A stretch of 64,000 nucleotides of DNA from Trueperaceae bacterium (lineage in GTDB: Bacteria; Deinococcota; Deinococci; Deinococcales; Trueperaceae). Position 1 is the stretch's first letter. Each line of letters starts with the position of its first letter. Positions 1 to 64,000 of this stretch are shown here, piece by piece. The stretch spans positions 1,184,001 to 1,248,000 of the forward strand of contig JAXHLW010000013.1 of assembly GCA_034521815.1 (NCBI GenBank), given 5' to 3'. Below the pieces are notes generated by a model. The model was given only the letters and a program-made list of their open reading frames with translations, ran no database searches and was not told the DNA's origin. Both the position numbers and the translations under genes were made by a program.

Positions 1-525
1 GAGATCTCGGGCGCGATGCTGGCCGACGCCGGGGCGAGCCACGTCATCGTGGGCCACTCCGAGCGCCGCGCCTACCACTTCGAGACCGACGACCTGGTCC
101 GCGACAAGATCGCCGCCGCACGCCGCAACGGCCTCGTCCCGATCCTCTGCATCGGCGAACACGAGGAGGACCGGGACGCAGGCGACGCCGAAGCGGTCGT
201 ATTGGCGCAGCTGCGTGCGGCCCTCGACGGCATCGAGCTGAGCGGGCCCGACGAGCTGGTCGTCGCGTACGAGCCGGTGTGGGCGATCGGCACCGGACGC
301 ACCGCCACCGCGGACGACGCCCAAGCGATGTCGGCCGCGATCCGGGACGCCGTCCGAAACGACCGTCCCGAGCTCGCGGACGGTCTTCGCATCCTCTACG
401 GCGGCAGCATGAAGCCCGGCAACGCCGCCGAGCTGCTGGGCCGTGACGACGTCGACGGCGGCCTGATCGGCGGCGCCAGCCTGGACGCCGACGCCCTGCT
501 GGCGATCACCTCGGCAGCGACGTGA
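1..525 (+). CDS. tpiA: Triosephosphate isomerase (5'-truncated by window edge)
   Basis: Motifs [25 protein letters not shown] and [10 protein letters not shown]; frame is open from base 1. Confidence 0.97.
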
Positions 526-1583
526 CCGAACGGCTGCAGCGCGTCCGCGCGGCGATGGAGGAACGTTCGCTCTCCGCGATGCTGGTCACCACGCCGGCCA
601 GCGTCCGTTGGCTCTCGGGCTTCACCTCCCCCGAGGACGCTCGTGTGCTCGTCACCCGGCACGACGCCTGGCTGCTGACCGACGGTCGCTACGTCGCTCA
701 GGCCGACGACGAATCCCGCCTCGAGACGATCATCGAACGCGACTGGATGGGCGAGGTCGCCGCCCGCGTCCGCAGCGGCCCGTTGGGCGTCGAGGCCGAG
801 CACCTGACCCTCGCCGCAGCGTCGACGCTGGCAGGCAAGCTGGGGCACGAGCCCGTCCGCACCGAGGGGCTCGTGTCGCGCCTCCGTCGCGTCAAGGACG
901 CCACCGAGATCGACGCGATCCGTCGTGCGGCCACCCTGACCGACCGCGCGTACGAGCACGCGCTCGGCGCGCTGCGACCCGGCGTGCGCGAGGTCGAGAT
1001 CGCGCTCGAGATCGAGCGGTTCGTCCGCACGAACGGCGGCGACGGAATGGCGTTCGACGTCATCGTCGCCTCGGGACCCCGCAGCGCCATGCCGCACGGG
1101 ACGGCGTCCCCGAAACCGATCGAGGAGGGCGAGCTCGTCACGATCGACATGGGCGCTCGCGTCGACGGCTACTGCGCCGACATGACGCGCACCGTCGGCG
1201 TCGGCGAGGTCGCAAGCGCCCACCGCGAGCTGTTCGAGGCCGTTCTCGAAGCCGAGTGCGCCGCGTTGGCCGAGGTACGGCCCGGCGCCCACGGCAAGGA
1301 TCTCGACGCTGTCGCACGCGACGTTCTCACGGCTCACGGCCTCGGCGAGGCCTTCGCCCACTCGCTCGGCCACGGCGTGGGGCTCGACGTGCACGAAGGC
1401 CCTGCACTCTCCTCGAAATCGCAAGACGAGCTGGCCGCCGGCATGGTCGTCACCATCGAGCCCGGCGCGTACCACCCCGGCGATGCCGGCGTGCGGATCG
1501 AGGATCTCGCCGTCGTGACCGACGACGGCCACGAGGTCCTGTCGGCCTCCCCGAAGCAATGGCGCACCATCGAACCCGACTGA
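522..1583 (+). CDS. Xaa-Pro aminopeptidase/dipeptidase (M24 family)
   Basis: Creatinase-like N-terminus (LLTDGRY); M24 metal motifs [41 protein letters not shown] overlap with tpiA stop. Confidence 0.93.
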
Positions 1584-1647
1584 ACGGCACGACGGCCACG
1601 TTGTCGGCCTCCGCGCCCCCGCCCTCGGCTACCCGGAAGAGGTGTCC

Positions 1648-2638
1648 ATGAACGCACGAACCGTTTCGATCCTCGCCGCATCGCTCTTGCTCGTCCTGCT
1701 TCTCGCCGCTTGCGGCGATCCAGGTCGCGCCACCGCCCTCGAGGCGCAGCGCGACGAGCTCCAGGCGCGCGTGACCAGCCTCGAGTCGACGGTCCAGGAG
1801 CTCGAGACGTCCCTGTCCGACGCGCGAGCGACGGCCGACGAGGTCACGTCCGAGCGCGACGCGCTGCAAGACCAGGTGGATCGCTTGGAAACGGTCGCCT
1901 CCTCGCTCCGCGAAGGCCAGGAGAGCGATCTCGAGGCGCAGCTCGCGCTGATCGAGGGCCTGCTGTCGCGGGCGCAGCAGGACGTGACCGCGCTGACCGG
2001 TCGCCAAGGCGTCCTGCGCGACCGCCTCGGCCTGCCGGAGGCGACCGATGACGCTGGCGAGGCCGACACCGTGGATGCGGATCCGAGCGAGCCGACCGAG
2101 CGGGACTCCGAGCCCGACTCCGAGCCCGCCGAACCCGAATCCGAAACGGAATCCGACTCCGCCGCCGACTCGGCGCCCGCAAACGAGGACGTCCCCTCCG
2201 GCGGTGACGAGCAAGCCCCAGGTGACGAGCAAGCTCCGGGTGACGCGCCAGCGCAAGGCGACGACGTCGAGCCTGCCGAGGACGCTGCCGCGGAGGACGG
2301 CGCCGCGGAGGACGGCGCCGCAGAGGACGGTGCCGCAGAGGACGGTGCCACAGAGCCGGCGGAAGACGATGGCGACCTGCCCGCAGAGGATGGCGAGGCA
2401 GAGGATTCGACCGACGAGCCGACGACCGCGCCCACGACCGAGCCCACGACCGAACCCTCGACCGAACGCTCGACCGAAACGGCGGACGAGCCCACGGATG
2501 ACCACGGACGAGCCCACGGACGAACCCACGGACGAACCGACGGACGAGCCCGCCGACGAGTCGATCCAGGAGAACGAGCAGGACCAGGAACCCGCTCCCG
2601 GCGACGAGGAGTCCGAGACGGTGCCGATGGGCGCCTGA
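1648..2638 (+). CDS. Putative lipoprotein: coiled coil plus acidic low-complexity repeat tail; apparent 2-nt frameshift near 2500
   Basis: GAAGAGG before ATG 1648; signal peptide with lipobox LAA|C; heptad-like segment; AAEDG/TTEP/DEPT repeats; the DEPT frame continues in ORF 2048..2638 to TGA 2638. Confidence 0.7.
2287..2346 (+). repeat. 15-bp tandem repeat x4 (GCCGCRGAGGACGGY, AAEDG)
   Basis: Directly visible tandem units within the lipoprotein gene. Confidence 0.9.
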
Positions 2639-2669
2639 CCGCTCGGCGGGGGACGGGTACGATGGCGTC

Positions 2670-3473
2670 ATGTCCCACGGCCCGCCTCACGCCACGCCTT
2701 CCGCACGGCTTCCCTGGATCGTGAAGTACGGCGGCAACGCCATGACCGACGACGCGACGCGGAAAGCCACCGCCGCGGCGCTAGGGCGGGCGCAGCGCGA
2801 TGGCGCCCGCATCATCGTGGTGCACGGTGGTGGCCCTGCCATCGCCGAGGCCTTGGCCGCGACAGGCATCGACAGTCGGTTCGTCCGCGGCCGCCGCGTG
2901 ACCGAGCTGGCCGCCATGCCCGTGGTCGAGGCCGCCCTCACCCTGCTGGGCAAACGCCTTGCCCAAGAGATCGGAAACGCCCTCGGCCTCACCGGCCGAG
3001 ACGCCGAGCTGCTCCGCGCCGAGGTGTCCGACCCCTCGCTCGGGCGGGTCGGACGCATGACCGGCGTGCGCACCGACGTGCTTCTCGATCTGCTCGCGGC
3101 CGGCATGACGCCGGTGCTGGCCTGCCTGGCCGTCGACGACGAAGGCGAGCCGCTCAACGTGAACGCCGACGAGGTGGCGGGGGCCGTCGCCGGCGCGATG
3201 GCGGCGCCCGTGGCCTACCTCACCGACGTCCCAGGGGTTCTCGACGATCCGGCCGACCCATCGACGGTGTTGCCGACCCTGGACGCCGACGAGGCGCGAG
3301 CTCGCATCGCCGACGGCCGCATCGGCGGCGGCATGATTCCGAAGGTCGAATCCGCTCTCGACGCCCTGGCGCAGGGAGCGCCATCGGCGTCCATTCTCGA
3401 CGGCCGACGTCCCGACCTCGTGCAAGACGCGATCGAAGGCCGTTCGGGCACGCGCCTCGTCCCGAGCGTCTGA
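2670..3473 (+). CDS. argB: Acetylglutamate kinase
   Basis: IVKYGGNAM, VVHGGGP, GRRVT, NVNADEVA, LTDVPGV, GGMIPKV; TACGAT 6 nt upstream of ATG. Confidence 0.93.
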   Translation: MSHGPPHATPSARLPWIVKYGGNAMTDDATRKATAAALGRAQRDGARIIVVHGGGPAIAEALAATGIDSRFVRGRRVTELAAMPVVEAALTLLGKRLAQEIGNALGLTGRDAELLRAEVSDPSLGRVGRMTGVRTDVLLDLLAAGMTPVLACLAVDDEGEPLNVNADEVAGAVAGAMAAPVAYLTDVPGVLDDPADPSTVLPTLDADEARARIADGRIGGGMIPKVESALDALAQGAPSASILDGRRPDLVQDAIEGRSGTRLVPSV

Positions 3474-3624
3474 GCGTCTCCCGAGCGTCCGGGCCTCTCC
3501 CGAGCCGGGCCCGGGGCACCGACGAGCCGCGCTGCACGCGATCTCCGTGTCGGTGACCGGTGTCACGGCGCATGGGAAGAAACTCCACAACGCATCCCTG
3601 TGACGTCTGATACACTGCTCGCCG

Positions 3625-4806
3625 ATGTGTCCTCGCCGATTCCTTCTCGTCGTAGCCACGATCCTCGCATCGGGGGCGGTCGCTGAGAGCGTGACGGTCC
3701 GCCCAGGCGACACGTTATGGGCGATCGCTCAACGCAACGGAACGACCGTGGACGCGCTCATGGCCGCGAACGGCCTCTCCCGCCCGGACCTTCGTCCGGG
3801 CGAAACGTTGGCGCTTCCCGGCGACGACGCGCCGGCACCGGAGATCTGGACCGTCTCCGCGGGCGACACGCTCTACGACATCGCCACGGCGACCGGCACC
3901 AGCGTCGACGAGCTCGTGGCGTGGAACGCTCTGAACGGTGCCACCATCCGTCCTGGGCAGGAGCTGCGCCTCGGCCCCTCCAACGCCGCAGCCGAGCTCC
4001 GACCGCTCACGGTCGAGGTGCGCCCCGGCGACAGCCTGTGGCGAATCGCCCGAAGCCACGACACGACGCCGGCCGCCATCGCGACGGCGAACGGCATCGA
4101 CGCAAGCGCGGTCCTTCAGCCCGGGGACCGGCTGGTCGTGCCGGGGGTGTACGCCCAGGCCGACTCGCCCAGCGACCAGGGCGGGTTCGCCGCTCCCACC
4201 ATCACCGTGGACCCAGGCGACACGCTCTGGGAGATCGCGCGGCGCTACGACACGACCGTGGCCGCGTTGATGGAGGCGAACGCGTTGAGCGATCCGGCGC
4301 TCCAGGCCGGCCAAGAGCTCGAGATCATCGGCGCCGATGGCATCGCCACGTCGGCATCGCCGACCGCGACGATCCCCCGGCCCGACCCGAGTCCGTCGCA
4401 GGCGGCCCCGACGACCATGATCTGGCCGCTTCGGGGACCGGTCACGTCGACGTTCGGCTGGCGCGCGCTCCGCATCGGTGGATCGAACATGCATTACGGC
4501 GTCGACATCGACGGGGTGACGGGCGACCCGATCGTCGCCGCGTCCGGCGGCACCGTGACGTACGCGGCGTGGATGGGCGGCTTCGGAAAGCTCGTGATCA
4601 TCGAGCAGGGCGACACCGAGTACTACTACGCGCACGCGTCGGAGATCCTCGTGCGCGAGGGGCAACAGGTCGAGACCGGTCAGCTGATCGCGCGGGTCGG
4701 GACGACCGGCCGCGTCACCGGATCGCACCTCCACTTCGAAATCCGTGTCGACGGCACACCGGTGGATCCGACGCCCATGCTCGCGACGCGGGCCGGCGTT
4801 CGCTGA
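3625..4806 (+). CDS. Secreted 4xLysM + M23 peptidoglycan endopeptidase
   Basis: Signal peptide; four LysM repeats (GDTLW/GDTLY/GDSLW/GDTLW); M23 zinc motifs HYGVD and HLHFE. Confidence 0.93.
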   Translation: MCPRRFLLVVATILASGAVAESVTVRPGDTLWAIAQRNGTTVDALMAANGLSRPDLRPGETLALPGDDAPAPEIWTVSAGDTLYDIATATGTSVDELVAWNALNGATIRPGQELRLGPSNAAAELRPLTVEVRPGDSLWRIARSHDTTPAAIATANGIDASAVLQPGDRLVVPGVYAQADSPSDQGGFAAPTITVDPGDTLWEIARRYDTTVAALMEANALSDPALQAGQELEIIGADGIATSASPTATIPRPDPSPSQAAPTTMIWPLRGPVTSTFGWRALRIGGSNMHYGVDIDGVTGDPIVAASGGTVTYAAWMGGFGKLVIIEQGDTEYYYAHASEILVREGQQVETGQLIARVGTTGRVTGSHLHFEIRVDGTPVDPTPMLATRAGVR

Positions 4807-4818
4807 CCGGGCGACTTC

Positions 4819-5595
4819 GTGCGCATCGTCGTCATCGGAGATCTCCATACCCAAGAGGCCAAGCTCTGGCGGATGATGGACGAGGCGGGCTTACGAGCGC
4901 CCGACGGCGGCCCGGCCGACGACCTGCTCGAAGGACGGCTCAAGCTGGTCCTTCTCGGCGACCTGGTCCACGCGAAGTCACGCGAGCAGTACGCGTTTCT
5001 CGCCGGGGTGGAAACGTACGACGAGTTCGATCCGAGCCACCTCCGCCGCGCCGAGCGTAGTCAGGAGACGTTCCTACGGCGCGTCGCGGCCTTCCTCGCG
5101 CCCGTCCCCGACGGCATCGCGACGATCCTGCTGGGCAACCACGACTACAACGCCGTTTCGCGCACGCAAGGTCCGCTTCGAAGCGACGACGTGAGTCACC
5201 TCGAGTGGAAGCCCGGGTACGGCAGCGAGCTGCCGGAGGACCTGGCCGCCTGGATCGCCTCCTGGCCCCGTGAGATCGTGGTGGACGGCGTGCACTTCGC
5301 TCACGTCGGACCGAAGCCGGAGCACAACGTGTACGACACGTCGTTCTACCTCGAGAACCGTCGACGCTGGATCTACGACGACGTCGACGTGCTCGAGGGA
5401 ACGCCCTACCGCCTAGGCGTCTACGGACATACGCCGGTGCGTGGTGGATTGAATCTAGCCTCGCAAGGCCGCGCTCTGCTCCTCGACGGCAACGGCCACC
5501 AGGACGAGTACGTCTGGTGCGAGCTCGATACCGGCGCGGAAGGGATCCGCGTGCAGCTGCGCGGCCTGGTGTTCGACGAGACGCTGCCCAGCTGA
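4819..5595 (+). CDS. Calcineurin-like metallophosphoesterase
   Basis: GDLH, LGDLV, GNHD, H and GHT motifs in canonical order. Confidence 0.85.
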   Translation: MRIVVIGDLHTQEAKLWRMMDEAGLRAPDGGPADDLLEGRLKLVLLGDLVHAKSREQYAFLAGVETYDEFDPSHLRRAERSQETFLRRVAAFLAPVPDGIATILLGNHDYNAVSRTQGPLRSDDVSHLEWKPGYGSELPEDLAAWIASWPREIVVDGVHFAHVGPKPEHNVYDTSFYLENRRRWIYDDVDVLEGTPYRLGVYGHTPVRGGLNLASQGRALLLDGNGHQDEYVWCELDTGAEGIRVQLRGLVFDETLPS

Positions 5596-5604
5596 CAGTC
5601 GACC

Positions 5605-7512
5605 TCAACGCAGCTCGACCGTCGCACCTTGCGGCACGAACGCCGCCCAGGTCACCAGCGCCTCGAGCGAGACGACGTTCCCGTCACCATCGGTGAACCG
5701 AAGCCCCCCGTCGACGCTCCAGCTCCCCTCCATCACGGCGCCCCGCCAGAGCAGCAGCGCCTCTCCGCCGCTCACCGGAATGTACAGACGACCAGCCGCG
5801 TCGTTCGGGATCGCGCGTGACGCGACGCGGGCGATCAGCACCGCTTCGACCTGCACCGCCGTGTCCGACGCCGACACGGCGTCTTCTCCGTTCCGGATCC
5901 AGCGGTAGCGGTCCTGGGCGTCCACGTACCTGAACCCGGAGTCGTACGCGCCGCTCCAGTCGATCGCGACGCCGCCCGCCCGCGGCACCTCCTCGGCCGG
6001 CGGCACCGGGCGGAATCCGGTCAGCAGCCGCTGCGCGTCGATGTTCATCGTCCGGATGGCGGCCCGAAGGGCCGAGCCTGCGCTGTACAGATCGTACGGG
6101 GCCGAGCGATCGGCCGCACGCTCGAACAGGTCGCCACGCCGGTACGAGTTCAGCGACGGCGCCATGCCCTGCTCGAGCGCGATGAGCGCGCTGGGCGACC
6201 CGCCGTCGTGCACGACGACGGCGTCGGCCCTGGCCGCGACTTCGACGAAGTAGTCGCGCGCGCTCCGGACCGGACCCACGCGAGCCGGCTCGCCCGCGTC
6301 GAAGAACGCCATCAGGCGGGTCGACCCGCCCTCGACCGGCATCTCGGCGATCCAGCTGGCTTGGGGGAGGCCGGCCTGCGGATAGCCGAGCGCGTTGTCG
6401 ATGATGACGGCGAGCGGCCGTGGACGCGTCTCGCGCAGCGGAGGCGGGGGCGCCGAGAACGAGCCTCCGCCGCCCTCCCGACCGTCCGGCGACGCGGCGC
6501 GACCCAGGGCGCCTGCAGCAGCGTCGTCCGGACCCCCAGGCTGACCGGACGTCGCCGCGTCGCCGCCTGCGGGGGCGTTCTCGTCCGGGACGTTCGCCGC
6601 CGCACCGGGACCGGGGTCGGGCGGTACCACCCGCACGGCCGCCTGGACCGCCGGCGACGGCAGGCGACGCAAGGCGCGGACACCCGCGTCGGGCGCGACA
6701 CCGAGCGCGCGGGCGTCCCCGGCGTCCGCACGGACGGTCGGCGCGACCAGGCTGCGGCCGTCCACCGCGCCCACGACGGCTTCCCTCACCGCGACCGAGC
6801 GCGCCTGAGGAGCGGTGGCGCTGGGCTCGGGGACGGTCAATCCACGTGACGCCAACGCCTGGACGCTGGCCGTGGGCCTGGCGAGGTCACGCGACTCCGC
6901 ACGGACCTCGGGCGCCGAACGGGACAGTGCGACGGCGCCTCCGGCGGGCCGTGCCGATGGCGATGGGATGGGCAGCGTCTCGGGCAACGGCCTGGGAGCG
7001 ATCTCGGGGCTCTCGATCTCCGGCACCGCCACGGTCACGTCGGGCGCCGGCGAGGGCAGGGTCGCTTCCGGAGGGCGCACGTTGGGGGTCGGGACGTCGA
7101 CCGGCGTGGTGGCGACGGGCGGCTCGGGCGTCTCGGGCTCGGCGACGTCCTCCTGCTCCGGTCGCGGCGGAGCGGGAGGCTCGGCCTCCGTCGTCGGCTC
7201 GGAGACGGGCTCGCCCCCGGTCGGCTCGTCGACCTGCGGCGTCCCCGGCACGGGCCTGCCCGCGACGTCGGCGGCGACCTCCGGCGCCGGGGCGTCGGCG
7301 GCCGGAGCGTCGTCCGCGGCAGCGGGCATCTCCACATCGGCCTCGGCGGGCGTGCCCAGGTCGATCACGAGGAACGACTCCTGCGGCTCCCTGTCGGGCA
7401 GATCCACGTCGACCCACAGCACGAGAACCAGGACCAGGACCGCATGCACCAACAGCGACAGCGCCGCCGCGCGTCGCTGGTCGGGATCGGCCCAGACCCG
7501 GCGGCGGCTCAT
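5605..7512 (-). CDS. TonB/TolA-like N-terminal anchor + Pro/Ala-rich stalk fused to C-terminal DUF3048 (YerB-like) domain
   Basis: TM helix with SLLVH (SxxxH); long Pro/Glu/Ala-rich linker; C-terminal RPLAVIIDN...PQAGL...EMPVEGGSTRLMA...GPVRSAR.YF...HDGGS matching DUF3048 signatures. Confidence 0.75.
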   Translation of the reverse strand: MSRRRVWADPDQRRAAALSLLVHAVLVLVLVLWVDVDLPDREPQESFLVIDLGTPAEADVEMPAAADDAPAADAPAPEVAADVAGRPVPGTPQVDEPTGGEPVSEPTTEAEPPAPPRPEQEDVAEPETPEPPVATTPVDVPTPNVRPPEATLPSPAPDVTVAVPEIESPEIAPRPLPETLPIPSPSARPAGGAVALSRSAPEVRAESRDLARPTASVQALASRGLTVPEPSATAPQARSVAVREAVVGAVDGRSLVAPTVRADAGDARALGVAPDAGVRALRRLPSPAVQAAVRVVPPDPGPGAAANVPDENAPAGGDAATSGQPGGPDDAAAGALGRAASPDGREGGGGSFSAPPPPLRETRPRPLAVIIDNALGYPQAGLPQASWIAEMPVEGGSTRLMAFFDAGEPARVGPVRSARDYFVEVAARADAVVVHDGGSPSALIALEQGMAPSLNSYRRGDLFERAADRSAPYDLYSAGSALRAAIRTMNIDAQRLLTGFRPVPPAEEVPRAGGVAIDWSGAYDSGFRYVDAQDRYRWIRNGEDAVSASDTAVQVEAVLIARVASRAIPNDAAGRLYIPVSGGEALLLWRGAVMEGSWSVDGGLRFTDGDGNVVSLEALVTWAAFVPQGATVELR

Positions 7513-7515
7513 GGC

Positions 7516-7920
7516 TCAGCCGCCCGCTGCGATCGCCACGCGCGTCGCGCCGGCACGCTTGATCGCGTCCATGACCCGGACGGTCAGCCCGTGCGTGACG
7601 CTCTGATCGGCACGAAGCACGACCACGGCGGACTCCTGGTCACGCAGCAACGCCTGCAACGCAGGAACCAGCGACGACTCGTCGACCTCGGTCCCCGCGA
7701 GGTAGATCCTCTCGGACGCGTCGATCGTGACGGTCGGCAGACTCGTCGACTGCGCCTCCGCCGACGACGCTTGCGGCAGATCGACGGGAAGGCCCGTCTC
7801 GAGCGTGATGAAGGTGGTCGAGACCATGAAGAAGATGATCAGCAGGAACACCACGTCGACCATCGGCGTGAGGTCCAGGATCGGCGACAGCCGGGCACGG
7901 CGCGACCGACGCCCGCGCAT
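7516..7920 (-). CDS. exbD: ExbD/TolR family biopolymer transport protein
   Basis: LTPMVDVVFLLIIFFMV with the essential Asp, VDLP, VVLRAD...VMDAIKRAG; ATG overlaps the exbB stop (TGATG). Confidence 0.92.
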   Translation of the reverse strand: MRGRRSRRARLSPILDLTPMVDVVFLLIIFFMVSTTFITLETGLPVDLPQASSAEAQSTSLPTVTIDASERIYLAGTEVDESSLVPALQALLRDQESAVVVLRADQSVTHGLTVRVMDAIKRAGATRVAIAAGG

Positions 7921-8588
7921 CAGCGCGGCTCCGCGACGTCCTCGGACGGAGCGGCGTCGCCGCGCCCGGTTCCCTCGCGCCGCGTCGCGACCGCTTGAAC
8001 GACCTCGCCCATCAGCTCCTCGCGACGGCGCTCGACCTCGAGCAGGATTCCGTCCACGCGACTCGAGAGCACGTTCTGGCCGATCAGCGCGGGGATCGCG
8101 ACGATCAGGCCGGCCGCGGTCGTGACCAGCGCCTGGCCGATCCCGTCGGCCAACGCCGCCGGATCGCCCGTGCCCTGCTGAGAGATTTCGGCGAAGGCGA
8201 TGATCATCCCTGTCACGGTACCGAGAAGGCCCATCAACGGCGCGATCTGGGCGACGGTCGCCAGCGGACGCAGCCCCCGAGCGAGCTCCTGCTCGAGCTC
8301 GAGGCTGGCCTCCTGGAACGCCGCCTCGACCGCGGAACGCCCGTACGGAAGACGCGTGAGGGCTGCGCCCAGGACGCGCGCGACCGGGCCGCCGTGGGCT
8401 TCGCACGCTGCGAGAGCGGTGTCGAGATCGCGCTCGCGCACCGCCGCGTTGACGCGGCTCATCAGCCGCTCGCTGTCGGTGCGCTCGCGCGACAGCTTGA
8501 TGAACCTCGCCAGGAACACGTAGAGCGCGTAGAGCGATACCGCCACGATCGCAACCAGGACGGGGCCGCCACTCAGGATCAGATCCAT
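7920..8588 (-). CDS. exbB: MotA/TolQ/ExbB proton channel family protein
   Basis: APLMGLLGTVTGMI.AF and GIGQALVTTAAGLIVAIPA; RBS GGAGAGG upstream. Confidence 0.92.
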   Translation of the reverse strand: MDLILSGGPVLVAIVAVSLYALYVFLARFIKLSRERTDSERLMSRVNAAVRERDLDTALAACEAHGGPVARVLGAALTRLPYGRSAVEAAFQEASLELEQELARGLRPLATVAQIAPLMGLLGTVTGMIIAFAEISQQGTGDPAALADGIGQALVTTAAGLIVAIPALIGQNVLSSRVDGILLEVERRREELMGEVVQAVATRREGTGRGDAAPSEDVAEPR

Positions 8589-8646
8589 GCCTCTCCCCTC
8601 ACATAAGGAGCGTACGCGCGACCGGACTGAGCGGCATGAGAGCCGA

Positions 8647-11382
<2,736 letters not shown>

Positions 11383-11392
11383 GGCCGGCATC

Positions 11393-12178
11393 CTACCGCG
11401 GGTCGTCCGCGTCGCCCTCCTCGGTCCATTGGATGCGTCGGATCGTGCGCGCGCGGGCACCCTCGATCTCGATCGCGACGGCGCAGACCGTGGCCGGACC
11501 GTTGGCGGGGCGGAAGCGCTTGGGCGTCTTGCGTGTGAACCGGTGATGCACCTCTTCGAACCCCATGCCGATCGACGACGCCTGCACCCCCGTCATCCCC
11601 ACGTCGGTGATGTACGCCGTTCCCCGCAGGATCGTCTCGTCCGCCGTCTGCACGTGCGTGTGCGTCCCGATGGCCGCCGCCGCCCGACCCGCGGCGTGCC
11701 AACCGAGCACCTTCTTCTCGCTGGTCGCCTCGGCGTGCACGTCGATGATCACCGGATGATCGCTGCCCACACGCTCGAACAGATCGTCCATGGCGCGGAA
11801 CGGATCGTCGAGAGGGTCGATGAACACGCGGCCCATCACCTGCGCGACGGTGATCCTCTCCCCGCCAGGCAGCGTGAACGTAGCGGCGCCCAGACCCGGG
11901 GTTCCGGGCGGGTAGTTCAGCGGACGGATCAGGTGCTGGGTCTCCTCGAGCAGCTCCGCGGTCTCGGCCTGGTCGAAGGTGTGGTTCCCGAGCGTGACGA
12001 CGTCGGCACCGGCGTCCCGGAGCTGCTGGAAGTGCTTGCGCACGATGCCGAAGCCGCCGGCTGCGTTCTCGCCGTTGACGATCGCGAAGTCGTACTCGGC
12101 CCTCTTGGCGTGGAGGAACGCTCGCGCGGCCTTGAGGCCCGGGGTGGCGAAGACGTCGCCGACGAATAGAACGCGCAC
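11393..12178 (-). CDS. YmdB/TIGR00282 family metallophosphoesterase
   Basis: LFVGDV, NGENAAGGFG, TLGNH, RPLNYP, DVHAEATSEK, GTHTHVQTAD, YITDVGMTG. Confidence 0.92.
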   Translation of the reverse strand: MRVLFVGDVFATPGLKAARAFLHAKRAEYDFAIVNGENAAGGFGIVRKHFQQLRDAGADVVTLGNHTFDQAETAELLEETQHLIRPLNYPPGTPGLGAATFTLPGGERITVAQVMGRVFIDPLDDPFRAMDDLFERVGSDHPVIIDVHAEATSEKKVLGWHAAGRAAAAIGTHTHVQTADETILRGTAYITDVGMTGVQASSIGMGFEEVHHRFTRKTPKRFRPANGPATVCAVAIEIEGARARTIRRIQWTEEGDADDPR

Positions 12179-12231
12179 GCTACGAAGCGTACCAGCCGCT
12201 TGCGCCCAGGAGCCGGGTGGTAGCGTCGGGC

Positions 12232-12723
12232 ATGGAACGCTTCGACGCGATCGACCGGCGCATCCTCGCGATCCTCCGCGAGAACGGCCGTGCATCCCAC
12301 GCGTACGTCGCCAAGCAGGTCGGCCTCTCCGCTCCCGCCGTGGGCGAGCGGATCCGCAAGCTCGAGCAGGCCGGTGTCGTGACGGGCTACCGGGCGGTGC
12401 TGGCGCCCGAAGCGCTGGGCCTGCCGATCTGCGCCTTCGTGGCCCTCGCGCCGCGGCCGGGGACGGTGGTCGCCGAGCTGGTCGAGCGGCTGCTGGAGCT
12501 GCCCGAGATCGAAGAGCTCCACTCCGTGGCGGGAACGTACAGCTACTTCGCGAAGGTCCGCGTCGCGAGTCCGGAGAAGCTCGACGAGTTCCTCGACCGG
12601 CTGATGATGATGGAAGGCGTCGAGAGGACCGAGACCACCATGGTGCTACGTACCAGTGCCGAGCGGCCGGTGCCGCTTCCGTTCGACGCCGCCGCCCAGA
12701 GCCCGACGACCGGCTCGTCATGA
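12232..12723 (+). CDS. Lrp/AsnC family transcriptional regulator
   Basis: DAIDRRILAILRENGR HTH start, VGLSAPAVGERIRKLE, C-terminal RAM domain. Confidence 0.93.
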   Translation: MERFDAIDRRILAILRENGRASHAYVAKQVGLSAPAVGERIRKLEQAGVVTGYRAVLAPEALGLPICAFVALAPRPGTVVAELVERLLELPEIEELHSVAGTYSYFAKVRVASPEKLDEFLDRLMMMEGVERTETTMVLRTSAERPVPLPFDAAAQSPTTGSS

Positions 12724-13919
12724 CACCCGTGCGGCCGCTCCTTCGCGGCGACGTCGACGACTATCTCCGGCTCAGACGCGCGTCGTTCGGCCTTCCTCGC
12801 GATCTGGTCGACGCCGAGGCGCGAGCGATCCTGACCTCGCGACTGCCGTACAGCCGCGGCGTGGACCACGGCGGCCAGCTCGTGGCGGCGTGCACCTGGT
12901 TCCCCTTCCCGGCCTGGATCGGAGGCGTGCGCGTCACCACCGGCGCGTTGGCGGCCGTGGTGTCGGCGCCCGAGTCGCGCCGCCGCGGCAACGTTCGGGA
13001 GCTGGTCCTGGACGGCTTGCGCGAGCTTCACGAAGCGGGCGTCGGCTGGTCGATCGAGTACCCGTTCGATCCCGCCTTCTACGCCAGACTGGGCTATCGA
13101 TCGTTTCCGAACGGCGTCGTGCTGGACCTGCCGATCGACCGACTCCCCGGCGACGTTCGCGACACGACGTTCGCGCCGGTGCCCGATCTCGACCCGGAGC
13201 TGCGCCGGATACGGACCGTGTTCGCTGCGGCGCACGGCTTCGGACTGGACCGCGACGAGCCGGGACCCGAGCCCGGAGAGGCCACCACGCTGCGCTGGCG
13301 CCGCATCTTCGAGGCGCCGACCGACGACGCCACGCCCGCGACGGCGTACCGGACGGAGGGTGGCTACGCGATCGTCGCGACCGAGGGGTTCGGTCCCGAC
13401 GGCGTGCTGCACGTGGTGGACGCGGCGTGGACGGACGGTGCCGCCCGCCGGCGGGTGTTGGCGATGTTGCGGGCGTGGCGGGGTCAGGTGGGGACGGTCC
13501 GCCTGGACCTGCCCCCGTACGACCCGCTGGCCCTGTCCGAAGCGCCCCGTCACGCTCGCGAGCGGACGGTGCTCCAGGGACGCATCGTCGACGTCGCCTC
13601 TGCGCTGGCCCCGCTACGGCCGGCGCGACCTCCGGGACGCGCCTCGGTGAGCTTCGAGCTGCACGATCCGCACTGTCCTTGGAACGAGGGCCGCTGGCGC
13701 GCCGAGCTGCACGCGGACGGCTGCGTCGTCGAGCGCCACGCCCGAGGAGACGCCGACGTGAGGCTGGCGGCGGATGCGCTGGCCGCCGTGCTCGCCGGCG
13801 TGCCACCGTCCGCGCTCCTGGCCACGGGCGAGGTGGAGGGCGACCTGGGCGCGCTGCACGCGTTGGCGGCGACGACGGCGGATCATCCGCCGTTCCAGGG
13901 GGTCGTGGACCACTTCTGA
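12720..13919 (+). CDS. Eis-like GNAT acetyltransferase (tandem GNAT + SCP2-like C-terminus)
   Basis: V.SAPESRRRG acetyl-CoA motif, YPFDPAFYARLGY, RIVDVASAL, D..CPWNEG, terminal DHF; ATGA overlap with the Lrp gene. Confidence 0.85.
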   Translation: MTPVRPLLRGDVDDYLRLRRASFGLPRDLVDAEARAILTSRLPYSRGVDHGGQLVAACTWFPFPAWIGGVRVTTGALAAVVSAPESRRRGNVRELVLDGLRELHEAGVGWSIEYPFDPAFYARLGYRSFPNGVVLDLPIDRLPGDVRDTTFAPVPDLDPELRRIRTVFAAAHGFGLDRDEPGPEPGEATTLRWRRIFEAPTDDATPATAYRTEGGYAIVATEGFGPDGVLHVVDAAWTDGAARRRVLAMLRAWRGQVGTVRLDLPPYDPLALSEAPRHARERTVLQGRIVDVASALAPLRPARPPGRASVSFELHDPHCPWNEGRWRAELHADGCVVERHARGDADVRLAADALAAVLAGVPPSALLATGEVEGDLGALHALAATTADHPPFQGVVDHF

Positions 13920-15466
13920 GGCGCGTCGTGGACGACCGCCTCACGGAACCAGTCCGGAAGCCGATCGTGCTCGCGGCGTAGGAACGCGGGAAAGTCGGCG
14001 TCCAGCAGGTACGTCACCGCGTGATCGTCGGCGCTGCGGACGGTCCGTCCGTACGCCTGCACGACCGTCAGGCAGGTACGCCAGGCGTACCAGGACGGGT
14101 CGCGGGCACGTCTGGCGGCGACCTGGGGATCGCCGAGAAACGGCCAGGGGATCTTGCAGATCGCCTGCCAACGCGCGGCGTCGTCGGCGAGGTCCACGCC
14201 CTCCGTCATGCTGGGGGTGAGCAGCACCGTCGGCGCCTCGTCGCTCAGATGGGCGACGAGGGCGGCGTCGCGCCCAGCGGCGTCGGCATGGCTGCGAATC
14301 CTGCCGCGAAGGTCCTCCGGCAGACCGGCCTCGATCGCGCGGGCGATCCGATACGAGTGCGCGTGCACGACCCCCTTCTCGTGGGGGTGAAGACGCATCA
14401 GCTCCGCGACGGCGTCGGTCAGCTTGGGCAGCTCGGCGGCGAGGTAGTGCCGCGTGAGACGTGCCGCGGGCCGAAGGTGGATCGGCCGCCGCTCGGGCGG
14501 GAAGGTCGACGGTGCGCGGATCAGCGCCACCTCGTCCGGCTCGAGCCCCAGCGCCGCGAGGTAGGTGGCGGGGTCGAGAATCGTGGCGGACATGAGCAGG
14601 ACGCGCTTGCCCAATCGAAAGAGCAACGGCTCGGCGAAGGCGGCGACGTCGACGGGCCGAATCGACAGGATGCGTCCTGCGGCGTCGCGTCCCTCCTCGA
14701 CCACCCATTCCGCGTCGCCTTCGTCCATGCTCTCCGCCAGGAGCGAGAGGCCGCTCAGCGCGCCGTCCAGCCAGCGTTTCACGCGTAGCGCCTGCATCGC
14801 CGCCGCCGAGGTGTCGGGCAGCGTCTCGATCCGGGCCGTGACGTCGCGCAGTCGGGCATGCAGCGCGGGCACCAGGTCCAGAACGCTCTCGATGAGCCCC
14901 CACGGCTCGCTCCCCTGCGGCAGACCGTGCTCCACGCCGGCCCGGGCGAGCTCGGCATCGGAGAGCCGAACCTCGACGTAGCGCATCAGCGCTCCTTCGA
15001 TCCCGTGGGCTTCATCGAGCACCAGCAGCTCGCGGGGGCCGAAGCCGCCCGCATGGTTCGTCTCGGCCAGGGCGTAGGCGTAGTTCATCACCGTCTGGTC
15101 GGCGGCCACCGCCACGTCCTTGGCGCGAAAGTAGGGACAGTCGTCGCACTGCGGGAAGGTCCGTCCCACCAGGCACGGCGCGGCGGCGGCATGGGTGTCG
15201 ACGACCAGACAGTCGTAGTTCGAGCGGCCCTTCATCAGCGCCACGTCCGGGAAGTCGCGCAGGTACTGGTCCTGGAGGAGCTTCTGCGCTGTGAGCAGGT
15301 AGGCGCTGGCCGCCTCTCGGGCGAGAGCCACCGCGATCGCCGACTTTCCCGACCCGGTGGGCGCCTCGAGCACCACGAAGCGATGGCCCGCCTCGAACGC
15401 GTCCCGAACGGCCTCGAGCGCTTCGCGCTGACCACTGCGGAAGCGCGCGAACGGAAATGATGGCAC
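13883..15466 (-). CDS. DinG/Rad3-like ATP-dependent helicase with putative Fe-S cluster
   Basis: Walker A EAPTGSGKS, KGRSNYDC...PC...CDDCPY Cys cluster, LDEAH, MSAT, EGVDL, QAYGRTVRS; GTG start 5 nt after TAGCGT. Confidence 0.88.
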   Translation of the reverse strand: MPSFPFARFRSGQREALEAVRDAFEAGHRFVVLEAPTGSGKSAIAVALAREAASAYLLTAQKLLQDQYLRDFPDVALMKGRSNYDCLVVDTHAAAAPCLVGRTFPQCDDCPYFRAKDVAVAADQTVMNYAYALAETNHAGGFGPRELLVLDEAHGIEGALMRYVEVRLSDAELARAGVEHGLPQGSEPWGLIESVLDLVPALHARLRDVTARIETLPDTSAAAMQALRVKRWLDGALSGLSLLAESMDEGDAEWVVEEGRDAAGRILSIRPVDVAAFAEPLLFRLGKRVLLMSATILDPATYLAALGLEPDEVALIRAPSTFPPERRPIHLRPAARLTRHYLAAELPKLTDAVAELMRLHPHEKGVVHAHSYRIARAIEAGLPEDLRGRIRSHADAAGRDAALVAHLSDEAPTVLLTPSMTEGVDLADDAARWQAICKIPWPFLGDPQVAARRARDPSWYAWRTCLTVVQAYGRTVRSADDHAVTYLLDADFPAFLRREHDRLPDWFREAVVHDAPQKWSTTPWNGG

Positions 15467-15539
15467 GGCGCACGCTATCACGGCGGTCCGCTCGCGGCCG
15501 AACGAGAAGACGGACCGGCGCGAGCGCCGATCCGTGATC

Positions 15540-15627
15540 TGGTGCCGAGGATGGGACTCGAACCCACACGACCTAAGCGGTCACTAGCCCCTCAAGCTAG
15601 CGCGTCTACCAATTCCGCCACCTCGGC
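15540..15627 (-). tRNA. tRNA-Leu(GAG)
   Basis: Reverse complement GCCGAGGTGGCGGAATTGGTAGACGCG...CTAGC-TTGAGGG-GCTAG, long variable arm, GGTTCGAGTCC, encoded CCA. Confidence 0.97.
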
Positions 15628-15650
15628 GTGTCTTTCGGGACGCGAACGAA

Positions 15651-15679
15651 AGCGTACCGCCGGCCCGAGGGGGTGTCAA
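15651..15679 (-). promoter_or_regulatory. Sigma70-type promoter for tRNA-Leu
   Basis: TTGACA-17 nt-TACGCT on the minus strand just upstream of the tRNA. Confidence 0.8.
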
Positions 15680-15711
15680 GACGAGTGCCCGCCTCGGGTA
15701 TCCTCGCAGCC

Positions 15712-16449
15712 ATGCCGACCGCCCGCCGCGCCGCCCGCGTGTTCGAGGTCCTCGCTCGCCGGCAGCCCGACCTGACGGTGCTGGCCGAGGACGTCTACAA
15801 GCCGCACAACCTGTCCGCCATGATCCGATCGTGCGACGCGGTCGGGATCGGCGCGGTGCACGCCGTCCGGCCGACGGGCGGCGTCCCGACCTACGGCGCG
15901 ACCAGCGCGTCGGCCGAGAAGTGGGTCGACGTCGTCGTCCATACCGCGGTCGACCGTGCGATCGACGAGCTGAAGGCGGACGGCATGCAGGTCCTCGCGG
16001 CCCACTTCTCCGCGCACGCGGTGGACTATCGAGACGTCGACTACGTCCGTCCCACCGCGATCCTGTTCGGAAACGAGCGCTCCGGGGTCTCCGGGCGCGC
16101 CGCCGCGCGGGCCGACGCGCACGTCGTGATTCCGATGCTGGGCATGGTCGAGTCGCTCAACGTGTCCGTCGCCACCGCCGTGATCCTGTTCGAGGCCCAG
16201 CGACAGCGGCGCGAGGCGGGGCGGTACCTCCGCCCCGCCCTGCCGGCTCGGGTTCGCAACGACGCGGCGTTCAGGTGGCTGTACCCGGCTCGCGCCGAAC
16301 AGCTCGACGCGGCGTTCGCCCCGATCCCATGGCTGGACGCGGACGGCGATCCGTGGCCCGCCGACGCCGACGGGCCTCCCCCCTGGGCACTCGAGGACGA
16401 GCCGTGGATCACGGACGAGCCCGGCGAGACACGCCACACTGACGTATGA
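15712..16449 (+). CDS. trmH: tRNA (guanosine(18)-2'-O)-methyltransferase
   Basis: RRQPDLTVL.EDVYKPHNLSAMIRSCDAVG and IPMLGMVESLNVSVA.AVILFEAQRQR, closely resembling Thermus TrmH. Confidence 0.93.
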   Translation: MPTARRAARVFEVLARRQPDLTVLAEDVYKPHNLSAMIRSCDAVGIGAVHAVRPTGGVPTYGATSASAEKWVDVVVHTAVDRAIDELKADGMQVLAAHFSAHAVDYRDVDYVRPTAILFGNERSGVSGRAAARADAHVVIPMLGMVESLNVSVATAVILFEAQRQRREAGRYLRPALPARVRNDAAFRWLYPARAEQLDAAFAPIPWLDADGDPWPADADGPPPWALEDEPWITDEPGETRHTDV

Positions 16450-17618
16450 CCACACAGCGCACCGTCCGCACCGTCCGCACCGATCGGTCGCGTCGCCTGC
16501 TCGGCGCGCTCGTCGTCTCCCTCGCCCTGACGCTGCCGACGGTGGCCGCCGCTCAATCCGCAGCGACGATCGGGTTCGAGACCGTCGCGTCCGGCTTCGA
16601 ACGGCCGCTGGGCGTGGTCGGGAACGGCGAGCTCCTCTACGTGCTGGAGCAGACCGGCAAGGTCCGAATCGTCGACGGCGGCGAGGTACGAGCCGAGCCG
16701 TTCCTCGACCTGTCGGGTCGGGTCTCGACCGGTGGCGAACGCGGCCTGCTGGGCCTCGCCCTCGGTCCGGTACCGGTCGGACCGGACGGTCCCGAGGAGG
16801 CGTTCGTCCACTACACCGACGAGGCGGGCGATACCGTCCTGACGCGCATGCCCATCCGCGAAGGACGCGCGGTCTTAGGCGCCGAGACCGTGATGCTTCG
16901 TCAGCCGCAGCCGTACGGGAACCACAACGGCGGTCAGCTGGCGTTCGGGCCGGACGGCATGCTCTACCTCGGCCTGGGCGACGGGGGGTCGGGCGGCGAT
17001 CCGCTGCGCGCCGGACAGGACCCGGACACGCTCCTCGGCAAGCTGCTGCGGCTGGACGTGAGCGGTGATCCGTACGCGATCCCCCACGACAACCCGTTCG
17101 CGGACGGCGGCGGCCAACCCGAGGTCTGGGCGCTGGGCCTCCGCAATCCGTGGCGGTTCTCGTTCGACGCGGCGACCGGCGATCTCTGGATCGCCGACGT
17201 GGGGCAGAACACCACCGAAGAGGTGGACCGGCTTCCCGCCGGCGCCGAGGGAGGCGCGAACTTCGGCTGGAGCGTGCTCGAGGGCGACCGCTGCTTCCGT
17301 CAGGACGAGTGCGACCGCTCCGGCACGGTTCCGCCCGTCGCCGTGTACGACCACGGCGACGGGCTGGGCCGCTCGGTGACCGGAGGTCACGTCTACCGGG
17401 GAACGGCGCTTCCCGCCCTGCAAGGGGCGTACGTGTTCGGCGACTTCGTGGGCGGCACCGTCATGGTCGTACGGCCGCTCGGCGGAGCCGGGCAGCCCGT
17501 CGCGCCCACGCTCCTGGCCCGGCCCGGCTTTCCGGTAGCCAGTTTCGGGCTCGACGCCGACGACGAGCTTCTGGTCGTCGACTACGGCGGCCGCCTGCTG
17601 CGCATGGTGGCTCCCTGA
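16446..17618 (+). CDS. PQQ-dependent glucose/sorbosone dehydrogenase family protein (secreted)
   Basis: Signal peptide; GERGLLGLA, NHNGGQLAFGPDGMLY, GLRNPWRFSFD, NFGW, SVTGG. Confidence 0.9.
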   Translation: MTTQRTVRTVRTDRSRRLLGALVVSLALTLPTVAAAQSAATIGFETVASGFERPLGVVGNGELLYVLEQTGKVRIVDGGEVRAEPFLDLSGRVSTGGERGLLGLALGPVPVGPDGPEEAFVHYTDEAGDTVLTRMPIREGRAVLGAETVMLRQPQPYGNHNGGQLAFGPDGMLYLGLGDGGSGGDPLRAGQDPDTLLGKLLRLDVSGDPYAIPHDNPFADGGGQPEVWALGLRNPWRFSFDAATGDLWIADVGQNTTEEVDRLPAGAEGGANFGWSVLEGDRCFRQDECDRSGTVPPVAVYDHGDGLGRSVTGGHVYRGTALPALQGAYVFGDFVGGTVMVVRPLGGAGQPVAPTLLARPGFPVASFGLDADDELLVVDYGGRLLRMVAP

Positions 17619-17634
17619 GCCCGCCGGCCGCTGA

Positions 17635-19355
<1,721 letters not shown>

Positions 19356-19375
19356 GAACACGACGAATCGTCGAC

Positions 19376-19906
19376 TCAGGCTTCGTCCTGCTGAGCCAGG
19401 TACGCCTCGCGCGCCTCGAGGATCATCGCGTGGGTCTCCTCCATCCCGTGCCAACCCTCGACCTGGACCTTCTTGCCCTCGAGCTCCTTGTAGATGTCGA
19501 AGAAGTGCTCGATCTCGTTCAGGCGGTGCGGACTGACCGACGAGATGTGTCGGTTGCTTTCGTAGCGCGGATCGTCGACCGGCACGGCGAGCACCTTCTG
19601 GTCGCGTCCCTTCTCGTCCGACATCTCGAGGAAGGCGAGCGGCCTGGCGCGGAGCACGATCCCGGGGTAGGTCGGGTAGTTCGTGAGCACCAGCACGTCC
19701 ACCGGGTCGCCGTCCTCGGCCAAGGTACCGGGCAGGAAGCCGTAGTCGCCCGGATAGTGCATCGCGCTGTACAGCACCCGGTCCAGGACGAACAGCTCAC
19801 GCTCGGGATCGTACTCGATCTTGTTGGTACTGTTCCGCGGCACCTCGATCACGCAGGTCACCGTTTCCGGCGCGTCGGCGCCGAGGTCGAGATGGTAGAG
19901 GTTCAT
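19376..19906 (-). CDS. ppa: Inorganic pyrophosphatase (family I)
   Basis: IEVP..STNKIEYD, LDRVLY, YG.LP.TL.EDGDPVDVLV, IEHFF..YKELEG; GGAG RBS. Confidence 0.95.
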   Translation of the reverse strand: MNLYHLDLGADAPETVTCVIEVPRNSTNKIEYDPERELFVLDRVLYSAMHYPGDYGFLPGTLAEDGDPVDVLVLTNYPTYPGIVLRARPLAFLEMSDEKGRDQKVLAVPVDDPRYESNRHISSVSPHRLNEIEHFFDIYKELEGKKVQVEGWHGMEETHAMILEAREAYLAQQDEA

Positions 19907-19984
19907 CGTGTGCGTCTCCATTCCGGGCCTGTCGAGCCGCTGGGCGTGACCCGGACGGCAGGCTACCGCCGAGAGGGCATCCGG

Positions 19985-20593
19985 TCAATTCACGGGCCGC
20001 TCGGAGTCGTGCTTCGGGCCTGACGACCGCGCGCAGCGGTCCAGGAACAGCGCGTGCATCCGGTCGTCGCCGGACAGCTCGGGATGGAACACGGTGGCCA
20101 TCACCCGGCCGTGCGCCACCGCGACCGGCTCTCCGGCGTGACGCGCCAGCACCTCGACGTCGTCGTCCACGGCGACGATTCGAGGAGCGCGGATGAACAC
20201 CGCGCGGAAGGAACGGTCCAGACCCGTGACGCCCAAGTCGGCTTCGAACGATGCGATCTGCCGGCCGTACGCGTTCCTGGCGACCTCGATCGGCAGGAGT
20301 CCGAGACGAGGCTGCTCCGGGCGTCCCACGATGTCGCGAGCCACGAGGATCGCGCCGGCGCACGTTCCCCAGACGGCGCCTCCTTCGTCGTGAAACGCTG
20401 CGATCGCCCGGTCCAGTCCGTACGCCAGCATCAGCTTCGCCATGGTGGTGGACTCGCCACCCGGCACGACCAGCGCCCCGACGCCGTCGAGATGCGCAGG
20501 AAGCCTCACCTCGCGCACCTGGGTTCCCAGCCGCTCGAACGCACGCCGGTGCTCACGGAACGCGCCTTGCAACGCGAGGATGCCGACGATCAT
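19985..20593 (-). CDS. pdxT: PLP synthase glutaminase subunit
   Basis: GILALQGAFREH, PGGESTT, GTCAG, RNAYGRQ, VFIRAP, FHPEL. Confidence 0.95.
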   Translation of the reverse strand: MIVGILALQGAFREHRRAFERLGTQVREVRLPAHLDGVGALVVPGGESTTMAKLMLAYGLDRAIAAFHDEGGAVWGTCAGAILVARDIVGRPEQPRLGLLPIEVARNAYGRQIASFEADLGVTGLDRSFRAVFIRAPRIVAVDDDVEVLARHAGEPVAVAHGRVMATVFHPELSGDDRMHALFLDRCARSSGPKHDSERPVN

Positions 20594-21552
20594 GCCCGCC
20601 CTTCCGCGCCCGCACGCGCACCGGCACGTGCACCCGCTCGTGCACCCGCTCGTGCACCCTGCAGCAACGCCGCGGCGACGACCTCCTGCACCGCCGACCC
20701 CAGCAACGCGGCCGGGATCGGCTCGGCGTCGCCGGCGGACAGCACGAAGACCGCATCGCCGTCGTGCGCCGTGTGCGACGGGCGGGTGACGCGCGCGATG
20801 CCGGCGTGACCCGCGACGGCCAGCGCGCGGCAACCCGCCTTGTCGAGCGTGGCGTCGGTGGCGACGACCACCAGGCTCGTGTTCGTGCCCTGGAACGAGA
20901 ACAGCTCGGCCGCCTCCGCCGCCGTGACCTCCTCGCCCGCGACCGCGCGTCCGGTCGAGGGGTCCACCAGACAGCCGACGGCGTTGCTGACCGCGAGCGC
21001 GGCGACGGTGGCGTTCCCGATCCGCATCGATACGCTTCCGACGCCGGAGACGACGGCCCGGTCGAACCCGCGCATCTTGCCGACGGTCGCCCCCGTCCCG
21101 ACGCCCACGGCTCCGCACGCGACGGGGCCGTCGTTCGCGTCCTGGGCGGCGGCGGCGCCGGCCTCGGCGTCGGGGCGCACGTCCGAACGCCCGACCCCGA
21201 GGTCGTACAGGACGGCGGCGGGAACGATCGGCACCCGGGCGAACGGCGTCTCGAGCCCGACGTTTCGCTGCTCCAGCCAGCGGACCACGCCCGACGCGGC
21301 GTCCAAGCCGAACGCGCTACCGCCCGTCAGGACGATCGCGTGGGCCTGGCGAACGGACTTGTCCGGCTCGAGCAGCGCCGTCTCGCGCGTTCCGGGGGCC
21401 GCACCGAGCACCAGCCCCGACACCGTCCAGCCGGCGTCGGGCGTGAGCACGACCGTGCACCCCGTCCGCGCGTCGACGTCCGTCCAGTGGCCCACCCGCA
21501 GACCCGAGACCGCGGTGAGTCCACGGTCCACGCCCGGGGCCGCCGAGCTCAT
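20590..21552 (-). CDS. P1 family (DmpA/S58-like) aminopeptidase
   Basis: GLRVGH, TGCTVVL, GAAPGTRET, LTGGSAFGL, VPIVPAAVLYDL, NTSLVVVATDA, HTAHDGD. Confidence 0.88.
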   Translation of the reverse strand: MSSAAPGVDRGLTAVSGLRVGHWTDVDARTGCTVVLTPDAGWTVSGLVLGAAPGTRETALLEPDKSVRQAHAIVLTGGSAFGLDAASGVVRWLEQRNVGLETPFARVPIVPAAVLYDLGVGRSDVRPDAEAGAAAAQDANDGPVACGAVGVGTGATVGKMRGFDRAVVSGVGSVSMRIGNATVAALAVSNAVGCLVDPSTGRAVAGEEVTAAEAAELFSFQGTNTSLVVVATDATLDKAGCRALAVAGHAGIARVTRPSHTAHDGDAVFVLSAGDAEPIPAALLGSAVQEVVAAALLQGARAGARAGARAGARAGAEGRA

Positions 21553-23747
21553 GGCTGTTCGACGGGCGCTTGGTAGCGCGCGATCTCCGAGGGGCCGACG
21601 CGGACGATCTCGATGCGTTCGAGCGGCGTCTCCGCCGTGGCCTGCAGACCGGTCGCCGTGTCGATGGGCAGCTCGATCTCGAGCGCCGAGGCGAAGCCGC
21701 GATCGGGAAGCTCGGTGCCGACGGGGAACGCGCCCAGCGTGCCGCTCGGATCGGCCGCACCGGTGGCCCGGTCGAAGCGGAGAAACTCGATGCCCTCGGG
21801 AACGGGGAACCCGTCGGGCGAGGCCGGTCGGCCGCGCAGCGCAGCCTCGACGAACGCCTTCCAGACGTAGATCGGCTGCCGCGACGAGTTCACGAGATCG
21901 GTGCTGCCGTCGGCCAGCGTCATCGTCCGCGGAAGCGAGCGCCCCTGGTCGTAGCCGATCCATACCGCCGCGGTGATCTCGGGCGTCGTCCCGACGAACC
22001 AGATGTCCTTCTCGTCGTTCGTCGTGCCGGTCTTCCCCGCCACCCAGCGACCGTCGATGTCCGCTCGCCAGCTGAACGCGGTCGGCCCGCGGTCGGTCAC
22101 GTTGCCGTGCAGCAGGTCCAGGACCATGTAGGCGGTCTGCTCGGTCCAGACCTGGCTGCGCCTGGGCCTGGCCTCGTACAGCACGTTTCCTTCGGCGTCT
22201 TCGATGCGCGAGACGAAGTGCGGCTCGATCTGCACCCCCTCGTTCGCGAACGCGGTGAAGGCGCTGGCGTGCTGCAAGGGCGTCACCTCGAACGAGCCGA
22301 GCGCCAGCGAGTAGTACGGCTCGACGTCGTAGCCCAGCTCGCGCGCCCGCTCGGCGACGGCTTCGGGCGACGCGGCCTCGAGCGCCTTGACGGCGGGGAT
22401 GTTCCGCGACAGGTTCAGGTGCGCGCGGACGGTGGCGGCTCCGACGAAGGTCTCGTCGTGGTTGCCGGGCGCGTACGGCTGCTGGCCCCGCTGCTGAAAC
22501 TCGGTCTCCTCGTCCACCAGCACGGTCGCCTGCGTGAAGCCGGCCTCTTCGATCGCCGTGGCGTACGCGATCGGCTTGAACGAGCTGCCGGGCTGCCGCA
22601 GCGCCTGCGTGACGCGGTTGAACTCGCCCTCGCGAATCCCGGGCTGCAGCTTCTCGCCCACCATGGCCAATACGGCGCCGGTCTCGGGATCCAAGCCGAC
22701 GATCGCGAGCTGTGCGCCATCGGGAATCTCGGCGTCCAGCGACGCCTGGTTCGCGGCGGCCTGGGCCTGGACGTCGATCGTCGTCGTGACGCGGAGGCCT
22801 CCCCGGCCGAACACCGCCGCCTCGCCGAAGCGGTCGATCAGCCAGTTGCGGACGGCCACGACCACGTGCCAGTTCAGCTCGGAGCTGATCGATTCCTGAA
22901 CGACGACGCTCTCGCCGGTCGGCTCGGCGGACACGAGACCGCCCGCGCCATCGTAGGCGACGTTCCAGCCCCGCGGCTCGAGCGGATAGCGCCAGGCCCG
23001 CTCGGCCGCCTCTTCGCTGACGGTTCCCTGCCGAACCATCTTGTCCAGCACGTTGCGCATCGACGCCCGGGTCGTGGCGAAGTCGTCGTGGCGGGCGTTG
23101 GGCGCTGGGATCAGGCGGGCCAGGTAGAGTCCCTCGGCGAGGTTCAGCTCGATCGGATCCTTGCCGAAGTAGGTCTGCGCCGCGGCGCGGATGCCGTACA
23201 CGTTCCCGCCCCAGAACACCACGTTCACGTAGCGCTGAAGGATCTCGGCCTTCGTCAAACGGCGCTCGAGCTCGATCGCCAGCAACAGCTCCTTGGCCTT
23301 GCGCTCCAGCGAGCGCTCGTCGCGGATGTGCGACAGAACGGTGTTCTTGATGACCTGGGTGGTGATCGACGATCCGCCGCGCTCGCCACTGCCGAAGAAC
23401 TCCTCGTAGAACGCGCGGCCGATGGCGGGGAGATCGAAGCCGAAGTGCTCGAAGTAGCGATCGTCCTCGTACGCGACGATCGCCTGCAAGGCGGCCGGGC
23501 TGATCTCGTCCAGACCGACCGGAATCCGATTCGTCGACGCGCGGTCCTCGCCGGTGACGGGAACGATCAGACCGATCCGGCTACCGTCGCGCGCGTACAC
23601 CTCGCTGGTCGCGGTGAACTCGAGCGCCAGCACGGGCGCGAGATCGGGCAGCTCCTGCGACCACTCGAGCGCCGCGACGGCGAACCACGACCCGAGCGAG
23701 AGGACCGCGGCGAGCACCAGCAGGAACGATCCCTGGACGATCTTCAC
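21549..23747 (-). CDS. Class A penicillin-binding protein (transglycosylase/transpeptidase)
   Basis: EDDRYFEH.G.D, GGSSITTQVIKN, RKAKE; SxxK (PGSSFK), SxN (SRN) and KTG (GKTGT) motifs. Confidence 0.95.
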   Translation of the reverse strand: MKIVQGSFLLVLAAVLSLGSWFAVAALEWSQELPDLAPVLALEFTATSEVYARDGSRIGLIVPVTGEDRASTNRIPVGLDEISPAALQAIVAYEDDRYFEHFGFDLPAIGRAFYEEFFGSGERGGSSITTQVIKNTVLSHIRDERSLERKAKELLLAIELERRLTKAEILQRYVNVVFWGGNVYGIRAAAQTYFGKDPIELNLAEGLYLARLIPAPNARHDDFATTRASMRNVLDKMVRQGTVSEEAAERAWRYPLEPRGWNVAYDGAGGLVSAEPTGESVVVQESISSELNWHVVVAVRNWLIDRFGEAAVFGRGGLRVTTTIDVQAQAAANQASLDAEIPDGAQLAIVGLDPETGAVLAMVGEKLQPGIREGEFNRVTQALRQPGSSFKPIAYATAIEEAGFTQATVLVDEETEFQQRGQQPYAPGNHDETFVGAATVRAHLNLSRNIPAVKALEAASPEAVAERARELGYDVEPYYSLALGSFEVTPLQHASAFTAFANEGVQIEPHFVSRIEDAEGNVLYEARPRRSQVWTEQTAYMVLDLLHGNVTDRGPTAFSWRADIDGRWVAGKTGTTNDEKDIWFVGTTPEITAAVWIGYDQGRSLPRTMTLADGSTDLVNSSRQPIYVWKAFVEAALRGRPASPDGFPVPEGIEFLRFDRATGAADPSGTLGAFPVGTELPDRGFASALEIELPIDTATGLQATAETPLERIEIVRVGPSEIARYQAPVEQP

Positions 23748-23802
23748 GGCGGCTACTGTACCAGCAGCATGCGTGTACCCGGCCGGGTCAGGCGGCGATC
23801 GG

Positions 23803-24744
<942 letters not shown>

Positions 24745-24855
24745 GGATACAGCCTCCCGGTTCGTGCTCGCTCTTCCATCATGCCGCTCCTGACCGCCCG
24801 CGTGCACCCTCGCAAGACACGAAGACGGGCCGGACCGGCCGTGCGCGCGTCGCGA

Positions 24856-25902
24856 TCAGCCCCGGCTGAACGCCACGTACCGCTCCAGCGTCCTCAGGCC
24901 CGCCCCATCGTCCAACAGCTCGCCGGCGCGCTCGACGCCCTCGGCGACGCTGCCCGCCAGATCGGCCAGGTACAGCGCGGCTCCGGCGTTGAACTGCACC
25001 ACGTCACGTTGCGGGCCTCTGCGCTCGCCGGACAGGATGGCGCGGGCCGCGACCGCGTTGTCGGCCGGGTCTCCGCCCAGCAGGGTCGCTCGCGGGGCAC
25101 GCTCCAAGCCGACGTCCTCGGGAACCAGCGAGTGCTCGACGATCTCGCCGTCCGGGCGGAGCTCGGACACGAACGTCTCGCCACTGATCGTGAAGTCGTC
25201 GAGACCGTCGCCGTGCACCACCAGGGCGCGCTCGAGCCCCAGGCCGCGCAGCACCTCCGCGAGCGTCCGGGTCAGTGCGGGGCTGTACACCCCCATCAGC
25301 TGACGCGACGCGCCTGCCGGGTTCGTGAGCGGGCCCAAGTTGTTGAAGATCGTGCGGGCCTTCAGGTCGGCGCGGATCGGGGCGACGAACCGCATCGCCG
25401 GGTGGTGCCTCCGTGCGAACAGGAAGGCGAGCCCGATCTCCTCGATCGCGCGCGACAGCCGATCTGGATCCAGATCGAGGCCGACGCCGAGGGCCTCGAG
25501 CACGTCCGCGGAGCCGCTCCGCTTCGTGACCCCGCGGTTGCCGTGCTTCGCGAGGCGGGCGCCACCGGCCGCAGCGACGAACGCCGCCGTCGTGCTGACG
25601 TTGATCGTGCTGACGCCGGTCCCGCCCGTGCCGCAGATGTCCAGCAGCGGGCCGTCGTCAGCGACCGGGACGCGGATCGACCGTTCGCGCATGGCCTCGG
25701 CGAACCCGATGATCTCGTCGACGGTTTCGCCTCGCGTGCGCAGCGCGGCGAGGAGGGCGGCGGCCTGCATCTGCGACAGCTCGCCGTCCATCAGCATGCC
25801 CATCACCTCGCGAGCCCGCTCGCGCGTCAGCGTGCGGCCCTCGAAGATGGTGGAGAGGGTGGTGGCGACGTCGAACGTGGACGATTCCGGTGCGTCGGTC
25901 AT
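24856..25902 (-). CDS. trpD: Anthranilate phosphoribosyltransferase
   Basis: DICGTGG, NVST, KHGNR, SGSADVLEALG, RTIFN.LGPLTNP. Confidence 0.96.
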   Translation of the reverse strand: MTDAPESSTFDVATTLSTIFEGRTLTRERAREVMGMLMDGELSQMQAAALLAALRTRGETVDEIIGFAEAMRERSIRVPVADDGPLLDICGTGGTGVSTINVSTTAAFVAAAGGARLAKHGNRGVTKRSGSADVLEALGVGLDLDPDRLSRAIEEIGLAFLFARRHHPAMRFVAPIRADLKARTIFNNLGPLTNPAGASRQLMGVYSPALTRTLAEVLRGLGLERALVVHGDGLDDFTISGETFVSELRPDGEIVEHSLVPEDVGLERAPRATLLGGDPADNAVAARAILSGERRGPQRDVVQFNAGAALYLADLAGSVAEGVERAGELLDDGAGLRTLERYVAFSRG

Positions 25903-26848
25903 GGCGTCTCCTTTTCACTGTCGATCTCGCCTCGCGGATCGCCCGACGACGGGGCGTCCGCCGCGCCTCGGGCGTCATCGCTGTTCCTTGCCTCGTCCCG
26001 TGCTCCTCGAGCGTACGCGCGCTCGTACGCGACGACGTCCGCGTCGATCCAGCGGGTCCACGGACCCGCCCACCAGATCCGTTTCGCCGCCAGCAGCACC
26101 GGATGCACGCCCAGCCACCAGGCGGTCGCGGCGTCGGCGCGGCGGCGGGCCAGACGACGGTGCGCGCGCCCTGCCCAGTACGCCTTGCCGGAATCGTCCC
26201 AGACGCGCCCGTGATGCTGGGCCCCACCACCGGGAACGTGCCGGAACACGGCACCGGCGTCGCGCAGTCGCAACGCCAGCTCCGGGTCCTCGCCACCGTA
26301 GCCGGTCCAGGCGGGATCGTACCCTCCGACCGCCTCGAACAACGCGCGCGGCACGCTCGTGTTCGCGCCGGTAGCGTTCATCCAATGCGCCCGACCGAAC
26401 GTCGTCCAGGTGCGCTCGAACGGCTCGCGGCGCCCACCGGTCCGCAGCTCGCCGGGGAGACGCAGCGTGCCGACGCCCACGGCCGTACGCACCGTGGCAT
26501 GAAGCGTCAGGTGCGCTGCGAGCGCGGTCGGATCGTGCGTACAGTCGTCGTCGCTGAGGAGGAGGACGTCTGCCCGCGAGTGCGCCGCCGCGAGGTTCCG
26601 CGCGCGCCCGACCGGCTGGTCCGAGCCGCCCGACACGTGCAGGGCGAACGGCAGAGCGGCTCGCTCGAGGCTGGCGCGTTGCCGCGCGGTCTCCTCCGGC
26701 GTCTCGTTCAGCCAGATGCGCCACTCGAAACGGTCGGGCGAAAGCGTCTGATCCCGAAGGCTCTCGGCCTTCAGGCGCAGCGCGTCGATACGCCCGCGAC
26801 TCGCGGTCACCACCGAGAGCTCGGGTCGCGCGGCACCGGGCCCGTCGC

Positions 26849-26852
<4 letters not shown>
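25899..26852 (-). CDS. Glycosyltransferase family 2
   Basis: ELSVV, GRARNLAA, LLSDDDC (DxD-like), GANTSVPR..FEAVGGYD, YGGEDPELALRL. Confidence 0.85.
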
Positions 26853-27444
<592 letters not shown>

Positions 27445-27445
<1 letters not shown>

Positions 27446-28872
27446 CAGGCCAGTCCCTCGGTCGCCATCTCGACGGCGCGACGCAACGCGGCGAGCTTGT
27501 TGAGGCTCTCCTGGTACTCCGCCTCGGGATCGCTGTCCGCCACCACGCCACCGCCGGCCTGCAGGTGCAGGCGGCCGTTCGCCACGACCATGGTGCGCAG
27601 CGTGAGCGCCATGTCCATCGCCCCGTCCACCGACAGGTAGCCGAACGCGCCGGCGTACGGACCGCGCCGCGTCGGCTCGAGCTCGTCGATGATCTCCATG
27701 GCGCGGATCTTCGGCGCACCGCTGGCCGTGCCCATCGGCAGCGTCGCAGCCAGAGCGTCGAGCGGGGTCTTGCCTTCGGCCAGCTCCCCCTCGACGGTCG
27801 AGACGAGGTGCATCACGTGGCTGTAGCGCTCCACCCGCATCAGATCGCTGACCTGGACGGTGCCGTGGCGGCAGACCCGGCCCAGGTCGTTCCGACCCAG
27901 GTCGACGAGCATGACGTGCTCTGCGCGCTCCTTGTCGTCCGCCAAGAGATCGTCGGCCAGCTCGGCGTCCTCGGCGGGCGTGGCTCCCCGCTTGCGCGTG
28001 CCGGCGATCGGAAGCGTCTCGACCCGGCGGCCGTCGCTGCGGACGAGGCTCTCCGGGCTCGACGCCACCAGGGTGACCGGCCCGAGGTCCAGGTAGCCGA
28101 GGTACGGGCTCGGGTTGATCGCCCGGAGCGCCCGGTACACCGCGAACGGATGCACCCCCAGCTCGGCCGACATCCGCTGGCTGGGCACGACCTGGAACAC
28201 GTCGCCGGCATGGACGTACTCGACCGCCCGCCGCACCGCGTCCTTGTACGCCTCGCGGCTCATGTTCGGCTCGAACGCCGTCCGGCGACCGGCCCGGTCG
28301 CCGGGAACGCCGGGAAGCGGGGCTCGCAAGCGCGCGTGCGCCTCCTCGACCAGGCGTCGCGCTCGGGCCTCGTCCTCTTCGTCGCCGCTGGTCGCCGGCG
28401 CGACCAGGAACAGGCGGCGGCGTAGGTGGTCGAACACGACGACGACCTCGGGCTCGACGAACAGCATGTCGGGCACGCCCAGCTCGTCGGGGTTCGCGTC
28501 GGGCAGACGCTCGTAGCGACGCACCAGGTCGTACGCCGCATACCCCACCGCTCCGGCCCAGAACGGCGGAAGCTCGTCGGGCCGGATCGAGGGCCTTACG
28601 ACGCGGTCCCACAAGAGCTGGAGCGGATCGCCGCCGCGCACCGTCCTCGCACCGCTCGCGGTGGTGACGACGGTCTCGTCGCCGCGCGTCTCGATCCGGG
28701 CGCGCTGGCCGACGCCGATGAACGAGTAGCGCGCGATTCGCTCGCCCTGCTCCGCGGATTCGAGCAGGAACGACGGCGGGCCAGCGAGCTTCAGGTAGGC
28801 GGTGAGGGGGGTTTCGAGGTCGGCGAGGACCTCCTTGAAGATCGGTCGGACGGGGGGCATGGCCTCGGCCAC
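27445..28872 (-). CDS. trpE: Anthranilate synthase component I
   Basis: LLESAE, NPSPY, PIAGTR, KERAEHVMLVDLGRND, SGAPKIRAM; GGAGG RBS before GTG. Confidence 0.96.
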
Positions 28873-29064
28873 GGGAACCTCCAGGCGTGCTGAGCGGTCG
28901 GAGCGCGCCGGGCGCGCCGTGCGCGCCTCAGCGGGGCGTGGGGCGGTCGGTTCCGCGCCATCGCCCCCGCACGCCGGTCCACGCCTGCGTCCGCACGGCC
29001 GCGCCGACGAGGCTGCACCCGAGGGCGCCGCCTCGTGCCTGACGCGCGGCCGTGCGGAGGCCGG

Positions 29065-29866
29065 TCACTGAGGAGGCGTCCGATCCCCGAGGAACATGCC
29101 GATCGCGTGGAACCCGGCGTCGACGTGGACCGTCTCGCCCGTCACGCCGCCCGACAGGTCGGTCACGAGCGCGAACCCCATCCGGCCGACCTCGTCGGTG
29201 GTGATGTTGCGCTTCAGCATCGACTGCTTGCCGGCTTCGCCGTACATGTCGCCGAAGCCCGGCGATCGAGCGGGCGGCGACCGTTCGGACGGGACCGGCG
29301 CTGAGGGCGTTGACGCGGACCCCGGCCGGGCCCAGGTCGTACGCCAGGTAGCGCACGGACGCCTCGAGCGCGGCCTTGGCGACGCCCATCATGTTGTAGT
29401 GCGGCACGACCCGTTCGCCGGCCAGGTACGACATCGTCACGATCGCTCCGCCGTCGTCCATCAGCTCGGCGGCCCGGTTCGCGACGGCCACCAGCGAGTA
29501 CGCCGAGACGTCCATCGCCAGGCGCCAGTCGTCCCGGCTCGTCTGGCGGAACGGCTCGGAAAACGTGCTCGCCGGAGCGTACGCGATGGCGTGCACGACG
29601 AAGTCGAGGCGGCCGAGCTCGCGCTTCAGGCGTGCGAAGAGAGCGTCGAGCTGCGCGTCGTCGGTGACGTCGCACTCGGCCAGGATCGGATCGTTCATGT
29701 CCTTGGTCAGATCGTCCAGGGTCGGTTTCAGACGCTCGCCCTGGTAGCTGAACGCCAGGCGTGCGCCGGCGTCGGCGAGCGGTCGAGCGATCGACCAGGC
29801 GATCGAGCGCTGGTTCGTCACGCCCATCACCAGGCCGGTCTTGCCGCGCAGATCGATGGTGAACAC
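29065..29866 (-). CDS. fabI: Enoyl-ACP reductase (NADH), one apparent extra base near 29261
   Basis: GV.NQRSIAW.IA, YNMMGVAKAALE, RVNALSAGPVRT; the C-terminus (..GFGDMY..KRNITTDEVG..TGETVHVDAG) continues in another frame. Confidence 0.9.
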
Positions 29867-29921
29867 GTCGTTACCTCCAGAATCGGGTCCGGTGGGGAGT
29901 GTACCGCAGGCGGCCGAAGCG

Positions 29922-30971
29922 TCAGCCGTCGCGCATGATTCGGTCGAACCGCTCGAGCGCGTCTCGAGCCTGGCCGGGCTCGCCCCGTTCCCGCCAGACC
30001 CGCGCCAGTCCTTCCCAGCCGGCCTCGCTGTACGGCTCGTGCTCGGTCATCCGCTGATACATGCCGGTGGCGGTCACCAGATCGCTGCCCTCGAGCGCCG
30101 CCTCGGCCGCACTTTCGAGAAGGGTGAGCTGCTCGCCCTGCAATACCGCGCGGAGGCTCTCGATCCACGACGACTCGAACTGCGCCAGGAACGGCCCCCG
30201 GTACAGATCGATCGCACGCAGGTAGTCCTCGTGGCGGCCGGTCGCTCTCGCCTGCTGCGCCAACGACCGGTAGCGGTCGACGTCGTAGTCGATGCTGAAC
30301 TTGTCGTGGAGGTAGTACCGGCGGTTGGCGGACTCGACCATCTCTCCGCCCATCACCTTGCGGAGACGGTAGAGCGTCGTGTGGAAGCTCGACGAGGCGC
30401 GGGACTCGGACTTGCCCGGCCAGAGCGCCTCGGCCACCTCGAACGTACCGACGCCGCTGCGATGCTCCAGCAGGTAGAACAGGAGCTCGAGCGCCTTGAG
30501 CGAGTCCCAGTCGAGGCGCTCGCCGTCCCGCTCGACGATCGGATGCCCGAAGCCGCGGGCCGTGACGGCGCCCTCGAGCGGTCGGCGAAGCTCGGCGACC
30601 CGGCGAAGACGGACCTCGACCGCCTCGGCGAGCTCCTCGCGGGCGAACGGCTTCGTCAGGTAGTCGTCCGCGCCCAGGCTCATCCCGCGACGCATCGTCC
30701 CGCGATCGTCGTGCGCGGTGAGGAACAGGAACGGGACCGACCTGAGCTCGGGCACCTCGCGAACGGCGGCGTAGAACTCGAACCCGTCGAGCGTCGGCAT
30801 GGTGATGTCGGACACGATCACGTCCGGCCGGAGCCCGCCGCGAAGCTCGTCCAGAGCGTCGCGCGGGTCGTCGAACGCCACCACCTCGTACCCCGACGAG
30901 GTCAGAGCGATCTCGGTCAGCTTGAGCATGCCGGGCTCGTCGTCGACGGCGAGCACGAGGGTCGAGGTCAC
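29922..30971 (-). CDS. Response regulator: receiver + wHTH + BTAD (SARP-like) output
   Basis: VDDE, SDITMP.LDG, FLTA and KPF receiver motifs; KALELLFYLL..EALWP..FHTTLYRLRK; LYRGPFL..W; EPYSE. Confidence 0.88.
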   Translation of the reverse strand: MTSTLVLAVDDEPGMLKLTEIALTSSGYEVVAFDDPRDALDELRGGLRPDVIVSDITMPTLDGFEFYAAVREVPELRSVPFLFLTAHDDRGTMRRGMSLGADDYLTKPFAREELAEAVEVRLRRVAELRRPLEGAVTARGFGHPIVERDGERLDWDSLKALELLFYLLEHRSGVGTFEVAEALWPGKSESRASSSFHTTLYRLRKVMGGEMVESANRRYYLHDKFSIDYDVDRYRSLAQQARATGRHEDYLRAIDLYRGPFLAQFESSWIESLRAVLQGEQLTLLESAAEAALEGSDLVTATGMYQRMTEHEPYSEAGWEGLARVWRERGEPGQARDALERFDRIMRDG

Positions 30972-31028
30972 GGAGCGAGTCTACCCAGTCGAGGCGCTTC
31001 CGTGCACCTGCCGGCTGGCGTGCCCCTC

Positions 31029-31090
31029 GCGTCAGCCCCGCGTCAGCCCGCGTCAGCGCGTCAGCCCCGCGTCAGCAGAGCGTCAGCCCC
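31029..31090. repeat. GCGTCAGC motif repeated six times with variable spacing
   Basis: Directly visible; on the minus strand each unit reads GCTGACGC and the first is the stop of ORF 31083..31274. Confidence 0.8.
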
Positions 31091-31274
31091 ACGTCTCGGT
31101 CGTCTGGAGATGGACGAGCGCGCTGAACTGGATCGCGCCGGAGGGAAGCGCGGTGGTGTCGAACCCCACCTCGACCACGACGGCGTCGGCGGGAAGCGTC
31201 TGGAGCGTGCGGGCGAGCCGCTCCTCGAACAGCGACACCTCGTTGGCGGTGACGACCTTCATCTCATGTCTCAT
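31083..31274 (-). CDS. Small hypothetical protein (63 aa)
   Basis: Globular-looking composition, GGAA/AGGA-like RBS, overlaps the end of the upstream GDPD gene. Confidence 0.65.
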   Translation of the reverse strand: MRHEMKVVTANEVSLFEERLARTLQTLPADAVVVEVGFDTTALPSGAIQFSALVHLQTTETWG

Positions 31275-32070
31275 GCCGGGGTTCCTTTCCGTGACGAGCG
31301 AGGACCGTCGGATCGTCGCCGATCAGCCCGCCGACGCCTGCTCGCGCGAGCTCCTCCATCCGGCCAGGATCGTTCACGGTCCAGACGTGGACGGGGAGGC
31401 CGCGCTCGCGGCAGCGAGCCAGGAGCGGGGCGGTCGCCTGGCGATCCTCGGGATGCAGTGCGTCGACGTGGAGCCAGCGGGCCGCGCGTCCCGAGCGCAG
31501 GCCGCGCGGCGCGTCGGGCGTGGTCAGCAGCGCGGTCCTCAGCCTGGGCGCGGACAGGCGGACCCGCGCCAGCGCGAGGGGGTCGAAGCTGGACACCAGC
31601 ACGCGATCGTCGAGCCCGCTGGCGCGCACCGCGGCCACCAGCTCGCGCTCCAGCGACCAGGAGCGGAACCAGGACGGAACGCTCTTGATCTCGAGGTTCA
31701 GCAACGTGCCCGGATGATCGCGGGCGATCCGGAACAGCTCCTGGACCGTCGCCATCCGCGGCTCCTGCCGACGCAGGCTCTCGAACGAGCTGGCTCGCAC
31801 CTCGCGTCCAGCGACGTCGAAATCGTGCCAGATCACCAGCACCCCGTCGGCCGAGCGCTGCACGTCCGTCTCGATGCCGTCGACGAGCGTCAGCGCGAGC
31901 TCGAACGCCTCGGCCGTGTTCTCCTCCCGCGGACCGCGCGCGCCGCGATGCCCGATCGCCCACGGCCGCTGACGCCGGACGCCCGGCACCGCACGAGGCC
32001 GCCATCCCGGACCGGCCCACCACGCGAGGGCGAGAAGCAGAACGAGCGCTAGGCTGACCGGACCGACCAC
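31264..32070 (-). CDS. Glycerophosphodiester phosphodiesterase (N-terminal anchor)
   Basis: IGHRGA, ENT..AF, GIETDVQRSADGVLVIWHD, NLEIK, SSFD, WTVND. Confidence 0.92.
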   Translation of the reverse strand: MVGPVSLALVLLLALAWWAGPGWRPRAVPGVRRQRPWAIGHRGARGPREENTAEAFELALTLVDGIETDVQRSADGVLVIWHDFDVAGREVRASSFESLRRQEPRMATVQELFRIARDHPGTLLNLEIKSVPSWFRSWSLERELVAAVRASGLDDRVLVSSFDPLALARVRLSAPRLRTALLTTPDAPRGLRSGRAARWLHVDALHPEDRQATAPLLARCRERGLPVHVWTVNDPGRMEELARAGVGGLIGDDPTVLARHGKEPRHET

Positions 32071-32143
32071 GTCACGAGCCTACCCCGACCGGCCGAAGCG
32101 CGTCCCGGGGCGGCAGCCTGGGGGTGGTACGATCGGGCCGACG

Positions 32144-33028
32144 ATGGGCATCAGCGCCAAGGCACGCCCGCGACGCGAACGGGTGATGCTCCTCCTTCAG
32201 CCCGTGGCGGGTGCCGTCGTGCGCGGCCTGGCGCCCCTCGGCGTCAACCCGCTTTGGCTCGTCACCCTGCACAGCGTCATGGGCATCGCAGCCGGCGTGC
32301 TGATCGCCGTCGCCGGACCCGGCACCGGACCCGGTGCCGGACCCGACGGCCCCCTCGGCGGATCCGTCGGCTGGACCGTGGCCGCCGGCCTGCTGCTCGC
32401 GAAAGCCGTTCTGGACAACGCCGACGGCGGGCTTGCCCGGGCCACGGGCCAGGTCACGAAGATGGGCCGCTACTACGACAGCGGCATGGACCTCGTCGTG
32501 AACGTCGCGGTGTTCGCTGGCTTGAGCGTGCACGTCGGCGTGCCCGTCGCTGCGATCGCGCTGGTCGTGAGCACGGTGGCCCTGTCGCTGGACTTCAACA
32601 TGGAGCGGCTCTACCGGCGGCCACGCACGTCCGCACCCAGCGGCCCGCCCGCGGCGGACCTTCCCGTGGGTGCGCCCGAGCCGGCGTATCGCCTGTTCGA
32701 GCAGCTGTACGAGCGCCTGCTCGCCCCGCAGGATCGCGCGATCGAGCGTCTGGACCGGGCCCTGTTCCGCCGCGTGGAGGGCAGCGAGTACGAGGACGCG
32801 CCGCTGGATCGTCGCCTCGCCTGGTCCGACCTGTTCTCGACCGCGACGCTCGTCGATCTGGGTCTGTCGACGCAGACGGTGATCCTGGCCGCCTGCCTGG
32901 TCGCGGGTCGACCGTGGATCTTCGTGACCGCGCTCCTCGTCATCCCCGCCTGGGCATTGGGCGTGACCCTACTGCGGCTGATCCGATACCGGGCGTATCG
33001 TCGCGGGGATGAGGAGCGTCCGACGTGA
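32144..33028 (+). CDS. CDP-alcohol phosphatidyltransferase family protein
   Basis: LDNADGGLARATGQVTKMGRYYDS.MD matches the DG..AR...G...D...D signature; multiple TM segments. Confidence 0.85.
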   Translation: MGISAKARPRRERVMLLLQPVAGAVVRGLAPLGVNPLWLVTLHSVMGIAAGVLIAVAGPGTGPGAGPDGPLGGSVGWTVAAGLLLAKAVLDNADGGLARATGQVTKMGRYYDSGMDLVVNVAVFAGLSVHVGVPVAAIALVVSTVALSLDFNMERLYRRPRTSAPSGPPAADLPVGAPEPAYRLFEQLYERLLAPQDRAIERLDRALFRRVEGSEYEDAPLDRRLAWSDLFSTATLVDLGLSTQTVILAACLVAGRPWIFVTALLVIPAWALGVTLLRLIRYRAYRRGDEERPT

Positions 33029-33537
33029 CCGAAACCGTGACCGAAACCCGTGACGCCGCCCCGAGGCCGCTGCCCACGGTGGGCGCGCTGATCGTCGCTC
33101 CCGATGGACGCGGCCTGTTCGTCCGCACCGAGAAGTGGCGCGGCCTTTGGGGCGTGCCCGGAGGCAAGATCGAGGGGGGCGAGACGATGCTGGCCGCGCT
33201 GCGCCGCGAGACGCGCGAGGAAACCGGCCTCACGCTGCACGACGTCCGTTGGGCCCCGACCCAAGAGGCCGTACGCAGCGACGCGTTCGCGCGCGACGCC
33301 CACTTCGTGCTTCTGAACTTCGTCGCGCGAACGAGCGCGACCGACGTCCGCCTGAACGACGAGGCGGACCGACACGTTTGGCTGCGCCCCGCGGACGCCC
33401 TCCGCGAGCTGCCGCTGAACGGCCCGACCCGCGCCCTGGTGCTTCACTACCTCGGCCACGGCCACTCCGGACCCGTGCTGCGCGAGGCACGAACGCCGAG
33501 CCGGGCGACGACCGGATCTTCGCGCGCACGCCCGTGA
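33025..33537 (+). CDS. NUDIX hydrolase
   Basis: Nudix box GGKIEGGETMLAALRRETREETGL. Confidence 0.92.
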   Translation: MTETVTETRDAAPRPLPTVGALIVAPDGRGLFVRTEKWRGLWGVPGGKIEGGETMLAALRRETREETGLTLHDVRWAPTQEAVRSDAFARDAHFVLLNFVARTSATDVRLNDEADRHVWLRPADALRELPLNGPTRALVLHYLGHGHSGPVLREARTPSRATTGSSRARP

Positions 33538-34247
33538 GGCCGGCGGCGCTCGTCACCGGCTCGGCGAAGGGGATCGGTCGCGCGCTTCTGCTCATGCTGG
33601 CCGAACGCGGACACGACGTGATCGTTCACTACCGCTCCAGCGCCGACGAGGCGGAGGCCGTCGCCGAGCTCGCCCGCGGGCTCGGCGCGCACGCCGCGAC
33701 GATCCGGGCGGACGTCACCGACGAGGCCGCGGCGCACGGCCTGGTCGACGCCGCCGCCGAGCGGCTGGGTCGCCTGGACGTGGTGATCAACAACGTCGGC
33801 AACTACGACAAGGGTCCCCTGGACGAGGTCTCGAGCGCTTCGTGGCACGAGATGTTCGACTCGAACCTCCACGCCACGTACTACGTCTGTCAGCGCGCGG
33901 CGCCGATCCTACGGGCCTCCCCGCAGGGACGGATCGTGAACGTCGGCTACGCCGGCGTCGACGCCTTGGTCGCGAAGCCCGGCATCATCGGCTACCAGAT
34001 CGCCAAGACCGGCGTGCTGCTCTACAGTCGCGCGCTGGCGAAGCGCGAAGCGCGTCACGGCACCACGGTGAACGTCGTCGCTCCAGGCGTGATCGAGAAC
34101 AGCGTGACCCAGCCGATCGACGAGATTCCGATGGGACGGCCGGGCACGCTCGACGAGATGGCGTCCACCGTGGCGTTCCTCGTCTCGGACGAGGCGCGCT
34201 ACGTCACCGGCGCGTTCCTACCGGTGGCCGGCGGATGGAACCTGTGA
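33534..34247 (+). CDS. tmpR: SDR-family dihydropteridine/dihydrofolate reductase (TmpR-like)
   Basis: ALVTGSAKGIGRA, HYRSS, NNVG.Y, GRIVNVGYAG, Y.IAKTGV..Y, VAPGV.ENSV and terminal AGGWNL, resembling the Thermus enzyme. Confidence 0.75.
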   Translation: MRPAALVTGSAKGIGRALLLMLAERGHDVIVHYRSSADEAEAVAELARGLGAHAATIRADVTDEAAAHGLVDAAAERLGRLDVVINNVGNYDKGPLDEVSSASWHEMFDSNLHATYYVCQRAAPILRASPQGRIVNVGYAGVDALVAKPGIIGYQIAKTGVLLYSRALAKREARHGTTVNVVAPGVIENSVTQPIDEIPMGRPGTLDEMASTVAFLVSDEARYVTGAFLPVAGGWNL

Positions 34248-34972
34248 CCCCTGCGGACACGAACCCGTTCCGGACCCGCACGACGCGCGACGACGCCGGG
34301 TATCTCCGCACCGGTCCGTTGCCGGCCGACGATCGTCCCGCGGCTCGCCTGAACCGCTGGCCACCGACGGCACGGCTGTACGAGCCGCTCTGGCGGCGCC
34401 GCAGCCTGGGGCTGCTCACCCTCGGCGCGTTCGGGACGGATCGCGAGCTCGACGCGATGACCGCGTGGCTCGCGACGTCCCCCGGCGTGCGGATCCTCGA
34501 CGTCGGCTGCGGCGCGGGGTTCTACCTGCGCGCGCTTCACGGCGCGCGCGCCGACCTGGACCTGCACGGCCTCGACGCCAGCCCGGCGTTCTTGCGAGAG
34601 GCGGCCAGGACGTTGGCCCAGGCGAACGTGCCCGCGACGCTGGTGCACGCGGACGCCGCCCGCCTCCCCTACCGCGACGACGCGTTCGACGGCGCCGCCT
34701 GCGGCGGCACGCCGAACGAGTTTCGCGACCCCTCGGCGGTGTTCCGGGAGATCGCCCGTGTCGTACGGTCGGGCGGGCACGTCTGGCTGATGGCCCAGAT
34801 CGCGGCGAGAACGTGGCCCGCCCGCTTCGGACAGGCGCTGGCTCGGACCGGCGGGCTATGGATTCCGAGCACCGACGAGTTCGTCGACCGTGCCGAGGCC
34901 GCCGGGCTGCGAGCGGTCAGGATCGAGGAGCGGGGACCCGTTCTGCTGGGAACGTTCGTACGCTCCGCCTGA
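34244..34972 (+). CDS. Class I SAM-dependent methyltransferase
   Basis: ILDVGCGAG, GLDAS, ADAARLPY..AFD, EIARVVRSGG. Confidence 0.85.
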   Translation: MTPADTNPFRTRTTRDDAGYLRTGPLPADDRPAARLNRWPPTARLYEPLWRRRSLGLLTLGAFGTDRELDAMTAWLATSPGVRILDVGCGAGFYLRALHGARADLDLHGLDASPAFLREAARTLAQANVPATLVHADAARLPYRDDAFDGAACGGTPNEFRDPSAVFREIARVVRSGGHVWLMAQIAARTWPARFGQALARTGGLWIPSTDEFVDRAEAAGLRAVRIEERGPVLLGTFVRSA

Positions 34973-34984
34973 ACGGCGGGTGAC

Positions 34985-35560
34985 TCAGTCTTCCTCGAGC
35001 ACGTACGACGGCTCGTGCGCGTCGGGAGCCAGATCGAAGATGCCTCCCGCCGCGCGGAGGTTGACGACGACGGCTTCGAAGCGCTCGACGAGCGGCAGCC
35101 GAAACAGCGAGGTGTCTTCGGCCGGGCGCATCACCCGAGCGTCGAACAACGTCTGGAACGGCTTCCTGTGCATCGCATCCTGCAGGAAGTCGCTGGTCCG
35201 CAGGTTCGGCCTGAGCTGCATCCGGCCCGCGAGGACGTAGTTCGGAAACACGAGGTAGACGTGCCGCTGCTGCGTCGGCATGTTCGGATCGGTGGGCATC
35301 CAGGCCCCACCGACGATCCATGCGACCTGATCCTTCGGAATCGCCGCGAACTCCGTTTCGTAGCGAAAGTCCTCGCGCTTGGGCGGATGCTCGATCCCGC
35401 TCGCGTACATCGAGCACGAGGTCATCGTCAGGTGCGGCCGATCGTCCGCGTTCAGGAACTCGGCCGTCCCCCGCGAGCTCGGGAGGTGGATCTTGCCGAT
35501 CACCCGGAACTGCGTCGTGTAGACCCTCGCCTCGGTCGGCGTCACGTTCGCGTAGAACAC
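34985..35560 (-). CDS. Hypothetical protein with two internal beta-rich repeats
   Basis: Halves align: VYTTQFRVIGKIHLP..RGTAEFLN versus LVFPNYVLAGRMQLR..LRTSDFLQ; TAACGT 6 nt before GTG. Confidence 0.7.
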   Translation of the reverse strand: MFYANVTPTEARVYTTQFRVIGKIHLPSSRGTAEFLNADDRPHLTMTSCSMYASGIEHPPKREDFRYETEFAAIPKDQVAWIVGGAWMPTDPNMPTQQRHVYLVFPNYVLAGRMQLRPNLRTSDFLQDAMHRKPFQTLFDARVMRPAEDTSLFRLPLVERFEAVVVNLRAAGGIFDLAPDAHEPSYVLEED

Positions 35561-35680
35561 GCAACGACGTTAGCACGTGAGCGACGCCGTCCTTCGCAGG
35601 AGACCCGGAAGCCCGGGCGCTCGGCGCCACCGCGGCGCCTCGCGGCTCGCGCGGCGGGGAGGCCGGATAGAATGCGCGGC

Positions 35681-37021
35681 ATGACGAGAACCCTGTTCGG
35701 GACCGACGGCGTGCGAGGCGTCGCGGGCCAAGCCCCGATGAGCGCGGAGACCGCGTTCGCGCTGGGCCGGGCCACCGCCGAGCGGCTGCGCGAGACGGCG
35801 GGGCGGCCTCCCCGAATCGTGCTGGGCGTCGATACGCGCCTCAGTGGCGCCATGCTTCGACACGCGTTCACCGCCGGCGCGATCTCGCGCGGCGCGCACG
35901 TGAGGTACGCCGGCATCGTGCCCACGCCTGGCGTGGCGTTCCTCGCTCGCCACGAAGGCGCCGATGCGGGCGTCGTGATCTCGGCCAGTCACAACCCGTA
36001 CCAGGACAACGGCATCAAGATCTTCTCGTCGAACGGCGACAAGCTGCCGGACGAGGAGGAGGCCGCGATCGAGCGCTGGCTGGAGGCGGGCGACGAGGCG
36101 TACCCGCCCGTGACCGGCGACGCCATCGGTGGAAGCGATCGCTACCCGAGCCGCAAGGGTGCGTACCGAGAGCACCTGCTCGAACACGCGCCCTACCTCG
36201 ACGGTCTCCGGGTGGGCTTGGACTGCGCGAACGGCGCGGCCAGCGAGATCGCGCCCGAGCTGTTCCGTCGCATCGGCGCACGGCTGCAGGTGATCCACGC
36301 CGGTCCGGACGGTCGCAACATCAACGTCGAGTGCGGATCGACCCACCCCTCCGCGATCGCGGCGCACGTCCTGGCTCACGGCCTGGACGTCGGCGTCGCG
36401 TTCGACGGGGACGCCGACAGGGCCCTCCTCGTCGATGCGCGTGGCCGACTCGTGACCGGGGATCACATCCTGGCCATCGTCGCCAGGGTCCGCGGCGACG
36501 CGGAGGTCGTCGGCACGGTGATGACGAATCTCGGCGTGGAACGGTGGATGTCGGAGCACGGCGTCACGGTGCACCGCACGATGGTCGGCGACCGCTACGT
36601 CCATCGCGAGCTCGTCCAGCGCGGTCTGCGACTCGGCGGCGAGGCGTCGGGCCACGTGCTCTTTCTCGACAAGGCGCCCACGGGGGACGGCCTCCTCACC
36701 GCCTTGCAGCTGCTGGCGGCGGTCCGAGCCTCGGGGCGCTCGCTCGAGACGTGGATGGACCAGATACCGAGCTACCCGCAGATCTTGCGCAACGTTCACG
36801 TCGACACCGGTCGCAAGCACGCGACGGCGAGCCATCCCGAGGTCCTCGCCGCCGTCGCGGACGCCGAAGCCGACCTGGGCGCCGAGGGGCGCGTGAGCCT
36901 ACGCCCCAGCGGGACCGAGCCGCTGGTGCGCGTCATGGTCGAGGGCGCCGACTCGGATCGGATCGAGCGGTACGCCGCTCGCCTCGCCGACGTCGTCGCT
37001 CGCGTCGGGGCCGCCTCGTGA
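35681..37021 (+). CDS. glmM: Phosphoglucosamine mutase
   Basis: FGTDGVRG, ISASHNPYQDNGIK, DCANGA, FDGDADR, GGEASGH, RPSGTEPLVRVMVE; TAGAAT 7 nt upstream. Confidence 0.95.
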   Translation: MTRTLFGTDGVRGVAGQAPMSAETAFALGRATAERLRETAGRPPRIVLGVDTRLSGAMLRHAFTAGAISRGAHVRYAGIVPTPGVAFLARHEGADAGVVISASHNPYQDNGIKIFSSNGDKLPDEEEAAIERWLEAGDEAYPPVTGDAIGGSDRYPSRKGAYREHLLEHAPYLDGLRVGLDCANGAASEIAPELFRRIGARLQVIHAGPDGRNINVECGSTHPSAIAAHVLAHGLDVGVAFDGDADRALLVDARGRLVTGDHILAIVARVRGDAEVVGTVMTNLGVERWMSEHGVTVHRTMVGDRYVHRELVQRGLRLGGEASGHVLFLDKAPTGDGLLTALQLLAAVRASGRSLETWMDQIPSYPQILRNVHVDTGRKHATASHPEVLAAVADAEADLGAEGRVSLRPSGTEPLVRVMVEGADSDRIERYAARLADVVARVGAAS

Positions 37022-37689
37022 AGGCCGGGGCGAGAGATGCTTGGGACACGACCGGACCGGCCGGCGGCTGGCTGGACGCGACACGTGCGCTTCACCCCGG
37101 CCACCCGGTGTGGCCCGGCGACGCTCCGTTCGTGATCGTTCCGACCGCCCGCATTCCGGAGGGCGCCAGCGTCAACCTTTCCAGCACGACAGGCACCACG
37201 CACCTGGGCACGCATGTCGACGCGCCGTGGCACTACGACGACGACGCGCCCCGGATCGAGTCGATCGGCCTGGACGTGCTGATCGGCGACGGCCAGGTGG
37301 TGGATCTCACGGCCGGCGAGGGACCGGTCGAGGCGGACGAGCTGCCGGGCGGTCCGTACGCCGGCCGGGTGCTGCTCCGCACCGGTCAGCCCGACGCGTG
37401 GGTCGCCTTTCCCACCGACCTTCGCGCGCTCACCCCAGGCGCGGTCCAGCGGTTGGCGGCCGGCGGGGCGCGGCTGATCGGCACCGACGCTCCGAGCGTC
37501 GACGAGTTGGACAGTGCGGACCTGGCGGCCCATCACGCCTGCGGACGGGCGGGCGTGACGATCGTCGAAGGCTTGGCCTTGGGGCGCGTCCCGGCCGGGC
37601 CGTGCCGCGTCATCTGCCTGCCGCTCCGGCTGGTCGGAACGGACGCGGCTCCGGCGCGCGTCGTCGTGCAGCCGCTGCGCAGCGCATGA
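37018..37689 (+). CDS. kynB: Cyclase-family arylformamidase (kynurenine formamidase)
   Basis: VWPGD, HLGTHVDAPWH, GTDAPSVD, EGL, LPLRL.G.DAAPAR; adjacent to kynU. Confidence 0.8.
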   Translation: MKAGARDAWDTTGPAGGWLDATRALHPGHPVWPGDAPFVIVPTARIPEGASVNLSSTTGTTHLGTHVDAPWHYDDDAPRIESIGLDVLIGDGQVVDLTAGEGPVEADELPGGPYAGRVLLRTGQPDAWVAFPTDLRALTPGAVQRLAAGGARLIGTDAPSVDELDSADLAAHHACGRAGVTIVEGLALGRVPAGPCRVICLPLRLVGTDAAPARVVVQPLRSA

Positions 37690-38879
37690 GCGAGCTCCCG
37701 CTGCGCGAGGCGTTCCTCCTTCCTACCGGCGTGTACCTCGACGGCAACTCGCTGGGGCCTCTCAGCTGGGCCGCCCACGCCGCCGTCGAACGACGCATGC
37801 GCCAGTGGCACCATCACGGCGTGACGGCGTGGGACGACTGGATCGGCTTGGCGGAACGGCTCGCTCCCGCGCTGGCACGCCTGGTGGGCGCGAACGCCGA
37901 CGAGGTCATCCCGACCGGCGGCGTCACCGTGAATCTCCACGCGGTGCTCGCCGGGCTCTACCGGCCAGAAGGGCGACGCCGCCACATCGTGGCGTTGGCT
38001 CGCGAGTTTCCGAGCGACCTGTACGCGCTCAGGTCGTGGACCGATCGTCACGGCGCCGAGCTCCGGCTCGTGGGCGGCACCGACGAGGTGGTCGACGAGG
38101 CGGACATCGAAGCCGCGCTGGACGACGAGGTCGCGCTCGCCTGGCTGCCCGTCGTGACCTACCGCGCCGGTCAGCTCCTGGACGTGGCTCGGCTGACGCG
38201 TGCCGCGCACGCTGCGGGCGCCTTGGCGGGATGGGACGCGGCGCACTCGATCGGCGCGGTTCCCCACGCGCTCCACGATCACGGTGCCGACGTGGCGGTG
38301 TGGTGCTCGTACAAGTACCTCAACGGCGGCCCCGGAGCGCCTGGCGGGCTGTTCGTGCACCGACGCCATCACGGGCGCACCCCCGGGATGCCCGGCTGGT
38401 GGGGCCACGAGCGGACCAGCCAGTTCGAGATGCGTCCCGACTTCACCCCCGAGGCCGGGGCCGCCGGGTGGCAGATGGGCACGCCCAGCATCTTGGCGCT
38501 GGCCGGCTTGGAAGGCGCACTGGCGGTGTTCGAGGAGGTCCGGATCGATGCGGTGCGCGAGCGCTCGCTCGAACTCACGCGCCGGCTGATCGACGCCGTC
38601 GACCGCGAGCTTCCGGAGCTCGCCGTCGTCACGCCACGCGACGAAGCCCGCCGGGGCGGGCACGTCGCGCTGCGCCACGCGCATGCCGCCGGAATCTCTC
38701 GCGCGTTGCGCGAACGGAAGGTGATCGCCGACTTCAGGCGTCCCGACCTGCTGCGCCTCGCGCCCGTCGCGCTGTACAACGACGAGCGCGAGGTCGACAC
38801 GGTGGTCGCAACGCTCAGGGACGTCCTCGACGAGAGCGCCTACCTCCGTCCCCCGCCCACCGAGCCGTCCGTGCCGTGA
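37686..38879 (+). CDS. kynU: Kynureninase
   Basis: YLDGNSLG, FPSDLY, GWDAAHSIGA, WCSYKYLNGGPG, GWWGH, RRGGHV, RLAPVALYN. Confidence 0.93.
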   Translation: MSELPLREAFLLPTGVYLDGNSLGPLSWAAHAAVERRMRQWHHHGVTAWDDWIGLAERLAPALARLVGANADEVIPTGGVTVNLHAVLAGLYRPEGRRRHIVALAREFPSDLYALRSWTDRHGAELRLVGGTDEVVDEADIEAALDDEVALAWLPVVTYRAGQLLDVARLTRAAHAAGALAGWDAAHSIGAVPHALHDHGADVAVWCSYKYLNGGPGAPGGLFVHRRHHGRTPGMPGWWGHERTSQFEMRPDFTPEAGAAGWQMGTPSILALAGLEGALAVFEEVRIDAVRERSLELTRRLIDAVDRELPELAVVTPRDEARRGGHVALRHAHAAGISRALRERKVIADFRRPDLLRLAPVALYNDEREVDTVVATLRDVLDESAYLRPPPTEPSVP

Positions 38880-38896
38880 GCGGCTATCATGCCGGC

Positions 38897-39163
38897 ATGA
38901 ACGAACCCAGCGAGGCGCCGGGCGACTCCGTTCCTCGCGACTCCGTTTCTGGCGACTCCGTTCCTGGCGTTTCAGCTCCTCGCGTCTCGACCGTGGGGTA
39001 CGCGATCGGCGTCGGTATGGCGTTCATGGCCGTGGTCGGCGTGTTCGTGAGGTTCGCCTTCGCAGGCGCGCCGGACGTGCTTCTGCTCGGCGGCTCGTTC
39101 CTCGTGGGCGCGGCCCTGGGCGCTGTCCGTGCGCGTGCCACCCGCGTGGACCTGTCCGACTGA
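38897..39163 (+). CDS. Small two-TM membrane protein
   Basis: Two hydrophobic helices; TATCAT 6 nt before ATG; N-terminal DSV 15-bp repeats. Confidence 0.6.
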   Translation: MNEPSEAPGDSVPRDSVSGDSVPGVSAPRVSTVGYAIGVGMAFMAVVGVFVRFAFAGAPDVLLLGGSFLVGAALGAVRARATRVDLSD

Positions 39164-39244
39164 GGCGCCGCCGCACACCCGAGAGCCCGGGCCACGGGTC
39201 TCGAGCGCCGTGCCCCCGTGACGAACCCGAACAAGAGCCAATCG

Positions 39245-39274
39245 ACAGCGATCCGCATCGCTGCGGATCGCTGT
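39245..39274. terminator. Perfect 13-bp hairpin between a convergent gene and the tRNA cluster
   Basis: ACAGCGATCCGCA-TCGC-TGCGGATCGCTGT; no clear U-tract. Confidence 0.45.
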
Positions 39275-39308
39275 GGACGTGGCTGGCCGTCATCGACGGC
39301 CCTTCTTC

Positions 39309-39385
<77 letters not shown>

Positions 39386-39416
39386 ATGCATCGTGCTCGG
39401 GCCTTGGAATCGGTAG

Positions 39417-39509
39417 TGGCGGAGAGGGAGGGATTCGAACCCTCGATAGAGGTTTTGCCCCTATACTCCCTTAGCAGGGGAGCGCCTTCAGCCGCTCGGC
39501 CACCTCTCC
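39417..39509 (-). tRNA. tRNA-Ser(GCT)
   Basis: GGAGAGGTGGCCGAGCGG...CTCCC-CT-GCT-AA-GGGAG, long variable arm, CCA end. Confidence 0.97.
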
Positions 39510-39539
39510 TGGTTGCCCGACGCCGACCGGACGATCGAG

Positions 39540-39629
39540 TGGCGGAGGGTGAGGGATTCGAACCCCCGGTGGGGCGAGCCCCACAACGGTTTTCAAGACC
39601 GCCGCTTTCGACCGCTCAGCCAACCCTCC
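39540..39629 (-). tRNA. tRNA-Ser(TGA)
   Basis: GGAGGGTTGGCTGAGCGG...GCGGT-CT-TGA-AA-ACCGT, long variable arm, CCA end. Confidence 0.97.
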
Positions 39630-39643
39630 GGTCAGCGCAGGGA

Positions 39644-39672
39644 AGTATACCGGCAGGCCCAGAAGGTGTCAA
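39644..39672 (-). promoter_or_regulatory. Near-consensus sigma70 promoter of the Ser-Ser-Arg tRNA operon
   Basis: TTGACA-17 nt-TATACT; the -35 box contains the trmJ stop codon. Confidence 0.88.
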
Positions 39673-40433
39673 CGCGTGCTCGACTCGTCCTGGGGGTGGC
39701 CCGGAAGCCGCTCCGGATCGCGCTTCGCGGCCCATGCCGCTTGCGAGATCAGGCCCCGCAGCGCCGCGACTTCGCGGGGTGTGGGCACGGCACGGTCCAG
39801 CAGACCCCGAAACAGCCTGAGCGTGGGAACCTCGCGGCGTGCGTCCGTGAACCCGATCAAATGCCAGAGCGCGACGAGATCGTCGTACATCCGCTCCACC
39901 TGATCGCGATCAGCGACCTCGGCGAGGTCCGGTCCGACCTCTCCTCTGCGCCGGCGCTCGAACCAACGGTGCGCCAGGATGTTCACCGCTTGGGCCAGGT
40001 TGATCGACGCGTAGTCCGCCGTAGGAATCTGGATCAACGCCTGACAACGATCGAGCTCCTCGTTCGCGAGGCCGTGATCCTCGGGACCGAACACCAGCGC
40101 GCCGCCCACGTCGGGAACGGTCGCGAGACCGTCGTCGGGCGGATAGTGGCGCACGGTCTCGCTTGCCCGCGGGCGGGCGGAGGTACCCACCGCCCAGCGC
40201 ACGCCGCGGAGCGCCTCGCCCAGGTCCGGCGCCACCGTCGCACGGTCCAGGACGTCACCGGCATGCGACGCCAGGGCCCGTGCGCTCGCGTCGATCCGGC
40301 AGCGCGGCGCGACCAGGACCAGCTCGGCAAGGCCGAAGTTCTTCATCGCCCGCGCCGCCGCCCCCACGTTCTCGGACGACTTGGGCCGCACCAGCACGAT
40401 GCGGAGACCGGCACGCTCGGAATCGTCGTTCAT
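39669..40433 (-). CDS. SPOUT RNA methyltransferase, TrmJ/LasT family
   Basis: IVLVRP..ENVGAAARAMKNFGL, GTSAR, LVFGPED.GL.NEEL, YASINLAQAV. Confidence 0.9.
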   Translation of the reverse strand: MNDDSERAGLRIVLVRPKSSENVGAAARAMKNFGLAELVLVAPRCRIDASARALASHAGDVLDRATVAPDLGEALRGVRWAVGTSARPRASETVRHYPPDDGLATVPDVGGALVFGPEDHGLANEELDRCQALIQIPTADYASINLAQAVNILAHRWFERRRRGEVGPDLAEVADRDQVERMYDDLVALWHLIGFTDARREVPTLRLFRGLLDRAVPTPREVAALRGLISQAAWAAKRDPERLPGHPQDESSTR

Positions 40434-40454
40434 GCAGGGACGATACCGGACGCG

Positions 40455-40484
40455 AAACCGCCCCCGGCACGTGCCGGGGGCGGT
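40455..40484 (-). terminator. Probable intrinsic terminator after rpsT
   Basis: 28-bp perfect palindrome ACCGCCCCCGGCACGTGCCGGGGGCGGT ending in a short T-run on the minus strand. Confidence 0.65.
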
Positions 40485-40521
40485 GCGATCGCGTAGCTGA
40501 CGCTGCTTTCAGGGGCTGCCT

Positions 40522-40800
40522 TCAGGCCGCGACGCCCTCACGCATCTTGCGGATGCGGGCGGACAGGCGGCTCTTGCGGCGCGCCGCGGCGTTCTTGTGC
40601 ATGGTGGCGCCCTTGGAGGCCTTGTCGACCAGACCTTGCACGACCTTCTGGTACTTGGCGGCGGCGTCGAAGTCGCCCTGTTCGGCGGCGGTCAGCGCCT
40701 TCTTGGTGAAGGTACGGATCGTCGACTTCGCCGCGCGGTTGCGCAGACGGGCGACTTCGGACTGGCGGTGCCGTTTCATCGCGGACGGGTTGCGAGCCAT
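40522..40800 (-). CDS. rpsT: 30S ribosomal protein S20
   Basis: SAMKRHRQSE..RLRNRA.KSTIRT..KK, DKASKG..HKNAAARRKSRL. Confidence 0.96.
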   Translation of the reverse strand: MARNPSAMKRHRQSEVARLRNRAAKSTIRTFTKKALTAAEQGDFDAAAKYQKVVQGLVDKASKGATMHKNAAARRKSRLSARIRKMREGVAA

Positions 40801-41041
40801 GCTTCTCCTCGTGCTTCCTCTTGGAATGCGCGCGCCTCACGTCGACGTGGGCTCGCTGGGGGTCAGGAATCGTCCGATCACGGGTGCGGCGTCGTACGAG
40901 ACGCCTGCCTCTGCGTCGGTAGCCACAGGAGGGTAGCACATGCGTCCCGGCGTTCGCAACGTCACGCATGCACCGAAATCGTAGCCGTGCGGGTGACCAC
41001 GAACGAGCGCCTGGAGAATCTCCGAGCGAGGATACTGGGGA

Positions 41042-41950
41042 ATGGACATCGACGACACGACCCGCACCGTCGGCGCCGCGCTGGAGCGCGGTCTCGTCGG
41101 ACTGACCGAACAGCTCGTCTTCTGGCTGCCGCGCGTCGCGATCGCGGCGATGGTGATCCTGGTCGCGATCCGGATGGGACGTTGGGCGGCACGCCTGGCA
41201 TCGCGACCGTTCGGGTCCACCACGCAGACCGTTCAACGGTTCGTCGCGCGCGTCACCGAGCTCGGCGTGGGCGTCCTAGGCATCGCGCTCGCCCTGAACG
41301 TCCTCGGCCTGGGCGCTTTCGCCGCGGGCATCCTCGCCTCGGGATCCGTCGTGGCGATCGTGCTGGGCTTCGCGTTCCAGGAGATCGGCAAGAACCTGAT
41401 CGCCGGCGTGTTCCTCGCGTTCAACCGGCCGTTCAAGACCGGGGACATCATCGCGTGCGACGGTTTCGCGGGGGAGGTTCGCGCCCTCGACCTGCGCACC
41501 ACCCACATCCGCAACTTCGACGGCCGCGACATCTTCATTCCGAACGCGACCATCTTCACGCAGACGCTCGTCAACTACACGATCGACGACCTGCGCCGCC
41601 GTGCGTTCCGTATCGGTGTCCGCTACGAGGACGACGCCCTCGCCGCCACGGAGATCCTGAGGGCCGCGGTGCCGGACGTCGCGGGCGTGCTGACCGAGCC
41701 GGCGCCCAGCGCCGCCATCGTCGAGCTGTCGCCCTCGACGGTCGACCTCGAGATCGCGTACTGGGTGTCGATGGACGATTCGGTCCGCGTTCGGGCACAG
41801 GTGGGCTCGGCGGTCATGGACGCCTGCCGCCGGGCCCTGCTGCACGCCGGGTACACCGTCTCTCCGAACGTGACGACGGCGGTGGAGCTGGCCGGGAGTC
41901 CGGCGCCGCAACCGGTGCGGGTCGACATGCGACGTGCAGGACCTGCCTGA
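41042..41950 (+). CDS. Small-conductance mechanosensitive channel (MscS family)
   Basis: Three TM segments; GFAFQEI.KNLIAG, RPFKTGD, GEV..LRTTHIR.FDG..IFIPN. Confidence 0.9.
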   Translation: MDIDDTTRTVGAALERGLVGLTEQLVFWLPRVAIAAMVILVAIRMGRWAARLASRPFGSTTQTVQRFVARVTELGVGVLGIALALNVLGLGAFAAGILASGSVVAIVLGFAFQEIGKNLIAGVFLAFNRPFKTGDIIACDGFAGEVRALDLRTTHIRNFDGRDIFIPNATIFTQTLVNYTIDDLRRRAFRIGVRYEDDALAATEILRAAVPDVAGVLTEPAPSAAIVELSPSTVDLEIAYWVSMDDSVRVRAQVGSAVMDACRRALLHAGYTVSPNVTTAVELAGSPAPQPVRVDMRRAGPA

Positions 41951-42093
41951 TGCCTTCGCCGAAGGACGCTGAGCTCGGCCGGCAGTGCCATCTCGCCTAG
42001 GGCGGGCGTGCAGGTCGTGTGAACAGCTGCACACGAGCATCGGGACGGGAGCGGGCCGCGGACCCCCTGGCCGGTGCTACGCTCGCGGTTCTC

Positions 42094-43653
42094 ATGCCCA
42101 ACGGTCCGCGCCCACGCCTCGCGACTCGTACCGTGGCCGCATCGCCCCGCCCCGCGACCCGCCGTGGACCGGTCCTCGCGGCCCTGGTGCTCGCGATGTT
42201 CATGGCGGCCATCGAAGGCACGATCGTCGCGACGGCCATGCCCAGCATCGCGGGGTCGCTGGGGGGATTCTCCCTGTACGCCTGGGTCTTCGCGTCGTAC
42301 CTGCTCATGCAGGCGGTGACGACCCCGATGTTCGGCAAGCTGGCCGACCTGTACGGACGAAAGCCGATCTTCGTCGGTGGCGTCGCGATCTTCCTGGTCG
42401 GCTCGCTGGCGTGCGGCTTCGCCCCGTCGATGCCGTGGCTGATCGCGTTCCGGCTGGTGCAGGGAATCGGCGCCGGCGCCGTTCAGCCCGTGACCAGCAC
42501 CATCGCCGCCGACCTGTACGCCTTTCACGAGCGGGCTCGGGTCCAGGGCTGGCTATCGAGCGTGTGGGGGATCTCGGCCGTCACCGGTCCGCTCGCGGGG
42601 GGCCTGATCGTCGAGCAGGTGCACTGGGCATGGATCTTCTGGATCAACGTGCCGTTCGGTGCGCTGGCGATCGCGGGCGTCCTGGCGTACCTGCACGAGG
42701 ACGTGCCTCGCAGCGAGCGGTCGATCGACCGTACGGGCGTGGGCACGTTCGTGCTGGGCGTCGGTGCGCTCATCGTGCTGCTCACGCAGGCGGGCTCGCT
42801 GTCGACCCCTTGGACGCTCGCGCTGGCGGGCGTGACCGTCGTATCGCTCTCCCTGTTCTGGCGACACGAGCGATCGGCGCCCGAAGCGATGATGCCGCCC
42901 GATTTGTGGCACGACCCGCTGGTGCGCATCGCCAACATCGCCTCGTTCGGTGCCGGCGTCGTGATGATCGCCGTGATCACGTACCTCCCGACCTACGTTC
43001 AGGGCGTGCTGGGAGCGTCGGCGCTGGTCGCGGGGTTCACGCTGACGACGATGTCGATGGGCTGGCCGGTGGCCGCCGTCGCGGCGGGGCACCTCATGGT
43101 CCGGCTGGGCACGCGGTTCACGGCCCGAGCCGGCGCGATCGCGCTGGCCAGCGGAGCCGTGGGATTCGCGTTCCTGGACCGTGTCGGCGACCCTCGGTTC
43201 GCTGCGGCGGCGTCCCTGGCCGTCGGCGTCGGGATGGGCCTGATGATGACGACGTTCCTGGTCTCGATCCAGACGCGCGTGCCGTGGGAGCGGCGTGGGG
43301 CGGCGACGGCGACCAACGTGCTGATGCGGATTCTCGGGAATGCGATCGGCGCGGCCATGCTGGGCGGGGTGATCAACGCATCCCTGCTCGCCTGGCTTCG
43401 GCGTGAGGGACTCGCCGGCAGGCTGGACTTGGACGACGTGACGCGGGCCCTGGGCGAGGCCGGCTCGTTGGATCCCGCTCTTCTCGCGGGGATCCGCGGC
43501 GGGCTCGCCGCGGCTCTCGATCTGGCGTTCCTGGTGATGGCGGCCTGTGCGCTCGCTACGCTCCTGGTCGCGTTCGCGATGCCCGATCTCGCGCCTGGCG
43601 AGACGCGCGCCGGGGCGCCCGATCAGGCTGCCGACGCCGAGCCGGAGGCATGA
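42094..43653 (+). CDS. MFS multidrug efflux transporter (14-TM DHA2/MDR type)
   Basis: AAIEGTIVATAMP, GKLADLYGRK, RLVQGIGAG, GPLAGG, WIFWINVP. Confidence 0.92.
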   Translation: MPNGPRPRLATRTVAASPRPATRRGPVLAALVLAMFMAAIEGTIVATAMPSIAGSLGGFSLYAWVFASYLLMQAVTTPMFGKLADLYGRKPIFVGGVAIFLVGSLACGFAPSMPWLIAFRLVQGIGAGAVQPVTSTIAADLYAFHERARVQGWLSSVWGISAVTGPLAGGLIVEQVHWAWIFWINVPFGALAIAGVLAYLHEDVPRSERSIDRTGVGTFVLGVGALIVLLTQAGSLSTPWTLALAGVTVVSLSLFWRHERSAPEAMMPPDLWHDPLVRIANIASFGAGVVMIAVITYLPTYVQGVLGASALVAGFTLTTMSMGWPVAAVAAGHLMVRLGTRFTARAGAIALASGAVGFAFLDRVGDPRFAAAASLAVGVGMGLMMTTFLVSIQTRVPWERRGAATATNVLMRILGNAIGAAMLGGVINASLLAWLRREGLAGRLDLDDVTRALGEAGSLDPALLAGIRGGLAAALDLAFLVMAACALATLLVAFAMPDLAPGETRAGAPDQAADAEPEA

Positions 43654-43737
43654 GTCGATCGAGCAAAGCGGAGCGGCCCGCCCTTTCGGACGAGCCGCTT
43701 CGGACGAGCCGCTCCACTCGATCTCGGTAACGTCGCG

Positions 43738-43986
43738 TCAGCGTCGTACCGCGCGCAAGATCGCCAGCAACACCACCGCCCCGACGAAGGCCACGAACAG
43801 ACTGTAGAAGTTGAATCCGGTCACGCCTTGCGCCCCGAACAAGCCGAAGAGCCAGCCACCGAGGAGGGCGCCGACGATCCCGACGACGATGTCGATCAAG
43901 AGCCCCTGTTCGGCTCTCGTCTTCATCACCATGCTGGCCAACCAGCCAGCGACGGCTCCGAGCACGATCCACAACAAAAAGTTCAT
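43738..43986 (-). CDS. GlsB/YeaQ/YmgE family stress-response membrane protein
   Basis: WIVLGAVAGWLA, DIVVGIVGALLGGWL, AFVGAVVLL; GGAAGG RBS. Confidence 0.9.
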   Translation of the reverse strand: MNFLLWIVLGAVAGWLASMVMKTRAEQGLLIDIVVGIVGALLGGWLFGLFGAQGVTGFNFYSLFVAFVGAVVLLAILRAVRR

Positions 43987-44250
43987 ACAACATCCTTCCC
44001 GACTCGGGTCGAGGGCCGACGACGGCGGGCGCGTACGAAACGTGCAGGCTCGGTCGCCGTGACCTTGTCGATTCATCGTGGCCTGCCGCGTCGGCGTCAG
44101 CAACGTTCACGGCGCCTTGCTACGACGATCATGACGCGCTCGACCGCGATCCCTGTGCACATCCGTACATACCGAAAGCCGCCCCGAAGCGTGGAAGGCC
44201 GTCATGGCGCCCGCTACCCGAACCGTCCTATACTTCGGTATCGACCAGCA

Positions 44251-44310
44251 CCTGGACACACCAGATCTGGATACACCACGCCTGGACACGCCACGCCTGG
44301 ACACGCCATG
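44251..44310 (+). repeat. Four 15-bp direct repeats (YCTGGAYACRCCA..) ending in the ATG at 44308
   Basis: cctggacacaccaga / tctggatacaccacg / cctggacacgccacg / cctggacacgccatg. Confidence 0.85.
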
Positions 44311-44658
44311 ACGGACTTCGTCCGCTTCCTCGCCGCGTGGTCGCTTCTCCACGAGAGTGCGGACGAGGGCTGGAAAGCCGCGGTCCAGCGTGGTGAAGGG
44401 CTCGAGCCGGGGCGCCCCGGACAGGGGCCGGACGCGTTCGTCGACGGCCTCGCCGCGCTGGTGAACGACGAGAAGGAACGCCTGAAGCGCGAGCTCTCGA
44501 CCGACGATGCGAACGAGGCCGCGCGCGAGCCGATTCGAAGCTCGGCGGATCTCGCCGACAAGCTCGACGCGGTAGCGTTCGAGCTGGCCGAGCTTCGCGG
44601 CCGCCTCGAGTCGCTGCAGGCGTCCGTCGACGCTCTCGCCGCACGCCGGGACGACTGA
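44308..44658 (+). CDS. Hypothetical coiled-coil protein (phasin-like?)
   Basis: Amphipathic N-terminus, C-terminal heptads (ELAELRGRLESLQASVDAL); 5 nt upstream of the ABC1 kinase. Confidence 0.6.
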   Translation: MTDFVRFLAAWSLLHESADEGWKAAVQRGEGLEPGRPGQGPDAFVDGLAALVNDEKERLKRELSTDDANEAAREPIRSSADLADKLDAVAFELAELRGRLESLQASVDALAARRDD

Positions 44659-44663
44659 AGACC

Positions 44664-46022
44664 GTGCCACCGCGCGGCGGGACGATCGCCGCGGTCGCGC
44701 TGCGGCGCACCGGACTGGCCCTCTGGCGCATGCGGTTCGGCCTGCGCGGGCGACGGATGCGGAGGCGAGCCGTCGCATGCCAGCTGCGGCTCGCCTGCGA
44801 GGAGCTGGGACCGACGTTCGTGAAGCTGGGCCAGCTGGCCTCCGTTCGGCCCGATCTGGTCCCCGCCGAAGCCGCCTTCGAGCTCGAGCGTCTTCAGGAC
44901 CGTCTTCCTCCCGTCCCGATCGAGCCGATCCGCGCGACCTTGACGGCCGAGCTCGGCGCGCCGCCGGAGCGGATCTTCGCCACCTTCGACCCGGTCCCGG
45001 TCGCGACGGCGTCGATCGCGCAAGTCCACCGCGCCACGCTGGCCCACGACTACCGACCGGTGGTCGGAGCGATGCTGCACGCAGGCGCGACCGTGGCCGT
45101 CAAGGTGATCCGGCCAGGCGTCGAGCGAACGATCGACCAGGACCTGGCGGTCGCGAGCCGCTGGGCCGCCCTACTGGACCGGGTTCCGCGCCTACAGCGG
45201 CTGGGGCTCCGGTCGATGCTGGCCGAGTTTCGAGCCAGCCTGCGAAGCGAGCTGGACCTTCGGAACGAGGGACGCGTGGCCGACCGGTTCGCGCGCGACT
45301 TCGCGGACGATCCGTTGGTCTGCGTGCCGCGCGTCGTCTGGCGTCACACCACCCGTCGCGTCTTGGTGAGCGAGTTCGTCGAGGGGTGGCGGCTGAGCGA
45401 CCTGAGCGACGCGGAGCGCGCCGGCGTCGACGCGCGCGGGCTGGCCACCCACGGGGCCGAGGTGTTCCTCCGGCAGGTGCTGGTGCACGGTCGGTTCCAC
45501 GCCGATCTGCACCCGGCCAACCTGTTCGTCACCCCCGACGGACGCATCTGCTACCTGGACTTCGGCATCGTCGGGCGCACCACGCCGCAGCAGCGGATCG
45601 CCATCGCGCAGGTGCTGGCTGCCACGGTGTACGGCGACGCCGATCGGGCGCTCCGGTACTCGCGCGAGCTGGGCCTCGAGGTGCCGGAGCGTGACGAGGC
45701 CGCGGTCCGCGACGCCGTCGACGCGCTGATGCGCCGGCACCTCACGGAAAGCGAGCCCGCGGACGTGCGCGGTTTCGCGCTGGGCTTCCTGTCGATGCTC
45801 GCCGACTTCCGCATCCCCGTGCCGGAGGGGTACGGCCTGCTCGTCAAGGCGCTCGCGACGGTGGAGGGCGTGGCGCGGGCGATCTACCCCGACATCGACA
45901 TCACGAGGACCGCAGCGCCGTTCGCGACGCGCCTCGTCGCGGCGCAGCTCGCGCAGCCCCGGCGTCTGCGTGAGCGTCTCCCTGCCGCGACGCGAGCGGC
46001 GCTGCGCGAGCTTCTGGCCTGA
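44664..46022 (+). CDS. AarF/UbiB/ABC1 atypical kinase family protein
   Basis: LGPTFVKLGQ, LQD, ATASIAQVH, VAVKV.RPG, FHADLHPANL, LDFGIVG. Confidence 0.93.
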   Translation: MPPRGGTIAAVALRRTGLALWRMRFGLRGRRMRRRAVACQLRLACEELGPTFVKLGQLASVRPDLVPAEAAFELERLQDRLPPVPIEPIRATLTAELGAPPERIFATFDPVPVATASIAQVHRATLAHDYRPVVGAMLHAGATVAVKVIRPGVERTIDQDLAVASRWAALLDRVPRLQRLGLRSMLAEFRASLRSELDLRNEGRVADRFARDFADDPLVCVPRVVWRHTTRRVLVSEFVEGWRLSDLSDAERAGVDARGLATHGAEVFLRQVLVHGRFHADLHPANLFVTPDGRICYLDFGIVGRTTPQQRIAIAQVLAATVYGDADRALRYSRELGLEVPERDEAAVRDAVDALMRRHLTESEPADVRGFALGFLSMLADFRIPVPEGYGLLVKALATVEGVARAIYPDIDITRTAAPFATRLVAAQLAQPRRLRERLPAATRAALRELLA

Positions 46023-46085
46023 CCGCGACGTGCCTTGCGCTCGCGTGCGCATAGGGGTCGCGATCGACGGCATCGAGGTCGCGGC

Positions 46086-47597
46086 CTAATCGACCGATGG
46101 AGAGGCACGGACCGGCGCTTCGGCGGTGGCTGCCGGACGTGCGTGGAACGCGGCGGGGATCGGATCCTCTCCGGCTTCGGTGGTGATCAAATAGACGTGG
46201 TCGCCTGACTCGAAGCGAACCTCGCCGCGTGGCGAGATCATCCGATTGCCGCGGGCGATGGCGGCGATGACGATTTCGTCGGGGAGCTCTAGCTCGCCGA
46301 TCGTGCGACCCACCGCGGGCGCACTGGTGTCGAGCAGCATGTCGAAAACGCCGCTGCCGGGGGGTGCGGCGCCACCGAGCTCCAGGCGGAGCGGCGGCTC
46401 GGGCGTGGCCGGTTCGAGCAGACCGAGCAGGCGCGCGAGCGGCACGACGGTCAGGCCTTGCACGGCCGTGCCCGCGATCACGACCACCACCACGATATCG
46501 AAGAGAAGCTCGCCGTTGGGAACCCGCTGCAGCAGCGGAATGATCGCCAGGATGATCGGCACGGCCCCCTTCAGCCCGGCCCAGGACAGCACGGTGAGCT
46601 CCCGTGCGTCGAACCGGAAGCGTGGCGCCCAGCGGCCGAGCGGGATCAGCACGACAGCGAGACTGGCCGGTCGTGCGACGAGGGTCACGGTCGCCGTCAC
46701 CATCAGTGCGACCGGAATGCTGGCGAGCAGTCGGTCGGGGAACGACAGCAGCCCCAGCAGGAGGAACATCGTGATCTGCGCCCCCCATGCGATGCCGTCC
46801 ATGAACATCCGGATGGCACGCCCCTGAGTCAGCGGACGGTTCCCGAGGATCAGACCGGTCACGTAGATCGCAAGGAACCCCGAGCCACCCAGCAGGTTCG
46901 TGGTCGAGTACACCAGCAGGCCACCCGCCAGGACCAGGATCGGGTAGAGCCCGAAGGCGGGGATCTCGACCGCGTTCAAGACCGTGGCCAGCGCCCGGCC
47001 TCCCGCCCACCCGATCGCCGCGCCCAACGCGAGCTGCGCGACGACCCCGACCACGGCATCGCCAACGCTGACGCCGGCACCGGCCAGGGCAGCGGCGATC
47101 GTGACGGTGAGGTAGACGCTCACCGGATCGTTCGTGCCGGACTCGACCTCGAGGACGCTCCGCAAGCGGCGCGGAAGCCCGCGCCCCTTGAGCACGCTGA
47201 ACACCGCCGCCGCGTCCGTAGGAGCGAGGACCGCCCCGAGAAGCATCGCCTCGAGCCACGAGAATGGCGTGACGACGCGTGCGAGGACCGCGATGAGCAG
47301 CATCTTCACCAGCACGCCGAGGGTCGCGAGAAGCGATGCCGGAAGCAGGGCCTCGCGGAACGCCGACGCCTTCGTGTCGAGCCCGCCGCTCAGCAGAATG
47401 ACGGCCAGCGCCAGCAGACCCACGTTCAGCGCCAGCCCGTAGTCGTCGAACGCCAGTCCACCGGGCCCCGAGCTGCCCGCCAACATTCCGATGCCCACGA
47501 ACACCACCAGCGTCGGCACGCCGAAGCGCTGGGCGACCCTGGTGCTGAGGATGGCCGCCACCGCGAGCGCGCTGGCGACCACGAGAATGACGTCCAT
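46086..47597 (-). CDS. K+/H+ antiporter (CvrA/NhaP2 family) with TrkA-C domain
   Basis: ILLSGGLDT, PTDAAAVFSVL, EVESGTNDP, WAGLKGAVPIILA; C-terminal RCK_C-like domain. Confidence 0.9.
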   Translation of the reverse strand: MDVILVVASALAVAAILSTRVAQRFGVPTLVVFVGIGMLAGSSGPGGLAFDDYGLALNVGLLALAVILLSGGLDTKASAFREALLPASLLATLGVLVKMLLIAVLARVVTPFSWLEAMLLGAVLAPTDAAAVFSVLKGRGLPRRLRSVLEVESGTNDPVSVYLTVTIAAALAGAGVSVGDAVVGVVAQLALGAAIGWAGGRALATVLNAVEIPAFGLYPILVLAGGLLVYSTTNLLGGSGFLAIYVTGLILGNRPLTQGRAIRMFMDGIAWGAQITMFLLLGLLSFPDRLLASIPVALMVTATVTLVARPASLAVVLIPLGRWAPRFRFDARELTVLSWAGLKGAVPIILAIIPLLQRVPNGELLFDIVVVVVIAGTAVQGLTVVPLARLLGLLEPATPEPPLRLELGGAAPPGSGVFDMLLDTSAPAVGRTIGELELPDEIVIAAIARGNRMISPRGEVRFESGDHVYLITTEAGEDPIPAAFHARPAATAEAPVRASPSVD

Positions 47598-47773
47598 GCG
47601 GGACTTTAACCGACGGCTTCGACCCGCCTCCGCAGAACGGGCGTCCGCCGAGTTCTCGACGAGGCCGCGGTCATCGACCCTCGAGCCCACCCAAGAGCAA
47701 GCAGGTGATGCCGAGCGAACCGCGAGAACCGTGGACGTCGATGCCCGAGTCGATGACCAGCTTGCCCCGCGCG

Positions 47774-50056
47774 TCACCGCGACCGGCTCACCGGGCCGAC
47801 CTGCAGCGAGCGTAGAGTCACGACACCCGCGGGCACCTGATCGAACACCAGCGCGATCTCGAAAACGCGCGCGAGGTCGAGCGCCGGGTTCGCCGCCAAC
47901 AGGTCGGCCAGCGGTAGGTCGACGCGCTGGAACAACGGGTACGCGTCCGGACGGTAGCGGACCGCCTCGAACGGGGCCAGGCGCGTCACCACGGTCGGCA
48001 GGTGCGGCGGCACGCCCTGCGTACCCGCCAGCGCCATACCGGCCACCTCGCCGGCATCGTCGACCAGCGCCACGCGCAGGTCGACCGGACCCGTCGGCGT
48101 CGCGTTTGCGCCGGGCAACGGGCCGACGCCACGACCCAACTCCAGGGTGAGGACCGCCTCCCGTGGCGCCTCGACCAGGCCATCGATCAGGTCGGCCAGG
48201 GAGACCGGCAACCGCACCCGGAAGCTGGGCGTCCGCTCGTCCTCGTCCTCACTCCACCCCAGCGTGACGGACGTGGCGTCGCGCGACACGCCGTCCCGGA
48301 AGCCAGGGTCCCCCAAGCGCCAGAGGGACAGGCCGTCGGCACTCACGACGCTCCCCTGCAGGCTACCGACGCCAGGATCGACATGCGACCCGTCGCCCAG
48401 CAGCGTGAGGGCGCGACCGTCGTCGTAGCGCGTCACGTACACGGTCGGTGGCAGCCAGTCGAGGCCGCCGCGGGGATCGCGGAACAGCTCGCGGTAGCCG
48501 TGCTCGCCCAGCAGGCTGGCACGAACGAATGCGCCGATCAGGGCCGCACCGGCGCGCTGCTGCTCGGCCTCGCTCATGATCGCCGCGGTGCGCAAGAGGG
48601 GCGCCAGCGGCGGCATCTGGTCGTGACGCCCCCACCGCTCGTTGAACTGGCCGTGGTTGGCGTGGTGCACGTAGACGGCCGCCTTGAAGCCACCCTCGGC
48701 AGGCCGCGCGCGCTCGTACTGCCGCTCGCCCACGAAGCTGCTCACGTCGCCGTCGAAGCCGCCGTGCAGCACCAGGTAATCGACGCCGCGCAGCGAGGTG
48801 GGCCGGTCGCCTAGGCGGTACTGGCCGTCGCTCGGGGCGATCGCGATCACCGCCTGCACGGCGTGCGGACCGCCGACCCGCTCCTGGAGGGGCGCCAGCG
48901 CGTCCGCGGGCAGACGACCGAGGCGGTCGAGCTCTGCCGCCAGCGCGGCCGCCTCGCCACCACGCGAATGGCCGGCGAGCGCCACGCGGCTCAGGTCGAC
49001 GCGCGGAACGGCCGGCTCCATCGACGGCCTCCCAACCTTGCCACAGGTCGAGATGCGCCAGCATCAAGAGCGCCCGGGCGTGGTTCTCGCCACGCAGACC
49101 GCCGACGATCGGCAGCGCGTTGAACGCGGCGGCGTCGATCGACGCCACCACGATGCCGTGGGACGCCAGGTGCTTGCCCAACCAGGCGTAGCCGTCCTCG
49201 GAGGCGACGAAGAGGTTGGCGTTGCCGTGGGCGATGAGCAGCAGCGGGTACGGACCCTCCCCCTCGGCCGGGTACCACACCACCGCGTTGCGCGGCACGG
49301 CATCGAGGTCGAACCCCAGCGCGGCCCGCCGGACCGGGCGGGCCACCGGCCCAGCTCCACCAGGTCGGCGAGGTCGATGGCTGTCGTCGCGAACGCGGCG
49401 TCCTCGCCGTACTCGGGCCGCCAATGCGGCAGGCCGCTGCCGTAGCGCAGCGTCGCGACCGCCAGCGGGCCCGGCACACCCGGATCGGGCAGCGCCAGTG
49501 GCGGCGCTGTACCAGCGACCAGCGGCGGCACCGGGTCGGCGCTGCCCGGCCACCACCACCAGGCCACGATCGCCACCGTAGCGAGGCCGGCGAGGACGGT
49601 GCCGATCGCCGCGTACGCGCGTGAACGGGGTGCGCCCGCCGTGGCACTCGGCCGCCACAGAGCCCGGCGCAACAGCGCCAGCGTCAGCACCATCCCCGTG
49701 CCAGCCACCAGCCAGGCGCCCCACACCGCCAAGGCCACCAACGGCGGCAACGACCCGAACGCGATCAGCATCGCCGCAGCGCCGATGGTGGCGTGCAACA
49801 CGGCGGGGCCGAGGACGCGCGTCCAGTCGACGGCGACCCAGCGCAGCAAAGCGAGACTCAGCGAGCCCAGGCCGAGCAGCGCCAGGCCCAGGCCGAAGCC
49901 GATGGCGAGATCGATCAGCGGGCCGTACGGGTGACCGATGGCGCTGCCAATCCAGGTCATCAGGGCCAGCAGCGCGAGCCGCGCACCCCAGCCTAGGACT
50001 TCAGGGAGGTCGGCCAGAACCGACCGGGCGGGGCGCGTCTCAGGCGAGGTGGACAT
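47774..50056 (-). CDS. Membrane-anchored alpha/beta hydrolase, split by apparent frameshifts (near 49320-49345 and 49025)
   Basis: N-terminal TMs (ORF 49064..50056), middle PLLLIAHGN..GYAWLG.HLASHG (ORF 48363..49724), nucleophile elbow GHSRGG and ANHGQFN (ORF 47774..49021). Confidence 0.75.
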
Positions 50057-50201
50057 GAGCCATGGTGGTCCCGAGGCCCGTTCGAGCGCAAGTGCCCGGC
50101 GGATGCCGCGGTGTCGAGCAGCAGCTGCGGGAGGCCGTCACGCTGCGACCATACGCTGCGACCATCCGTAGAAGAAGTGGCCGACGTCGAGGAAGAACAC
50201 C

Positions 50202-51086
50202 TCACCTCGACCGCGTAAAATCCGTGTCGCTTAGAGGACCTTCCGATGCCGGCCGCCGGGGCCCTTCTCCAGGCGAAGCGGCGCGCATACTCACCAACAG
50301 GAACGCCAACGACGTGAGCGACCCAACGGTGAAGAACACCCACAAGCCGAGCAGCTCGTCGCCTCCGCCCACGAGCGACCCCACGGCGAGCATCCCGGCG
50401 TAGATCGCTCCCTTGACGTTCATGACGACGGCGATCACGAACCCCCAGCCGCGCTGCGACCACAGCCACGCCGCTCCGAGCGCGACCGGCGCCACCACGA
50501 GCGACAGGTCCAGTGCCGCGATGAGACGGAACGGCTCCGCCCCGATCTCCGGCACGCTCCCCGTCGCGACGTACGCCAGCCACTGCCCAACCCAGGCCAG
50601 GCCGAGCACGAGCGACCAGACGCCCATGTAGCCCGACACCCACCTCGCGGTCGTCACCGCCGAGAACGAACGGCCGGTCGCGACCGGATCGAGCACCGTC
50701 GAGCCCGCGATCAGGGCCGCCCCGCTCGCCACGAACGACGTGACGTACAGCAGGAAGTGCACGTTCAGCGCCGCCCCGAACAGGTAGAAGGCGTAGGTGT
50801 AGAGGGCGTACTGCAGGACCCCGAGCAGCACCAGGTAGCCCCGCGCCGACCCGCGCCGGGCGAGCGCGAGCGACGCGAACAGGACGGGGACGGCGACGAA
50901 CAGCGTCACCGGGTCGTTGACGCGCCAAGCAGCGAGCGCGAACGCCGGATCCCGGTACAGGCCTGGCAGAAGCATGCCGGTCGCGGACTGCACCAGCATC
51001 AGCAGCCCGACCCCGGTCGCGAGCGCGAACGTTACGCGAAGGCGGACCTGCGCAGCGGCGCTCGGCAGCGCCAACGCTCCTAGCAT
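50202..51086 (-). CDS. Polytopic membrane protein of unknown function
   Basis: About eight hydrophobic segments; D.VTL..AVP, Y.YAFYLFG, ALDLS. Confidence 0.7.
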   Translation of the reverse strand: MLGALALPSAAAQVRLRVTFALATGVGLLMLVQSATGMLLPGLYRDPAFALAAWRVNDPVTLFVAVPVLFASLALARRGSARGYLVLLGVLQYALYTYAFYLFGAALNVHFLLYVTSFVASGAALIAGSTVLDPVATGRSFSAVTTARWVSGYMGVWSLVLGLAWVGQWLAYVATGSVPEIGAEPFRLIAALDLSLVVAPVALGAAWLWSQRGWGFVIAVVMNVKGAIYAGMLAVGSLVGGGDELLGLWVFFTVGSLTSLAFLLVSMRAASPGEGPRRPASEGPLSDTDFTRSR

Positions 51087-51321
51087 GGTCTTTATCGTGC
51101 CACATTGGACGGTCCCTGCGTCGCGGACGAGGGCGAACGCCCGGAAGCATCGTGGCTCGGCAGCACCGGCGCTGTTCGAGGACGCGTTTCCAGAGGCGCC
51201 GACCGACGCACAACGAACGATCGACCGCGAGCAACGAACGACGGGCGAGGAAATCGGGAAAGGAACGACGAGCGTGCGAACCGTAGCCAGCCGGACTGAA
51301 GCGCGACCGAGGAGGCACCCG

Positions 51322-51806
51322 ATGGAACGAGGCGCGTTCGAAGCGTACGTGTTCGACCCGCTCGATCTGCGCGACACCTACGCCTTCCGCGACCCCACCG
51401 ACACACGTCCCGCGCCGATGTACTACAAGGACGCTCCGCTGCACGTGCCCCGCTACATCACCTCGGTGACCGGCCGAGGGCGGGATCGTCTCCACCGCGC
51501 CAGACACAATGCGCTTCCGCAGGGCCTTCTTCACCGGACGCTTCTTCCCGTGGAGACCATCGAGCCGCTCAAGCGATGGAACCGGACCACTTTCCCGGAC
51601 AGTTCGACTTCGGCATCGGCCTGGAAAAGCAGTGGACTCGATGGCTGAGTCTCACCGTTCGTCCCGATTGGCGAGCTGCTGGGATTCTGGAGGCAGTCCG
51701 GCGCCTTCGCTTCCACAACCCCCAACGCGACCTGTACTTCACAGGCACGGTGATTTGGTTGAGCGAGATGGGGCACGGCGCGGCGGTGCGAGGTCCTTCC
51801 CGCTAA
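51322..51806 (+). pseudogene. Remnant of a beta-lactamase-family serine hydrolase (C-terminal part)
   Basis: Pieces YVFDPLDL.DT / AEGGIVSTA.DTMRF.RAFF.G / FPGQFDFGIG / LLGFW.QSGAF / HNPQRDLYFTGT lie in successive different frames. Confidence 0.6.
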
Positions 51807-51915
51807 GGTCGGGGAACGACGCGTGCAGCCGCGCGGTCTCGGCCGAGTAGGCGGGACAGGCCGCGTTCGCGTCGTCGCAGACGGTGAGCACCACGTCGAA
51901 GCTCCACGACTCCAG
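51800..51915 (-). pseudogene. Fragment of ArsC/LMW-PTP arsenate reductase
   Basis: SFDVVLTVCDDANAACPAY...RLHASFPD; N-terminal CxxNSxRS loop not found. Confidence 0.55.
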
Positions 51916-52116
51916 CCCCCGCCCCCAGCAGGGAAGAAGAGGAAGCATCCTACGATCGAGGGGGGGCATACACCACTTGACACAACTTGCGACCGCGCAG
52001 CATTCTGCTGTCGGGGGAAAAGAAGCGTTCCTCGCGAGGCGCTCTGTCAGGGCCGCGCTCCCGAGGCCAGGTGGCAGCGCCGCACCTCCGATGAGCCCTG
52101 CACAGAGAGGATCTTC

Positions 52117-53175
52117 ATGAAAGCGCTTGTCTATCACGGGCCTGGCCAGAAGTCATGGGAAGATGTGCCGGACCCGGAGCTGCAGAAGCCCACCGACGCC
52201 ATCGTCCAGATCGACACCACCACCATCTGCGGTACGGACCTCCACATCCTGAAGGGAGACGTGCCGGCGGTCACGGACGGTCGAGTTCTCGGCCACGAAG
52301 GCGTGGGCACGATCACCGAGGTGGGATCGGCGGTGAAGGGCCTGGCGGTCGGCGACCGCGTAATCATCTCGTGCATCACCGCGTGCGGATCGTGCGCCTA
52401 CTGCCATCAACAGCTCCCCTCCCACTGCCTGGACGAGGAAGGTGCCTCAGGCATCGGATGGATCCTCGGCCACCTCATCGACGGGACCCAGGCGGAGTAC
52501 GTCCGGATCCCGTTCGCCGACAACTCGCTGCACAAGCTGCCGGCCGACGTAAGCGACGAAGCCGCCATCATGCTCTCCGACATCCTGCCGACCGGCTTCG
52601 AGATCGGCATCCGCAACGGCGACGTGGAGCCGGGCGACGTGGTGGCCGTCGTCGGCGCCGGACCGGTCGGGCTCTCCGTGATCATGACGGCCGGGCTCCA
52701 AGGGGCCTCCAGGGTCGTCGCCATCGACCTGGACGACAACCGTCTCGAAATGGCGCGGAAGTTCGGAGCCACCGACACCGTCAACAGCGGAGAGGACGGC
52801 TGGCACGATCGAGTCATGGCGATGACCGAAGGCGGGCTGGGCGTCGATGTGGCGGTCGAAGCCGTGGGCATCCCCAAGACCTTCGACATGTGCACATCGC
52901 TGATCCGGCCGGGCGCCTCGGTGGCGAACGTGGGGGTGCACGGCACGTCGGTCGAGCTCAAGCTGCAGGATCTCTGGATCAAGGACATCAGCATCACCAC
53001 GGGTCTGGTCAGCGCGACCACGACGCCCATGCTCCTCAAGTTGGTCAGCCAGGGCAAGATCGAGCCGGAGCAGTTCGTGACCCATCGGTTCAAGCTGGAC
53101 GACATGATGGAGGCGTACGACGTCTTCGGTCGAGCCGCCGAGACGAAGTCCATGAAGGTGGCCATCTCCCGGTAG
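52117..53175 (+). CDS. Zinc-dependent alcohol dehydrogenase (MDR family)
   Basis: ICGTDLH, GHEGVG, structural Zn CGSCAYC...C, LSDILPTG, GAGPVG. Confidence 0.94.
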   Translation: MKALVYHGPGQKSWEDVPDPELQKPTDAIVQIDTTTICGTDLHILKGDVPAVTDGRVLGHEGVGTITEVGSAVKGLAVGDRVIISCITACGSCAYCHQQLPSHCLDEEGASGIGWILGHLIDGTQAEYVRIPFADNSLHKLPADVSDEAAIMLSDILPTGFEIGIRNGDVEPGDVVAVVGAGPVGLSVIMTAGLQGASRVVAIDLDDNRLEMARKFGATDTVNSGEDGWHDRVMAMTEGGLGVDVAVEAVGIPKTFDMCTSLIRPGASVANVGVHGTSVELKLQDLWIKDISITTGLVSATTTPMLLKLVSQGKIEPEQFVTHRFKLDDMMEAYDVFGRAAETKSMKVAISR

Positions 53176-53382
53176 CCTCCGGCGACTGCGTCGCAGAGGA
53201 ACGGATGGAGGTGGATCAGTAGAAGCAGGAAGTCGGCGCCCCACCCGGCGAAGAGGGTCGGGCGCCTGCGGTACACGACCGGTGGGTCATCGACCCGTCG
53301 CGTGCGGGATCCGACGGGGTTGCCCGGTGGAGCGGCCGCGCACCTCCGGTATCGGCGCCGTCCTTCAAGATGGCTCCACAGC

Positions 53383-54612
53383 CTACCCCGACAGCTGCCC
53401 GATGATCGAGAACATCGGCAGGAACATGCCGGCGACGATGAACCCGACGACCGTTCCGAGGAACACGATCAGCGCCGGCTCCAACGCGGCGGTGAGGCTG
53501 CCGACCGCCTCGTCGACCTCGCGCTCGTAGAACGACGCGATCTTCTGCATCATCGTGTCCACGGCGCCGGTCTCCTCGCCGATCGCCGTCATGGACGACA
53601 CCAGCGGCGGAAACACCTGCGGATAGCGCATCAGCGTGGCGCTGATCTGCTCGCCGCGCTGGACGGACTCCTTCGTCTCTTCCAGGATGTCCTCGACGAT
53701 GGCGTTCCGCGCCGCGCCCTTGGTGATCTCGAGCGACTCGAGGATGTTCACCCCGCTGCGGAGCAGCAGCCCGAAGGTGTTCGAGAAGTTCGCGATCGCC
53801 GTCTTCTGGATCAGGACCCCGAACACCGGCGTCCGCAACGCCAGCCGGTCCAGCGCGTGCCGGCCGTTGTCGGTGCGGTACCAGAACCGTAGCCCGACGA
53901 CCACGCCCACGATCACCGCGGCCAGCAGCCACCAGAAGTTGAGCAGGAAGTCGCTGATCCCGACCAGGATGCGGGTGATGACCGGCAGGTCGCCCCCGAG
54001 CTGATCGAGGATCGTCGCGAACTGCGGCACGATCCCGGTCAGCAGGAAGAACGTCACCGCCAGGGCGATCACCAGCACCACGACCGGGTAGGTGAGCGCG
54101 GTACGGATCTTGCCCCGCAGCTCCGCCTGCTTCTCCATGTACGCCGCGACGCGCTCGAGGATGCCGTCGAGGTTCCCCGACACCTCGCCGGCCTTGACCA
54201 GGTAGATGTAGAGCTTGTTGAAGATGCCCGGGAACTTCGCCATCGCGTCCGAGAGCGGGAGGCCGGTCTCGACGTCCTCGCGGATCTTCCTCAGCGCGTT
54301 CTTGAGGCCTTCCTTCTCGGCCTGCCGCTGCAGGATCGCGAGCGACTGCACCACGGGAAGCCCGGCGTTGATCACGGTCGCGAACTGCCGGCTGAAGATC
54401 GTGACGTCGCGAAGGCCGGGCCGGCTGCTGGGATCCAGCCAGGCGGGCAGCTTGATGTCGGCGCTCAGGCCGCGCTTGGGCGTCTTGATCTCGCTGACGA
54501 AGTAGCCCTTCTCGCGCAGCGCGGCCGCCACGTCGCGCTGGGAGGCCGCCTCCATCGTGGCCGCGATCATCTTGCCGCCGCGGTCCCTGGCCTTGTACTC
54601 GAATACGGGCAT
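53383..54612 (-). CDS. pilC: Type IV pilus platform protein / T2SS F family
   Basis: FEYKARD..G, FSRQFATVINAGLP, GEVSGNL, ALTYP, IGEETG, LEP, MFLPMF; GGAGGAGG RBS. Confidence 0.93.
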   Translation of the reverse strand: MPVFEYKARDRGGKMIAATMEAASQRDVAAALREKGYFVSEIKTPKRGLSADIKLPAWLDPSSRPGLRDVTIFSRQFATVINAGLPVVQSLAILQRQAEKEGLKNALRKIREDVETGLPLSDAMAKFPGIFNKLYIYLVKAGEVSGNLDGILERVAAYMEKQAELRGKIRTALTYPVVVLVIALAVTFFLLTGIVPQFATILDQLGGDLPVITRILVGISDFLLNFWWLLAAVIVGVVVGLRFWYRTDNGRHALDRLALRTPVFGVLIQKTAIANFSNTFGLLLRSGVNILESLEITKGAARNAIVEDILEETKESVQRGEQISATLMRYPQVFPPLVSSMTAIGEETGAVDTMMQKIASFYEREVDEAVGSLTAALEPALIVFLGTVVGFIVAGMFLPMFSIIGQLSG

Positions 54613-54760
54613 CGTGCCTCCTCCTGCGCGGTTCCACGACCGGCGCACGGGTCGGGGCGCGGGTCGTCGCGTGGGCCTCTCGGCTACCATATCCGGCCGC
54701 GCGCGCGGCTCGCCGCGGATTCGCTCACGTCTCGCAAAGGCCGATGGTAGCCTCCGTCCG

Positions 54761-55414
54761 ATGCCTCGCGAGCGCAAGAACGACCGCCTGGAGCGGGCTG
54801 CACGGATCTTGGACGCCCTCGGGCGGGCGTATCCGGACGCGGCCAGCGAGCTCGACTTCGGCTCGCCCTACCAGCTGCTGGTCGCCACGATCCTCTCGGC
54901 CCAGGCCACCGACGTCAGCGTCAACGCCGCCACGCCGGCGCTGTTCGACGCCTACCCGACCCCCGAGGCGCTGGCCGCCGCCACGCCGGAGGAGGTCGAG
55001 CCGTACGTGCGGACGATCGGCCTGTACCGAACGAAGGCGAAGAACCTGGTGCGGATGGCGGGCCTGTTGGTCGAGCGACACGGCGGCGAGGTGCCCGAGT
55101 CGTTCGAGGCGCTCCTCGAGCTGCCGGGCGTCGGGCGCAAGACCGCGAACGTCGTCGCCTCGAACGCGTTCGGCAGGCCCGGCATCGCCGTCGACACCCA
55201 CGTCGGTCGACTGGCCCGACGATTGCGGCTCAGCCGCCACCAGGATCCCGACAAGGTCGAGCGTGACCTGGAGCGGCTGTTCCCGACGGACAGCTGGATC
55301 TTCGTCCACCACGCCCTGATCCTGCACGGACGGCGTGTCTGCCGCGCACGGTCGCCGGCGTGCGACGCCTGCTCGCTGGCTCCCGACTGCCCGAGCGCGG
55401 GCACCTTCACGTAG
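54761..55414 (+). CDS. nth: Endonuclease III
   Basis: LLVATILSAQATD, HhH LPGVGRKTANV, VDTHV, C.ARSP.C..C.L...C Fe-S motif. Confidence 0.96.
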   Translation: MPRERKNDRLERAARILDALGRAYPDAASELDFGSPYQLLVATILSAQATDVSVNAATPALFDAYPTPEALAAATPEEVEPYVRTIGLYRTKAKNLVRMAGLLVERHGGEVPESFEALLELPGVGRKTANVVASNAFGRPGIAVDTHVGRLARRLRLSRHQDPDKVERDLERLFPTDSWIFVHHALILHGRRVCRARSPACDACSLAPDCPSAGTFT

Positions 55415-55484
55415 GCGAACGTCCGGCAGCGACGTGTAAGCGACGGTCCCGACCTGCCCGCGTCCTCCTGCTAGCCTTCTGCGC

Positions 55485-56471
55485 ATGTTGGACCTCATCA
55501 TCATCGGCGCCGGCCCGATCGGTCTCGAAGCCGCCATCCGGGCCAAACGGGCTGGCCTTCGCTACCGCGTCCTCGAGAAGGGCGCGCTGGTGGACGCCAT
55601 CTACCGCTACCCGACCTACATGACGTTCTTCACCACCAGCGAGCGCCTCGAGATCGGCGGACATCCGCTGGTCACCGCCACCGACAAGCCGACGCGCAAG
55701 GAGGCGCTGGACTACTACCGGAAGGTCGCGCACGCCGAGGCGCTCGAGATCGAGGCGTACACGAAGGTGACGGCCCTCCGCCGCGACGCGGACGGGTTCG
55801 AGGTGACCGCCGCTCATCGCGACGGCGAGCCCCGCACCCTCCGCAGTCGCTTCGTCGCGCTGGCCACGGGCTACTTCGATCACCCCAACCGGCTGGGCGT
55901 CCCCGGGGAGGACCTCCCGCACGTCTCGCATTACTACGACGAGGCGCACCCCTACTACGGCCAGGAGGTCACGATCGTGGGGGCCGGGAGCAGCGCGGCG
56001 GACGCGGCGCTGGACCTGTTCCGGGCCGGAGCGCGCGTCACGATGGTGCACCGCGGCGACGACTTCCGGCACAGCCTGAAGTACTGGATCCGGCCCAACC
56101 TCGAGAACCGCGTGAAGGAGGGGTCGATCGTCGCGCACTTCCGCACCGAGATCGAGGAGATTCGTGACGACGCCGTGATCGCGACGAAGGACGGGCGCCG
56201 CCTCACGATCCCGGCCGAGCGCGTGTTCCTGCTGACCGGCTACCACGCCGCGGGCGACCTGCTGGACCAGGTGGGTGCCGTGACGGACGAGGTTACGCTG
56301 GCCGCCGAGCTCGACGAGCAGTTCCAGACCACCGTGCCCGGCCTGTACTGCATCGGGTCGGCCGGCTTCGGGCGCAGGACCAGCGACGTGTTCATCGAGA
56401 ACGGTTTGGTGCACGCCGAGGTGGCGATCACGGACGTCGCCCAGAGGGCGGGGACGCCGGCCGACGCCTGA
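55485..56471 (+). CDS. YpdA-family putative bacillithiol disulfide reductase
   Basis: IIGAGPIGL, YP..MTFF.TSERLEIG, ATGYFD.PN, SHYY.E.HPY, KYWIRP, FIENG..H. Confidence 0.88.
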   Translation: MLDLIIIGAGPIGLEAAIRAKRAGLRYRVLEKGALVDAIYRYPTYMTFFTTSERLEIGGHPLVTATDKPTRKEALDYYRKVAHAEALEIEAYTKVTALRRDADGFEVTAAHRDGEPRTLRSRFVALATGYFDHPNRLGVPGEDLPHVSHYYDEAHPYYGQEVTIVGAGSSAADAALDLFRAGARVTMVHRGDDFRHSLKYWIRPNLENRVKEGSIVAHFRTEIEEIRDDAVIATKDGRRLTIPAERVFLLTGYHAAGDLLDQVGAVTDEVTLAAELDEQFQTTVPGLYCIGSAGFGRRTSDVFIENGLVHAEVAITDVAQRAGTPADA

Positions 56472-56521
56472 GGTTTCGCGTTCGCGGGGGCCGGGCGTCT
56501 ACACTTGACGCGGAGGTCGCG

Positions 56522-57016
56522 ATGAATTCGCCACGCCGCATCGGTCTGCTGCTCATCGTCGTCGGTCTGGTGTTCTTCGTCGCCCGGGTGGGCGGCGGAA
56601 CGGCATGGCCGCTTTTCGTCATCGTCCCAGGCGCCGCCATGCTGGCCGTCGCGTTGGCAGGGCCCAGGGGCAACGCCGGGCTGGCCGTGCCCGGCAGCAT
56701 CGTCTCCGTCGTGGGCCTGGTGCTTCTCGTGCAGCAGGCGACGGGTACGTTCCACACCTGGAGCTACGTCTGGGGACTGGTCCTGGCGTCGGTCGGCGTG
56801 GGCTCGTTCCTCCAGGCCAGCATCGAAGAGAACCCCCAGGGGCAGCGCGAAGGGGTACGCCTCACGGTGCTGGGGCTGGCCCTGTTCGCGGCGTTCGGCG
56901 CGTTCTTCGAGCTTTTGGTCTTCGGCGGCGCGATGCAAGGCGTCCTCGGCTGGCTCCTTCCCCTGGCGCTCATCGTCGGCGGCGTCTGGATGCTGCGCCG
57001 AGGAGACAGCGCGTGA
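56522..57016 (+). CDS. Polytopic membrane protein (LiaF/DUF5668-like TM repeats)
   Basis: GLLLI..G..F, WPLFVIVPG, WSYVW, LLP.ALI.GG.W pattern; GGAGG RBS. Confidence 0.65.
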   Translation: MNSPRRIGLLLIVVGLVFFVARVGGGTAWPLFVIVPGAAMLAVALAGPRGNAGLAVPGSIVSVVGLVLLVQQATGTFHTWSYVWGLVLASVGVGSFLQASIEENPQGQREGVRLTVLGLALFAAFGAFFELLVFGGAMQGVLGWLLPLALIVGGVWMLRRGDSA

Positions 57017-57429
57017 CGTCCGCTCGCACGCGCTCCCTGGCGGCGGGCCGGATCGTCCTGCTGGACGACGCAGGCGACCTCGCGGCGGACCATGCGGGCC
57101 GGATCGTCGTGTGCGGCGATCCGGCCACGCTTCGTACCGCCCGCGCGCTGCTTCGCTACCCCCCGTCGCTGGCCGTGCTGCACGATGCCGGCGTCGGCAA
57201 GGACGGCGCGGGCACGGCGGGTCTGGACCGGCTGGCGGACGTGCACGTGCCGGCGGTCGCCGTCGCGCACGACAGCGCCCGTTTGGGAGACGCCGAGGAC
57301 GTGCTCGAGCAGGGACGGATCGCGCACCTGAACGCCCCCGCCCGGGCGCTGGGGCTGGAGGAGGGTCCGCTGCTCCGTCAGCTCGCCCGGCCCAGGTCCG
57401 CCCACGTCCGGAAGCTCTCCCCCGCCTGA
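57013..57429 (+). CDS. Conserved-looking hypothetical protein
   Basis: GTGA overlap with the upstream gene; motif HDAGVGKDGAG..GL and SARLGDA..G.I...N..A..LG. Confidence 0.6.
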   Translation: MTSARTRSLAAGRIVLLDDAGDLAADHAGRIVVCGDPATLRTARALLRYPPSLAVLHDAGVGKDGAGTAGLDRLADVHVPAVAVAHDSARLGDAEDVLEQGRIAHLNAPARALGLEEGPLLRQLARPRSAHVRKLSPA

Positions 57430-57469
57430 GTCGCCCCGCCACACCGGTCGAACCGGTAGCCTTGCCGGC

Positions 57470-58522
57470 ATGGATCTCGATCTGGACTTCCTCAAGGCGC
57501 TCCTTTCCGCTCCCGGTCCCAGCAGCTTCGAGTCGCGTCCCGCGGCGGTGTTTCGCGACCGTGCCGCGGCGCTGGGACTCGCGACGCGACAGGACGCGTA
57601 CGGCAGCGTGTTCGCCATCGCGGGCGAGGGCCGGCGGCCGCGCCTGCTGCTGTCGGGCCACATCGACGAGATCGGTCTGATCGTCACGCACGTCGACGAG
57701 AAGGGGTTCGCCTGGTTCAAGGCGGTGGGCGGCTGGGACGCTCAGCAGCTCGTCGGCCAGCGGGTGCGGGTGGTCGGACGCGACGGCGACGTCGTCGGCC
57801 TGATCGGCAAGAAGCCGATCCACCTGATGTCGGTCGAAGACCGCCGGAAGGTATCGAAGATCGAGGACCTGTGGATCGACGTCGGCGCGACGGACCGGGA
57901 CGACGCCCTGAAGGCGATCGAGCCGGGCGACGTCGCCGTCGTCGAGCAGCCGCTCGTCGAGCTCCGGAACGGTCGGATCGCCAGCAAGGCGATCGACGAT
58001 CGGATCGGGGCGTACGTCGCGCTCGAGGTCGCGCGCCGCTCGCGCGACGGAGGCTGCGAGGTGATCGCCAGCGCGACGGTGCAGGAGGAGATCGGCGGGG
58101 TGGGAGCGGCCGCCGCGGCGTACGGCCTGGAGCCCGACGTCGCCATCGCGATCGACGTGACGCACGCCACCGACGTGCCGGGCATCGAAGCGCGCAAGGA
58201 GGGCGAGCACGCCTTGGGCTCGGGGCCCGAGCTGGCCGTCGGCTCGTACGTCCACCGCGGCGTCCTGGAGCTGTTGCGTGCCACGGCGGACGAGGAGGGG
58301 ATCGCCGTGACGATCGGCACCTCGCCGTCCCGCACGGCGACGGACGCGGACCAGCTCGCCCGGGCGCGTGCCGGCGTCCCCTCGGCCGTCGTGTCGGTGC
58401 CGAACCGCTACATGCATTCACCCAACGAGATGGTCGCGCCCGAGGACGTCGAAGCGGTCGTTCGACTCCTCGTCGCCTTCGCGCGCCGCCTGCCCGACGC
58501 GCACCCGATCGCACAGCCCTGA
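57470..58522 (+). CDS. M42 family metallo-aminopeptidase
   Basis: GHIDEIG, KAIDDRIG, VQEEIG, AIDVTHA, TDAD, RYMHSP.E. Confidence 0.93.
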   Translation: MDLDLDFLKALLSAPGPSSFESRPAAVFRDRAAALGLATRQDAYGSVFAIAGEGRRPRLLLSGHIDEIGLIVTHVDEKGFAWFKAVGGWDAQQLVGQRVRVVGRDGDVVGLIGKKPIHLMSVEDRRKVSKIEDLWIDVGATDRDDALKAIEPGDVAVVEQPLVELRNGRIASKAIDDRIGAYVALEVARRSRDGGCEVIASATVQEEIGGVGAAAAAYGLEPDVAIAIDVTHATDVPGIEARKEGEHALGSGPELAVGSYVHRGVLELLRATADEEGIAVTIGTSPSRTATDADQLARARAGVPSAVVSVPNRYMHSPNEMVAPEDVEAVVRLLVAFARRLPDAHPIAQP

Positions 58523-58550
58523 CGGTCGGTCCTGACGGTCGGTCCTGACG
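58518..58550 (+). repeat. 13-bp tandem repeat (CCTGACGGTCGGT x2.5) spanning the M42 stop codon
   Basis: Directly visible. Confidence 0.85.
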
Positions 58551-58595
58551 TTCATCCCTGAGCCGGGCTCGCCGGCGTCGCGGTAGGCTCGACGT

Positions 58596-61160
58596 GTGCG
58601 CCTCGTCGTCACGCACGAGCAACCCGACTTCGACGCGCTGGCCAGCCTGGCTCTAGCGCGGCGGCTCCATCCGGACGCGCGGGTCGCGCTGCCCGACGCG
58701 CTGCCCGACGAGGTCCGTGCCTGCCTCGGCCTGTACTGGGATCGCCTCGACCCGCTGGACGCCGTCGAAGCGTCGAAACGGCCGATCGCGGAGCTGATCG
58801 TCGTCGACACCGCCGATCGGACGCGGCTGGGACCGTTCGAGCGTCACGTGGACGAGGTCCCGCTCGTCGTGTACGACCACCACCCCGCTCCCCGCGAGGC
58901 CAGCGCGCTCCCCACCGGCAGAGGGATCGTCGACCGGGTGGGAGCGACGGTGACGCTGCTGGTCCGCGAGCTGCGCAGACGTGACGACGCGCTGCCAGCC
59001 GAGCTGGCCAGCCTGGCGCTGCTGGGTCTGCACCAGGACACCGGTGGGTTCTCGTACGACCTCACGACGCCAGAAGACCACGACGCCGCGTCGTGGCTGC
59101 TCCGCCGCGGCGGAACGCTGGACCTGGTGCGGCGGTTCGCGCGGGGCACCTACGGCGAGGAGCACCAGGCGTTCCGGACGCGCATGGTGGCCAAGGCGCG
59201 CCTCGAGCAGGTGGCGGGACGACCGGTCGCCGTCTCGGCGTTCGAGTGGCCGCGCTACCTCGCGGACGTCTCGGCGCTCGCGAACGAGCTGCTCGAGCTG
59301 CACCGGGCCGATGCGGCGCTGCTGGCGGTCCGCATGGACGAGCGGACCTTGTTGTTCGCGCGTGCGGCCGGCGACACCTTCGACGTCGGCGCGGCGCTGC
59401 GCGAGGCGGCGAGCGGCGGAGGCCATCCCGGTGCGGCGTTCGCGCGGACCCGGACGGGGCTCGATCAGGCGACCCGGGCGGCGCTCGCCGCCCTGGCGCG
59501 GCACGCCAGACCGCCGCTCCGGGCTCGCGACCTGATGAGCACGCCGGTCAGGACCATCCCTCCCGACGCGACGGTGCACGAGGCCAGCCGCCTGCTTCTC
59601 CGGTACGGACACAACGGCCTGCCGGTCGTCGCGCAGCCGTCGGACGGCGAGGAGGCCGAGGCGGTAGGCGAGGTCGTGGGCGAGGTCGTGGGCGTGGTGT
59701 CTCGCCGGGACCTGGAACGGGCCCTTCAGCACGGCTTGGGCAGGTCACGCGTCGCCGGGTTCATGGGCACGCCGGCGGTGACGGCCGAGCCCGACGCGAC
59801 GCTGGAGCGGTTGGAGACGATGGTCGCCGAGCACGGCGTCGGCAGGCTTCCGATCGTGCAGGACGGCCGCCTCGTGGGCATCGTGACGCGCAGCGACCTG
59901 CTGGAAGCGCGCCACGGGCCGTACGCCGGAGAGGACGATCCTGTCGGCCGGATCGTCGAACGGGTCGAGGCCCAAGCGTCGTCGGCCCTGCAGGTTCTGA
60001 AGAACGCTCTCCCGGAGGGTGCCCGTCTGTACCTGGTGGGGGGCTCGGTCCGGGACGCGTTGCTGGGCGCCTCTCTGACCGACCTGGACCTGGCCGTCGA
60101 GGGTGGCCGTGCGGCTCCGTTGATCGACGCCCTGGCCGCCGCCACGGGCCGTCACCATACTCGCCACGACGCGTTCGGCACCGCCTCCGTCCGGCTTCCC
60201 GGCGGCCTCGGGGTGGACGTCGCGACGGCCAGGGAGGAGCGCTACCCCGAGCCTGGCGCGCTGCCCGAGGTGGTGCACAGCGACGTTCGCCGCGATCTGG
60301 CGCGACGCGATTTCACGGTGAACGCGATGGCGCTACGGCTGACGCCGGGGCCTCCGCAGCTGCTCGATCCGTTCGGAGGACTCGCCGACCTGCGTCGCGG
60401 CGTGCTGCGAACGCTGCATCCGCTGTCGTTCACCGAGGACGCGACGCGAATCGTCCGCGGGGCCCGGCTTTCGGGGCGGCTGGGGTTCGCGTTCGACGAC
60501 GAGACCGGCAAGCAGGCCCGGCGAGCGCTCGCGGAGGGCCGGTCCCAGACGATCAGCGCGGAACGACTTCGGTCCGAGCTCGAAGCGACGCTCCGGGAGC
60601 CGGTCCCTTCGCGCGCCCTGGCGGTGCTCGAGAAGCTCGGAGCGTTGCGAGCGATGTACGGTCTGGCGCATCCGGCCGAGGTGCTGGTCGAGCTCGACGC
60701 GCTTCGCGAAGCGGGTCGTCCGGTGCCGCCTGCCGCGTTCTTGCTGGCGATGATGGTGCCCCTCGCGAACGACGAGGCCGCCGCCGTCGTCGCGCGGTTC
60801 CACCTTCCCTCGCGCAGATCGGGTCAGGTGGCCCGCATCCGAGAGCTCATCGCCGGCGCGGAGCCGACGGACGACGTGCTCCACGGGCTCGGCCGTGAGG
60901 GACGCGCCGTCCTGGAGGCGCACGGCCGGCCGCACCGGGAGCGCGTGCGGGCGCTCGAGAGCCTGGCGGGCCGCCGAAGGCTGCGCGGGCGGGACCTGCT
61001 AGACTTGGGGATGACTCCCGGCCCCGAGGTGGGCCGGATCCTCGACGAGGTAGCACGGGCACGACGGCAGGGGCGCGTCGACGGTTTCGGCGACGAGCTC
61101 GACCTCGCACGCCGCTTGGTCGCGCGTGCCCGTGGCCAAGGGGAACCCCGTGACCTCTAG
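58596..61160 (+). CDS. tRNA nucleotidyltransferase with DHH/DHHA1 + tandem CBS domains (A-adding-type architecture)
   Basis: TH..PDFD, VVD, DHH, DTG, GGGH; two CBS domains; VGGSVRD.LLG...DLD, ATAR.E.Y, RRDFTVNAMA, SF.EDATRI.R. Confidence 0.9.
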   Translation: MRLVVTHEQPDFDALASLALARRLHPDARVALPDALPDEVRACLGLYWDRLDPLDAVEASKRPIAELIVVDTADRTRLGPFERHVDEVPLVVYDHHPAPREASALPTGRGIVDRVGATVTLLVRELRRRDDALPAELASLALLGLHQDTGGFSYDLTTPEDHDAASWLLRRGGTLDLVRRFARGTYGEEHQAFRTRMVAKARLEQVAGRPVAVSAFEWPRYLADVSALANELLELHRADAALLAVRMDERTLLFARAAGDTFDVGAALREAASGGGHPGAAFARTRTGLDQATRAALAALARHARPPLRARDLMSTPVRTIPPDATVHEASRLLLRYGHNGLPVVAQPSDGEEAEAVGEVVGEVVGVVSRRDLERALQHGLGRSRVAGFMGTPAVTAEPDATLERLETMVAEHGVGRLPIVQDGRLVGIVTRSDLLEARHGPYAGEDDPVGRIVERVEAQASSALQVLKNALPEGARLYLVGGSVRDALLGASLTDLDLAVEGGRAAPLIDALAAATGRHHTRHDAFGTASVRLPGGLGVDVATAREERYPEPGALPEVVHSDVRRDLARRDFTVNAMALRLTPGPPQLLDPFGGLADLRRGVLRTLHPLSFTEDATRIVRGARLSGRLGFAFDDETGKQARRALAEGRSQTISAERLRSELEATLREPVPSRALAVLEKLGALRAMYGLAHPAEVLVELDALREAGRPVPPAAFLLAMMVPLANDEAAAVVARFHLPSRRSGQVARIRELIAGAEPTDDVLHGLGREGRAVLEAHGRPHRERVRALESLAGRRRLRGRDLLDLGMTPGPEVGRILDEVARARRQGRVDGFGDELDLARRLVARARGQGEPRDL

Positions 61161-61181
61161 GGAAAGGCGGACCGACCCGAC

Positions 61182-61814
61182 GTGATCCTGCGCTACTTGA
61201 ACGATCCCACCACGCTGGTGGTCAGCGCCATCGTGATGGTGTTCGCGCTGATGTTCCACAACGTGTTCCAGACCTGGGTCGCCGCGCGACTCGGCGACAC
61301 CCGTCCCAAGGCCGCCGGCTTCGGCCAGTTCGAGCCGCAGCAGCAGCTCGAGCCCATGGGCGTCGTGCTGCTGTTCCTGCTGGGCTTCGGCTGGCCGCGG
61401 ATGGTGCCGATCAACGGCCGCGCCTACAGCGGCCGGGGCCGGCGCGAGGCGCTGGCCTGGTACGCCGGCCCTCTTGCGTACCTGATCGTCGGGTTCGCGT
61501 GCGTGCTGATCGGCTCGGTCTTCCTGGCGTCCGGATCGCCCGAGCTGTACCGGTCGTTCCTGGTGGCCGCCTCGTTCGCCGTGCTGCACGCCGTGATCAA
61601 CCTGTTCCCGGTCTTCCCGCTCGACGGGGCGATGGCGATGCTGGCGTGGGGCAACCGCTCGGTCCGCTCGTTCATCCAACAGATCCGCCAGTTCGGCATC
61701 ATGGGCTTCCTGGTGGTCTTCCTCGTCCTCAGCTACACCGGCGTGATCGCTTTTCTGCAGAGCCTGTTCCTGACGGTGTTCCAGAGCATCGTTCGGCTTC
61801 TGCCCGGGCTCTGA
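61182..61814 (+). CDS. Site-2 protease (M50) homolog with degenerate active site
   Basis: FHNVFQ at the HExxH position, LGD..P, FGW.R.VPIN, AGP, NLFPVFPLDG. Confidence 0.8.
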   Translation: MILRYLNDPTTLVVSAIVMVFALMFHNVFQTWVAARLGDTRPKAAGFGQFEPQQQLEPMGVVLLFLLGFGWPRMVPINGRAYSGRGRREALAWYAGPLAYLIVGFACVLIGSVFLASGSPELYRSFLVAASFAVLHAVINLFPVFPLDGAMAMLAWGNRSVRSFIQQIRQFGIMGFLVVFLVLSYTGVIAFLQSLFLTVFQSIVRLLPGL

Positions 61815-61826
61815 CGGCCGCCCGCG

Positions 61827-63856
<2,030 letters not shown>

Positions 63857-63860
<4 letters not shown>

Positions 63861-64000
63861 GCGACCTCCACGATGACGACGGTGACGTTGTCGGGGCCGC
63901 CACGCTCGTTCGAGAGCGCGATGAGCGAGTCGACCGCCGTCTGAGGATCCGGACCGCGCCGGATCTCGTCGAGGATCTCGTCCGACTCGACCAGGCCGTG
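63857..64000 (-). CDS. PP2C/Stp1-type Ser/Thr phosphatase (3' end only)
   Basis: Translates HGLVESDEILDEIRRGPDPQTAVDSLIALSNERGGPDNVTVVIVEVA*; GG.DN.T motif; ATGA overlap with the kinase start. Confidence 0.85.

Follow-up and report, generated by a model that had tools for sequence, protein, structure and literature searches.

A TonB-like stalk protein with a DUF3048 head, encoded behind exbB and exbD and conserved in a family of Deinococcota

The window analysed here, a 64,000-nucleotide stretch of a Trueperaceae genome, encoded exbB (7920-8588), exbD (7516-7920) and a 635-aa DUF3048 gene (5605-7512) head-to-tail on its minus strand. The three genes probably specify one machine, in which the third protein would act as a force transducer of the TonB/TolA type with a swapped head. 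The start of exbD overlapped the exbB stop by 1 nt (cgcTGATGcgc, 7922-7918), and its own TGA stop (7518-7516) was followed, after 3 nt, by the ATG of the third gene at 7512. These junction sequences matched the original prediction, made from the sequence of the window, of three tightly linked minus-strand genes with a TGATG overlap and a 3-nt gap. No promoters or terminators were found in a scan of 5300-8900. The features of the operon were as follows:

7920-8588, minus strand: exbB/tolQ-type motor subunit, 222 aa (PF01618, E 9.2e-30)
7516-7920, minus strand: exbD/tolR-type motor subunit, 134 aa (PF02472, E 7.6e-31)
5605-7512, minus strand: TonB-like anchor-stalk protein (P0001) with a DUF3048 head, 635 aa (Pfam and AlphaFold2)
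7402-7512, minus strand: cytoplasmic Arg-rich N-terminus followed by one membrane helix, residues 1-37 (AlphaFold2 and alignment)
7444-7458, minus strand: S19-L-L-V-H23, an SxxxH (SHLS-type) motif (sequence and conservation)
7348-7389, minus strand: P42-QESFLVIDLGT-P55, a proline-flanked, strand-prone motif and candidate D-box, the strand that docks on ExbD (suggested by pattern and position)
6448-7347, minus strand: disordered linker rich in Ala, Pro, Val, Gly and Glu, residues 56-355 (pLDDT and composition)
6043-6426, minus strand: DUF3048 N-terminal domain, residues 363-490 (PF11258, E 2.4e-31)
5647-5964, minus strand: DUF3048 C-terminal domain, residues 517-622 (PF17479, E 1.7e-09)

The order exbB-exbD-DUF3048 was contiguous and on one strand in all 26 loci that were fetched, 22 from the window's family (f1) and four from a sister family within Deinococcota (f4). 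With start codons chosen by rule, the gap between exbD and the third gene measured -4 to 35 nt in 22 of these loci and 74-280 nt in the remaining four. Profile searches gave 117 DUF3048 matches, spread over 115 genomes, and 94 of these matches were assessable in that the position of ExbB was given for the genome; in 82 of the 94, ExbB was encoded on the same strand, 1233-2299 nt upstream. The 12 unlinked matches comprised 10 on other contigs of fragmented assemblies and two second copies. The synteny survey of Deinococcota that was originally suggested thus showed the three genes linked in two families. DNA contigs from another study tiled 5772-7489 free of gaps with the third gene intact, and since the gene was also kept across many genomes it is genuine rather than a fusion of two genes joined by an indel. 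An assembly artefact was considered as the source of the arrangement and rejected on the gene order in the loci and matches above and on the independent contigs. Contigs from two RNA libraries spanned the junction between exbD and the third gene (6983-7812 and 7346-7843), and one RNA-library contig spanned that between exbB and exbD (7817-8712); all derived from relatives about 93% identical and give a weak hint.

Both motor subunits belonged to the expected families, ExbB/TolQ/MotA and ExbD/TolR, with PF01618 and PF02472 exceeding their cut-offs. NCBIfam cut-offs for naming at the equivalog level, as exbB or tolQ and as exbD or tolR, were not reached; ExbB came nearest to the tolQ model (E 1.1e-23), then to exbB (E 2.7e-21), and fell well short of either cut-off. 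All 26 aligned ExbB sequences had T124, T156 and T157, and all 27 aligned ExbD sequences had the membrane Asp. We take these residues to correspond to those of the E. coli proton path, in which case the proton-path signatures ascribed to both proteins are retained. The window's ExbB was the one MotA_ExbB match in its own genome, which is 83.5% complete.

The N-terminus of the third protein reads ...RRAAALSLLVHAVLVLVLVLW..., and AlphaFold2 predicted a helix at residues 10-37 (residues 11-30 had mean pLDDT of 87 and 95 by block) and disorder at 52-351. The membrane helix carried the Ser-x3-His of TonB-type SHLS helices as S19 and H23 (SLLVH), as had been noticed at the outset. SxxxH was found in 117 of 117 full-length proteins (121 examined) and in every full-length member of f1 that was examined; it was present in 22/22 f1 loci and 0/4 f4 loci, where Ser and His were both missing. 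Across 34 aligned sequences D9, R13, R14, A15 and H23 were invariant. In the motif at residues 42-55, V49 and I50 were at least 90% conserved and G53 and P55 invariant; its position and pattern resemble those of E. coli TonB QPISVTMVTPAD (PMC10907165), making it a candidate D-box on these two grounds. A complex prediction for two ExbD periplasmic domains and the third protein's residues 34-75 scored 0.16 against a mark of 0.32, which speaks neither way. Beyond this motif lay a linker of about 300 residues (56-355) composed of 20.7% Ala, 18.3% Pro, 10.7% Val, 8.7% Gly and 8.0% Glu, with pLDDT below 50 across most of 52-351. Linker length ranged from 283 to 439 residues, and three islands within it (164-166, 316-324 and 337-344) were conserved. 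A stalk of roughly 330 aa rich in Pro, Glu and Ala had been described; its disordered, Ala/Pro-rich character stood and its length was revised to about 300 residues. The tolA_full model matched residues 13-121 weakly (E 0.0079, 15.5 bits vs a cut-off of 59.45). TonB_C (PF03544) gave no match to the third protein at E <= 0.1, Pfam gave none for TolA domain III, and sequence and profile searches with the whole protein or the 34-row alignment matched no TonB or TolA chain in the PDB.

The C-terminus proved to be DUF3048, as predicted, and not TonB_C: PF11258 scored 109.3 bits and PF17479 38.5 bits against curated cut-offs of 25. Compared with YerB of B. subtilis (2psb), the head gave a Z-score of 32.8 and an rmsd of 2.5 over 269 residues at 28% identity; phmmer aligned the two with both domains covered (E 6.2e-23), and motifs such as GPVRSAR-YF and VH-G-SP were shared. 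The domain-only model reached pLDDT 94.5, and N373, E390, E394, R416, S417, R419, H435, D571 and R575 of the head were invariant. YerB thus has the same pair of DUF3048 domains and the same fold, but, at 320 residues, it is a putative lipoprotein without stalk or motor. It is included, as Spo0A-dependent, in a list of core sporulation genes (PMC3416734). YerB was the one fold relative found for the head; the next best Z-score was 3.2, from generic alpha/beta matches, so that the head's function is not readable from its fold, and the ESM Atlas yielded no usable match once DUF3048 families were set aside. Nor was a vWA domain detected in the third protein, Pfam matching the two DUF3048 families alone and other folds staying at Z <= 3.2. 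DUF3048 is usually a stand-alone protein, as had been stated: 98 of the best 150 representatives (from at least 4880 representative clusters) were shorter than 500 aa. Stand-alone records came mainly from Clostridia, Tissierellia, Actinomycetota, Chloroflexota and Patescibacteria, most of which have no outer membrane, and in other phyla no shared partner was found near such genes, the neighbours being unrelated housekeeping clusters.

We evaluated the distribution of DUF3048 and ExbB by profile searches of 301 Deinococcota genomes. DUF3048 was found in 100/102 genomes of f1 and 14/14 of f4, and ExbB in 99/102 and 14/14, respectively. DUF3048 was detected in 0/112 genomes of family f2, 0/62 of f3 and 0/10 of f5, where ExbB occurred in 110/112, 13/62 and 2/10. 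The window's own genome held one ExbB and one DUF3048 protein and no detected TonB_C, Plug, TBDT barrel or TolB_N, absences that at 83.5% completeness are unproven. The reported lack of a TonB-dependent receptor, tolB or pal in the window held, and it extends to the searched genome for TonB_C, Plug, TBDT barrel and TolB_N. Across f1, TonB_C occurred in 2/101 genomes and Plug in 4/101, and no receptor gene was linked to the operon in any of the 26 loci. PF13103 (TonB_2) had no match in the window's genome, and control genomes were equally silent.

We infer a mechanism in which ExbB and ExbD would assemble at 5:2 into a motor that sits in the cytoplasmic membrane and runs on protons, with the S19xxxH23 helix docking onto the ExbB ring. 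Residues 46-54, a short strand just beyond the membrane, would be gripped by the periplasmic dimer of ExbD, and the disordered stalk, about 300 residues long and rich in Ala and Pro, would span periplasm and wall. At its end, the two-domain, YerB-like DUF3048 head would stand in place of TonB_C, and the motor would pull or move whatever the head binds. A wall or general envelope component is a more likely target than a nutrient gate, because f1 is essentially without TonB-dependent receptors and stand-alone DUF3048 proteins occur mostly in single-membrane bacteria. Delivery of proton motive force to a DUF3048 effector through a TonB-like stalk had been proposed from the outset. Its comparative part was supported, with the gene kept behind exbBD, SxxxH in f1, a single ExbB and essentially no TonB_C or receptors; judged from sequence, universality of SxxxH failed in f4 (0/4). 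The cell-wall or S-layer remodelling put forward as its purpose is speculative, DUF3048 having no assigned function, YerB as its sole fold relative and no recurrent gene neighbours in other phyla. The f4 operon without Ser and His implies that the contact between helix and ExbB is dispensable or different there, or that the motif matters less than assumed. The transducer reading is further weakened by a second lineage (L065) in which an SLIIH helix and a DUF3048 head occurred with no exbBD within 5 kb, in a genome carrying two TonB_C proteins. The 12 of 94 unlinked matches, the lack of a PDB match to TonB or TolA and the lack of a known DUF3048 ligand or activity weigh in the same direction.

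It is rather unlikely that the helix and stalk are a membrane tether and nothing else, the counterpart of a YerB-type lipoprotein anchor, with ExbBD serving another client and the synteny inherited. Such a tether would fit the short exported or lipid-anchored form of most DUF3048 proteins (the 98 of 150 above), the f4 helix and the unlinked L065 gene. The PEP carboxylase and other neighbours were also syntenic within f1 (17 and 12 loci), so synteny alone is weak evidence. Between f1 and f4, however, the flanks differed and the core exbB-exbD-DUF3048 alone was retained. The Ser-x3-His helix and the strand after it were conserved well past what a tether needs, no other TonB-like client of the single motor was found, and in sister families the same slot holds another TonB-like stalk.

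A Tol-like system, in which TolQ-TolR-type subunits would work with a TolA analogue to stabilise the outer envelope or constrict it during division, DUF3048 acting as TolA domain III does, appears improbable. The best NCBIfam models were tolQ and tolR ahead of exbB and exbD, the N-terminus matched tolA_full weakly, and the transducer gene lies directly behind the motor genes like tolA, whereas tonB is often unlinked (PMC12204202, section 11). Against this, Tol-Pal is confined to Gracilicutes (PMC12204202, section 11), and every NCBIfam score was far under its equivalog cut-off. TolB_N was not found in the 83.5% complete genome, and neither TolA domain III nor TonB_2 matched, though the PF13103 control was silent. 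Least plausible, and by our estimate highly improbable, is nutrient import in which DUF3048 would dock on an outer-membrane protein that does not belong to the classical TonB-dependent receptors and serves as the route of entry. Deinococcota possess an outer membrane, and a motor with a stalk of the Ton-system type would suit import, but none of the 26 loci held a linked receptor gene and stand-alone DUF3048 proteins occur mainly in groups mostly without an outer membrane.

Returning to a force transducer, the third protein resembles TonB in its N-terminal Ser-x3-His helix, the strand-prone motif that follows, the long Pro-rich linker and the ExbB/ExbD pair. It differs in lacking TonB_C, in a linker of about 300 residues rich in Ala besides Pro and in a gene fixed behind exbD, and its genome (83.5% complete) had no detected TonB-dependent receptors. 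With TolA it shares the motor-motor-transducer gene order and weak tolQ, tolR and tolA_full similarity; it departs from Tol-Pal in that neither TolA domain III nor, in the genome searched, TolB_N was found, and its system scored under the equivalog cut-offs. It shares its design with the vWA-headed transducers, in which an SHLS helix, motor box, linker and vWA head are encoded beside tolQR-like genes, with no assigned function (Williams-Jones et al. 2025, PMC12204202, section 8). Both have the SHLS helix, a disordered linker, a non-TonB globular head and adjoining motor genes. The published hosts are Proteobacteria, Planctomycetes, Verrucomicrobia, Bacteroidetes and Rhodothermaeota (PMC12204202), and the protein described here differs in its DUF3048 head and Deinococcota host. 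Neither 'DUF3048' nor 'Deinococc' appears in the main text and one supplement of that paper, and our literature search found no paper on the exbB-exbD-DUF3048 arrangement. The DUF3048-headed transducer is therefore a variant of a published design, and the idea that a stalk with a non-TonB head is a new category had to be dropped.

In two Deinococcaceae-type loci, one f3 locus and one f5 locus, the gene after exbD encoded an (S/T)xxxH helix and an extended linker rich in Pro and Ala, and the protein ended in a domain other than DUF3048, about 110 aa in size. The Deinococcaceae-type head and the gene downstream of it had no match in Pfam, NCBIfam or the PDB. This suggests that heads have been swapped on a fixed motor-and-stalk chassis inside one phylum. 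Tentatively, and with the balance still against it, one ExbBD motor in Deinococcota, a phylum lacking the Ton and Tol clients, might drive modular transducers with exchangeable heads, DUF3048 in f1 and f4 and the unannotated domain of about 110 aa in Deinococcaceae-type genomes. Proton motive force would thereby reach the wall or the outer envelope, and DUF3048 would be a force-operated wall-binding or wall-modifying module. If true, this would be the first functional handle on DUF3048, a family of thousands of proteins that includes the sporulation-linked YerB.

With its usual clients missing, ExbBD has had no explained role in Deinococcota, and the operon names a likely client for one whole family of the phylum. 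DUF3048 would be, after vWA, a second kind of non-TonB head on motor-driven transducers, and a phenotype dependent on proton motive force would provide a concrete assay for a domain with at least 4880 representative clusters and no known function. Kept throughout one bacterial family, the arrangement points to a so far unstudied, energised envelope process.

The force-transducer-like gene was the last of three minus-strand genes.

Features of the operon and its flanks
3625-4806, plus strand: LysM x4-M23 peptidase of wall hydrolase type, close by and oriented opposite to the operon
4819-5595, convergent to the third gene: metallophosphoesterase, flanking the operon
5605-7512, minus strand: third gene (product P0001, 635 aa), Pfam DUF3048 and DUF3048_C
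7516-7920, minus strand: exbD, 134 aa, Pfam ExbD (E = 7.6e-31)
7920-8588, minus strand: exbB, 222 aa, Pfam MotA_ExbB (E = 9.2e-30)
8647-11460, minus strand: PEP carboxylase, upstream flank

Coordinates and junction sequence bore out the tight linkage described in the original prediction: the exbB stop and exbD start shared one base (TGATG), and 3 nt separated the exbD stop from the ATG of the third gene. The nearest NCBIfam models were tolQ/exbB for the ExbB protein and tolR/exbD for ExbD, both far under every equivalog cut-off. The third gene is not two genes joined by an indel, since positions 5772-7489 were tiled gap-free by DNA contigs from a different study, and homologues from several sources (120 among the matches listed) kept the same architecture at near-identical length (635 aa at 92% and 89% identity). 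The sole indel reported nearby was a 7-nt omission at 5594, beyond the ORF; left out by contigs of three runs, these bases are a strain difference and lie in the 9-nt space between the convergent stops or in the last bases of the phosphoesterase gene. Contigs of two metatranscriptome libraries spanned the exbD/third-gene junction (6983-7812 and 7346-7843) and another (7817-8712) spanned exbB/exbD and ran past the exbB start; their source organisms are relatives at about 93% identity, DNA may be present in the libraries, and the contigs are no proof of a single transcript. Elsewhere in the window, a listed minus-strand ORF of 442 aa (11393-12721) had a YmdB-like phosphoesterase domain in residues 185-430 only, and either carries a long N-terminal extension or was given too early a start. 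One lone tRNA gene (15543-15627) and three clustered ones (39312-39629), all on the minus strand, were found with Rfam.

P0001 began with an Arg-rich stretch followed by a hydrophobic helix carrying S19-L-L-V-H23. AlphaFold2, with a 34-row alignment, modelled residues 10-37 as a confident helix and gave no structure to residues 52-351. The linker (residues 56-355) was 20.7% Ala, 18.3% Pro, 10.7% Val, 8.7% Gly and 8.0% Glu, and its length ranged from 283 to 439 residues across the 34 aligned relatives. Small conserved islands at residues 164-166 (PEI), 316-324 (GGxA...GQ) and 337-344 (GxAxxPxG) sat within this otherwise variable, disordered region (window 6448-7347, minus strand), and may be docking motifs. 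Just after the helix came P42-QESFLVIDLGT-P55, in which conservation was 90% or higher at V49 and I50 and complete at G53 and P55. It resembles, in place and pattern, the D-box of E. coli TonB (QPISVTMVTPAD), a strand between prolines that is described as captured by an ExbD dimer (in the part of PMC10907165 consulted), and by analogy we infer that it is the D-box counterpart. NCBIfam tolA_full also matched residues 13-121 weakly (E = 0.0079). As predicted, the C-terminus was DUF3048 and not TonB_C: the Pfam scan of P0001 found DUF3048 (residues 363-490, E = 2.4e-31) and DUF3048_C (517-622, E = 1.7e-09), with nothing beyond these and no TonB_C match. Modelled alone, the head reached a pLDDT of 94.5 and matched Bacillus subtilis YerB (2psb) with Z 32.8 and an rmsd of 2.5 over 269 residues at 28% identity; Foldseek and phmmer concurred, and the second-best structure match had Z 3.2. 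Its invariant polar residues, which include N373, E390, E394, R416, S417, R419, H435, D571 and R575, would fit a site for binding or catalysis.

Names on the P0001 homologues pointed to Trueperaceae and Deinococcales. We evaluated the distribution of both domains in 301 genomes of the phylum; the tallies include an unpublished genome (G252) and were unaltered when it was left out.

Genomes with DUF3048 and MotA_ExbB matches, by family
f1 (family of the window's genome): DUF3048 100/102; MotA_ExbB 99/102
f4: DUF3048 14/14; MotA_ExbB 14/14
f2 (Deinococcaceae-type): DUF3048 0/112; MotA_ExbB 110/112
f3: DUF3048 0/62; MotA_ExbB 13/62
f5: DUF3048 0/10; MotA_ExbB 2/10

DUF3048 was nearly always single-copy. 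Linkage was counted for 94 of the 117 DUF3048 matches, those from genomes represented in a list of 150 ExbB positions (105 further ExbB matches and 23 DUF3048 matches lie outside the count). In 82 of these 94, ExbB was encoded on the same contig and strand, 1233-2299 nt upstream. Of the remaining 12, ten had the two genes on separate contigs of a fragmented assembly, frequently at the end of a contig, and two were second copies in genomes where the first copy was linked. All 26 loci fetched (22 from f1, limited to one per genus as far as the sample allowed, plus four from f4) had exbB, exbD and the DUF3048 gene contiguous, confirming the linkage of homologues to exbBD; with starts assigned by rule, the gap before the third gene was -4 to 35 nt in 22 loci and 74-280 nt in four. 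PEP carboxylase (17 loci), phosphoesterase (12) and LysM-M23 peptidase (12) were syntenic within f1 only, so that what f1 and f4 have in common is the three-gene core.

The expectation that homologues carry the SxxxH helix held for f1 and failed in f4. Among 121 proteins (the query and the 120 hits listed), 115 had (S/T)xxxH within a hydrophobic stretch, two more had SSVLH and SSALH, and the remaining four were fragments without an N-terminus; the motif was present in all 22 f1 loci. The four f4 loci (L039, L040, L063 and L064) kept the operon and lacked both Ser and His at these places (e.g., RRAFLLALLFS), which puts less weight on SxxxH alone; their post-helix strand was similar (GYLVLELGEG; pattern GYLV(L/V)E(L/F)G). 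The slot after exbD was also filled in four loci of sister families.

Gene after exbD in sister families
L033 (f2): 6536-8911, plus strand
L034 (f2): 6180-8369, minus strand; reading frame interrupted by a frame change
L035 (f3): 5716-7454, minus strand; reading frame interrupted by withheld bases
L038 (f5): 5230-7056, minus strand

The encoded proteins had a TVAVH, TLALH, SVLLH or SIVLH helix and a very long Pro/Ala/Gln-rich linker, and ended in a domain of roughly 110 aa that holds two conserved Cys (C.V.VD.R...VWPD...C.V.Y/F-L/I-K). The next gene specified a secreted protein, also conserved, of 226-276 aa. Neither that head nor the secreted protein had a match in Pfam, NCBIfam or PDB sequences. 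Across the phylum the chassis of motor, helix and stalk seems to stay the same, with different heads.

With the head as query, 4880 representative clusters were recovered at E <= 0.001; tightening the threshold to 1e-10 left 2261, and to 1e-30 left 64. Consistent with the view of DUF3048 as usually stand-alone and exported, 98 of the best 150 representatives were of this form (<500 aa); other long forms carried dockerin, TPR, RCC1, ankyrin or PEGA domains. An (S/T)xxxH helix, identified by a simple rule, was present in 28 of the best 150, nearly all within the top 45, a Trueperaceae-like clade. In a distinct lineage (P0212, 696 aa; P0252, 493 aa), a Lys/Glu-rich linker joined DUF3048 to an SLIIH helix.

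Locus of the SLIIH-DUF3048 lineage
L065: 4965-7103, plus strand

No exbBD was found within 5 kb of this gene, and its genome encoded a single ExbB at another place together with two TonB_C proteins. The helix-DUF3048 fusion has therefore arisen, or spread, on more than one occasion and can coexist with a true TonB. Stand-alone DUF3048 genes of other phyla lay in unrelated clusters, with no common partner emerging: phoH-7TM_HD-ybeY-dgkA(+PAP2)-DUF3048-cdd-era-recO in Clostridia, where the gene follows dgkA (sometimes a PAP2 fusion), GT4-LemA-M48-DUF3048-pdxST in Actinomycetota, and L25-DUF3048 in two other records. In six actinomycetotal loci (L085-L089, L091) DUF3048 starts at the stop of the M48 peptidase gene.

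We think it probable that P0001 transmits force in the manner of TonB or TolA, carries an exchanged head and is partnered with the single ExbBD motor of the genome. Architecture, conservation, linkage and the want of canonical clients in the genomes searched are observed; the mechanism is proposed. The helix of P0001 would dock on ExbB, strand 46-54 would be captured by ExbD, and motor force would pass through the protein to a target of the head. The main rival, that the helix is a mere tether and the synteny inherited, appears doubtful; the f4 helices speak for it, and the conserved post-helix strand and the three-gene core common to f1 and f4 speak against it. The absence of a TonB-dependent receptor and tolB from the window extended to the whole assembly (13 contigs, 83.5% complete), which had one MotA_ExbB, one DUF3048 and no detectable TonB_C, Plug, TBDT barrel or TolB_N. 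In the family sample TonB_C occurred in 2/101 genomes and Plug in 4/101, several Plug matches coming from short contigs in fragmented assemblies; these absences apply to the samples and incomplete genomes searched. A Tol-like role in division or the envelope, for which the tolA_full match might speak, is unlikely, and import via a receptor other than the classical TonB-dependent kind very improbable.

A transducer with a swapped head belongs to a known class, as the parts of PMC12204202 consulted describe 'motor-driven force transducers' that have a vWA head, an SHLS helix and a motor box; the design is shared, whereas the head is vWA there and DUF3048 here. The main text and one supplement of that paper contain no 'DUF3048', 'Deinococc', 'Thermus' or 'YerB' (other supplements might), and the same terms go unmentioned in the consulted part of a MotAB survey (PMC12505986). 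Full-text searches turned up incidental mentions of DUF3048 in two papers; the only finds for yerB, as a putative lipoprotein, came from sporulation gene lists and a single figure legend, and nothing was returned on an exbB-exbD-DUF3048 arrangement. The DUF3048 head appears to be the new element within this class. Because TonB-dependent receptors are all but absent from the family, and because DUF3048 otherwise occurs mainly in bacteria without an outer membrane (judging from record titles), one idea is that the head of P0001 may act on a wall or envelope target.
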